Assembly: GCA_964016885.1 (NCBI GenBank)
Contig: OZ024744.1
Coordinates: 61,008,001-61,072,000 of the forward strand
DNA length: 64,000 nt
Source of the DNA: Eledone cirrhosa
Taxonomy: Eukaryota
Reading direction: 5' to 3'
Each line of letters begins with the position of its first letter. The stretch's first letter is position 1. Positions 1 through 64,000 of the stretch are shown piece after piece. The notes under the pieces were generated by a model. That model was not told where the DNA came from, made no database searches, and saw nothing but the letters and a program-made list of their open reading frames with translations. The position numbers were made by a program, and so were the translations under genes.

Positions 1-1117
1 TGTACACCACAGTCTATAACTGACCATTAACAGTTCCAGTGAAGTGACCAGGTCATATAGATGTACACCACAGTCTATAACTGACCATTAACAGTTACAG
101 TGAAGTGACCAGGTTATATAGATGTACACCACAGTCTATAACTGACCATTAACAGTTCCAGTGAAGTGACCAGGTCATAGATGTACACCACAGTCTATAA
201 CTGACCATTAACAGTTCCAGTGAAGTGACCAGGTCATATAGATGTACACCACAGTCTATAACTGACCATTAACAGTTCCAGTGAAGTGACCACATCATAG
301 TTGTACATCACAGTCTATAACTGACCATTAACAGTTCCAGTGAAGTGACCAGGTCATAGATGTACACCACAGTCTATAACTGACCATTAACAGTTCCAGT
401 GAAGTGACCAGGTCATATAGATGTACACCACAGTCTATAACTGACCATTAACAGTTACAGTGAAGTGACCAGGTCATATAGATGTACACCACAGTCTATA
501 ACTGACCATTAACAGTTCCAGTGAAGTGACCAGGTCATAGATGTACACCACAGTCTATAACTGACCATTAACAGTTACAGTGAAGTGACCAGGTCATATA
601 GATGTACACCACAGTCTATAACTGACCATTAACAGTTCCAGTGAAGTGACCACATCATAGTTGTACATCACAGTCTATAACTGACCATTAACAGTTCCAG
701 TGAAGTGACCAGGTCATAGATGTACACCACAGTCTATAACTGACCATTAACAGTTCCAGTGAAGTGACCAGGTCATATAGATGTACACCACAGTCTATAA
801 CTGACCATTAACAGTTACAGTGAAGTGACCAGGTCATATAGATGTACACCACAGTCTATAACTGACCATTAACAGTTCCAGTGAAGTGACCAGGTCATAG
901 ATGTACACCACAGTCTATAACTGACCATTAACAGTTCCAGTGAAGTGACCAGGTCATATAGATGTACACCACAGTCTATAACTGACCATTAACAGTTACA
1001 GTGAAGTGACCAGGTCATATAGATGTACACCACAGTCTATAACTGACCATTAACAGTTACAGTGAAGTGACCAGGTCATATAGATTGTACACCACAGTTT
1101 ATAACTGACCACTAACA
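1..1117. repeat. Minisatellite of 59/61-bp monomers (18 full + 1 partial, running off the left edge) with a 360-bp higher-order period
   Basis: Unit tgtacaccacagtctataactgaccattaacagtt(c/a)cagtgaagtgaccaggtcat(at)aga starts at 1,62,123,182,243,302,361,...,1024,1086. The variant cacatcatagttgtacatca recurs at 291 and 651. Confidence 0.97.
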
Positions 1118-1754
1118 GAGAAGAGACCAGTAGGAATATAGAAAAAGAAATGAAGTTGAAATTGTACTTAAAATACATTTTAGTTTAAATTTATTATCCA
1201 AACTGGTTTCATAACAAGTAGATGATATTAATAGTAACTTTGTTTACATAAAGATAGTTGCATAATGTAAAACGGTGAAAAGTTACAAATCAAATAGCAG
1301 TTAACCATCTTAAAATAGCTGCTGGAGAAAGCATTATTTTGATTTGTTGTTTTAGACATGTGATTATTGTTAATTTGTTCTGTTACCTCTACAAACTGGG
1401 CAAATATAAAGAAAAAAATGCACTTGAAGTCCTTTAATCCTCTTACATTTTCCTTACTCTACAACACTCTTCCATGTAAGTAACAGTGACAATCTACTTA
1501 GACATGGTTTATATTGCTTAGTAAACACACTTCCTTTATTTACCAGTATTTCAGCTGTAGTTTATGTCAGAACATTGGTAAAAGGAGAAAACTTGGTATG
1601 TCAGGAATTTATTTATAGCATATAAGTCAAAATGCTTACTAGCAGCTGGTACTGGGGTTTCTTTCTTAATTGTTGATGACAGACAACCATTCTTTTCCTT
1701 TCAAAGTTAATCCAGCTTGTCCTATACAATTTTCTTTTGAAACCAACCTAACCA

Positions 1755-1960
1755 CAAGTGATGACTTAGACATGTTAAATTATCTCACGAAAACAATCAA
1801 CAGAGACACTCTTATTGTTTCATTTGATTTAATAAACTTCTATACTAGAATTCCACATGAATAGGGATTAGAGGCTATAGTATTGTGGGTAGGTAAATTT
1901 TCTAACATACTACCTGAATAAATAAATAAAAAAATCATCTAAAGAATAAAATTTATCCTA
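1755..1960 (+). mobile_element. Penelope-like element reverse transcriptase fragment (degenerate)
   Basis: Translation DDLDMLNYL...TLIVSFDLINFYTRIPHE*GLEAI resembles the PLE RT motif (LVSFDVxSLYTNIP..GLEAI); contains an in-frame stop. Confidence 0.7.
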
Positions 1961-2585
1961 TCATCATCATCATCATCATCATTTAACATCTGCTTTCCTT
2001 GCTAGCAAGGGTTGGGCATGGGTGGTGGGTACAGTGGGATGAGAATAGATGGAGCGGTGTGCTAGTGGGATAGAGGGGGAGGGGCACATGGATGGGTCAG
2101 GTTATATTGTAAGCTTCTGGCTGGGTCTCCATCATCATAGCAGAACACCAGCCCTCTCAATCATTTGTCATCTTAGTTGTGAAGCTTTTCCTCAAGTTCC
2201 AGCCACTGGGATAGCTCTACATTTCTTAGCAGAGGATAGCAGCTGTTATCCGCCATGTGCACTGCATGTCCATACCAGCGCAGTCTGCTCTCTTGCACAT
2301 TACATCCAATTCCTCTTATGCCAAGTTTTCCTTTCAGTTCACCTATGTTACGTTGTTCATGCACACTACCATTACACATTTATTGGAGCATACTTGCTTA
2401 TTTCTCTTGAACTTTCGCAGGTCTTCTGTGGTTAAAGGCTATATTTCACTGCCATGTAGCATTGCAGTTCACACATAGGCATCATACATTCTACCCTTCA
2501 CTCTCAACAAGAAGCCCTTTGTTGCCAGCAGAGGTATCAGCTCTCTAAACTTCTTCCAGGCTCTTCTGATCCTGCCACAATAAAA
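1961..2585 (-). mobile_element. RTE-clade LINE 3' fragment with (GAT)n tail
   Basis: Minus-strand ...KLGIRGIGCNVQESRLRWYGH... is homologous to the C-termini of the other RTE copies; ends in a (CAT)n run at 1961-1983. Confidence 0.85.
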
Positions 2586-2667
2586 TGAACCCAGCCCACC
2601 AGCCCAGCAGTTGTACTGGTGTCACAATGCCCAAGATGCCGGGACATGACCAATTTCTTCTTCTTCT

Positions 2668-2809
<142 letters not shown>

Positions 2810-3029
2810 AAGGATTGAACTAAGAGTGCAAAGAGCCAGAACAAATACCACAAATCATTGTAGCGGACATTTTAACTACTTTAGCAACACGCCATCAAAC
2901 AGAAGTTACATATTCGAAACAATTATATTAACTCTTAACTCTGTGTAATGATTTAACAGAAAATATCTAGACAAATGTTTATAGTCTCTTTACTAGTGGA
3001 CATATATTTGTGAATATTTACAGTATTAA

Positions 3030-3242
3030 CCCATTAGCTTTTACATTACTCTATATATACTATTGTATTTTTGTGGTAAAAGAGGCTTTATCTCACATAA
3101 TTTTTCACATAATATTGAATCTACAAGATTTTGATGTTATTCATTTTGAGAACAATTCCTTAATATCAGTGTGAGGGACTGGTTACAGTGGGTTTGAACA
3201 GAAAGAGGTGAGAGAATTCTGGCCGGATATGGCTAGTTTAAA
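3030..3242. mobile_element. piggyBac-type MITE, one end truncated
   Basis: TTAA|CCCATTAGC start; interior homologous to the copies at 5750-5945 and 49360-49567. Confidence 0.7.
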
Positions 3243-3699
3243 GAAAAGAATTCAATTTTTAATGTGATGCAGTAATTGTATTGCTTTGTACTTTTCAAGA
3301 ATGTAAAAAAAAAATAGTTTTTACTATATGTTCTGTATATTTTTAGTATACATAAGGTGTTCAATATATCTTTTGTATTTTATTAGTACGTGTACCAATT
3401 ATTTTAGTATATATGCTGTATGTTTTTTAGTTTCCTATTCTTTTACTCCTTTATTTGTTTTAGTCATTAGACTATGGCCAAGCTAGGGCACTGCATGGTT
3501 GGATCTAGTAAGATCATACCAGAGTACTTTTTTTTTCTTACTTATTTTGGCAGTCGCTTTTTGTCGAAACATTATATTATCATGCTTGAACACATGAACA
3601 TAGACACACACACACACACATATATACACACATACATATATATATATACATACAACATATATATATATATACATACAACATATATATATATATACATAC

Positions 3700-3838
3700 A
3701 ACAGGCATTTACACAGTTTCCATCAACCAAATGTCACTCACATGACATTGATCAAGCAGAGGCTAGTAGAAGATACATGCCCAAGGTGCCATGCAGAGAT
3801 TATGAAGTAGACTCCCTAACCACACAGCCATGCCTGCA
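3700..3838 (-). mobile_element. Degenerate tRNA-derived SINE (family C; related pieces at ~5305-5380 and ~6960-7120)
   Basis: Minus strand caggcatggctgtgtggttag...ggcaccttgggca...tcttctacta...ttggttgatggaaactg, shared with the other fragments. Confidence 0.65.
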
Positions 3839-4115
3839 CACATACATGGCATTTTAAAAGCATATGTACTAATTTTAAAAACAAATATACGCTGTATTGT
3901 TTTATAGATTTACAAATAGCTTTCGTAAATATACTGATTATTTCTAACAATATGATGAGCTGATATTTTTAGTATTACCAATTTATTTAGTATATATACC
4001 AATCTTTTAGTTATATATAATATTTAGTAGTATATGCCCCAATTTCTTTAAGTATATATATATCTGAAGTTGGTAGAGCATAATTTGTTGTGGAACTCTC
4101 TCTCTATATATATAA

Positions 4116-4320
4116 AGTGGTTGTGTAGGAAACACGATAAAAAGGCTCTCAGTCCACATTGTAAATGAAGTTGGTGTTAGGGAGGGTATCCAGCCATAGA
4201 AAACCTGCCAGACACAGTTCTATATGAGCGAGACACAATCACCCAATCAACCTTGCCTTAATGGGACAATTCCCATCTAACCCATGTTAGCATGGAAGAT
4301 AGACGTTAAACGATGATGAT
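4116..4320 (+). mobile_element. RTE 3'UTR-derived short element (5'-truncated LINE or non-autonomous derivative)
   Basis: gttggtgttagggagggtatccagcc...tctaacccatgttagcatggaag...(GAT)n matches the 3'UTR of the RTE copies at 33400-33777 and 21617-21960. Confidence 0.8.
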
Positions 4321-4374
4321 ATATATATACACACTCACACGTACATATATAATTATATATTATGGCCCCATACT

Positions 4375-4640
4375 ACAAAGTGGTCGTGGAGGTGCCAAGG
4401 CAAAAAAGCACCCAGCCCACACTGTAGAGTGGACATGTAGGCGCCACGGCAAAAAAGCACCCAGCACTCACTGTAAATGAGGTTGGTGTTAGGAAGGGCA
4501 TCCAGCTGTAGAAATCAAGCCAGAATCAGTTCCAGTATGTGCAAGACATGGTCAGCCAACTGGACACTGCCCACAACAGGACAACCCGTCTAACCCATGC
4601 TAGTGTGGAAGAATGGACGTAAAACGGTGATGATGATGAT
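4375..4640 (+). mobile_element. RTE 3'UTR-derived element, same family as the 3'UTR of the 56947-59160 LINE
   Basis: Near-identical to the reverse complement of 56950-57210; ends in (GAT)n. Confidence 0.85.
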
Positions 4641-5749
4641 ATATACATATACAGATTTCTTCATTATATGTACTACATAAATTTAGTTTTTGTGCCAATT
4701 TTTAGTGTACAAACCAAATTATTAAGTGTGTGTAACCTATTTATTTCTAGCATATGTACTATATAACACACACACACACACAGTACTGTTGTAGTAACAA
4801 TTTCATCAGTAGTAACATTGGTAGTTTATCTGCAAACTTTTTTATGTACAAAATCTTTTTTCTACTAAACATACTAATTTTTGTAGTATATGAACTAAAT
4901 ATTTCTAATAGTAAACAATTATTATTATAATTGCCAACTTTTAAAATTTCTAATACAACTTATATATAATGAATATGATTAACAAAAGAAACAAATCAAT
5001 AAGAGAAACAAATCAATAAAAAAAAAAATCAGAAAAAAAAAAGATCACAAACTCAATTGCACTAAGGAATACTGGTGTTGCTCTCTAAATATTATGGAGG
5101 CAAGCCAAAGCAGTATTGTATTTCAACAACAACAGCAGCAACAACAATATTATCACCATGAAAAATAACAGTGACTTCATTGCTTAGTATGAAGCTTGTC
5201 ATAGGACACACGACAAACATCTGCTTTAGCAAAGAAAATGGCCTTAAAACACTCTTGTTAATAGTTGTTGCTACTGTTGACATTGCTGTTCTTCATGATG
5301 ATAAAGGTGCTGTGAGTGGAACTGAACCCAAAACTATGTGGTTACAAAGTAAACTCGTTAACAACATATATCTATGCCAATGTTGCTTTTTCAAAAATGT
5401 ACTAATTATTTTAGATATATAGATACTAGTTTTTCAAACATACACATATTGTATTTTTTTGTATATGTTTAGCAGGAGTAAGTAGTTTTTCAGATGGTTT
5501 TTTACTTGTTTGGTTCTTTAGTTCATCTGTGGTGTAATAGAAGTTGTGAGATGAGTTGATGAAGTTGACTGAGTGGTTTGTTGGTCGAATCTATGGCAAG
5601 TGAGTGAAGAATGTCGCAGTAAAATGAGAGATTTTCTATGATGTCTTGCCATGGTTGATGAAACCACTTACTGTAGATGTTTGTTGTGATGATGTGATAT
5701 TGTGAGGAAGATGATTTTCCTCAATTTCATTGATATGATCACCGTTTAA

Positions 5750-5945
5750 CCCTTTAGCATTTAAACTGGCCATATCCAGCCAGAATTCTTTCACCTTTTT
5801 CTGTTCAAACCGGCTGTAACTGGCTACTCATATTATGTTAAGGTAGTGTTCTCAAAATAGATAATATCAACATCTCATAGATTCAATATTTGGCTTTATC
5901 ACAAAAATACAATAGTAAATATATAGTAATGTAAATGTTAAAGGG
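5750..5945. mobile_element. piggyBac-type MITE with TTAA target-site duplication
   Basis: TTAA|CCCTTTAGCATTT ... AAATGTTAAAGGG|TTAA termini; 196 bp. Confidence 0.85.
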
Positions 5946-6711
5946 TTAACATCTGTTTCCATGCTTGTATGGGTTAGACAGGCCATGAGACAAGATGGAA
6001 TTGTATTTTGACTGGAATTTTTACAGCTGGATGCGTTTCTTAACACCAACCACGTTTACAGTAATATGAAGTGTACAAAGAAACAAAAGCCCACAAAACT
6101 ACCAAATTAATATTTTATTTTATGACAACATCACGGGTGAGTGAGAAACAACAAAATACTTTAAAGGAATAAAAGGTGTGCTGTGGATTGTGTGGTAATT
6201 TGGTGTGCAAGTTAGTATTGTTGTTAAAATGTGTTTGAAATGAAAGCAGAAATTCTGAATGAATTAACCTTTAATGAAATTTGGTAGATCAGATAAAAGG
6301 CCAGTGAGTTAGTGTCTTTGTGAGATTGTGGATCTGAGGGTGTCTGTAGTAGTTTGCCAGTGAATATTCTTGACAATTTCAGAATTTACTTTATATAGGG
6401 TCTGCCTCCTAAGGTGTTAAATCAAAAAGAAAAATATTACACCAGACCAAAGAAGTATTGATGAGTGGCTATTGTCCACAGACAACAGAAATTCTTATCT
6501 ATTGTTGAATTCACTGAGTTTATAAGATGAGTGTGCTGATAGTGTCATTATTTCTAACAATAGAAAACTTTTCTCTGGTGTCGGATTTCACTACATAAGT
6601 ATTGGGCTTTTTTTACTATATGTACCAAACTTTTAAGTAAAGGAACATGAGTTATTTAAGTATACATAGTAACATTTTTAGTTGTGTACATAATATATTA
6701 TTCTTTTACAC

Positions 6712-6949
6712 TAGGGTTGCACCAATTAACAGGCAGATAATTGGTATCAGCAATATTGCCCATTTTGTTGATTAATTGGTCTCAGGGATTTGTGGCTGAT
6801 AAATCGATTTTGATAATCAACTATTATTATTGATTATTACTGATAGGCTAGAGCAAGAAAATGCTGCATGACAGACATTCAGAAAATTAGCTGATAAAGT
6901 GAGGTTGATTTATCAATAATCAGCCAATTTGTTTATTGGGGCATCCCTA
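6712..6949. mobile_element. hAT-like MITE (degenerate)
   Basis: Terminal inverted repeats TAGGGTTGCACCAAT / ATTGGGGCATCCCTA; TSD not clearly preserved. Confidence 0.6.
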
Positions 6950-7119
6950 ATACACACAACTGACTTTTCCAGATTTCATTTACCAAATTCCAATCACACG
7001 GGTTTGGTCAACCAGAAGCTATAGTAGAAGACAGAAGACTTGACCAAGGTGCCACACAGTGGTATTGAATCAAGGACCACATCACTGTGAAACAAACTCC
7101 TTAACCAGAGTCATCCCTG

Positions 7120-7487
7120 CACCTGTGTGCACCATATACCCCCACACCTGCCCTCCCACTTCTGTCTGCATCACCCTTACACTGTAAAGTTATGTTGGTA
7201 TCACAAAAGGCACTCGACCCACACTGTAAAGTGGTCATGTAGGTGTCACGACAAAAAGCACCCAGCCCACACTGTAAGGTAGTTGTGTAGGAGTCATGAC
7301 AAAAAGCATCCAGCACACACTGTAAATGTGGTTGGTGTTAGAAAGAGCATCCATAGAAGCCTAGCCAGAAACAGACCTATATGAACAAGAAATGTCACTT
7401 GACCCAACTTGGCCCGAATGGAACAACTCGTCTAACCCATGCTAGTGTGATAAATGGACAATAAACGATGATGATGATGATGATGAT
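7120..7487 (+). mobile_element. RTE 3'UTR-derived element with internal ~45-bp subrepeats
   Basis: Repeated aaaagcacccagcccacactgtaa... units, then ggttggtgttag, tctaacccatgctag and (GAT)n. A further partial copy lies at ~7728-7915. Confidence 0.8.
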
Positions 7488-7489
7488 AA

Positions 7490-7536
<47 letters not shown>

Positions 7537-7537
7537 T

Positions 7538-7726
7538 ATAATTGTTTCTACTTTTGGCTCAAGGCCAGCAATTACCCAGTGCATTACTGGTACTTTATTT
7601 TATCGACCCCCGTAAGGATGAAAGGCAAAGTTAACCTCGGCGGGATTTGAACTCAGAATGGCAAGGGCCGTAACTCTATGCGTCAACGCATGGCGTCCGA
7701 CCCTCTACCGATACTGCCAATCCACC
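7538..7726 (-). mobile_element. tRNA-derived SINE family A
   Basis: Minus strand: A-box-like ttggcagtatcggtagag, B-box gagttcaaatcc, conserved body gcctttcatccttacgggggtcgataaaataaagtaccag, tail aaagtagaaacaattat. About 7 copies in the window. Confidence 0.88.
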
Positions 7727-8474
7727 GTGGTTGTGTAGGTGTCATGACAAAAAGCATCCAGCTCATATTGTAAAGTGGTTGTGTAGGTGTCACAACAAAA
7801 AGTATCCAGTCCACAATGTGAAGTGGTTGTGTAGGAATCACAACAAAAAACACCCAGCACACACTGTAAATGTGGTGGGCATCCAGCTGTAGAAATACAG
7901 CCAGGAACAGTTCTGTCTATCTGCTTGTGTCTGTGTCTGTATATATATATATATTTGAATTTGAGATCACTGTGTTTCTATTATATAATTGCATAACTTT
8001 TGTTTTCCTAGCATTGATGAATAGACCAACTTTCTCAACTTACTTCTCTTCCTTTACTAACAGTTCTCATGCTTGTTGTGTAAATTCTGATATTATGATA
8101 ATATCATCAACATATATAAGGTCAGACACTACCATTGGTGGCATTCAACTGCTTCTCTAGATATAAAATTAAATGATTTCAAATGTAGTGAAGACAATTT
8201 TGATAATTACAATACCATTTGCATTGCAAGTTGACACTTTGTTGGCAACTGAAAATATCAGCACTTCATGTTGAAGATAAGTCTGAGAAGGTCTTGAAAT
8301 ATTAATGGAATTAGGAACATTACCATTTCATACTAAATATAAATGATTAATAAGGAAATATAAAAATCATTAATAAATACGATTAAACTAAATTAGTCAC
8401 GTATGTTCAATATTGTGTGTCTGAAATAAAAGCTGTTACCTATATACTATATGTATGTGTGTATGTGTGCATGG

Positions 8475-8518
<44 letters not shown>

Positions 8519-8579
8519 GTAGAACACTGGAAGGTAATATCCGTAGTGGTAGAGCACTCAGTCCAAGGGACGAGTTTGG

Positions 8580-8719
8580 TAGAAGTGGTTACACAACAGT
8601 TAGTTCACCATACTGAGAACAATTGTTTTACCTTAGTGGATCCATTACGAGCTGAGGAACCGCTAAGGTGAAACAATTGTTCTCAGTATGGTGAACTAAC
8701 TGTTGTGTAACCACTTCTA
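8580..8719. repeat. Fold-back inverted repeat (64-bp arms, 12-nt spacer) next to (TA)n; probable PLE terminal remnant
   Basis: 8580-8643 is the reverse complement of 8656-8719 with 3 mismatches. Confidence 0.9.
8642..8691 (+). ncRNA. Minimal type-I hammerhead ribozyme
   Basis: ccattacgag-CTGAGGA-ACC gctaa GGT-GAAA-CAATTG-T-T-ctcagtatgg. Intact core, palindromic stem III ACAAUUGU, stem I gag/ctc + tac/gta + cca/tgg. Confidence 0.72.
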
Positions 8720-8740
8720 TAAATATATATATATATATAT

Positions 8741-9039
8741 CCGAAATAAATTTAGTTAAATTAAATTAAAGGAGTCATGTCCGAGACATGCGCCATACCC
8801 ACCGTAGAATAAGCTCAAAGATTCCACTGAATAGATCGGAGCATTTTATATCAACTAGAAATTGATTGACATATATTTTTTTTTTAAAAGGTAATATTTG
8901 AAGATCTAGTTAAACTTTAATTAGTTACCTACCTAGCTGTGTGTGATTACACACTTTACAAATTATCCCCTGTGATTATTTCATGTGTTTATTTTAAATA
9001 TATATATATATATATGTCAATCAATTTCTAGTTGATATA
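8741..9039. mobile_element. Unclassified (TA)n-inserted element with inverted repeat; second copy at 25188-25433
   Basis: Shares aaattaaattaa..gtcatgtc..gacatgc..gaatagatc..gagcattt-atatcaactagaaattgattgacatata and its inverted copy with the 25.2-kb element. Confidence 0.7.
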
Positions 9040-9044
9040 TATAT

Positions 9045-9147
9045 ATAGGAAAATGTTTAACCCCGACGGCAGAGCTCAAGCCGTTTCGACAGCTATTTCC
9101 CGTTGAAAGGGCTTGAGCTCTGCCGTCGGGGTCAAACATTTTCCTAT
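9045..9147. repeat. GC-rich hairpin (~46-bp arms, 11-nt loop)
   Basis: ataggaaaatgtttaaccccgacggcagagctcaagcc... / ...ggcttgagctctgccgtcggggtcaaacattttcctat. Confidence 0.88.
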
Positions 9148-9459
9148 TACCCACTCTACTACCCTAAATATTGAGTACTCTGGTGCGTTATGGTCCATCT
9201 GGTTCCTTACCACACCTCCTTCGTTATATATATATATATATATATATATATCACCAGCATCATCACCATTTTATGTCAATTTTTCCACGCTAACATGGGT
9301 TAGACAAGTTGGCCTGTTGTGGGTATGCTAGGTCAGGTGACAATATTTTGCATATACAGAACTGATTTTGGCTTGGTTTCTACAGCTGGATGCCCTTCCA
9401 AATGCCAACCTCATTTACTGTGTGTACTGGGTGCTTTTTGTTGCAACACCTACAAGAAG

Positions 9460-10270
9460 CTAGAGGCCAATGATGTCACATCAGAAGTGCGTGCGGCCTC
9501 TTGGTCTATAAGTGGTAATATTTGCAGACATCCTTTTTTTATGGCTGGTGTGAATGGGTGTGTAAGACTTGCTATGTTCTATGGCCAGATGTGAAATAGG
9601 AGAACATCTATACAGGGAGATTCAGTTCGGACATGTGTGGAGACGAGAGCTAGGCTCCTTCGTTTCTTACGACAAGCAATTTTGGCACCATTTGTTTTTT
9701 GATTTTATTATTTACTTTCTCCGACCTTGCAGACGATATGGCAACAAAAATAAGAATAGGTAGTGATGCAGTCAAAACCTTCAGCGATGAGGGAGATGTT
9801 ATTATCTGGATTAGAAAGATAAAATTGGTTGCCACACTGCAAGGGATCAAAAAATGTGGCAGGCCTCATGGCAATGCGTTAACATTATACCTCAAAATGG
9901 ACCAGGCAGACCAATTGAATACAGAGAAGATTGAGCAGTGCCTCAAGGAAGCGTTTGCAGAGGGATATTATGCTGCTTTCCCCAAGCTAAGCAATGTCAG
10001 GTGGATGGGAGAGCAGGTGGATGTGTTCACAGTGGAAGTCTGGAGGATGGCTACAGGAGCTGAATATACAGGTTTTTTTAATGAAATGCTCCAACAGTTG
10101 CCGGGCAACAATAAAATTACCATGAATGAGCTAATCACATAGGCCCACCAAGTGACACAAGGCGTTGAGCGGAATGTTGCAGCGCTAGCAGTCGACAGTC
10201 ATTGACAATTGATGAGAGAAGAGCCCTCATGAATGCACATGGCAAGGGACTGCTGGAATCAAAATAACCA
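9460..10270 (+). mobile_element. LTR retrotransposon (Gypsy-like) gag remnant
   Basis: MATKIRIGSDAVKTFSDEGDVIIWIRKIKLVATLQG...ALTLYLKM...IEQCLKEAF...GEQVDVF resembles small Gypsy Gag proteins; disrupted downstream. Confidence 0.6.
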
Positions 10271-10519
10271 GGATTTTGTTACATTACATTATTTAATAGA
10301 ATTACAAATGTTTTTTTAAAATACAGTAGGAAGTACCATTTTATTCCTCTGTACTGAATTCCTAAGAATCATTAAACAATACATAATTATTTACCAACCA
10401 CATGCCTGAACATTTCCATTTCAAAAACGTAAAGAACTTTATATATATAGTTTAAATGAGTTGATAACACAATCATATAAGGCAAAGAATAATTCAAAGA
10501 TCAAATATGATTTTATAGT

Positions 10520-11360
10520 TCACAGCAAGATAGGTAAAAGACAGGGTAAAGTAAGCTCCAGCAGCTTCTCACTCTTTTTTGTATGCAGCTGAGCGTTATC
10601 ACAAAGGAATCGAATAGGACTACGATGTGGGCTCACCTGTGAAATTTTCACCACTAATTTGATGCTTAGTAGGGTCTTGTAAGTGTGGAGACCAGCCTGC
10701 TTATGGTTGTAGCACACTTTCTTTATCAACCCATGATCACTTGTTCTTGGCATTAATGGAGAGACACCATTTTTCATCACCAGTGAGAATGGAACATAAC
10801 CAGTTGGTTGTGTGATGGTAGGAGAGCAGAGAAGTTGCAGCTGGTGCCCACCATTCATGATAATTGTCAGATTGTGGGGAGCCCTTTGGTCCTGCTTGGA
10901 CACCTTCCCTATTGCATGCAAATGATTGAGGATGGTTGTTTTGATGCTCCAAGCAACAGGAGTGTTGATGCTATGTCTGGTGTGTGCCCACTTCTACCAG
11001 CACACACAGTTGCTTGTCATTAAAGTCAGATGAACGTCCTGCACGAGGTCGATCTTCAAGGCTTTAATCAGCAGAATGGAAGAGTGTGAACCTGTCCATG
11101 GAACTGTGTTCAGGCATGGTGTGTGATCTAAATGCATTGTTAGTGCAACAACTTGATGCTGCTATACTTAGGCAATATTTGAAGTCATAAAGAAAACAGG
11201 TATGAATAAACAATTTGGATAGATCCATGTTGCTTCTCCTTTGACAGTGTAACAGAAAATGACAAATGCACACAGTGCACACCAATGTCACTTCTTATAT
11301 ATGTGCATTTGTGCAATTGTCAACATTTCCAAAAAACTCTACCAAAATACTTCCTTTTGA
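10520..11360 (-). mobile_element. Mariner (Tc1/mariner) transposase pseudogene, 5' part
   Basis: N-terminal HTH-like MDLSKLFIHTCFLYDFK...NNAF and catalytic-region motif SILTGDEKWCL; frameshifted; homologous to 48600-49980. Confidence 0.88.
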
Positions 11361-11374
11361 ATATATATATAGAT

Positions 11375-13960
11375 ATCTTTCTTTATTTGCCACAGGGGCG
11401 TACAAAAATGGGACATTACTAGACGTGACAGTGGGGGTTTTACATAAAATCTTTAACAATGATAAATAACAATAAACTATATAAAAATAAAACAATTGAA
11501 ATCCCCATCAGGGGGGGGGGGGGGGTTAATGGTACTGTGGGGTTGTTTTACACACCGTGGATAGAACAACCCTCAACACCAAGAACACGTTTTGAAGGTG
11601 TTCCTGACTTCCCTCTGTTTATCTTCCTCAACCTACAGGTTTATATACAGAGAAGGCCCATTCACCTGGGCCATTTTCGCCACATTCACCCACCTTTCAG
11701 CGAATTTACTGGGGTGTAGCACCTCTCTCTCCACTCACACCTTCCTTTTGAAGTGATACTTAAAGAAGGGGATAAGTTGTTGTCCGGAGAGAAAGGTATT
11801 TGCCCTCAGTCCTTTTAACTCGTCCACCATATTACCTCTTTCGCCATAGCCACCAGACAGAGGAAAACCGCCTCTCCTTCGTTCTTAAATAAAGGCGGCG
11901 GGGTGATCCTCACGATGAACTCGGCTGACAACTGGATGCGTCCTACACGTGACAGTAGTCGTTCGACATAATTCCACAGGTCGGTCACTCCTGGGCATTG
12001 AACAATTGCGTGCAGAACGGTTTCGATGTCCTGCTCGCATCTTGGGCAGGTCCTTTTGGCAGGATCTCTGCCAGGGCGTCCGTGCCTATAGATTTTGTCT
12101 CGAACTGGTAGAGCTCCTCGGTAGCACTGTCAGGCCAGAGACCTCTGGAAGTTATCCATAGGCCCTGGAAGGAAAGTCCTGCCGAACGGACTGGTCAGTT
12201 CGTCCTCCTCAATGCCTAGAGTTTCCTCGAGAATGTCGTCGCACTTATCCTCCACTAATCCCCTATAGAATGTCGAAGTGGAGTCTCCGCTGATTGCTGT
12301 TTCCGCTTGGTAGACGGCGGTAGTAAATGACGGACGCTATGTAAGTGTTTGCCACCTCCGCTCGACCTTTCAAGGAGAGTTTGCACTCAGCCCACTTCTG
12401 GGTGAGTGCAAACACCTTTACCGTGACCTTGTTCCAGTTCTTGTCCACCTGGAGGTCTGGACCAAACCAGACCCCGAGCAATTTCACCTGTCCTTCCGTC
12501 CAGCATCCAACGACACTGTCGGAAGGCATGGGTTTGCCTCTCCATGTGCCAAGTTGCAAACCGACAGACTTGTTTGGATTTAGTCTTGCTCCTGTCAACG
12601 TTTCGTATTCCTGTAATAGGTTGCCGATTACCCCGATTTCCGAGGTTGTCGACACCATTACGGTTACGTCGTTGGTATAGGCCAACACTGCTTTTCGCAG
12701 TCCTGGTTCGATCGGGATGCCCTGCAACAGCTCCAACTTCCGCAGTAATGGGTCGAGAGTCAGTACATACAGAATGGAGGAGAGAGGGCATCCCTGATGG
12801 ATGGAATGCATGATTTGGAATGGCTTCGGTAGGTAGCCATTCACCTTGACTGCCGAGCAGATGCTGGTGTGCATGGCAGCGATCCAGCCTCTGAAGACGG
12901 GACCGAAGCCGGCCGCCTTGAGAACCGCTTCCAAGTATTGGAAATTGATCAGAGCCCCACCTTACCCTCTCTATGATGTATCGCATGAGGTGAAGGTTGT
13001 CGTGTATGGATCTGGTCAGGATTGCACACATTTGCGCTTCCCCTACCAGGTTCTCGACGATAAGCGCCAGCCTCGCTGCTAACACCTTGACCAAAATCTT
13101 TAACTCTCTGTTGAGCAGAGTTATGGGCCTGAAATTGCTTATCTCATTCCCCTTGATCAGCATTACTAAGCCTCTACCTACAGAACTGAGAATCCTCCTG
13201 TTCTGCTGCCAGTTGGAGTAGACCGTTTCGAGGACGCCATAGAACAAGTCTGGCATGCCTATGTAAAACTCATAGGGTAGACCATCTAAACTGGGTGATT
13301 TGCATTTCCCACAGCGGCCTAGGGCATCTTCTATTTAGCCCGCTGTGATCGGCCTTTCGCAGCTCTCTGCATCCGTGTTCGAGAGTCGTGGTACGCCGTT
13401 GAGGTAGGAGCTGAAGTCCATCACCTCCCTTGACGTACCGCTTTGCCTGAACAGTTGTGCAAAATGCTGCTGGAAGGCTGTGCACATCTGCTTGGATTCA
13501 AGTAGAATGCGTCCATCTTTGTCTTGCAAGGACCGAATTGTGGATTTGTTGCCACTTTTCGCCTCTGCCGGGCCCAGCTAACAGCTTTGGCTCCCTCATT
13601 TCTTAGAGCATGTGTTCTACTTCTGACAATACAACCTTCGAGTTTCACGTTCAAGAACTGGTCTAGTGCCATTCTCGCCGCTAGCACATCAGCTGTACTG
13701 CCATTCCTAAGTGCCTCTTCTACTTTAGCTACCAGTTCCTTTTCGGTTTTGTTTTTTTCTAAAGCTACTTCCTTGCTAAATGCTATCGATTCTACTATAA
13801 TTGCTCTCTTGAGAGAGCTCCACCACCTGTTGTTGACGATCGCCTCCGTCAACTGGCACTTAACTGATGTGTTAATCTCTTTACTGTAGGCCTTACGCGC
13901 CGGAAGCGACATGTTTAGCTTCCAGCATCCGGGTCCCTGTCTATGTGTTCTATCAAGGTA
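11375..13960 (-). mobile_element. Tx1/L1-clade LINE ORF2 (RT region), frameshifted and 5'-truncated
   Basis: GPGCWKLNMSL, NFRPITLLNRELKILVKVLAARL, HQGCPLSSILYVL, AYTNDV, VKLLGVWFG, LSLKGRAEVANTYIAS motifs spread over several frames. Confidence 0.9.
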
Positions 13961-14050
13961 TATATATATATATATATACCAGGGAAAGCGGATGTTTATT
14001 GACAATGATGATGATGATGATGATATATATTTATATATACATATATAAAA

Positions 14051-17000
14051 ACAAACGAAACGAAATTTAATTTCGTTTCGTTATTTGTTTTTATCGTCTC
14101 CGTTGAACCGGTACTTACTCACACTCTATGCAAGTTGGTCTGCCCACTACTAATTTTCATAGAAAAAGCATATAGCGATATGTGCTTTTACGATTCTCTA
14201 GAGAGGCCGGAAGATAGGTAAATATTGCTGATGAGTTGTAACAACAACGAAACTAGTTCAATATTCCTTGTCTGGCTTTCTGGAGAATAGAGGAAAGGTG
14301 TTTCCTCAAAAACCAGTATGACTCTAAAAACCGGTTTGTCTGTGTGTTTACATACAGAATAGCTGGCCACTCACAGTAAAGTGATCAGTGAAAAAAAAAA
14401 CTTGGTACATCTACATATGTATACGTGTGTGTATTCATATACATACTAGTATTTCAGTATACATATATGGATGTACATCTTTGACTTAATTGTTTGAGCG
14501 TCAGTCATACAAAAGTGAGTTACAAACGAAACGAAATTTAATTTCGTTTCGTTATTTGTTTTTATCGTCTCCGTTGAACCGGTACTTACTCACACTCTAT
14601 GCAAGTTGGTCTGCCCACTACTAATTTTCATAGAAAAAGCATATAGCGATATGTGCTTTTACGATTCTCTAGAGAGGCCGGAAGATAGGTAAATATTGCT
14701 GATGAGTTGTAACAACAACGAAACTAGTTCAATATTCCTTGTCTGGCTTTCTGGAGAATAGAGGAAAGGTGTTTCCTCAAAAACCAGTATGACTCTAAAA
14801 ACCGGTTTGTCTGTGTGTTTACATACAGAATAGCTGGCCACTCACAGTAAAGTGATCAGTGAAAAAAAAAACTTGGTACATCTACATATGTATACGTGTG
14901 TGTATTCATATACATACTAGTATTTCAGTATACATATATGGATGTACATCTTTGACTTAATTGTTTGAGCGTCAGTCATACAAAAGTGAGTTACAAACGA
15001 AACGAAATTTAATTTCGTTTCGTTATTTGTTTTTATCGTCTCCGTTGAACCGGTACTTACTCACACTCTATGCAAGTTGGTCTGCCCACTACTAATTTTC
15101 ATAGAAAAAGCATATAGCGATATGTGCTTTTACGATTCTCTAGAGAGGCCGGAAGATAGGTAAATATTGCTGATGAGTTGTAACAACAACGAAACTAGTT
15201 CAATATTCCTTGTCTGGCTTTCTGGAGAATAGAGGAAAGGTGTTTCCTCAAAAACCAGTATGACTCTAAAAACCGGTTTGTCTGTGTGTTTACATACAGA
15301 ATAGCTGGCCACTCACAGTAAAGTGATCAGTGAAAAAAAAAAAACTTGGTACATCTACATATGTATACGTGTGTGTATTCATATACATACTAGTATTTCA
15401 GTATACATATATGGATGTACATCTTTGACTTAATTGTTTGAGCGTCAGTCATACAAAAGTGAGTTACAAACGAAACGAAATTTAATTTCGTTTCGTTATT
15501 TGTTTTTATCGTCTCCGTTGAACCGGTACTTACTCACACTCTATGCAAGTTGGTCTGCCCACTACTAATTTTCATAGAAAAAGCATATAGCGATATGTGC
15601 TTTTACGATTCTCTAGAGAGGCCGGAAGATAGGTAAATATTGCTGATGAGTTGTAACAACAACGAAACTAGTTCAATATTCCTTGTCTGGCTTTCTGGAG
15701 AATAGAGGAAAGGTGTTTCCTCAAAAACCAGTATGACTCTAAAAACCGGTTTGTCTGTGTGTTTACATACAGAATAGCTGGCCACTCACAGTAAAGTGAT
15801 CAGTGAAAAAAAAAAAACTTGGTACATCTACATATGTATACGTGTGTGTATTCATATACATACTAGTATTTCAGTATACATATATGGATGTACATCTTTG
15901 ACTTAATTGTTTGAGCGTCAGTCATACAAAAGTGAGTTACAAACGAAACGAAATTTAATTTCGTTTCGTTATTTGTTTTTATCGTCTCCGTTGAACCGGT
16001 ACTTACTCACACTCTATGCAAGTTGGTCTGCCCACTACTAATTTTCATAGAAAAAGCATATAGCGATATGTGCTTTTACGATTCTCTAGAGAGGCCGGAA
16101 GATAGGTAAATATTGCTGATGAGTTGTAACAACAACGAAACTAGTTCAATATTCCTTGTCTGGCTTTCTGGAGAATAGAGGAAAGGTGTTTCCTCAAAAA
16201 CCAGTATGACTCTAAAAACCGGTTTGTCTGTGTGTTTACATACAGAATAGCTGGCCACTCACAGTAAAGTGATCAGTGAAAAAAAAAAACTTGGTACATC
16301 TACATATGTATACGTGTGTGTATTCATATACATACTAGTATTTCAGTATACATATATGGATGTACATCTTTGACTTAATTGTTTGAGCGTCAGTCATACA
16401 AAAGTGAGTTACAAACGAAACGAAATTTAATTTCGTTTCGTTATTTGTTTTTATCGTCTCCGTTGAACCGGTACTTACTCACACTCTATGCAAGTTGGTC
16501 TGCCCACTACTAATTTTCATAGAAAAAGCATATAGCGATATGTGCTTTTACGATTCTCTAGAGAGGCCGGAAGATAGGTAAATATTGCTGATGAGTTGTA
16601 ACAACAACGAAACTAGTTCAATATTCCTTGTCTGGCTTTCTGGAGAATAGAGGAAAGGTGTTTCCTCAAAAACCAGTATGACTCTAAAAACCGGTTTGTC
16701 TGTGTGTTTACATACAGAATAGCTGGCCACTCACAGTAAAGTGATCAGTGAAAAAAAAAAACTTGGTACATCTACATATGTATACGTGTGTGTATTCATA
16801 TACATACTAGTATTTCAGTATACATATATGGATGTACATCTTTGACTTAATTGTTTGAGCGTCAGTCATACAAAAGTGAGTTACAAACGAAACGAAATTT
16901 AATTTCGTTTCGTTATTTGTTTTTATCGTCTCCGTTGAACCGGTACTTACTCACACTCTATGCAAGTTGGTCTGCCCACTACTAATTTTCATAGAAAAAG

Positions 17001-20000
17001 CATATAGCGATATGTGCTTTTACGATTCTCTAGAGAGGCCGGAAGATAGGTAAATATTGCTGATGAGTTGTAACAACAACGAAACTAGTTCAATATTCCT
17101 TGTCTGGCTTTCTGGAGAATAGAGGAAAGGTGTTTCCTCAAAAACCAGTATGACTCTAAAAACCGGTTTGTCTGTGTGTTTACATACAGAATAGCTGGCC
17201 ACTCACAGTAAAGTGATCAGTGAAAAAAAAAAACTTGGTACATCTACATATGTATACGTGTGTGTATTCATATACATACTAGTATTTCAGTATACATATA
17301 TGGATGTACATCTTTGACTTAATTGTTTGAGCGTCAGTCATACAAAAGTGAGTTACAAACGAAACGAAATTTAATTTCGTTTCGTTATTTGTTTTTATCG
17401 TCTCCGTTGAACCGGTACTTACTCACACTCTATGCAAGTTGGTCTGCCCACTACTAATTTTCATAGAAAAAGCATATAGCGATATGTGCTTTTACGATTC
17501 TCTAGAGAGGCCGGAAGATAGGTAAATATTGCTGATGAGTTGTAACAACAACGAAACTAGTTCAATATTCCTTGTCTGGCTTTCTGGAGAATAGAGGAAA
17601 GGTGTTTCCTCAAAAACCAGTATGACTCTAAAAACCGGTTTGTCTGTGTGTTTACATACAGAATAGCTGGCCACTCACAGTAAAGTGATCAGTGAAAAAA
17701 AAAACTTGGTACATCTACATATGTATACGTGTGTGTATTCATATACATACTAGTATTTCAGTATACATATATGGATGTACATCTTTGACTTAATTGTTTG
17801 AGCGTCAGTCATACAAAAGTGAGTTACAAACGAAACGAAATTTAATTTCGTTTCGTTATTTGTTTTTATCGTCTCCGTTGAACCGGTACTTACTCACACT
17901 CTATGCAAGTTGGTCTGCCCACTACTAATTTTCATAGAAAAAGCATATAGCGATATGTGCTTTTACGATTCTCTAGAGAGGCCGGAAGATAGGTAAATAT
18001 TGCTGATGAGTTGTAACAACAACGAAACTAGTTCAATATTCCTTGTCTGGCTTTCTGGAGAATAGAGGAAAGGTGTTTCCTCAAAAACCAGTATGACTCT
18101 AAAAACCGGTTTGTCTGTGTGTTTACATACAGAATAGCTGGCCACTCACAGTAAAGTGATCAGTGAAAAAAAAAACTTGGTACATCTACATATGTATACG
18201 TGTGTGTATTCATATACATACTAGTATTTCAGTATACATATATGGATGTACATCTTTGACTTAATTGTTTGAGCGTCAGTCATACAAAAGTGAGTTACAA
18301 ACGAAACGAAATTTAATTTCGTTTCGTTATTTGTTTTTATCGTCTCCGTTGAACCGGTACTTACTCACACTCTATGCAAGTTGGTCTGCCCACTACTAAT
18401 TTTCATAGAAAAAGCATATAGCGATATGTGCTTTTACGATTCTCTAGAGAGGCCGGAAGATAGGTAAATATTGCTGATGAGTTGTAACAACAACGAAACT
18501 AGTTCAATATTCCTTGTCTGGCTTTCTGGAGAATAGAGGAAAGGTGTTTCCTCAAAAACCAGTATGACTCTAAAAACCGGTTTGTCTGTGTGTTTACATA
18601 CAGAATAGCTGGCCACTCACAGTAAAGTGATCAGTGAAAAAAAAACTTGGTACATCTACATATGTATACGTGTGTGTATTCATATACATACTAGTATTTC
18701 AGTATACATATATGGATGTACATCTTTGACTTAATTGTTTGAGCGTCAGTCATACAAAAGTGAGTTACAAACGAAACGAAATTTAATTTCGTTTCGTTAT
18801 TTGTTTTTATCGTCTCCGTTGAACCGGTACTTACTCACACTCTATGCAAGTTGGTCTGCCCACTACTAATTTTCATAGAAAAAGCATATAGCGATATGTG
18901 CTTTTACGATTCTCTAGAGAGGCCGGAAGATAGGTAAATATTGCTGATGAGTTGTAACAACAACGAAACTAGTTCAATATTCCTTGTCTGGCTTTCTGGA
19001 GAATAGAGGAAAGGTGTTTCCTCAAAAACCAGTATGACTCTAAAAACCGGTTTGTCTGTGTGTTTACATACAGAATAGCTGGCCACTCACAGTAAAGTGA
19101 TCAGTGAAAAAAAAAAACTTGGTACATCTACATATGTATACGTGTGTGTATTCATATACATACTAGTATTTCAGTATACATATATGGATGTACATCTTTG
19201 ACTTAATTGTTTGAGCGTCAGTCATACAAAAGTGAGTTACAAACGAAACGAAATTTAATTTCGTTTCGTTATTTGTTTTTATCGTCTCCGTTGAACCGGT
19301 ACTTACTCACACTCTATGCAAGTTGGTCTGCCCACTACTAATTTTCATAGAAAAAGCATATAGCGATATGTGCTTTTACGATTCTCTAGAGAGGCCGGAA
19401 GATAGGTAAATATTGCTGATGAGTTGTAACAACAACGAAACTAGTTCAATATTCCTTGTCTGGCTTTCTGGAGAATAGAGGAAAGGTGTTTCCTCAAAAA
19501 CCAGTATGACTCTAAAAACCGGTTTGTCTGTGTGTTTACATACAGAATAGCTGGCCACTCACAGTAAAGTGATCAGTGAAAAAAAAAACTTGGTACATCT
19601 ACATATGTATACGTGTGTGTATTCATATACATACTAGTATTTCAGTATACATATATGGATGTACATCTTTGACTTAATTGTTTGAGCGTCAGTCATACAA
19701 AAGTGAGTTACAAACGAAACGAAATTTAATTTCGTTTCGTTATTTGTTTTTATCGTCTCCGTTGAACCGGTACTTACTCACACTCTATGCAAGTTGGTCT
19801 GCCCACTACTAATTTTCATAGAAAAAGCATATAGCGATATGTGCTTTTACGATTCTCTAGAGAGGCCGGAAGATAGGTAAATATTGCTGATGAGTTGTAA
19901 CAACAACGAAACTAGTTCAATATTCCTTGTCTGGCTTTCTGGAGAATAGAGGAAAGGTGTTTCCTCAAAAACCAGTATGACTCTAAAAACCGGTTTGTCT

Positions 20001-20624
20001 GTGTGTTTACATACAGAATAGCTGGCCACTCACAGTAAAGTGATCAGTGAAAAAAAAAACTTGGTACATCTACATATGTATACGTGTGTGTATTCATATA
20101 CATACTAGTATTTCAGTATACATATATGGATGTACATCTTTGACTTAATTGTTTGAGCGTCAGTCATACAAAAGTGAGTTACAAACGAAACGAAATTTAA
20201 TTTCGTTTCGTTATTTGTTTTTATCGTCTCCGTTGAACCGGTACTTACTCACACTCTATGCAAGTTGGTCTGCCCACTACTAATTTTCATAGAAAAAGCA
20301 TATAGCGATATGTGCTTTTACGATTCTCTAGAGAGGCCGGAAGATAGGTAAATATTGCTGATGAGTTGTAACAACAACGAAACTAGTTCAATATTCCTTG
20401 TCTGGCTTTCTGGAGAATAGAGGAAAGGTGTTTCCTCAAAAACCAGTATGACTCTAAAAACCGGTTTGTCTGTGTGTTTACATACAGAATAGCTGGCCAC
20501 TCACAGTAAAGTGATCAGTGAAAAAAAAACTTGGTACATCTACATATGTATACGTGTGTGTATTCATATACATACTAGTATTTCAGTATACATATATGGA
20601 TGTACATCTTTGACTTAATTGTTT
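14051..20624 (+). repeat. Tandem array of 14 near-identical ~471-bp units (13 full + one 444-bp), each with a hammerhead ribozyme; candidate non-LTR retrozyme array
   Basis: Periods 470-473 bp; the only difference I could see between units is the length of one poly-A run. Flanked by (TA)-rich sequence. Confidence 0.95.
14216..14268 (+). ncRNA. Minimal type-I hammerhead ribozyme, copy 1 of 14 (CTGATGA starts at 14228, 14699, 15170, 15643, 16116, 16588, 17060, 17532, 18003, 18474, 18944, 19416, 19887, 20358)
   Basis: agg-ta-AATATTG CTGATGA GTTGT aaca ACAAC GAAA CTAG T T CAATATT-cct. Stem I 7+3 bp, full core, 5-bp stem II, palindromic stem III ACUAGU; predicted cleavage after GUU at 14258. Confidence 0.88.
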
Positions 20625-21616
20625 ATACATATATACTTATGCAAAAAAAAAAAAAATATATATATATATATACAGGTTTACAAAGCTAGTTGAAGAGCTG
20701 TCCCTTACTTACTCAATGATATAATAAGGTTTGTATGGTCAGAAATACAAACCCATTACTCAGAGTGCACATATATATTAATCGGTTAGATAAACGGCTA
20801 TGTGTTGGTGTTGATTTTAGTACATCAAATATACCTGGACCAATGCATCAGTTTCTGTATGTCAACAATAGTATCAACTGGAACCACTATTCACAGTAGT
20901 TAAGTAATATCATCAGATATTATGTAATTTGGCTCCAGAGTACTTTGTGAGCGGGGGTAGTCTCCATGAATGGAAAAGTTTGTTTAAATGACTAGTACAC
21001 ATCCAGTCATTGCCCTCACAAATATAGTAGTAATCCTAGACTTGTAGTGACACATGAGCTCTCCTTAAAGAAGAGATATGCCAAACCTAACCATTGTTAG
21101 GGAACCTGTTGGCAGGAAATTGAAAATTGAATATAAACCAAGGCTCTTGATCAGGGCGCTTATGTAGACAACAAAGACAAAGTTGCAACTTATATTTAAA
21201 AAAAAAATGAAATTATTATGTACAAAGGTGCACTACAAATAAATAAATTGAACTAGGATAAATAAAAATGTTCCGCTTAAAATTCAAATGTAGGTTTGTT
21301 GCCTATATAAATATAGGTTTACGTAGCTAGTCAAAGAGACTACTTACACAATGATATAATAAGGTTTGTATTGTTAGATATACAAACCCATTGCTGAGAG
21401 TGCACAGATATGTTAATCAGTTAGATAAACAACTATGTGTGGGTGTCGATATTAGTATATCAAATATAACCCATATATCATCATTTTATGTCCGTTATTC
21501 CCTGCTTGCAAGGGTGGGACATATACTCATATATATATATATGTATATATATGTGTGTATATATATATATCCTATATACCATATACAATGCTTCAAGTAA
21601 ACTACAAATTCCTTCC

Positions 21617-24050
21617 ATCATCATCATCATCGTTTAACATCCATCTTCCACGCTTGCATGGGTTTGGATGGGAAATTTTCCCACTTGAGGCAAGAGTGGT
21701 TGTCTTGCTCGTATAGGACTGTCTGGCGGGTTTTCTACGCCTGGGTGCCCTTCCCAACACCAACCACGTTTACAGTGTGGACTGGGAGGTTTTTACCGTG
21801 TTGCCTACACGGCCACATTACAGCGTGGACTGTGTTTTTTTTTTTTGTCGTGACACCTACACGACCTCATTTGTTTTGGACTGGATGTTGTGGTACCAAC
21901 ATAACTTTACATCGAAAGGGGTGGTGTGGATGGGGTGGGGGTAGTGGGACGGGGGTGTATTTTGGTTAAGAGGTGCCTTCTGACTGTAGGTTTCGCTTTG
22001 CACTTATGCAAGGCGGGTCCTCTGTATTACTGTGCAGCGCCAAAGATCTCGGTCCAGTGACATTGTCTTGGAGAGGTGTAAGTGTGTGAGGTTGGATTTT
22101 ATCAAGTCGTCCCAGGTTTTTCTGGGTCTGCCTACTCCATGGCTACCGTCTATTTTTATCGCCCTGCACTTTTTTATACAGCTGTCGTCTTTCATGCGCA
22201 TCACGTGACCGTACGAACGTAGTCTTCTCTCGAGTAAACAACATTTGATCCCTCTTATTCCTAATTTCTCCCTTAGTTCGTTTATGCTTTGCCGTTCACG
22301 TATATTACTATTACACATCCAGCGGAGCATGCAAGCTTCGTTTCTCTCCAGTCTGCGTATATCCTCTGCACACAATGCCCAAGTCTCACTGCCATGAAAC
22401 ATTGCTATTCGTATGCAAGCATCATACAGCCTGCCTTTCATTTTTAGAGAGAACCCTTTAGCGGCCAATAGTGGTATAAGCTCTCTGAACTTTTTCTATC
22501 CCGTTCTGACTTGAGCTACTGTACTCTCAGAGCAACCTCCACCACTGCTGATTTTGTCACCCAGGAAACAGAAGGTATCCACTATTTCTATAGAACCATC
22601 TGTGCAATGGAATGAGCTAGTATTCTGTGGGCACTTGCTGCTACTTATTGCACCTGAACACCGACCACATATAAAATCTATATTCTTAGTTAGCTTACCT
22701 GTGATCCCACTACATCTTTTATGCACCCATACTTTGCATTTGGGACATAAAATGGAGTTTCTGCCTCCTCCTTTCCTACACACTGAGCATGGCCATTTCC
22801 CAGATGGGACCAGTGCCCTATTTTCCTTCCTACAAACTAGAACTTTAGTCTTAGACAGGTTAATTTTAAGGCCTTTTGATTCTAGGCCATGCTTCCATGT
22901 TTGGAATTTATTCTCTAGTTCAGCCATTAATTCAGCTATGAGCGTTAGATCATCTGCGTATAGGAGTTCCCATGGGCAGCCGGTCTTGAACTCCTCTGTT
23001 ATAGCCTGAAGGGCAATAATAAATAGTAGGGGGCTAAGGACAGAGCCCTGATGAACACCAACTTTTACGCTAAACTCTTCACTATATTCGTTGTTAATTC
23101 GAACCTTGCTGACTGTTTCTTTATACATGGCTTGTATAGCTCTCACAAGCCATTCATCTACGCCTAGTTTTCTAAATGCCCACCAGATAATGGAGCGGGG
23201 GACTCTGTCAAAGGCTTTCTCCAAGTCAACAAAAGCTAAGTATAGGGGTTTACTTTTAGCTAGGTACTTCTCCTGTAGTTGTCGTACGATGAAAAGAGCA
23301 TCTGTGGTACTTTTACCTGACACAAACCCGAACTGCATTTTATCTAGATCAATTCGCTCTCTGATTAGTTGCGCTATAACTCTTTCTGTGACCTTCATGA
23401 CCTGGTCAATTAATTTAATGCCTCTATAGTTTCCCCTATCTAGGGCATCTCCTTTACCCTTGCAGCAGTTAATGATGATGCTGCTACGCCAGTCCTTCGG
23501 AACGACCCCATTCTGTATGACTTGGTTTACTATCCGGGTGACCATAGAGTGTCCCACCGTTCCAGATGCTTTCAGCATTTCAGCAACTATTTCCGAAGGC
23601 CCAGTTGCCTTGCCTGTCTACATATCTTTGATCGCCTTACTTATTATACTACCTTCAACTAGCACTGCTGGTCCCTCTATTGGATCGATGTGGGGGAGAC
23701 TGTCTTTCTCCCATTTATTCTCCTCATTTAGTAGCCTTTCATAGTGACACTTCCAAGCTACCTTCTTATCAGCGTCGGTGATGGCAAGTACACCATCATC
23801 ATTAAGGACACACTTCTCCCCGGCAATATCACGGTTTTCCTTGACACATTGCCTAGCAATCCTGAACACCTCACGTTTTTGGTCCTTGCGTTGTAGAACA
23901 TGCTTGAACTTTCTTTCCTCTGCTTGCGAAGTACACTTGTCTCCTAGCTTCCCTCCTGGCCACTTGATAGTCTTCTCTACTTACCCCATCCCGCCATGCT
24001 TTCCAAGCCTGCTTTTTGGCCTTGATTGACTCCTCCACCTTACTGTTCCA
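21617..24050 (-). mobile_element. RTE-clade LINE, 5'-truncated (RT + PHD-like finger + 3'UTR + (GAT)n)
   Basis: ORFs 23618-23869, 22496-23578 (NYRGIKL, FVDLEKAFDRVPR, GVHQGSVLSPLLF, LLYADDL) and 22004-22468 are consecutive pieces of one broken ORF. Confidence 0.95.
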
Positions 24051-25187
24051 TATATATATGTATCTATATATGTGTGTATATATATATGATATATATGTAA
24101 ATATATAGATGTGTATGTGTGTGCGTGTAACACACAGTTATCCTTATTGTTCATACTAAATCCTTCTACAGTTGCTAAAAGACTTGAGTTTACTAAATAA
24201 TAACATACAATATATTATTTGCTGTGTGTATGCCGGTTTTTAGAATAGGTACACTCTATCCCTGCTTGATGTAAGAGGTCACTAAAAGGGCTGGCATTTA
24301 GAATGGCTGTAATAGGTTATCTCAAGACATCCCATCCAGCCCTTGCCAGCATGGAAAAGTGGACATAAATGATGATGATGATATATATCATCATCATTTT
24401 AACATCCATATTTCCATGATGACATCGGTTGAATGAGATATTTTGAGAGAATCTTTTACAGTATGATGCCATTCCTAACACCATAGAAATAACTTATTAT
24501 TACTAGCAGAAAAACCACCCGAAGAGTGGTTTTTGTGCTAGCGTGTCTGGTGTGCATATTGATATTATACACCAGTATATATACATGTAGATATGATACA
24601 TCAAATAAAATCGTAATTGGCAATATACACAGAAATTGAATGAAGACTGTGTTACACTCTCTTCTGTAATCAGTAAAGTAATCCATGATACATTAAAAAA
24701 AGACGACATTATATATAAACTGCATTAGGAGAAAATTAGTGAAGGAAATATATGAATGTTTATATAAGCGATCGCTAACCGGAAGTGTTGACATTTGGAA
24801 ATTTTAAAGAAGTGAATCTTTAAATAAGCTATAAAATATATTTAATCAACAACTACGAAATTTAGTAGATAAATTATGTAATATTCATTCATTATTTATT
24901 CAAAGTAATCCAACTTATTTTACTAACTGGATTAAAAGAAATAAACCATACACAGTCCTTACTTTATTATAGTTTAGATTCACTGATGTAAATTCTCCTC
25001 AAGCTATTGAGACTATTCCATGCAAGCCTGGAAAAATGGATGTAAAAATGATGATGATGATGATGATGGTATATATACTGAAGGTACCTGTTTACGTGTG
25101 TTGTTTAACATTATCTTTTGAGTACACTGAGATGCAACCGGTCCTAGCAGTGATACCTATGCTGGGTCCGTCAACTTATATATATAT

Positions 25188-25301
25188 CCAAAATTAAATT
25201 AAGGGTGTCATGTCTGAGAGACATGCACCATATCCACTGTAGAATATGCTAAAAAATTCAAATGAATAGATCCGAGCATTTATATCAACTAGAAATTGAT
25301 T

Positions 25302-25338
<37 letters not shown>

Positions 25339-25433
25339 AACATATGAAACAATCACAGGGAATAATTTGTACAAATTATTCCCTGTGATTGTTTCATATG
25401 TTTGTATATGTCAATCAATTTCTACTTGATATA
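25188..25433. mobile_element. Second copy of the 8741-9039 element, containing a perfect 66-bp palindrome (25338-25403)
   Basis: aaacatatgaaacaatcacagggaataatttgt|acaaattattccctgtgattgtttcatatgttt, plus an outer 29-bp inverted repeat. Confidence 0.75.
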
Positions 25434-26879
25434 TATATATATAGAGGATGCTGAGATGGATCTATAGTGTTATGACTAATAAAATAGAGTTACATAACTA
25501 CTATAGGTTAGTCACTATATTGATTTATGAAATCAATCAGCCTCCTGAAACGATTGTAAAACAATGAACTGATTAAGCACTACTAAACATCGCTTTTTGC
25601 TTTCATTGTTCAACACACACTCACACATATGCATAAGACACCATATTCAAATATTTGAATATTTATTTATACAAGACAAGACCTGCCTGTGCTACAGTTA
25701 AGCTATATTAAAATATATTTACTCTTGTTTTTATTTAATAAGAAATAGTTTGTCCTTTTTCAATTCTATATGAAATTATCCCTGGTATAAAATTCTGCTC
25801 AAGTTAATGTTGGCTGACGCTTTTCTCAAGAACATTTTCCATTTTCTTCCTAGGTGTTATGTTCTTATGGAGGCTAGTTACTTACTTAATTAATTAATTA
25901 TAATCATGATCAAATCCATATTATAAATAACTCCACTAATGGCTGCAAAATTAATTAGTTAATTGTAAAAAATTCAAGTGTCTTTTGTGGTTATGAAAAT
26001 GGAAAAGGAAGGGAAAAACAAGGGCTCTGTGGTTATATAAGAATGGGGAGAGGGAAGGGGAAAAGTGATGGATTCTAGGCCTAGGGTGTGGTGTTGTTGG
26101 GGCTGCACTCTGAATCCCCACAGACAATAGCCAGTGACACCCATTGCAACAGCCACCCCACCTGGCGGGGCTCCTTCCACAGATGGGCTGTTGACGTTCC
26201 AATCTTGAGGAGAAATCCAGCAGTATGGGGTCCAAGTATGCCTGAGGTCTCGATCATGATCTCTCTGCATAAATATGTGTGTATACATGTCTAACCCATG
26301 CTAACATGAAAAATAGACGTTAAACGATGATGATGATTATGTAACTGCATAATCAGTGTATATATCTCTGGGGTAGATGTGGGCTCTGTAAGCCACAGAA
26401 AAGGAAGCCTGTTTTGGAGAGAAGTAGCTCTGAATAAATAATACTGTATAAGTTAGATGAAGACTTGTTTAGGAGGACAGCCATTCTAAATAAATAAGAC
26501 AGGAAAGAGATGTGGACTGTATAAACCACAGTACAAGCCATCCGTCTAGGAGAGTTGTCACTAAATAAAAACTGATAGCGGTTAGGGAAGACTCTTATGT
26601 CCTGAAAGACAACCTTTCTAGTAATGGTGGCATAATAAAATGCACCTGGTCTATGCTTTAAAGTGATTGGTGAGAAGAAGGGCATCAAACCAACAATCCT
26701 CTACCAAAAAAAAAAAGAAAATCATAACTAGCACAATCTAGAATGTAAACAATAATTGTGTATACAGGATTGACATTAATGATGTTAGAGCTGTGCACAG
26801 CAGTGGTATAACTTACCTAGTCTTATGTGAGAACCACTTGATAATCATCAAACAATTGCACATGTTCATTACCTTTCAA

Positions 26880-27370
26880 GTATAGAAAGCTGTGACCAAA
26901 AGACCACCAAATCAATGTTGGCACAATGAAAGGTAGATTGGGAGAAATTATGGAGATGCTTGAAAAGAGACAAGTAGATGTGTCCTGTGTGCAGGCGGTG
27001 AGATGGAGGGAAGAATCAGTCAAACTTAATATAGGTAAACTGTATATACAAACTTCTCTGGGTATGAAATGATGACGTGCTCAGTGGAGTTGGCATTTTA
27101 ATAGCTGAGAAGTGGATAGATAAGGTAATTAAGGTAATTAGAATAAGTGACAGAATTATCAACCTCAGAATAGTCGTAGGTAACAGAATGACAGCAGTTA
27201 TCTTCACTTATGTACCACAATCAGGTCTAAGTAAAAAACAATAGGACAGTTTCTATGAAAGCCTCTTGCAGATGATCTCATCAACAGGTGACTAACCTCA
27301 TCCTCCTGGTTGGAGACTTCAATGGACATGTTGGGCAGCACGAAGAAGGCTACAATGGAGTGTACAGCAG
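26880..27370 (+). mobile_element. RTE APE-endonuclease fragment (degenerate)
   Basis: NVGTMKGRLGEIMEMLEKRQVDVSCVQAVRWR...GVGILIAEKWIDKVIKVIRISDRIINLR...GDFNGHVG. Confidence 0.85.
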
Positions 27371-29303
27371 CTAAGGGACTTTGTAGGATGGACTGGGTGC
27401 TTTTCATTATGGCACCAAGATGACCACTTAACAAGGTGGACTGGGTGCTTTTTGTAATGGCACCAGTACAATCATCTTGCATGGAGCCTAGGTGCTTTTG
27501 GGGGTTGGACAGGAAAGGTGTATCATGGGTATGAAGTGGAGAGGAAAGTACATTGACATAATCATTAGACATCTACTTCCTCTATGTCTTCCATATTGGT
27601 ATGGAATGGATGGTGTATATTGGTTTGGGTTGGATTAGGCTAGGAGCAGGTGGGATTAGGACTGCCTTTCCAAGCTTGAAGGAGTTAGACGAGGGAGGAA
27701 GGGAGAGGTTTGTCCTTCCATGATAGCGAGAGTTGTTGGATGCACAAGGTGGGGGTGGAGATGGAAGAAGTAAGTGGAGGAAGCCTAAGAAGGGGTACAT
27801 ACTTAATGAGGTGGAGTGAGTATTAAGTTGGAGGAGATGTCTGAGGGACATTTGCGCAGACTGTCCTATCTGTGTTTGTTTGATCCTGTGTGCATGAGGA
27901 AGCAGTATATATTGGTTCCACTGTCAGAAGGGTTCAGTGCAGCCAACTAGCCCATCCCTCCTCAGAACGGTGCCATCCAGTCCTACACTGTAAAACCCCG
28001 GCCAAATTTACAGTCCTGTCAGAGCAAGGTATGGCATGGCCAATCCTGACCAGATATGTCTCTTGATGCGGACAACCTCTTTGACACATGCAAGCAAGGA
28101 AAAATGGATGGTAAACAGTGATGATGATGATGATACATATACACACATATTATTTTAACATACTCTGATTTTTTACTCTACACACTCACACATATATATA
28201 TATATATATATATATGTGTAAATATGATAATAATGGAGCTGCGGCGCTGCAAATGGGTTACATATGAAAAAGTTTGTCCTCATCAGTGGCCTTCCAACCG
28301 TCGTAGGCATTTCGTCGCATTAAAGGCCAGGTTGGTGTGAGCAACGGCTAAAAAAAGTCGTTGGGACACGTAAATAAAGGGGACGCTAGGGTAAACAAAC
28401 AAAATGGTTTAAGCAACAGAAAGTGATGAAGAAGAAAGAAACAAGTCCCAGATTTCTATGAATATAAATTCGGTGGAATCGTGAACGAGAGAATAAAGAC
28501 CATCAAACCTGGTTGAAATGTGAGCAAGGAAGGAATTTCGCATAGGTCTAACAGGAGGAAGAAGGGGTCTGGTCTGCGAATTCGGTAAACATAAGTTCTG
28601 TGAAGTCGCAGACGAGAGAATATATATATATATACACATATACACATACACACACACATGCATATACCATATGTACCCATGTATAAGTTGCATTGGTAGA
28701 TAAGTCACTACTTCATTTTACATACATTTAGAATGAACCATATATATTTAAATAGCTTGTATTAACATTAGTAAGTTGGTCATGGAAAGTTTGTACCTGG
28801 AAACTTCTTCAAGTTGCAAGTTTGGGTAAGGTGTTTTTATGTGAAAGATCAGTCATTGCTCAATCTCCCCTCTCTATACCACCAATGTTGTCCGATGCAG
28901 TTTGGCAACAGTGTTATCAAAGGCAAATGATTCCGTACTAGATGGGATGCTACTCTTTTGCAGGGTTACTATTTTTTTCCAGCTGAGCAGGCTGACTGGA
29001 GCAATGTGAAATAAAGTGTCTGCTTAAGAATACAACCTGCTGTCTAGACTGGGAATCTAACTCTCGATCTTATAATTGTGAACCCATCACCCCAACTACT
29101 AGGCTGCAGAACTTCACATTAATAGTAGTAGCCACTATCAAATACAAGAGAATACATCGAGAACAATATCTATTTTAAACGATGATGATGATGATGATGA
29201 AATTTTGTGATGAGTGACAAACTGCGGTCTAACAAGATTATATGATTATACAGCCGTTTCTTAGTAATCATTAAATTTATATATATATATATATATACAC
29301 ACA

Positions 29304-29615
29304 CAGTTGTCTTCCAGTATTCGCGGGGCTTATATTCCTAGAGCACCTGTGAAGAGTGAAAAACCGGGAATATTGGGCGTGGTCCATAAAAATGCCTATA
29401 AACGTCAAAATATAACGTAAAATATAGGCTGGAAAATGCAGTATATTGTTATTAATAATTTAGCGTTTAAAAGCGTGAAAAAATATATATTGCCACAAAA
29501 AAAGCCATAAAAAAATTGCGGAAGATATTTACGATTCCGTGAATATGTGGTGGTTTCCACGAACAATTATTAGTTAGTTTCTGAGGTAAATTCCACGAAT
29601 GCCAGGGTTAAACTG
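29304..29615. mobile_element. pogo/Tigger-like MITE
   Basis: Imperfect TIRs CAGTTGTCTTCCAGTATTCGCGG / CCACGAATGCCAGGGTTAAACTG|TA. Confidence 0.6.
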
Positions 29616-29959
29616 TATATATTATTTCTCAATTGCATAATCCTGGCGTGATTCTTACACTTCTTCCTGTCCTTTCCAGTGTGAGCAGCACTATTCCAGT
29701 GTCATCACAAATTTGATCCTTCCATCTCAAGAGGTCTTCCCTGTAGCCTTTTCCCAAGAAATTCACTCTTATAGGACTTTATATAAATACATATATATTA
29801 TCCTCATCATTATTTAATGTCTACTTTATCTACTATCACCATCATCATCATTTAATGTCCAATTTCCTGCTAACACCATCATCATATATCAGTTTAGAAT
29901 GAATGTGCTGTCTGATTTTAACATGCATTTAAAAAATTGTAATAGTGGTATTGATGGAT

Positions 29960-30870
29960 GCATTTAATCAGCAACATAGTCTCCATAATACTATTCGATC
30001 TGTTGACAAGCTTATAGAGGCCATGTTAATAAAATTCCTTAGATTTTGCAATGTGAAATAGGAGACTAACTCATTTTTTACTTTCTTCCCTTGTATTAGG
30101 ATGACTCCACTGAAATGATTTTGTAAACTCCTTAAATGATAATCAGGAGCAAGGTTGCCAGAATATAGTGGGTGAATCTATTTTACCCAGGTGAGTTTCT
30201 CTTGGAGGACCTTCGTTACTCATGCAGTACGAAGCCAGGCATTATCGTGATAAAAAATAATCCCTTTTCTGTTTGGTAAGAACAGGCATTTGTTTGTCCA
30301 AAGTTATTTTTTGATTATTGTTTAATAATTTACAATGAACAATTCCTTGCATGTTCCACCACACATTTAAAATATCTTCCTTTCATGTAGGTCATTTCTT
30401 ATCACCAATAATGATTGTTAACAAAAGAAAGCTGGAGTTGTTGTGTATGCACTGCCTGGACACATTGTTGGCGATTCTCTACAGAAAGGCCATATGGGAC
30501 CCATTTTCCAAGCCTTTTAAATTCATGCAAGTAACACTAAAATGTCTGTTGAGTTCCCTTGCATGATTTGCTTCAAAAGCTTCTTCCAGTGTTTCTAAAT
30601 GAAGTCCATATGAATGAGCCTCCCTTGGCTTAACTTTTAGGCTGAACTCCTTATTTCTGAAGTGGAAAAACCACATCCTACATGTTCTTTCACATACTAC
30701 ATCAAAACAATAAGTGCTCTGGATGGATTTTGCTGCTGTATTTTTGTTGTGCCTCCCTCTATGAAAAATGTAGAGCATGGTATGTTGAATGTGTTTTTTA
30801 GATGGAAAAAACATTGGGTCAAGTTGCAAATGCTTTCATGAATAATGTTCTTATAAAGAAGTGGTACATT
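29960..30870 (-). mobile_element. Mariner transposase pseudogene (second family)
   Basis: HIQHTMLYIFHRG...VVCERTCRMWFFHFR (HTH), IIGDKK, FYHDNA, LAPDY motifs; many stops. Confidence 0.8.
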
Positions 30871-31379
30871 ATTGTGGCATAACTAAACATCATACAGAGA
30901 TAAATCAGATAACCCATCTGGCCCAAGTGGGCATGGGAAGTAGATATTTAACTATGATGAGGATCTACTCTGCTTCCCCACCCCTCATACACCTCTCTTG
31001 GCCAATGTATGTAAGCATGCATGGAAAGCAAAACACATTCAACACCTGTTCTCTCACATAACTGGTGCCATGACAAAAAGCACCCAGTCTACCATGTATG
31101 GGGTTAGCACTGGTGCCACAACAAAAACATCCACTCAACTTTGTAAGGTGGTTGTGGTGCAGTCACAATAAAATAGCACCCAGTCCACCCCATTAGGGGG
31201 AGGGGGTCATTCTGGTGTCACCCTGTAAGATGATAGTGGTTGTACAAAGTACATGAAATCAAAACAGATCCATATGAGCAAGACATGGTCACCTGACCTG
31301 GCTACCCTCATAACATGACAACAGTCCAACTCATGTAAGCATGGAAAATGGACATTAAGCATTGATGATGCATATATAT

Positions 31380-33777
31380 ATAGTCAGGACTAGACATACT
31401 CAACGACAGAGGTGGACTACCCTGAGGAGAAGAATATGGAAGTTGAAGGACCCCACAGCCAGTAACAAATTTAAAAGTATATTACTTGATGCTTTTGACA
31501 GTAAGGAAGAGCAATTAAAGACGTACAATATAGAGGAACAGTGGGAATTCTTGAAGTTAACCTGTTGAAGGCGACATATGAAATCTGTGGCTGGAGCAGA
31601 CCTATAGGCAGGAGGAGAGTAACTTGGTAGTGAAACAGTAAGGTGGAGTAGTCAATCAAGGCCAAAAAGCAGGCTTGGAAAGTATGGCGGGATTGAGGAA
31701 GTAGAGAAGACTATCAAGTGGCCAGGAGAGAAGTTAGGAGACAAGTGTACTTTGCAAGAAGGGAAGCAGAGGATAGAAATTTTAAGCATATTCTACAGCG
31801 TGAGGACCAAAAACGTGAGGTGTTCAGGATTGCAAGACAATGTGTCAAGGAAAACCGTGATATTGTCCATAATGATGATGGTGTACTTGCCATCACTGAT
31901 GCTGATAAGAAGGTAGCTTGGAAGTGTCATTACGAGAGACTACTAAATGAGGAGAATAAATGGGAAAAAGATAGTCTGCCCCAAATCGATCCGATAGAGG
32001 GACCAACGGTGCAAGTTAAAGGTAGTATAATAAGTAAGGCAATCAAAGATATGAAGACAGACAAGGCAGCTGGGCCTTCGGAGATAGTTGCTGATATGTT
32101 GAAGGCATCTGGAATGGTGGGACGTACTATGGTCACCTTGATAGTAAACCAAGTAATACAGAATGGGGTCATACCAAATGACTGGCGTAGCAGCATCATC
32201 ATTAACTGCTACAAGGGTAAAGGAGATGTACTAGATAGGGGAAACTATAGAGCCATTAAGTTAGTTGACAAGGTCATGAAGGTCACAGAAAGAGTTATAG
32301 CACAACTAATCAGAGATCAAATTGATCTAGATGAAATGCAGTTTGGGTTTGTGTCAGGTAAAAGTACCACAGACGCTCATTTCCTTGTACGGCAACTACA
32401 GAAGTACCTAGCTAAAATTAAACCCCTCTACTTAGCTTTTGTTGACTTGGAGAAAGCCTTTGACAGAGTCCCCCACTCCATTATCTGGTGGGCTCTTAGA
32501 AAACTAGGTGTAGATGAATGGCTTGTGAGAGCTATACAAGCCATGTATAAAGAAACAGTCAGCAAGGTTCTAGTATGTAGAAACGAAAATAGGGCACAGG
32601 TGCCCTCTGGGAAATGGCCATGCTCAGTGTATAGGAAAGGAGTAGGTAGAAATTCCATTTTATGTCCCAAATGCAAACTATGGGTACATAAAAGATGTGT
32701 GATGACAGGTAAGCTATCTAAGAAAGTAAATTTTATATGTGGCCGATGCTCAGTAGCAAGTGCCAATAGGACACTAGCTCCTTCTATTGCCCAGATGGTT
32801 CTATAGAAATAGTGGACACTTTCCATTACCTGGGTGACAAAATCAACAGTGGTGGAGGGTGCTCTGAAAGTACAGTAGCTAGAGTCAGAACGGGATGGAA
32901 AAGGTTCAGAGAGCTTATACCGCTGTTGGCCACAAAGGTTTCTCTTTAAAAATGAAAGGCAGATTGTATGATGCCTGTGTACGAACAGCAATGTTACATG
33001 GTAGTGAGACATGGGCATTGTGTGCAGAGGATCTGCGCAGACTTGAAAGGAATGAAGCATGCATGTTCTGTTGGATGTGTAATAGTAATATACCCGAACG
33101 GCAAAACATAAATGAACTAAGTGAGAAATTAGGAATAAGAGGGATCAGATGCTGTTTACTTGAGAGAAGACTATGTTGGTATGGTCACGTGATGCGCATG
33201 AAAGATGACAGTTGTATAAAAAAGTGCAGGGCGATCAAAATTGATGGAAGTTACAGAGTAGGCAGACCCAGAAAAACCTGGGATGATTTGATAAATTCCA
33301 ACCTTACACACATGCACCTGGCCCGAGATCTTTGGCACCACGCACTAATACAGAAGACCCGCCTTGCCTATATACAAAGCGAAACCTACAGTCAGTAGAC
33401 ACCTTTTAACCAAATATACACCCCAACTGACTACTCCTACTCCATCCTCCCACTCCCACCAACCTCACCCTTTCTCTGAAAAGTTATGTTGGTACCACAA
33501 CACCCAGTCCAAACTAATGAGGTTGTGTAGGTGTCACGATAAAAAACACACAGTCCACGTTGTAATGTAGCCATGTAGGTAACACGTTAAAAAGCTCCCA
33601 GTCCACACTGTAAATGTGGTTGGTGTTAGGAAGGGCATCCAACCATAGAAAACCTGCCAGATAGTCCTATACGAGTAAGACACGGTCACCCGACCAATCT
33701 TGCCTCAAGTGGGACAATTCCCGTCTAACCCATGCTAGCGTGGAAGATAGATGTTAAATGATGATGATGATGATGAT
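31380..33777 (+). mobile_element. RTE-clade LINE, 5'-truncated, with an in-frame deletion of the RT catalytic core
   Basis: ORFs 31718-32806 and 32895-33398 are closely similar to the 21617-24050 copy but lack the QGSVLSP/YADD segment; 3'UTR and (GAT)n tail present. Confidence 0.95.
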
Positions 33778-33782
33778 ATATA

Positions 33783-34706
33783 TCTCCTTATAATATATAA
33801 CCAGCAATTTCTCTGTCTGTCTGACAGTGGAAACACGTGCGCGCGTGCGAATGTTTTTTGCGCACGCGTAGAGAGAGAGTGAGAGTGAAAGAAAGAGACA
33901 GACTACAAGAGGGGGATAGCGGGAGGGAGAGAGGGGGGGAATTGAGGAGTGCTACAGAAACATATATACATTTCTGTGTGTGTGTACTATATATATATAT
34001 ATATACACACACAGAAATATATATATATACACACAGAAATATATATACATTTCTGTGTGTGTAATATATATATATATATATACACACAGAAATATATATA
34101 CATTTCTGTGTGTGTAATATATATATATATACACACACAGAAATATATATACATTTCTGTGTGTGTAATATATATATATATACACACACAGAAATATATA
34201 TACATTTCTGTGTGTGTAATATATATTATATATACTAGCAGAAAACCACCCGGTAGGCGTTTTTCTGCTAGTCTATATATCTAAAACAGAGAATGTCTGT
34301 CTGTCTGACTCCCTAAAACTCGAGAACCACCTAACTGATTGTTTTCAAACTTTACACATATAATACTTATGGTCGTGTGAGTATTTTGAGCAAAAAATTT
34401 CAAATTTTCAATGCCCTAGGGACCGTGTTAGGCGATTTAGGGATCTCTCTATAATTTAGTCTTTCTTTTTAGATATATACATAGATATAACGTCGCATCC
34501 TTATAATATCTGTCTGTATGTCTGGCTGTCTGCATTACGACGCTACCTGTGTGTGTATATATATGTATATATAGTGTGTGTATATATATAGTGTGTAACG
34601 TTTTTCGAAATATTTACTTTTGCGTTCACAGATGGATTTTTTTTAGTTTCAGAAGATCCCGTTAAGGGTGAAAGCAGCGATTCTTTGCTTAAACTTTAAT
34701 CTGCTA

Positions 34707-34742
<36 letters not shown>

Positions 34743-34888
34743 TATATTCGTGTACAGATATTTTTGCATACACAATAACAAAATATAAACAAACGTATTT
34801 ATTTCACGAGGCTCGATAAGGATAAATATATATCAAATGTATAAGAACCCTAGAGCAAATCCCGAGCAACGCCGGGCCATTCTGCTAG
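33783..34888 (+). mobile_element. Tandem or nested non-autonomous Helitron-like elements (~33783-34271 and 34272-34888)
   Basis: 5' TC..TATA..ctgtctgtc starts at ~33783, 34272 and ~34498. 3' hairpin CCCGAGCAACGCCGGG followed by CTAG|T at 34885-34889; a second hairpin+CTAG at 34234-34271. Confidence 0.7.
33954..34230. repeat. Palindromic minisatellite (~53-55-bp units, ~5 copies)
   Basis: acacacagaaat-atatatac-atttctgtgtgt separated by (TA)n. Confidence 0.9.
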
Positions 34889-34957
34889 TATATATAAAAG
34901 AGAAACGTTCTTCAAAATGATTTTAACTGAGTTAAGGCGTTAGATACTTTCTCTGAA

Positions 34958-34989
<32 letters not shown>

Positions 34990-37624
34990 TATATCCCACT
35001 TCCTGTATGCATAGGATGAAACAAACATGTAAAGGACACCAGTTTGCACCAATGTTCTCCCTACCCCTCCCTCCCTCATTCACTTTCTCCAGTCATAATA
35101 CCCTCACTAGCTAAATATCTCACTTACCTTAGCCATGTCAAACTTGCTTATTTGTCCTCCCTCCTTAACCCCCACTCCTCGCCACTGACACACCTCTCCT
35201 GTCCATTCATGCATACAAGCATGGAAAGCAAAACATGCTTCTCATTTGATCTCCCACAATGCAGCTGCCACGACAAAGAAGCACCAAGTCCAAAGGTGGT
35301 CATGCTAGTGGCACAAGAAGCTCTTAGTTCACCCTGTTAATGTTATGTTGGTGACACACAACAATATAAACACCACCCAGTCCATCTTGTAAAGCGATTG
35401 TGCTGTTGAACGAGAGAAAAAAAAGGACTGAGTCTACTCTGTATGGTGGTTATGCTGGTGACACAACAAAAAGCACCCAGTCCACCCTGAAAAGTGGTCG
35501 CACTGGTGACATGACGAAAAGCACCCAGTTGACCTTGTTAGATGCCACGATAAAAAGAATCGAGTCCACGCTGTAATGTGACTGACGTTAGGAAGGCTAT
35601 CCAGCTGTAGAAACCAAACCAAAATACAGATGTTTATGAGGTGACAACCCATCTAAACCATGCAAGTGTGGAAAAATAGACATCAAGATTACGTCTTCGA
35701 TAAGGTGTTGTTGAATTTTGGTAGGCGGAAACTGAGAAGCCTGTCAGCATCAAAATTCCGTTAAGGGTAAAACTGTAAGTGTGGTACACTATAATACAAC
35801 AAGTAGGCAATTCCACTGACAGACGTAACCGGCAATATTACTTTTTCGTACTTTCTCACTTTTAGGCGACGGGCAAAACCCGAAACAGTAATTGAACTTG
35901 TTGAACTCAAATTAATTCACCTGTATATACCAGAAATAAGAATCACGCATATTTGCTAATATAGTCCTAGATATACTATTTCTGAATAAAAGACGGGATG
36001 GCCATAGGACTGTCCTATGACCGGACTACATCAAAGAAAACGCAATAATGTTGTACTAAATAAGCTATGGATACAACATGATGAGATGGTCATGGCTGGA
36101 ATACATTTAATCGTAGGTTCGTTAGTTCGAGACTGACTGATGTTAAAGAACCACAATAGCATAATCGAAAAAAATTAAGTAATATAGTCCTAGATACACC
36201 TTGCCTGTATAAAATGTGGAGGATCAGGACTGGTAACACATAAACAACATTGACTATAATGTAGGCATTGACACACTGCCTAAATTAAAGTGGTGATTAT
36301 AGCTGGGATGTCTGAACACAGGTATGCTGGATAAGAAATGAACTGGTGTTTAACAACAATATATTATACCTTACATTGATACGATACACATTCATATATA
36401 TACATACAAACATAACAAGCGTAGATTAATCAAAAGATAATTTAATAAACTTACACGGCAAGAGATGGTTCGGGTTCGAGTTGATGTTCGGCTCGCAATA
36501 TCATCATTCTCATCATTGTCATAGTAATTAATAGCCAGGTAATTATAACAAAAATTAAAAATATCAACAATAAATTTTTGGGTCGAGGGTTGTGTTATAG
36601 TGGAGTCCAGATCGATGACACAGTTATCACACTGGTATTTGTTATGATGTATATAGTAATAACAATAATACACGGGGCCAATCACGACATCAGATCGATC
36701 TTAAAGAGTTTAGCTTTAGGAAAGTCTCAGATATTCAGTATGAAGAAGGTTTCGGAGTAAGATGACTGAGGTAGAGAAGGAATGAGATATATAGTGACAG
36801 ATGTTAAGAGAGACATAGAAACGGGGGTGTTAGGAAAGAAATAATTTAAAGAAGGGGAGGAGGGGGAATAGTACAAGGTCTGACAAAGTAATAGCGAGTG
36901 GAAACAGTTGGATTAGCTAAATTAGAACGAAACGAAACGAATTTGAAAGACACATTCAAGAGAGAGAGAAAGAGGGAGGGAAATAGTAATGGATGAATAA
37001 ACAGCTACTGTTTGAGGGGGAAGACTTAAACGAAGAGAGGGAGAGACAGAGGAAATGGTCAAAATGAAACGAAACGAAACAAAGCCATACAATTTTAACA
37101 GAAGAGTATTATTGAAGGAGCTATATATAAATACACACACATGTACATATATAGCTTACACCCACATCACACGTATTACTCGATATATATGACAAAGTGT
37201 ATAAGTGGGAATGGCTAAAATGAAACGAAATGGAATGGCAGACGAACCGAAAACATAAAAAAGCTTTAACTGGCAAAACTGTAAAAGGGAAGAGCTAGAT
37301 ATACTACATGTTAAATCAAATTCTTGTAGGCTTAGAAGGTGGAAACAAACATGAGAACTGAAATAAAGGAAACGAAGTAATATTATGTTCGCAGACATCG
37401 GTTGCAAACATCTCCACTCTCTTTCTGTGAAAGAGAAAGTTCAATTTCCATATGAAATAGACACTATCAATAAAAAAAAGTATGTAAAGAACCAATCAGA
37501 AACAAACAAAAACAGTCGAGTGGGGAAAAAATTGAAACAGTGTCACAGAGTTAGTACCAAAAATAACGAAACGAAACAAGATGAAGTTACATCAACATGT
37601 CATGTCATCCGTAGGCCCTTAATA

Positions 37625-37950
37625 ATGGCGTAGTGGTTAGAGCATTAGCCTTGGAATCGAAAGGTTGTGAGTTCAATTCTCAGACCGGGTGATGTGTTGT
37701 TTCCTTGAGCAAGACACTTTATTTCATATTGCTCCAGTTTACTCAGCTGTAGAAATGAGATGATAGGGACAGGTGTCCACTGCAAAGTGGTCGTGGAGGT
37801 GCCACGGCAAAAAAGCACCCAGCACTCACTGTAAATGAGGTTGGTGTTAGGAAGGGCATCCAGCTGTAGAAATCAAGCCAGAATCAGTTCCCGTCCCACC
37901 CTTGCAAGCAGGGAAAAGTGGACGTAAAATGATGATGCTGATGATGATAA
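37625..37950 (+). mobile_element. Composite SINE: tRNA-derived head (family B) + RTE UTR module + RTE tail
   Basis: tggcgtagtggttagag...gagttcaattctc...tccttgagcaagacacttt...; then gtggtcgtggaggtgcc...aggaagggcatccagc; then cgtcccacccttgcaagcaggg...(GAT)n. Confidence 0.75.
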
Positions 37951-37979
37951 AGCACTCAACAATGAAGTGGACTAAATAC

Positions 37980-38285
37980 ACAATATATTAATAAATGGAA
38001 ACTATATTTATAAAACCATATTTATTTTATTATACATATTTCAAGGGCAACCAAGGTAAATTATGGTGCGCTTTCATCAGATAAAATACAGATTTGGTTT
38101 ATAAATAAATATTGACATACCCAGAAAAAAAAAGACAACCTTAACGGTTGCAGGTCAATATTTATTTATAAACCAAATCTGTATTTTATCTGATGAAAGC
38201 GCACCATAATTTACCTTGGTTGCCCTTGAAATATGTATAATAAAATAAATATGGTTTTATAAATATAGTTTCCATTTATTAATAT

Positions 38286-38290
<5 letters not shown>
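37980..38290. repeat. Fold-back inverted repeat (137-bp arms, 37-nt spacer) carrying a hammerhead in each arm
   Basis: 37980-38116 is the reverse complement of 38154-38290; abuts (TA)n. Confidence 0.93.
38182..38247 (+). ncRNA. Type-I hammerhead ribozyme (mirror copy on the minus strand at 38023-38088)
   Basis: TATTTTAT CTGATGA AAG-c-GCA-CCA..TGG-t-TGC-c-CTT GAAA TATGTA T A ATAAAATA. 8-bp stem I, intact core, near-palindromic stem III, AUA site. Confidence 0.75.
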
Positions 38291-38328
<38 letters not shown>

Positions 38329-38423
38329 GAAAAACATGGGGAAACAAGGTTCAATGAATAAATCAAAGAATGAGTTTTACAATAGATTGGAAACACTCAA
38401 CAGATGGTTTTCCGGAGTTATTA

Positions 38424-38683
38424 ATATTAATTCAAAATATTAACAAAAATAGACATTCGTGTGATCAAGTATATTTTATTATACATATTTCAGAGGTACT
38501 GAGCTATCTTCAACAGTACGTCCTCATCAGATAAAATAAGACGATGCATGAGTCAGGGTATGTCATGCATCATCTTATTTTATCTGATGAGGACGTTCTG
38601 TTGAAGATAGCTAAGAACCTCTGAAATATGTATAATAAAATATACTTGATCACACGAATGTCTATTGTTGTTAATATTTTGAA

Positions 38684-38690
<7 letters not shown>
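38424..38690. repeat. Second fold-back inverted repeat (128-bp arms, 11-nt spacer) carrying a hammerhead in each arm
   Basis: 38424-38551 versus 38563-38690, ~5 mismatches; abuts (TA)n. Confidence 0.93.
38576..38642 (+). ncRNA. Type-I hammerhead ribozyme (mirror copy on the minus strand at 38472-38538)
   Basis: TATTTTAT CTGATGA GGA-c-GTTCT...AGAAC-c-TCT GAAA TATGTA T A ATAAAATA. Same stems I and III as 38182-38247, different stem II sequence. Confidence 0.75.
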
Positions 38691-38735
<45 letters not shown>

Positions 38736-39179
38736 CGTGTTTCATATATATTATGTTTCATATACAGAAAATGTCGATTTCATTGATTATTTTCTGTTTA
38801 ACGAAAGATCGCCTATAATAAGACAAAACGAAGTTATAACATAGTTTTTAGCAAACAATAATTATGTTGGAGTAAAGAAGGACTGGCTGGCTAGTTTCGT
38901 TGAACAATAAAAAAGTTACACACACACATTCACATACATGCACACTTAAGCACACAAACATATATATCCGCACAGACATAAATACATATACACATGCATA
39001 AAACAAACAGACACACATACTCACACACATTCATAATAGACATAATCAGTAGGGAGACTGGCCAAAGGGTAACAACGAAATGAGGCCGCATTGTTTTAAC
39101 AGACAAAACTGTTAGAAGTGGTGTTAAATTACCCCCCCCCCCCTCTCTCTCTCTCTATATATATATATATTAATACACA

Positions 39180-40040
39180 CAAACAATATAGAGGAGCAGT
39201 GGGCGTTCCTGTGAGTTAATCTGCTGAAGGCTACAAACGAGATATGTGGCTGGAACAAGTCTCCAGGAAGAAGGAAAGTGACTTGGTGGTGGAATAGTAG
39301 GGTGGATGAAGCAATTAAGACCAAGAGACAGGTATGATAAGAATAGTAGAATGGGAGAAGCACAGAAGCAAGAAGTTAGGAGAGAGGCTAGACAACAAGT
39401 ATACTTTGCAAGGATGGAAACAGAAAATAAAAAAATTTAAGCATCTTTTGCTACATGAAGTGTTCAAGATTGCAAGGCTGTGTCAGTGAAAATTGTGATG
39501 CTGTTGGGGAGAAATGTGTCTGAGATGATAAGGGCACACTTGCCCGAACTGATGCTGAAAAGAAAGTAGCATGGAAGTGTCTGCTAAATGAAAAGAATGC
39601 ATGGGAGAAGATAGTCTGCCCCAAGTGGACCTCACAGAGGGACCACCCAAACAAATTAGCAGCAGCATAGTAAGTAAAGCAATTAAGGATATGAAGACAG
39701 GCAAAGCAGCTAGACTATCAGGGATAGTTTCTGAAATGCTGAAAGGTCACACCTTGACTCTCCATATTGTAAATAAAGTAATACAGAATGGTGTCATACC
39801 CAATGACTGGCATAGCAGCATCATCGTCAACTGATACAAGGGCAAAGGAGATGCACTAGTCAGAGAAAACTATAGAGGCATCAAGTTGATGGACCAGGTC
39901 ATGAATGTCAAGAAAGAGTTATAGCACAGCTGATTAGGGACTGGGTTAACCTATATGAGATGCAGTTTGAATTTATGCCAGGTAAAAGTAGCACTGATGC
40001 CATCTTCCTTATGAGGTAACTGGAGAAGTACCTATCCAAG
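39180..40040 (+). mobile_element. RTE fragment (linker to start of RT), degenerate
   Basis: SLPQVDLTEGP...SKAIKDMKTGKAA...VIPNDWHSSIIVN. Confidence 0.88.
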
Positions 40041-40650
40041 TAGTTCTCAAAAGGTTGTCGTGTAAGAATTTCCAGTTGTCCTCTGTATTATATGTATCTA
40101 GCTCATCATCCTTCTCATCAAGTGCATCTTGTAGGGCCTTTCTAAACCTATATTTAACAGAGAGGTCCTTTAGCTTCCACACCCTCTGTCTCCATATTTT
40201 CCTGCATCTCTTGTTCTGTCTTTTGTTTATTTTGATGTCACTAATAACTAACTTGTGCTGGGCAGTGCTTCTTCCCCAGCGAAGGCCTTAGTATTTATTA
40301 CAGTCCATTTGTCTTGTCTAACAAGTAAGTAAGTAATTTGGCTTGTGTGTTCACCAGATTGATATGAAATTAGGTGACTGACTGGTTTCCTCAAACTTGT
40401 GTTGCAGATGGTTAGTTCATTTGCATCACAGAATTTCAGGAGTCTCAGCCTCTCTTCATTCTTTGAGTCATAACCATAGCTGCCATGAACTCCACTGAAT
40501 CTATCCTGGTACTGTTCCACTGTCCATTAAAGTTACCTGCCAAAATGATGAAGTCTCTTTCATCAGTAACTGAAGTTGTCTGTAAAAGTTCCTCATAGAA
40601 CCTGTCCTTTTGGTATTTACTTAGTCCTGCCTAGTCCTGAACATAGGCAT
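40041..40650 (-). mobile_element. RTE fragment (APE C-terminal half), degenerate
   Basis: RLLKFCDANELTICNTSLRKPVSHLISYQSGEHTSQI. Confidence 0.85.
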
Positions 40651-41269
40651 TTAGAAAACCACGCACTATGAGTTTTAAAATAGTGACTATGTCACTTACA
40701 TATTCTTGGCAAATAATGGTCTCCTAAATGTTTTTAATTAAACATACAGTATATTGCCAAATATATTATACATACATTCATATATACATCGCTATTTCAG
40801 ATCACCAATACTAATACCTAATTTTTGCTAGCCCGGCAATTGCTCTGTGTAATCAGCTCCTGATTATTACTGGAATTCTATAAGAATCCAGCTTCTATAA
40901 TTATCGGCAAAGGCAGCGGAGTGTGTGGTCTTGATAAATGCTCACAAGCGAGAAACAGACTGTCTGTCAATCACTCTCTGTTGTTATTTGCCGAGAATAA
41001 GTAAGTGACATAATTACTATTTTAAAACTCATAGTGAATAGTCTTCTAAATGTTTTTAATCAAACATACAGTATATTGCCAAATATACTATACATATATA
41101 TATATATCATCATTATCATCATCATCATCATCATCATCGTTGTTGTTTTAACATCCACTTTCCCTCTTTCCCTGCTGGCAAGGAATATATATATATTATA
41201 GTTATTATCTTCAACATGTAAGCATTGTTACCATTGGTTTCCAACTGTGCATGTAACTGAAGATTCAAA

Positions 41270-42415
41270 GTGTTACTAGGAGGTCAAAAATGTTCATCCA
41301 GAACCCTAGATGGTGGCTTTCCTCAAAGTTCTCTCCTAGAAACAATGTTCTTTAACATCTACAGCAAAACTTCGAGGAAATTTGCATATGCTGATGACCT
41401 TACTTTGGCTACCCAATCTACTGACTTTGACAAACTCAACTTTACATTCACAGAAGATCTGAAGAAGATAGAGGACTACTACTCCTACTGGCACCTTCTG
41501 CCCAACCCAAGAAAGACCAGTGACAGCCTTCCATATGCGCACCAGACAAGCTAAGATGGAACTCATGGTCTCCTTCTATGGTAGACATGTCAAGAATGAA
41601 TCACACCCAAATATCTTGGTCTAATATTGGATCGCAGCTTGACCTACTGAGAGCACCTAAAGAGAGTTGTCAGAAAGCTAAAGACCAGGATTAATATCAT
41701 CCACAAATTAGCAGGAGACAGTTGGGGTCGGATGCACACACACTCTGAACTGCATGCTTAGGTCTTGTATACTTAGATGCAGAGTACTGTTCACTGGTCT
41801 AGGCAGGGAGCTGCCATGCCAAGCAAGTTGACACCATCCTCAACTTGGCAATGAGAATAGAATCTAGCAAACTGAAATCTACACCTACTCAATGGCTACC
41901 TACCCTTATATAGCTCCTTCTCACATGCAGTGTTACGAGATGATCGTGAGGCAGTACTTCTTACCAAGTCCATGTCCGACCTTCCCATCCCTGAAGATCT
42001 GGAAAACCTTCCCAACATACGCTTGAAATCACATAAACCATTCTGGGAATCAATGAAAACCCTTCAAGACAATAACTTTGATCTAAAGGAAGAGTGTTGA
42101 AATGGAATGAGTCCAAATTTGCCAACCAAAACCTCGTCAAGGACCCCATATCTAGAACAGCCCAATTTAACCTTCCCAGAAAGCAATGGGTGTCCCTTAA
42201 TCAGATCCACACAACACATGCCAGGACAGCCCATCATCTCCATCGATGGAAAATGAAAGACAGCCCAGCATGTGACTGTGAGGACGCTGACCAAACAGCG
42301 CTTCATATTGTTTGGGATTGCCCTCTCAAACGTTTTCCGGGCAGCATAAAGGCATTCCATGATACTATAAATGACGACGTAGTCTGGTTCACCAATATCA
42401 ATCTGTCTCTCTAGA
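41270..42415 (+). mobile_element. Ingi/Vingi-like (I-group) LINE 3' part, degenerate
   Basis: GGFPQSSLL..FNIY..FAYADDL, HPxYLGLILDRSLT, IHKLAGDSWG, FNLPRKQWVSLN, and C-terminal CDC...QTALHIVWDCP knuckle. Confidence 0.75.
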
Positions 42416-42421
42416 TTTTGT

Positions 42422-43100
42422 GCATCATCATCATCATCATCATCAGGTTTAGCGTCCGTGTTCCACGCTTGCATGGGTTTGGACGGGGGTTTTCCCACTT
42501 GAGGCAAGAGTGGTTGTCTTGCTCGCATAGGACTGTCTGGCGGGTTTTCTACAGTTGGATGCCCTTCCTAACACCAACCACATTTACAGTGTGGGGCTGG
42601 GAGGTTTTTACTGTGTTGCCTACACGGCCACATTACAGCGTGGACTGTCTGGCGGGTTTTCTACAGCTGGATGCCCTTCCTAACACCAACCACATTTACA
42701 GTGTGGGGCTGGGAGGTTTTTACCGTGTTGCCTACACGGCCACATTTACAGCGTGGACTGTGTGTTTTTTTTTGTCGTGACACCTACACGATCTCATTTG
42801 TTTCGGCCTGGATGTTGTGGGACCAACATAACTTTACATTGAAAGGGGCGGTGTGGATGGGGTGGAGGTGGTGGGACGGGGGTGTGTTTTGATAGAGATG
42901 CCTACTGACTGTAGTAGGTTTTTACTTTGTATTTAGGTAAGGCGGGTCTTCTCTATTACTGAGTACCGCCAAAGGTCTCGGTCCAGTGACATTGTCTTGG
43001 AGAGGTGTAAGCGTGTGAGGTCGGAATTTATCAGCTCGTCCCATGTTTTTCTGGGTCTGCCTACTCCGTAGCTACCGTCTATCTTTATTGCCCTGCACTA
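42422..43100 (-). mobile_element. RTE 3' fragment with a ~114-bp tandem duplication in the 3'UTR
   Basis: Homologous to 21617-22170; the ggactgtctggcgggttttctacag...acagcgt block is present twice (~42530 and ~42643). Confidence 0.88.
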
Positions 43101-43924
43101 GTGCATATATCATACAACAAGAAGCAGACAGTACATGTTGCTTAGATTGTGCACATGCGCATCCACCTGCGTAGTTTTCGACCAGTCAACTATAAAGAAA
43201 GATGGCCGACACATTTAAATGAAATCGCATTAGATGTAAGGGGGATAACCCCATGTCTTAACTGAATATTTTTTTTCCTGCAGGGGAATAACTCTTGCTC
43301 ATCATAATTATCATCATCGTTCAATGTCTATCTTCCACGCTAGCATGGGTTTAGACGGGAATTGTCCCACTTGAGGCAAGATTGGTCGTCTCGCTCGTAT
43401 AGGACTGTCTGGCAGGTTTTCCACGACTGGATGCCCTTCCTAACACCAACCACGTTTACAGTGTGGACTGGGACGTTTTTACCGTGTTACCTACACGGCC
43501 ACATTACAGCGTGGCACATACACATTATGGTTAATTAGCTTTTAGTTAAATGTTTTCCTAATTCAGGGGGAATTACTCTTACTAATATTGTTGTTATTCA
43601 GGTGTAATAAGGTGTGTATTGGAGTAAAATGTTAATTGTGTGTGTGCATACTTGCACGTGTATGCATTTATACGTATCTTGGTGTGAAGTTATCTAAGGT
43701 GGTTGTGAGTTTGTGATATTACTGTGAAATTTGTTAAGAGCATTGTCATATGTTTAGGATTGTTTGGAATACGTAGTATGTGTGTGTCTGTAAATATATG
43801 AATCTTGGTGTAGTTGTTTAAGGTGGTTGTAGGTTTGTGATAGTACTGGCCCATGCCTCAAGTAGTTGTGTTCATATGTAAGCATTTTCTGAACATCTAC
43901 ATCTTACAGTTCAAATATCTGTAA

Positions 43925-44240
43925 TATCCTTTATTTTTCACTAATAGCGAACACGTTTTTGCTCCTTCACTATAGGGATTGGTCCTCTGAAGGATGCGCC
44001 ATTCTACCCCGTATACGATGATAATGTCTTTAAGCTTCCATACTCAGGTAACAAGTGTCATTGTTTTTCTCAAATGTTGATGTCTAAATAATGCAATATG
44101 TGAATAGTACTGCTATATGTATATAGTTTTATTGGTGCGTAATATTTAGTTACTATTGGTTTACCAGTTTGAACACTCAATGCCAATGTGGGTCCGGTTG
44201 CTGATGTGGTATCCTACACTTCGTATTACACTGTAGTCAG
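43925..44240 (-). mobile_element. Penelope-like GIY-YIG endonuclease C-terminal remnant
   Basis: Minus strand HIALFRHQHLRKTMTLVT*VWKLKDIIIVYGVEWRILQRTNPYSEGAKTCSL resembles the PLE pattern H..SF....T.LS.YIW.LK....I.W.IL....PY....C.LC. Confidence 0.6.
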
Positions 44241-44312
44241 TACCATTAAGAAGCAGAGTATTAATAATAATAAAAAATAGGAACAAGGTATTGATATAGC
44301 ATCATCATATTT

Positions 44313-45066
44313 TGGATTGGCAGAATCGGTAGAGAGTCAGACGCCTTGCTTTGCAGCAAAGAGTTACGGCCCTTTATGGTCTGAGTTCAAATCCTGCCGA
44401 GGTTGACTTTGCCTTTCATCCTTACGGGGTCGATAAAATAAAGTACCAGTAATATACTGGAACAATTCCTGACCTTGTGCCAAAAGTAGAAACAATTATA
44501 TTTATTCACATTGGTCAGCACAAGGTACGATCGGTGTTGATCGGGCCCACCTCTGGAATCACTAGTTCATCATTGTGGATTCTTTAATTAACCTTGAGCT
44601 GATCAATCGTGAAATACGTGACATGCATGAATAAACATAATGATACTCTAGTGATACCTCGTTCCTACTCAAGGGTGGTGGATTGGCAGTATTGTTAGAG
44701 GGTCAGACGCCATGTTTTGCAGCATAGAGTTATGGGCCTTTACGATCTGAGTTGAAATCCCGCTGAGGTTAACTTTGCATTTCATCCTTACGGGATTGAT
44801 AAAATAAAGTACCAGTAATGTACTGGGTAATTGCTGGCCTTGTGCCTAAAGTAGAAACAATTATATATATATAGGGTGTTGGACTGGCAGTATCGGTAGA
44901 GAGTTGAACGCCATGCTTTGCTGCATAGAGTTACAGCCATTTAAGGTCTAATTTAAAATTACGCTGAGGTTAACTTTGCCTTTCATCCTTACTGGGTTCA
45001 GAAAATAAAGTACCAGTAATGCACTAGGATAATTGCTGGCCCTGTGCCAAAAGTAGAAACAATTAT
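44313..45066 (+). mobile_element. Cluster of three tRNA-derived SINE family A copies (44313-44500, 44673-44863, 44874-45066)
   Basis: Each reads ttggcag(a/t)atcggtagag...tgagttcaaatcc...gcctttcatccttac...aaagtagaaacaattat, with minor variants. Confidence 0.9.
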
Positions 45067-48000
45067 CATCATCATCATCATCATCATTTTACGTCCGCTC
45101 TTCCCTGCTTGCATGGGTGGGACGGGTCTTATTCAGCACAGCATCTCTCCACTTGTCACAGTCCTTCGTCAACTCCACCGTGAGCTTCAGTGATCTGAGG
45201 TCTGTTCTCACCACCTCCACCCATATTTTTCGTGGTCTACCTCTACCACGTCTTCCTTCAACTGGCATTTCCTGGCACTTCTTCACCCATTGATCATCCT
45301 CCATGCGCATCACATGTCCATACCACCTCAGTCTCCTCTCCCGCACACTACATTCTATCCCTCTCAGACACAGTTTCTCTCTCAATACACCCATGCTTGG
45401 TCGTTCACGCATATTGACATTGCACATCCAACAAAGCATGCTTGCCTCATTTCTCGCCAGCCGTCGCATATCCTCTGCAATTGCTGCCCAAGTCTCACTA
45501 CCATGCAGCATCGCATACCTCACACAGGTATCATATAACCGGCCTTTCATATGCAGAGAAAGCAGCTCCCTAAACTTATTCCAGCCCGTCCTTATTCTAG
45601 ATACTATCGCCTTGGAACACCCATCTCCCATGCTAATCTGATCACCTAGGTACCAGAAGCTATCAACCACTTCTATAGCACCCACCTGCATTTGAAAAAT
45701 GTATCTAGCAATGCGACTTCTACTGTCAAATTTCCCTGTACATCTACTGCATACATATTACTCCCTACCTGTTAGTTTGCCTGCTATCCCACTACATCTC
45801 TTGAGTACCCAAGATCTGCATTGTGTGCATTTTATAGAATTTATGCCAGTTCCTTTTCTGCATATCGAACATGGCCATTTCCCTGATGGAATCAGAGTTT
45901 TGTCCTCTTTTCTACTCATCAACACTTTTGTTTTAGCTAGGTTCACTCTCAGTCCTCTTGCTTCCAACTGCTGTTTCCATAGCCAGAATTTATTCTCTAG
46001 CTTCTCTACTGATTCTGCTATAAGAACCAGATCATCAGCATAGAGAAGTTCCCATGGACAGCCAGTCTTAAACTCCTCTGTTATGGCTTGGAGGACTATA
46101 ATGAACAAGAGCGGGCTGAGGACTGACACCTGATGTACTCCTACTTGTATCTGGAATTCCTCACTAAACTCCATTCCTACCCTGACTTTACTGACAGCAC
46201 CTCTGTACAAAGCTTGCACTGTCCTCACAAGCCATTCCTCAACAGCTAGTTTCCTTAGGGACCACCAGATGACAGATCGGGGTTCTCTATCAAAGGCCTT
46301 CTCTAGGTCAACAAAAGCTAAGTATAGTGACTTATTCTTCTCTAAGAACCTCTCTTGTAGTTGTCTCTCTAAGAAGAGGACATCTGTTGTACTTTTCCAG
46401 GGCACAAAACCAAACTGCATCTCATCTAGTTTGACCCTTTCTCTAATTAGTTGCGCTAATATCCTTTCTGCCACTTTCATAACCTGATCCATCAGTTTTA
46501 TGCCCCTATAATTGCTCCTCTCCAGAGCATCCCCTTTATCTTTGTAGCAATTTATGAGAATACTGCTGCACCAGTTTTGGGGTATGACACCACCATATAT
46601 AGCCCGATTGATGATGTGTGCAACCAGTTTAGTGCCTATGTCCCCTGATGCCTTCAGCATCTCAGCAACTATCCCCGACGGTCCAGCGGCCTTACCATTT
46701 TTCATTTCCTTAATCGCCTCTTGGACCCTATATTCGTCAATCTCAGTAGCTGGTCCCTCTGACAGATCTACTGGGGGTAATTTCTCTCTCTCCCATTCGT
46801 TCTCCACATTCATCAGTTTCTCATAATGACATTTCCAGGCCTCCTTTTTCTGATCATTCGTGACACTAAGTACACCGGCATCATTCCGGACACACTTATC
46901 TCCAACAACATCCTGATTTGCACTGACACACTGCTTTGCAATGCGGAACACCACATGTCTCTGATCTTCCTGTCCCAGAACATTGGCAAACCTCCTACTC
47001 TCAGCCTCCCTGCGTGCTAAGTACACCTGACATCTAGCTTCTCTCTTAGCAGCTGTATATCCTTCTCTACTTCCACCATTTTTTCAAGCATTCCATGCTA
47101 GTCTTTTGTCTCTAATGGCCCTATCTAGTGTGCCAGGTCACTCTCTGTCTGGTTGGAGCTCTGTTCCAGCCACAAGTTTCTTCAGTAGCCTGCAGTAAGT
47201 TGTCACGTAAGAAATTCCAGTTATCATCTGTCATACGACTCTTCTTTTTCATCTTACACTTGAAGGGCTTTGCTAAATTTATATTTTAATGAAAGGTCTT
47301 TTAGCTTCCAGACCTTTCTTTTCCACACCTTTCTGTATGTCTCATTCCGTCTCTTGCTTCCTGAGATATCACTAACAACTAACCTATGCTGTGGGGTACA
47401 TTCTTCCCCAGGGTATGCCTTGTTATTTGACATCATCTGCCTGTCCCACTGCCTAACTAGCAAGAAGTCAATCTGGCTTATGTGCTTGCCTGATTTGTAG
47501 GTTATTTGGTGGTTGGCAGGTTTCTGGAAGTTAGTGTTGCAAATGGTTAGTGCACTTGAATCACAAAATTCAAGAAGTCTCGCTCCTACTTCATTTCTTG
47601 AGTCGTAATGGTGCCCACCATGTACCCAAGTGTAACCATCCTGGAGCTGTCCAACATGACCATTGAAATCTCCTGCTTACATAACAATGTCTCCGTCCTC
47701 TGTCATTGAGGCTGTTTGGAAAAGTTGCTAATAAAAGCAGTATTTCTCTTCTTTACCTAGGCCTGTCTGGGGAGCATAGGCAGAGATGATTGTCAGTAGT
47801 CTCCTGCCTACAACTAATCTAAGCTTAATTATTCTATTACTAACTCAAACTACCTCTATTGTCTTATTGATCCATCTCTCAGCCAGTAATATGCCCACCC
47901 CACCTAACCCATCACCATTATCCACCCAGAAAAGCTTATAACTAAGATGTTTGCCTGCGATTGGTCTCTCCATCTCACCTCTTGCACGCAGCACATATCC

Positions 48001-48600
48001 ACATGCCTTCTCTCCAGCATCTCCGCTATTTCACCAGATCTACCTGCGAGAGGGTCAACATTAAGTGTTGCAACTCTGAGATGCGACGTCTTCATATTCT
48101 TGTTCTTTTTCCTGTAGTGCGATTGCTTGGTGACAGTCGGGGGGAGGGGGGGGGGGTTCTCGCACATGGCCTCATCAGCCACCCCACTACCATGCGCAAC
48201 CCTAACATGGTTAGTGTTATTGCTGTTGATGCAGTTGTTGCAATTCTCATTTGTTGTATACTGGTTGGATGCCCTTCCTAACACCAGCACCACTTTACAG
48301 CATGGACAGGGTGCTTTTATTCGTGCCACCAGCACTAGAGCGGATGTCTTACTGGACTCAGAGGGCCTTCTCTGCCCCTCCATTTTACAGCATGGACTGG
48401 TGGCTTTTATTCGTGCCACCAGCACTAGAGCGGATGTCTTACTGGACTCAGGGGCCTTCTCTGCTCCTCCATTTTACAGCATGGACTGGGTCCTTTTATT
48501 TGTACCACCAGCACTAGAGAGGTCGTCTTACTGGACTTAAGGGACTTATCTACCCAGCACCAATTTATTCGGAGTGGTAGCCCTCCTAGACGGCTTGCCT
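45066..48600 (-). mobile_element. Near-full-length RTE LINE (5'UTR with three ~90-bp repeats, APE, RT, PHD-like finger, (GAT)n), inactivated
   Basis: LRVATLNVDPLAGRSGEIAEMLERRHVDMCCVQEVRWR (APE); 422-aa RT ORF with YADD; 200-aa C-terminal ORF; repeats at 48294, 48384, 48473. Confidence 0.95.
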
Positions 48601-49980
48601 ACATATATATATATGAAAATTTTACAAGTCAAAATAATCGCCATCATTTGTGATTTCCTTCTGCCATCGTTTAGAAAGACACATGATTCCATCCCTGTAG
48701 AATTATTCTGGCATCGATCCAAAGAATTCCGTCAGCCACAGATTTTGCTGGTCTATTGGCAAAGGTCTTTGACTGCATTGCATTGTTCATTGAGAGAAAA
48801 CGGTGCTAGTCTGTAGGTACAAAGTTGGACAACTATGGCAGGTGGGGCAGAACCTCCCAACCTAGCTCCAGCAGCTTCTTACAGGCCATCTTTGATATAT
48901 GCGGCCGAGTATTATCATGAAGGAATCAAACAGGACCATGGTGTGGGCCCACCTGTGTGATTTTTACTGTTAATCTGTCAAGATGTTGTAATAGACACCA
49001 AAAGTTATGCTGGTGTTCAGTGGGAGCAGCTCATGGTGGATGATACCTTTCCAGTCCATCAGATGCTCAGTAGGGTCTTGTGAGGGTGGAGGCCAGACTT
49101 TGCTTGCCATTGGTGTGCATTCTATTTATCAACCCAAGCTCACTTGCACTTGACATTAATGTAAGACACCATTTTTCATCATTAGTGACAATGGAATGTA
49201 ACTAGTTGGTTGTGTGATGGTAGGAGAGCAGAGAAGTTGCAGCTGCTGCCTGACATTCATGATTATGGTCAGCTAGATTGTGGGGCACCCATTGGTCCAG
49301 TTTGTAGACCTTCCCTATTGCATGCAAGTGATTGAGGATGGTTGTTTTCTATGTCTTAACCCGTTAGTATTTGTATTACTCTATAAATACTATTGTATTT
49401 TCATGGTAAAGGATTTATCTCACATAATATCGAATCTATGAGATTTTGACATTATTTATTTTGAGAACAATACCTTAACATCGGTATAAGCATCTGGTTA
49501 TGGCCAGTTTGAACAGAAAGAGGTGAGAGAATTCTGGCTGGATATGTCCAGTTTAAATGCTAAAGGGTTAAGCAACAGAAGAGTTGACGTGATGTCTGGC
49601 TTTCACTAGCTCATGCAGTTGCTTGTCATTAAAGTTGGATGGATGTCCTGCATGACGTCAATCTTCAAGGCTTTAATCACTGGAATGGAAGCATGTGAAT
49701 CAGTCTCTGGCACTGCGTTCAGGCATGGTGTGTGATCCAAATATATTGTTATTGCAACAATTCGATGCTAATGAAGTTAGGCCAAATTTGAAGTCATAAA
49801 TTAAACAGCTACAAATAAACAATTTGGATAGATCCATGCTGCTTCCACTTTGATAGCATAATAGTAAATGAGAAATGCACACAGTGCATACCAACATCAC
49901 TTCTTATATATGTGCACAACTGTCAACATTTCCAAAATACCTCCTATTGAAAAACTGCGGGAACTTTCTGTCCAACCCAA
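48600..49980 (-). mobile_element. Mariner element remnant with one intact TIR, interrupted by a MITE
   Basis: TA|TTGGGTTGGACAGAAAGTTCCCGCAGTTTTT terminus at 49980; MDLSKLFICSCLIYDFK; FLHDNTRPH. Confidence 0.9.
49360..49567. mobile_element. piggyBac-type MITE nested in the mariner element
   Basis: TTAA|CCCGTTAG...AAATGCTAAAGGG|TTAA; absent from the homologous mariner site at ~10945. Confidence 0.88.
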
Positions 49981-50283
49981 TATATATATATATATAGTTC
50001 AAGGAGTCAACAAACAGAGGTACAAAATGTCTTATTAGTTTCACGCTTTATATTGGAAAGAGGAAAGAAAGTGCAACATGCCGGGCTTAAGCCCTTCTTC
50101 AGGAGTACAAGATAGAGACAGGATCACAAAGGAGAAACAGTAAAAAAGGTCTGAAGTATAGACAAAAAAAATCTGAAATCAAGAGTGAAAACAAGAAACA
50201 AGGCAACCGTTAGGTAGTCTTGTTAATGAGTAGGAATGCAAAGTGATGTGCATGTGTATTAGTGTCATTATATGTGTGAGTGT

Positions 50284-50392
50284 CAATTCCCGCCGAGGTT
50301 GACTTTGCCTTTCATCCTTACGGGGTCGATAAAATAAAGTACCAGTAATGCACTGGTAATTGCTGGCCTTGTGCCTAAAGTAGAAACAATTA
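50284..50392 (+). mobile_element. 5'-truncated SINE family A
   Basis: cccgccgaggttgactttgcctttcatccttacggggtcgat...aaacaattat. Confidence 0.85.
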
Positions 50393-51204
50393 TATGTGTG
50401 AGTGTATATATATATATATATATAAATATATATATATATTGTTATATTTGGGGAGGGTCATATTTGCGTAATATTGCCAGAATTAATAACAGAACACACT
50501 CACTGTTTGGTTGGTTTTCGCTTCTCGCTGTCTTTTATATCTGCGATCTAATTTACTTGGTTCTCAATGTTGCCATTGACTGACCGGCGGTCAAAAATAA
50601 TACAGATACAATATAGACACAAACACATATATATAGTTTACATAATTTACATAAATCTTTCGTTGCACATCTGCAACATCGTCAGTGGTGTTATATTCAT
50701 TGTTCCTCCTGTTGTGTTGTATGTCTACGCCATTTTTTTTTTGTTCAGTCTGTCTATATATTTATTTATTTATTTGCTTGTTTGTTTATCTTATTTTATT
50801 TTGTCTTCATTGCGCATGCGTTTGCGTGTGTGTGTATAGTGTGATGTGTGACTAGTGTGTATAGTGTTGTGTCTGCTGGGTGACTAGTGTGTGTTTATGT
50901 GCTTGTGTATGTATTTATTTATCTTATTTTATTTAATTTTATTTATTTATTTATTTATTTACTTATTTATACTTCTCTTAGGTCAGTGTTGTTTGTTTGG
51001 GTGTTGTTGTTGTTCCACTCATTCTTTCTGTTTAGCTTTGGTCTTCTAATTTCTATTTCACTGGCCTCTCTGATTTGCCTATCTGCTGGGTCATTCCTAT
51101 GTTTAGATATTATTCTAATTTCTATGTTGTCTATGTTACCGTCATGTTGTTGTCTAGCATGTTCGTATAGTACTGACCCGTTTTTTCGTCCTTTTAGTTC
51201 CCCC

Positions 51205-52135
51205 CATCATCATTGCAAGGGTGGGACGGGTCTTATTCAGCACAGCATCTCTCCACTTGTCACGCTCCTTCGTCATCTCTACCGTGAGCTTCAATGATCT
51301 GAGGTCTGCTCCCACCACCTCCGGCCATGTTTTTCGTGGTCTACATCTACCACGTCTTCCTTCAACTGGCATTTCCTGGCACTTCTTCACCCATCAGTCA
51401 TCCTCCATGCACATCACATGTCCATACCACCTCAGTCTCCTCTCTTGCATTCTATCCCTCTCAGACACAGTTTCTCTCTTAACACATTCATGCTGGGTTG
51501 TTCATGCACATTGACATTGCACATCCAACATAGCATGCTTGCCTCATTTCTCTCCAGCCGTCACATATCCTCTGCAGTTGCTGCCCATGTCTCACTACCA
51601 TGCAGCATCGTGCTCCTCACACAGGCATCATATAACCGGCCTTTCGTACGCAGGGAGAAACCCTTCTTCGTCAGCAGAGGAAGCAGCTCCCTAAACTTCT
51701 TCCAACCCGTCCTTATTCTAGGTACTATGGCCTTGGAACAACCCCCTCCTCCCATGCTAATCTGATCTCCTAGGTACTATGGCCTCGGAACACCCCCCTC
51801 CTCCCATGCTAATCTGATCTCCTAGGTACTGGAAGCTATCAACCACTTCTATAGCACATGCCTGCATTTGAAAAATGTGTCTATCAATGCGACTTCTGCT
51901 GTCTAATTTCCCTGTACATCTACTGCATACGTATTTCTCCCTACCTGTTAGTTTGCCTGCTATCCCACTACATCTCTTGTGTACCCAGGATCTGCATTGT
52001 GTACATTTTATAGAATTTATGCTATCTCCTTTTCTACATATCGAACATGGCCATTTCCCTGATGGAATCAGAGTTTTGTCCTCTTTTCTACTCATCAACA
52101 CTTTTGTCTTAGCTAGGTTCACTGTCAGTCCTCAG
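51205..52135 (-). mobile_element. RTE 3' fragment (same subfamily as 45066-48600) with a ~52-bp tandem duplication
   Basis: GKWPCSICRK..., GGGGCS..IVPR duplicated at ~51718-51830, LNKTRPT end. Confidence 0.9.
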
Positions 52136-52779
52136 TATATATATGCACACATTCACATATACATATAATGAAAACACTTGAACCTAGTAATAACCACTTG
52201 AGTATGGATTTTCCACCCTATATCTCTCTCTGACACACAGTCTATTGCTACCTTCAGACAATATAAACAACAGTATCTATCTATCTACCTATCTATCTGT
52301 CTGTTTTTCTAGCTGTCTGTGTGTTTCTCTCTTTCTCTCACACCCCACTCTCTCTATCTACCTATGTATCTATCTATCTGTCTGTTTATCAATCCTGTCT
52401 TTATCAATCTATCTGCCTAACTGTCTATTTATTTACCTACCTATCAGTCTACCTACCTATCCATCCATCTATGTATAGCTATCTATGTGTCTATATTTGC
52501 CAATATCTATTTTTAGACAAGAAGAACAAAAGGAACAACAACAAAACATTGAATTCTAATAGCAGCCTGAGGATAAGTAGATAGATAGATAGAAAGAACA
52601 AAACCGTTGTAATTCAGTGGATATATGTTTGATAATTTTATTAAAGAAAACATGAAAGAAAAATACTGTAATTGATTTAAATGAATAAAAAAAAGAAATA
52701 CGATGATGGCCAGGATGATAAAAGGGGAACATCCAGGAAAACTTTAGTATTCAAGCATCTTGTATTCAAGGAATTCATT

Positions 52780-54660
52780 ATTACCATCATCATCATCATC
52801 ATTAATTTTACGTCCAATTTTACGTTCGCTAAGTTTACTCACATACCTTTTGATTCTAAATTCTGTTTACATAATTGGAACTTATTACCTAGTTCTTTTA
52901 TGGTTTCAGCTAAAAGGACCAAATCATCAACATAGAGAAGTTTCTACGGACAGACCATTTTAAATTCTTCATGTCCTGAAGAACTATTATGAACAGCAAT
53001 GGGCTAAGAACTGAACCTTGTTGAACTCCTACCTGTACCTTGAAATCCTCACTAAACTCACTTTATATTCTCACTTTACTTACAGCTCTTTTGTACATAG
53101 CTTGCACTGCTCTCAGGACCACCCTTGACAGAGGTACTCTGTCAAAGGGCTTCTCTAGATCAACAAAAGTTAAACATAGTGGCTTATTCTTGGCTAGAAA
53201 CTTCTCTTGCAGTTGCCTCACTAAGAAGAGGGCATCTGTAGTACTTTTCCCAAGCATGAAACCAAACTGCATCTCCTCTATTTCTATTTAACTGTGCTAT
53301 GAGTTTTTCCTTCACATTCATAACTAGGTCCTTTTGTTTTATTCCTCTATAGTTACTCTTTTCTAGTGCATCACCTTTGCCCTTGTAACAATTTATGATT
53401 GTACTGCTGCACCAGTCATTGGGTATGAGTCAGTCTTGCATTATTTGATTGATTATGCTGGTTACTAGTTTGACTCCTACCTCACCCAATACTATCTCTG
53501 ATGGTCCCGCAGCTTTGTCATTCTTCATCTCCTTAATTGCTTCTTTGGCCCTAACATTATCAACTTCAATAGGTGGTCCTTCCTTTGGGTAAGATGGTGG
53601 TAGTTTCTCTTCCTCCCATTCATTCTCTACATTCATCAATCTCCCATAGTAACATTTCCAGGCCTCTTTCTTTTGAGCATCAGTGGTGCTAAGTGCACCA
53701 GCGTAATTTCTAACTCATTTTCCCCCAACAAAATCTTGATTTACACTGTCTTGCAATATGGAAAACTTCATGTCTCAGATCCTCATGTCTCAAGACATTG
53801 GCAAATTTACTTTCTTCGGCCTCTCTCTGAGCTGTGTATACCTGTTGTCTAGCTTATTTCTGAGCTACCTGCTACCAGTCTCTGCTATCCTCCTTTTTAC
53901 AGTCTTTCCATGCCTGGCTTTTGTCTTTAATGGCTCTATTGACTGTGTTGTTCCACAACTAGCTCACCCTCTGTCTGGCTGGCACTTTACTTCAGTTGCA
54001 AGTCTTGTCAGTAGTTTGCGAATGGTTGTCACATAAAAATTTCCAGTTATCCTCTAGGTTATATGTATCTAGTTCGTCACCCCTCTCATCAACTGCATCC
54101 TGTAAGGCATTTCTAAAACTATAATTAACCGAGGGGTCCTTTAGATCCACACCTTCCATCTCTATATTATCCTGCATGTCTTTTACTGTCTTGTGTTTAT
54201 TTTGATGTCACTAATAACTAACGTGTGCTGGGTGGTGCATTCTTCACTAGGGATGGCCTTAGTATTTATTACAATCCATTTATCTCTTTATCTTACAAGT
54301 AAAAAATCAATCTGGCTTGTATGTTTGCCTGATTGATACAAGATGAGATGGTTAGTGGGTTTCAGGAAAGTTGTTTTGCAAATGGTTTGTCCATTTGCAT
54401 CACAGAATTCCAGGAGCCTCAATTCCTCTTCTTCCCTTGAACCATAGTCATAGCCACGGTGAACTCCACTGAATTCATTGTGAAGCTGTCCCACATGTCT
54501 AGTGAAATGCCAAGATGAAGAATTCTCTTTCATCAATACCTGAAGTTGTCTGTAAAAGTTCCTCATAGAACCTGTTCTTTTGTTCTTTACTCGGTCCTGT
54601 AGAGCATAGGTAGATGTAATTATCACCAGTCTATTTCCTACATCTATTCTAAGCTTGATT
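52780..54660 (-). mobile_element. RTE fragment (APE to RT), degenerate
   Basis: RLLEFCDANGQTIC; MQFGFMLGKSTTDALFLVRQLQEK; FVDLEKPFDRVP. Confidence 0.88.
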
Positions 54661-56249
54661 ATATTAAATATCTTCTACTATAAACCCCATTGTTTTCCCG
54701 GGTACTATACTAATACACACACACACACACATTTTGGTTTAGAAGATTATTGATAATCTAGGCATACACCACAGTCAGCGTTTGATACAGATGACTGATT
54801 TGTGGTATAGAATAAAAAGACTACACCTCCCAAGATAATACAAATATATTTCATTAGTTCTCTAAATCCAGGCAAACACTTATCCATTGAATTAGAGCGT
54901 GTATCTGCTTAATAGGTTACAGTCATTTCAGTAATAGTCCTGCTCACAACTGATATTGTCATGTGAATATTATACACCAATAACTGCAGAACTAGCGGAG
55001 AATTTTTATTACATACATAAAGGACATTAAATAACATACAAAACAAATATATAGTATGAAAATAAATAAGTATACATGACAGATAAAAATTAAAATATCC
55101 CTCAATCACAATACATCACAAATATTGAGCACACAACAGACACCAAACAATAATATGGGGGTTAATTCTACAGGTAATAAATCTAAAAGTGTAATTATAG
55201 AATCTCTAATGTAATGCCCTCTAAATAACAAGTACTTAACTGAGAATGTAATATATAAGCATGGTATCAACATACAATGAAGCATTTTACTAAATAGGAG
55301 TTGCAGCTCTGCCATTCAAAAGAAGATTTTACAATCACATACATTAATTTAGAAATATTAATTTAAAAAGACAACACATGTCACTAGTAGAATTCATAAG
55401 GAATTTCAAAATATGTATGTAAGGCAATTTACATTCAGTGAAAGCTGTAGGGATATTGAAACACACAATGGGACTCATCAATAAATGCAGCAAATTATTA
55501 TCTCACTGCCAACATAAATATTATCAATCATTTTGGAAAAGTTCAATCAAACACTAAGAATTAAAAAAAAAATTATCAGATCAGTGCAAAACCAACTGGC
55601 AGGAGACCCAAGGATAGGCCCTGAGTAAGGTGGTTGAATAACATCCATGAATTTAGCTAGTTTCACTTGGGGATCCAGTCTGATCAGTTATTATATATAT
55701 ATATATACACATATATAGGCGTATTTATATGTATGTATAACAAACTGCTAAATATACTGTGACATACTAAAGATAGATGACCCAGAACTTTTATTACTCT
55801 ATCAATCCTGTTAACCACTTTTGACATTTACATTCTTCTTTTTTTTTATATTTATTATCTTTATTCTTTACTACCCTTAACTGCTTCCTCTGACATTATC
55901 CATGTCTTTGTATTTTATATCTTTATACCCTTGTACACTTCTGATGTTCTCGTTCTCTATATTTTTTATTAGATACACATATATCAGCTGTGTGATAAAA
56001 ATAACATTACAAATAAAAAAATGAAGTCATACAATGATGGAAGTATGTAAAAGATAAAAACGAAATTAAGTAATGAGAAAAAGGGGAAGGGGTAAATAAG
56101 GGCAGATCTGGCTGTATGGGAAAGTAGAGGAAAAGGAGGGAAAAAGCAAGGACTCTTGGGCCACAGAAAAAAGGGGAAGGAGAGGGTGATGGGCTCTGGG
56201 CTCTGGGCCTACTGACTATTATGTATATCTGTTCTCTTCTCATCTGAAA

Positions 56250-56285
56250 TTTCCTGAAGAAAGACTTCTGTCCGAAACATTGAAA
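56250..56285 (+). ncRNA. Degenerate minimal hammerhead motif (PLE-type)
   Basis: TTTC CTGAAGA a AGAC ttct GTCC GAAA CA T T GAAA; single substitutions weaken stems II and III. Confidence 0.45.
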
Positions 56286-56946
56286 CCTCCACCACTTCCA
56301 CCAAGCATGAACCTAATATAACTGTAAAATTGCCTCCTGTGTTTGTTTGTTTCATTTATTAACTAAATATTATATCTAACTCTATTGCTGATGTCCATAC
56401 CCTCTTTCACCACCTCATTGTCTATTCTTTTCTTTTCTTGTCTCTCCAACTCTCTACTATCTCCTTTATTCCCCGAACCCCCCCCCTTCCAAAGAAGAAG
56501 TAGAGCATTTATTTGGCTGTTCGTTTTTATTTTTTATCCATCAGGTTGTATGGTTTGGTAGTTAATCTCATCTGGGGTATGTAACATTTTCTTAGTCCAA
56601 AGTGACAGACTGGTTCATAACATTCACACGATGCAATCAACTGTGAACAGGACTGTTACTAAAATGACCCTAACACAATAAACAGACATAACACTAAATG
56701 GTTTCTTGTTTTATTTTAATATTGTCACCATAATCATCATCTTGTGCATTTTGTGGAGATGAATAGATAGAGAGGGATGTGATGTAGTTGCATACTAGAT
56801 AAAGGAGATAGCTTCCTGTTAGTAATAGCACAAAAGAACCAAACGCTCACTGTCACTGACTCTGTCTCTCCCGCTCTCCCCATCTCTCACTATTGTGACC
56901 AATAGGGGCTAACATGCTGGCTGCCCTGTGGCTCCATCGGACAGAA

Positions 56947-59160
56947 TCATCATCATCATCACCATTTTACGTCCGTTCTTCCACGCTAGCATGGGTTAGA
57001 CGGGTTGTCCTGTTGTGGGCAGTGTCTGGTCGGCTGACCATGCCTTGCTCATACAGGAACTGATTTGGCTTGATTTCTACAGCTGGATGCCCTTCCTAAC
57101 ACCAACCTCATTTACAGTGAGTGCTGGGTGCTTTTCCGTGGCGCCTACACGTCCACTTTACAGTGTGGGCTGCGTGCTTTTTTGCCGGGGCACCTCCACG
57201 ACCACCTTGCGGTGGGGGATGTGGGGGCATATTGTCTATATGCTTCAGCTTCAGCTTGTAGCCATGGGAGGTCGGGTACTCTGTATTACAGCGTGACGCC
57301 AGAGGTCACGGTCGTGTGTCATCGCCTTTGAGAGGTGTAATTGGGTAAGGTCGGCTTTTATCACCTCATCCCAAGTCATCTTGGGTCTCCCCACTTCGCG
57401 GTTTCCATCAACTTCTAGTGCTCTGCACCTTTTTATGCAGCTGTCATCCTTCATACGCATCACATGTCCATACCAGCGCAACCGCCTCTCCTGCACACAG
57501 CATTTGATTCCTCTTATGCTCAGTCTCTCTCTCAATTCATTTATGCTTTGTCGTTGGCGTATATTACTATTACACATCCATCGGAGCATGCAGGCTTCGT
57601 TTCTCTCTAATCTACGTAAGTCTTCCACCTTCAGCACCCAGGTCTCACTACCATGCAACATCGCTGTTCGGATACACGCATCATACAGTCTGCCTTTCAT
57701 TCTGAGGGAGAAGCCTTTTGCAGCTAGCAGTGGCAGTAGCTCCCTGAACTTCTTCCATCCCGTTCTTACCCTAGTTATTGTACTTTCTGAACACCCACCT
57801 CCGCTGCTAATTCGGTCACCTAGGTAGCAGAAACTGTCTACTGTTTCTACAGGGCCCTCCCAGAGTTTGGTGGTACTTGTTTCCTGTGGCTGTTTGCTGC
57901 TTGCTGTCCCAGCACAGCTGCTGCATGTGAAGCCTACATTCTTAATTAAGCTTCCTGAGATCCCGCTACATCTCTTGTGTACCCACTTTTTGCATTTGGG
58001 GCAGAGAATGGAGTTCCTACCTACACATTTCCCTGAGGGGATCTGGGTTCTGTTTTCTCGTCTACTTACAAGAACCTTAGTCTTTGTCATGTTGACTTTG
58101 AGACCCTTTCTTTCTAGTCCCTGCTTCCAAGTTTGGAATTTATTTTCTAGTTCTACCATAGATTCAGCTATAAGTGCGAGGTCATCAGCATACAGGAGTT
58201 CCCATGGGCATCCGGTCTTAAACTCCTCCGTTATTGCCTGCAGGACTATGATGAACAGGAGGGGACTAAGAACAGAGCCCTGGTGGACCCCAACCTGTAC
58301 GCTAAATTCCTCGCTATACTCATTGCTAATCCTAACTTTGCTGACTGCTCCCCTATACATGGCTTGTACCGCTTTCACAAGCCATTCATCTACTCCTAGT
58401 TTTCTAAGAGCCCACCAGATTACAGCACGGGGAACTCTGTCAAAGGCTTTCTCAAGGTCGACAAATGCCAAGTAGAGTGGCTTACTTTTAGCTAGGTACT
58501 TTTCCTGTAGCTGCCTCACAAGGAAGAGGGCATCAGTGGTGCCTCTTCCTGGTACAAACCCAAATTGCATCTCGTCTATTTTCACCCGGTCCCTAATCAA
58601 CTGTGCTATAACTCTTTCTGTTACTTTCATGACCTGGTCCATCAGCTTTATACCTCTATAGTTTCCTCTATCTAGTGCATCACCTTTACCTTTGTAGCAG
58701 TTGACAATGATGCTACTGCACCAATCTTTTGGTATGACACCTTCTAGTATTACCTTGTTAACAATATGTGTGGTTATAGTGTGACCTACAGACCCAGATG
58801 CCTTCAGCATTTCGGCAGCTATACCCGATGGACCTGTTGCCTTCCCCATCTTCATATCTTTGATTGCCTTACTTACTATGCTGCTGCTGATTTGTACTGC
58901 TGGCCCCTCTATAGGGTCTACTTGGGGTAGGGTCTCTTCTTCCCATGCATTCTCCACATTTAGTAATCTATCATAATGACTCTTCCATGCATCTTTCTTC
59001 TCAGCACTTGTGAGGGCAAGCTCACCTTTATCATTCCGGATACACTTCTCTCCAATGATATCACAACTCTCTCTGACACACTGCCTCGCAATCTTGAACA
59101 CCTCCTGTTTCTGGTCCTCACGTTGCAAAACATGCTTGAATTTTCTATCCTCTGCTACAG
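56947..59160 (-). mobile_element. RTE-clade LINE, 5'-truncated, with an uninterrupted ~630-codon RT/C-terminal reading frame
   Basis: ORF 57251-59215 has all RT motifs including YADD. The first ~20 aa are flanking non-LINE sequence. 3'UTR module and (GAT)n tail present. Confidence 0.96.
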
Positions 59161-59690
59161 AATAGAGAAGGCATTTCCCTGGAGGATGGTGAGTGGGACA
59201 TGCTGGTAGAGCCATTCCAGCTTGTGGTACCAGTACAACTAAATTCCAACACTAAAGTGCTACAATATTTGACTGAGTCGGGAATAGTGATTGGGTGTGG
59301 CAGCGGGGGCCAGTAAGAGTGGTGGTTGGGCTGCCTGTTACTAGAGGGAAGGATAGGATGGCCTTAGGGTAAATGAGTGACACCTGGCAGTACTGTAGAG
59401 GAGTGGTGCATGGGCTACCATGCTAGCATGTTTTGGCTTGGAGGAGAGGAATTTAAGAATAAATTTGCCAGAGTAAATTTAATATATGTATGTATTTGTA
59501 TATATATCATCATCATCGTTTAATGCCTATCTTCTATGCTAGCATGGGTTAGACGAGAATTGTCCCACTTGAGCCAAGATTGATCAGGTGACCATGTCTC
59601 GTTCATATATATATGTCAACATGAATGGACCTGTTATTTTTATCTAAAGACATTTTTTTCCAATTCCAATCTATCTTATATCTCATTCTT

Positions 59691-59726
59691 TCTTCTGATG
59701 AAGGACTAGTGTCCAAAACGTTAAGA
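59691..59726 (+). ncRNA. Degenerate minimal hammerhead motif (PLE-type)
   Basis: TCTT CTGATGA a GGAC tagt GTCC aAAA CG T T AAGA; catalytic G12 changed to A. Downstream aagc..aacctaatata is shared with the 56250 copy. Confidence 0.5.
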
Positions 59727-59877
59727 CCCTCTTCCTGCTATTTCAAGCGTTAACCTAATATATTCCTTCCATATACTGTTCCGATTGTGTTGTTATTTCT
59801 GTTTACCTTTTACATACATATGTAGAAGATCACGCTATCTAGCGTCGACTGTGAAGGCAGTCGATTAACTGCCCTCA

Positions 59878-60235
59878 GTTCTGACGTCAGTAGCTGAAAC
59901 AATATTTATTAAACGATGATCGCCTCGGGCTGTATAGACGTGCTATCTCTTTGCAGTGATCCAAAGGATGACATCACACCATGCAGCAGTATATGACGAC
60001 TTAAATATACCCCAACCTAGGAGCACTAATGTATTTGTATATATTCTGTAATTGCTCCTATTAAAAATGTTTTTATAACATAAAATCGAGGTATGTTACT
60101 TCTTCCTTGTTTGACTATGTGCCAGTAACCAATAACCAATTAGACGGGATGACTGACGACCATCGCCCGCCTAAAGTGGTGACCCCGACGTGATCATCGT
60201 TTAATAAATATTGTTTCAGTTACTGACATCAGAAC
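59878..60235. repeat. 44-bp inverted repeat with 270-bp spacer, next to (TA)n
   Basis: 59878-59921 versus 60192-60235, 2 mismatches. Confidence 0.85.
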
Positions 60236-60269
60236 GTGACATATATATATATATGTATGTATGTGTTTG

Positions 60270-60320
<51 letters not shown>

Positions 60321-60729
60321 ATGTGTGTATGTATATCTATGTGTGTGTATATATATATATATGCATATACATTTTCTATATCTAATGGTATATGCTGTTT
60401 AGAAATAAACATTTAAAAGCCTTTAGCTATGAATTTTGGAAGGTAATGGCATTTAGAGAATTCCAGCAGTAGCAAGGAGCAGGGAAAGGGGGAACTACCA
60501 ATGATTGTTTCTGACTGATAGTCATCATCAAGGCAGTGCTACCCTTACCTCGATTTTGTGGGAATTAATTAAAACATTAGAAATATGGTAACAAAAAGGT
60601 TAAAGTGGTTGTCTTAGACCGTTTGATAACAAACTCTCTAAAACTACCTCTAGTTCTATAATACAAACATGTTGTTCATTTTAAAGTGTTTATATTTATC
60701 TTAAATATCCTCCTCCTCCTCCAAATCTA

Positions 60730-60900
60730 CAGTATCATAGCCACGGAACTTTGTTGATGAAACCCCAACTATATCTAGCTGGTAGCATCTAACCTCCGCC
60801 ACTAGTTTCTGCTCTTTACCTGTAAGAGTTGTGATGTTCCAGGTTCTAACTGTCAAGGTTTGGTCCCTTCTGGACGTTCTTTAGAGTCTCAGGATATGCA
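60730..60900 (-). mobile_element. APE N-terminus of a different RTE family
   Basis: LTVRTWNITTLTGKEQKLVAEVRCYQLDIVGVSSTKFRG. Confidence 0.75.
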
Positions 60901-62199
60901 CCCTTTGTGCGTCCATCCAACACCTCCCATGACAGGTTGCAGGCCAACGCCAGTTTTTGCAGCATGAAATGGCGTGTCCAGTCATTTGAGTGTAGTGAAG
61001 TTAAGTGAAGTGATTTTGAGTGAAGTCATTTTGAACAAAGTTAAAATTATGTGCATTTTGAGCGATGCTTATTAAGCGATGTCAGTTTGAGCGAACCTCA
61101 AACTGTTTTTTTAAAGATGCTTTGAGCAAAGTTGATAGAAATAATAATATAGTAGAAATCTAATTACACCTTTACAACGGTTAAATAAAAAATTTTAAAA
61201 AATCGATACATTATTTTATGGCAGAAAGAACTAAAAATTCACAACGTTTAAAATCGAAATAATTAATTCTAGAAAGAAAAATAATTCAAAAAGTAATGTT
61301 GTAGGCAAGGTGTCTAAGATAATCAATTATTTCTAAATTTTCTCTGCAGGTTCTCCTGAACAAATTCCAAAATATTTCGCTGAAATTACCGTTCGCTCTC
61401 AATGATTCACTCAAAATGAATGGAACCTGGAATGGAGACTGCAATTTTTTGCACAGACCCCTTACCTAATGCCTGAAAGCGTTCCTTGTTAACCCATGTG
61501 TAGGACAAAGCGGTATGGTTTTTCTTTGTTTTCCTTATCGTATTGCAGTTTCAGTGGTCTTATTTGCGCCAGTCACCAATCTGGTACTTTATCAAACCTG
61601 CAAAGGCTAGGCTATTTTAAAGGTGACTTCTACTCACCTCATCGTAGTTACATCACTGGGTTGTGAGAGTTTTCTTGCAAGTTACAAATGTCACCCATTG
61701 CTCCAGCTCCCCTAGCAGTTTACTGCTGTTGGTTCAGGGTTGATATTTGTCTGGCAGTTGCCTGCTTAGATCACAAATAGCTATTAAATCTGGTGGCCGT
61801 ATCGCTATCCACCACCTGCGACCTGTTCTCTAGTAGAACTGCTCTGCTCTTAAAACATTCTATCATAATTTTATGTAAGAATCTTTGTTAAGTTTTGTTC
61901 CAAACACCAACTTAATAGTGTTAATTAAGAAGTTGAATACCGTATATACTCGAATATAAGTCGGTTTGAATATAAGCCAAATTCTCATGAGAAAATATTT
62001 ACGAAATTTTAATATTTTGATGCTTAAAATGTTTTAAGTGTCATTTAGAGTATAGTTTTTGTTTCACAAATCCACTATGTAATGAATTTAAAAAAAATAA
62101 TTTTATCCGTTGTATAAAGTTTCAATGAAGAGGACACTATATAAGGATTCAGAGCAGGAAGAGACAGCAAGTGAGAGAGAGAGGAGAGGCAGAGCAATG

Positions 62200-62498
62200 A
62201 AAAAGTGTTGCAGTTGATCCGATCAACGGAACAGCCTGTGTTCGTGAAATTAACGTGCAAGTGGCTGAGCATTCCACAAACAAGTATACCTGTAATATAG
62301 TTCTCAAGGAGATTTTGTTTGGCACAGACTGACAAGGCTGGCCCTTCGAATTACAGGTACAACTCATTTTTGCTAGCTAAGTGGACTGGAGTTATTCAAA
62401 ATAAAGTGTCTTGCTCAAGGACATAGCACACCGGTGGGAATCGAACTCACTTACGATCCTAAGCCGAATTCCCTAAGCACAAAGCCACACACCTTCAC
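62200..62498 (-). mobile_element. tRNA-derived SINE family B (related pieces at ~28840-29115 and 63953-64000)
   Basis: Minus strand gagttcgattccc...gtccttgagcaagacactttattt...ccagtccacttagct, homologous to 37625-37760. Confidence 0.75.
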
Positions 62499-62539
62499 TA
62501 CATATACTAGTGATCTTGTAAATAGCCACTTGACATTAT

Positions 62540-62858
62540 ATTGGCAGTATCGGTAGAGGGTTCGACGCCATGCTTTCTAGCATAGTTACGTCCCTTTACA
62601 GTCTGAGTTCAAATCCCGCTGAGGTTGACTTTGCCTTTCATCCTTACGGGGTCGATAAAATAAAGTACCAGTAATGTACTGGGAAATTGCTGGCCTTGTG
62701 CCTAAAGTAGAAACAATTATTTAATGTGATAACCAAACCTATGTCAATGAACTCTTGACATAATTGTTTCTACTTTTGACAGAAGGCCAGCAGTTACCCA
62801 GTACATTACTGGTACTTTATTTTATCGACCCCATAAGGATGAAAGGCAAAGTTAACCT
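62540..62858. mobile_element. SINE family A full copy (+, 62540-62720) and 5'-truncated copy (-, 62765-62858) flanked by a 40-bp direct repeat
   Basis: Direct repeat 62725-62764 / 62859-62898, 37 of 40 identical. Confidence 0.85.
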
Positions 62859-64000
62859 TGTAATAACCAAACCTATGTCAACAAACTCTTGACATAATGA
62901 TCATGTGTTGTTACTTCAGCTACTCAATCAGCACTACTTGCAGCTTACATGTTACTGTTTGAAACTTTATCTTTCAGTGTATTGTTTTGGTTTGGTTTTT
63001 TGCAGCACTTGGGTTGTTAGTGGCTAATAACTCCCCCTCCCCCACAATATTATTATTATTGAAAGCTTGCACAGTAGCACAGTGAATATGGTATTACTGG
63101 ATATTCTACTGTCTGTTGAATTACAACAAGAACCTTAGGCAGACAGTAATTTCCTGAGTACAGGGCCTATGAGAAGGGGGTTCCAGCCGGTACTTTGTTC
63201 CAGGGCCCAAGAGATAAGAAGGCACCACAGCAACTATGGAACATCCATTAAGAGAAAAATCTTTGCCTGCTTTGGGCCCCAAAAGGGGTCTTGTACTGCC
63301 TTGCAAAATTTCTCTTGGAGGCCCTGCTTGAGTGTATGTGTATTGCTCAACAGGGTAGTTTTTCTATGAGAGCAATCTGTGATTCAAAGTCTATTTACTT
63401 CAGATACCCTCTTAGTTTTTGTGGTATCAAGCCCAAAGCTCTAATAACAATTGGAATTATCTTGATGGTATTAGATTGTATTGACTACATTTGTGTAATT
63501 GTGATCTTTTGTTATGTTTTCAGTTTCTTTCTAGACTTTGTTGTGGTGTCTTGGGATGGTATCATCAATAATCTGGCATTCATGACTATTTTTTAACATA
63601 ATTATAACATCAGATCTGCTGTATTCAAGTCTGCCATCCATTTTTTGGGACATGTTGGTACTACTTATTGATATCTATATTTTTTTACACATTGCCCAAT
63701 GAAGGTATACAGGCCTTGATATGTTTTATTTTATACCTTATTTTTATTATTCCATATTTCTGAGGTGTGTGCAGCATTGTGTTATTATTTTTGTGTGTGA
63801 TGAGAGAGTATAGACACCTCTTATTAGTGCACCACAAAGCTTGTTTTGTTATGGGGTTTTAGTTTGTAATTTTGTGTGTTATTTTGGTATTTGTTTTGTT
63901 GTGTATGTTGTTTGTTATATGAGTTGTGTTATTTTATTGGCTACTAATCTATGGAGGCACATGGCCTAGGGTTGAGGGTGTTGGACTTATGATCATAATG

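Follow-up and report, generated by a model that had tools for sequence, protein, structure and literature searches.

A tandem hammerhead repeat of Eledone cirrhosa reads as a non-LTR retrozyme with a predicted RNA fold under selection and Penelope-like insertion ends

We analysed a 64,000-nt window of the Eledone cirrhosa genome and read the array at 14051-20624 as one young insertion of a non-coding hammerhead repeat, a non-LTR retrozyme. We put the probability of this reading at about 0.78, a figure that covers it as a whole: a retrozyme with a folded plus strand RNA, copied by a Penelope-like reverse transcriptase (RT) and endonuclease at two fixed sites, probably from a circular monomer. 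By each feature that we assessed from sequence, the 471-nt repeat classes as a non-LTR retrozyme. Its first copy spans 14051-14521, and the length of an A-run is the sole difference among the 13.9 copies of the array. The array has a GC content of ~35% and no coding frame of at least 150 aa, and the retrozyme insertions consist of units and nothing else, with no LTR structure.

Exact copies of the window's ribozyme segment number 5,212 in the 3.0-Gb genome, a variant with a compensatory stem II pair yields 2,603 exact copies, and a looser pattern that also covers a sister family gives 23,325 matches; the reversed controls gave 0 in all three cases. Main-family insertions are dispersed on many contigs. 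Our sample comprises 78 main-family insertion records representing 77 distinct arrays (one is in two pieces) and is non-random, its members being either the best matches of a similarity search or those first listed on one contig (C1). The sister family (L080:8079-9901, L136 and L139-L144) is 61% identical and has a GUA triplet; its units are 466-538 nt long, varying in length through an internal (TA)n hairpin. We also found the repeat junction in 7 of 8 contig sets from public runs, with the same subfamily changes as in this genome. Part of the unit (window 14051-14992) is held by 20 public runs from 17 studies, coded as 17 organisms; the contigs compared are mostly 90-99% alike, which could mean shared ancestry, horizontal spread or mixed samples. 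No RNA run is among the public runs listed with the unit, which has no bearing on expression.

All 14 units carry the core of a type I hammerhead, with a predicted cut after 14258, at a GUU triplet, in the first unit. The motif aligns to Rfam Hammerhead_HH9 with E=9e-8 and 37.7 bits, below the gathering score of 52; at the gathering score Rfam gave no match in the whole window, and no other ribozyme family was found there with Rfam. Stem III is a 6-nt palindrome that is unable to close on itself, which is the usual metazoan arrangement and is cleaved as a dimer (PMC4209133; published work is cited throughout from excerpts). Two adjacent hammerheads would pair via this palindrome and cut a multimer into monomers; with its ends kept in place by the extended stem I, each monomer would then be closed into a circle by ligation. 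In the predicted fold it is helix 3 (14193-14288) that would hold together both ends of the self-cleaved monomer. We consider dimeric cleavage and ligation into circles fairly likely. The GUU triplet, found in 49 of 61 loci, is derived from GUC, which is present in older lineages (11 of 61 loci) and in 3 of 4 contig sets from public runs. A U at the cleavage position of the hammerhead triplet slows cleavage. No GUU cleavage data were found in the one paper checked on this point. For Xenopus retrozyme dimers, cleavage in vitro was seen in 1 of 9 (bioRxiv 10.64898/2026.07.22.740005). We count both the GUU triplet and the Xenopus result against a circle made by an active ribozyme.

The layout of the insertions is our strongest evidence, and it matches the 'tail' signature of Penelope-like elements (PLEs). 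Head-to-head structures, in which an antisense arm is followed by a sense arm, account for 57 of the 78 records, and tail-to-tail structures for 0. Where an insertion has two arms with both ends resolved, 49 of 52 have one A end (unit positions 42-47) and one B end (428-445), and none has A+A or B+B; overall, 127 of 130 outer ends lie at two unit positions ~70 nt apart. Flanks are AT-alternating in 112 of 130 cases, mostly (TA)n. We checked 19 of the 21 seemingly one-armed insertions and found a clear tiny arm of the complementary type in 8, including the one in this window (Table 1). Target duplications of 8-12 bp were readable at 5 of the first 25 loci, the rest lying in microsatellite. The sister family has fixed ends homologous to A and B of the main family, ~57 nt apart.

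An inverted-repeat-plus-tail layout is typical of PLEs (PMC3846280, PMC8557442). It has been traced to a Penelope-like protein that was shown to cut and extend both target strands and to begin copying at two sites within the RNA, which delimit the tail (PMC11167929); head-to-head Penelope structures have been read instead as self-priming on an antisense template (PMC3846280). Under the model of PMC11167929, the head-to-head polarity makes the hammerhead plus strand the template. A Penelope-like protein, likely of Neptune type, would nick both strands of (TA)n DNA, and each target 3' end would prime copying at one of the two sites, circling the template many times. RT+GIY-YIG elements of this genome, whose open frames measure 844-1096 aa, have a like two-ended inverted layout in (TA)n, and 4 of the 5 RT+GIY-YIG proteins inspected have a CX2-5CxxC linker, a feature tied to Neptune/Nematis and to microsatellite targeting (PMC8557442). 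BLAST found no retrozyme homology to the pLTR of a Penelope-like element among 38 GIY-YIG loci (150 scored, 10,597 candidates); one PLE family gave a weak match of 30 nt (E 0.38, antisense to its frame), which we discounted. The 471-nt unit has no RT or GIY-YIG ORF; it acts like a PLE substrate and is not itself a PLE. Judging from these ends, it was very probably Penelope-like machinery that copied the retrozyme into the genome.

Several Penelope-like loci of this genome have hammerheads of their own. One family (L073, L074, L079, L083) has a hammerhead 3' of its RT+GIY-YIG frame, with a palindromic stem III, U at the cut and CCAAT- and TATA-like motifs in front of it; in L083 the insertion is head-to-head and its two ends are ~55 nt apart. 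In a second family (L070, L071, L075, L084) the frames reach 938 aa, the minimal hammerhead core is a variant one, and the two ends lie in (TA)n at a distance of ~65 nt. More hammerhead-like motifs, of unrelated sequence, lie near GIY-YIG loci (L075, L078, L081, L082, L060, L085, L077, L080:7351). This suggests that the genome may hold many ribozyme-bearing families.

Table 1. Insertion, ribozyme and predicted RNA structure of the first unit (window coordinates).
Feature	Position	Strand	Description
Left target-site duplication copy	14037..14047	+	In AT microsatellite; 8-11 bp; final 3 nt common to end A
Tiny antisense arm	14045..14055	-	Unit positions 44 to 34, fixed end A; 5-nt microhomology overlap with long arm
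Long arm of insertion	14051..20624	+	13.9 tandem units of 470-473 nt; stops at unit position 445 = fixed end B
Right target-site duplication copy	20625..20635	+	
Helix 1	14054..14082	+	13 bp, loop TTA; inside ~70-nt 'tail' between ends B and A; 8-bp hairpin at equivalent place in sister family
Weak hairpin	14092..14113	+	Its base falls on fixed end A (unit position 44 = 14094); mean pair probability 0.46
Long-range helix, 5' arm	14117..14122	+	Pairs with 14515-14520; retained in sister family
14-pair hairpin	14125..14163	+	5' arm 14127-14138 = U6-type PSE-like motif with two derived A>G changes here
Helix 2	14164..14189	+	11 bp, one G-U, loop GCGA (derived A>G state); holds TATA-like element 14171-14176
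Helix 3	14193..14288	+	18-bp extension of hammerhead stem I, three G-U
Type I hammerhead	14216..14268	+	Core 14228-14234 and 14249-14252; stem II 14235-14248; palindromic stem III 14252-14257
Helix 4	14290..14307	+	7-bp hairpin
Domain	14316..14510	+	Closed by 8-bp long-range helix 14316-23/14503-10; encloses hairpins 14331-66 and 14368-90 and helix 14405-76
Helix 5	14405..14476	+	19 pairs, one G-U, one C-A mismatch
Small weak hairpin, AU-rich loop	14479..14498	+	At fixed end B (unit positions 441-445 = 14491-14495)

An earlier note on this DNA had described the unit as five helices, all of which are present in the predicted circular fold at the positions that it gave or implied. That fold has 16 helices overall with 66% of bases paired, and the five-helix list missed several, including the long-range pairings 14117-22/14515-20 and 14316-23/14503-10. 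The circular minimum free energy (MFE) is -152.0 kcal/mol (z -9.2) for the plus strand and -114.9 (z -4.1) for the minus strand, and 0 of 60 shuffles folded as low for either strand, which bears out the note's expectation of a fold more stable than shuffled sequence. With G-U pairs forbidden the strands become equal (-107.1 for plus and -105.8 for minus), so the strand asymmetry comes entirely from G-U pairs. Folded as DNA, both strands again beat shuffles (-67.5 for plus and -62.4 for minus). We folded nine monomers and found lower energy on the plus strand in 9 of 9, with L151 having a similar z on both strands. A strand-neutral count in this unit alone, inside helices that both strands form without G-U, gave 6 G-U versus 1 A-C opposition (p=0.125, not significant), and the same count over all possible stems of the unit gave 12 versus 7. 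Keeping the hammerhead core open costs 1.5 kcal/mol in the predicted monomer. The hairpin at fixed end B has a mean pair probability of 0.21 in this subfamily, 0.73 in L129 and 0.53 in the sister family. Helix 5 is largely AT/GT-alternating sequence and self-complementary by composition; sub-threshold microRNA and sRNA matches in Rfam over the AT-alternating hairpins were rejected as compositional.

The evidence supports selection on the folded RNA of the hammerhead strand, on the grounds of pair-keeping in fixed variants, helix order in the sister family and insertion polarity. Array-fixed changes, those that the copied template already carried, were polarised with a tree built from 46 haplotypes at 61 loci; changes found in a single unit served for comparison. 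At paired sites the pair was kept in 48 of 69 array-fixed changes against 35 of 108 singletons (Fisher p=1.5e-6), a count biased somewhat by taking the pair list from the window unit's own fold; the remaining 21 of 69 broke a pair. The 16 core nucleotides received 0 of 100 fixed changes (p about 0.03), and fixed changes were not depleted at paired positions (69 of 100 versus 108 of 153 singletons, p=0.78). Both sides had changed in only 1 of 152 consensus pairs among nine aligned main-family units. Between the sister and main families, both-sided changes occur in 3 stem I and 3 stem II pairs, around the ribozyme where the alignment is reliable. In a plain alignment the 3' half of the sister family is out of register, which makes covariation over the whole unit reliable only near the ribozyme; outside this region the comparison rests on independent folds. 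Folded independently, the sister family forms 16 helices in the same order as the main family, both long-range helices included, so the conservation of helices that had been expected of homologues recurs at 61% identity. The earlier proposal of selection on a compact branched RNA, in a retrozyme and not a plain DNA satellite, thus stands on both counts; calling it 'viroid-like' was an overreach, as the array has no minus-strand hammerhead core and shows no sign of RNA-to-RNA replication.

The same proposal had wobbles and loops favouring the ribozyme strand. This is right for the G-U-driven asymmetry, with z scores of -9.2 and -4.1, and is not borne out for the GNRA loop or the individual wobbles as selected features. 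The GCGA loop is present in the window as a derived A>G state and is found in 25 of the 61 loci with a haplotype, all in one young clade, while 32 of 61 have ACGA and the sister family has ATAT. At the family root, 4 of the 14 G-U pairs of the window unit were A-U, making these wobbles recent, and changes from Watson-Crick to G-U versus A-C number 26:11 among fixed changes against 26:22 among singletons (p=0.18). The wobbles are tolerated states of the plus strand helix, not conserved features, whether or not editing takes place.

Fixed A>G changes, mostly at paired A, outnumber T>C by 35:17 (p=0.018), or by 23:10 when each site is counted once (p=0.035), while singletons are at 17:19. A-to-I editing of the helices may add A>G changes that create new G-U pairs, and we put editing as the source of these changes at a little short of an even chance on the sequence patterns. 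Selection alone, without RNA editing, could also give the G-U excess if A>G is tolerated in A-U pairs and T>C is not, which we regard as an even bet. The event count speaks against selection alone, with 30 paired A>G versus 3 C>T (p=0.002), whereas the site count of 17:5 does not differ significantly from the 15:12 of singletons (p=0.14). Paired A outnumber paired C by 88 to 53, and the 5' neighbour is A or T in 26 of 35 events, indistinguishable from 86 of 138 in the background, both of which suit selection without editing. Harder to reconcile with it are the recurrence of A>G four times each at unit positions 153 and 213, and the excess of A>G over T>C in both counts set against the singleton ratio.

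We think it probable, from the variants in the arrays, that a single circular monomer was copied repeatedly as the template, and we infer from sequence that the RNA would be circular. With 14 ends at tile boundaries set aside, just 1 of 109 inner arm ends falls within 5 nt of the ribozyme cut, where 2.6 would be expected; cut linear RNA was therefore not the usual template. In 9 of 43 arrays a variant is fixed in every unit and absent from the other sampled loci (private, that is, within ~75 sampled loci only), and in 8 of these it is in both arms. The arms of one insertion differ at no more than 2 sites in 41 of 52 loci. L034:1544-5672 has arms from two subfamilies that differ at 15 sites, which implies that a single event used two RNA molecules; in L120 there may be a tiny arm that looks like a sister-family end, a weak likeness noticed post hoc.

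Alternatively, the Penelope machinery could have copied a long uncleaved linear multimer from a donor array, perhaps a homogeneous one outside our sample, with the ribozyme weak or dispensable and long arrays arising via unequal exchange. We consider this unlikely, although several observations agree with it: the GUU triplet has spread in the most abundant lineages, ribozyme mutants left insertion of the anole element in vitro unaffected (PMC11167929), and uncleaved RNA likewise predicts no inner ends at the cut site. L024 and L032+33 have period-2 and period-6 variant patterns, which also fit and imply that some tandem units came from later duplication or multimeric templates. However, the catalytic core is without fixed change, core and loop sequences are kept in the 61% sister family, single arrays have variants fixed in as many as 19 units spread over the two arms, and the 14 units of the window are without substitution. 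We prefer repeated copying of one circular monomer, with arrays that would later be reshaped by local duplication.

A 12-nt block 89 nt upstream of the ribozyme is common to both families. Compared with 3 U6 promoters and 1 U6atac promoter of this genome, its commonest form agrees with one U6 promoter, at -78, in 12 of 12 positions and is similar to the two other U6 and the one U6atac promoters; a TATA-like element follows the block by 43-44 nt, compared with 47-49 nt in the U6/U6atac genes. None of 14 further U6 matches passed the start-motif filter, so they are not part of this comparison. The U2 and RNase P upstream regions of this genome have no match to the block. The units would be transcribed, possibly from this U6-type PSE/TATA-like motif just upstream of the ribozyme, a source that the sequence makes slightly better than an even chance. 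The window subfamily has 2 mismatches in the PSE-like block and A>G changes in both elements, yet it is young and widespread.

Such a motif raises the reading that end A is no internal start site but simply the point where RNA polymerase III transcripts terminate, at a T-run, and in the main family a T5 run does stop 2 nt before end A. We find this improbable: the homologous end of the sister family is several bases past T-runs that would halt the polymerase first, some subfamilies with T5 just before end B still produce A-ended arms, inner ends show no excess at the predicted start near 14205 (5 of 109 at unit positions 150-165 against 3.7 expected), and the strict A+B pairing is left unexplained. 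Less probable still is a DNA satellite whose inverted repeats act at the DNA level (as cruciforms, promoter palindromes or microsatellite derivatives) with the RNA fold as a by-product. The equal folding of the strands without G-U, the stability of both as DNA, the microsatellite-like helix 5 and the overlap of two hairpins with promoter-like motifs would agree with it. The layout of insertions scattered over many contigs, with their constant polarity, fixed ends and target duplications, already largely refutes it; the hammerhead is conserved on one strand only and fixed variants keep RNA-type pairs.

A more far-reaching picture, which we hold to be doubtful, is that of a self-transcribing circular RNA with its own snRNA-type promoter, ADAR-edited helices and two structure-defined start sites for a Penelope-like enzyme dimer. 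Starting from the two ends of a DNA break, the dimer would travel round the circle, and the edits would be written back to the genome. If true, pairs in the family would change stepwise from A-U through G-U to G-C, and the family would have mutated even its own promoter without ceasing to spread. In the published work covered here, copying of animal retrozymes from circles by PLEs is proposed, not demonstrated. For this family the two start positions are given to the nucleotide, within a structure that is kept in a family of 61% identity, and the same genome has candidate enzymes whose frames are intact (for example in L070 and L072); the copying step is thus testable in the existing in vitro Penelope assay. 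The family also provides a natural data set in which mutation and selection can be compared for the fold of a small non-coding RNA.

Elsewhere in the window, four frames match the Pfam RT domain RVT_1 (22496-23617, 45758-47083, 57251-59251 and 31697-32806) and are LINE-like, and in two of them a PHD-finger match overlaps the place where the RT region ends; these neighbours were rejected as part of the insertion and are unrelated. The frames at 12387-13334 and 13421-14080 have a retroelement-like look and no Pfam match. At 38080-38660 there are two inverted pairs of hammerhead-like motifs (38080-/38190+ and 38530-/38584+), and a further core-like match lies at 8652. Positions 1-1118 hold a 60/61-bp tandem repeat of 18.5 copies with 95% matches.

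Among known systems, metazoan non-LTR retrozymes are alike in having a type I hammerhead per unit in a short, low-GC, non-coding tandem repeat (PMC7229834; bioRxiv 10.64898/2026.07.22.740005), as well as a highly self-paired predicted circle, target duplications of >4 bp and co-occurrence with PLEs; those of axolotl and newt share the weak palindromic stem III (PMC7229834). That retrozyme RNAs are highly self-paired is already known, and that part alone is ordinary. The unit of 471 nt is longer than the 170-400 nt of PMC7229834 and inside the 51-972 bp of bioRxiv 10.64898/2026.07.22.740005. It has a GUU triplet where known non-LTR retrozymes have GUC, and a U6-type PSE-like motif where known retrozymes seem promoterless in the excerpted PMC7761336. 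Head-to-head arms and fixed ends, both present here, are not described for non-LTR retrozymes in the published excerpts; likewise, the published work yielded in the parts covered no description of two-armed fixed-end retrozyme insertions, editing-type drift or a U6-type motif. Mobilisation of retrozymes by Penelope has been proposed from co-occurrence and pLTR homology only (PMC7229834; bioRxiv 10.64898/2026.07.22.740005), and the latter work regards the mechanism as awaiting elucidation and prefers unequal crossover as the route of later expansion.

Endonuclease-positive PLEs (PMC11167929, PMC3846280, PMC8557442) are alike in their inverted, 5'-truncated head-to-head arms, two fixed 3' ends around a tail, AT-rich or (TA)n targets, 8-12-bp target duplications and a hammerhead upstream of the start sites. 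In contrast to them, this unit has no ORF, a tail of ~70 nt instead of 30-40, and many full tandem units per arm, and it lacks pLTR homology to any of the 38 inspected GIY-YIG loci. Hammerhead viroids and viroid-like satellite RNAs also have a small, branched, highly paired predicted circle, and here the hammerhead would need dimerisation; in contrast to the viroids, the present RNA is genome-encoded, has its ribozyme core on one strand and spreads via DNA copies. Newt satellite 2 has snRNA-type promoter elements; compared with it, the motif here resembles the U6/U6atac promoters of this genome, not its U2 promoters. The newt repeat is like ours a tandem hammerhead repeat with a palindromic stem III (PMC7229834), in a different host and with a different sequence.
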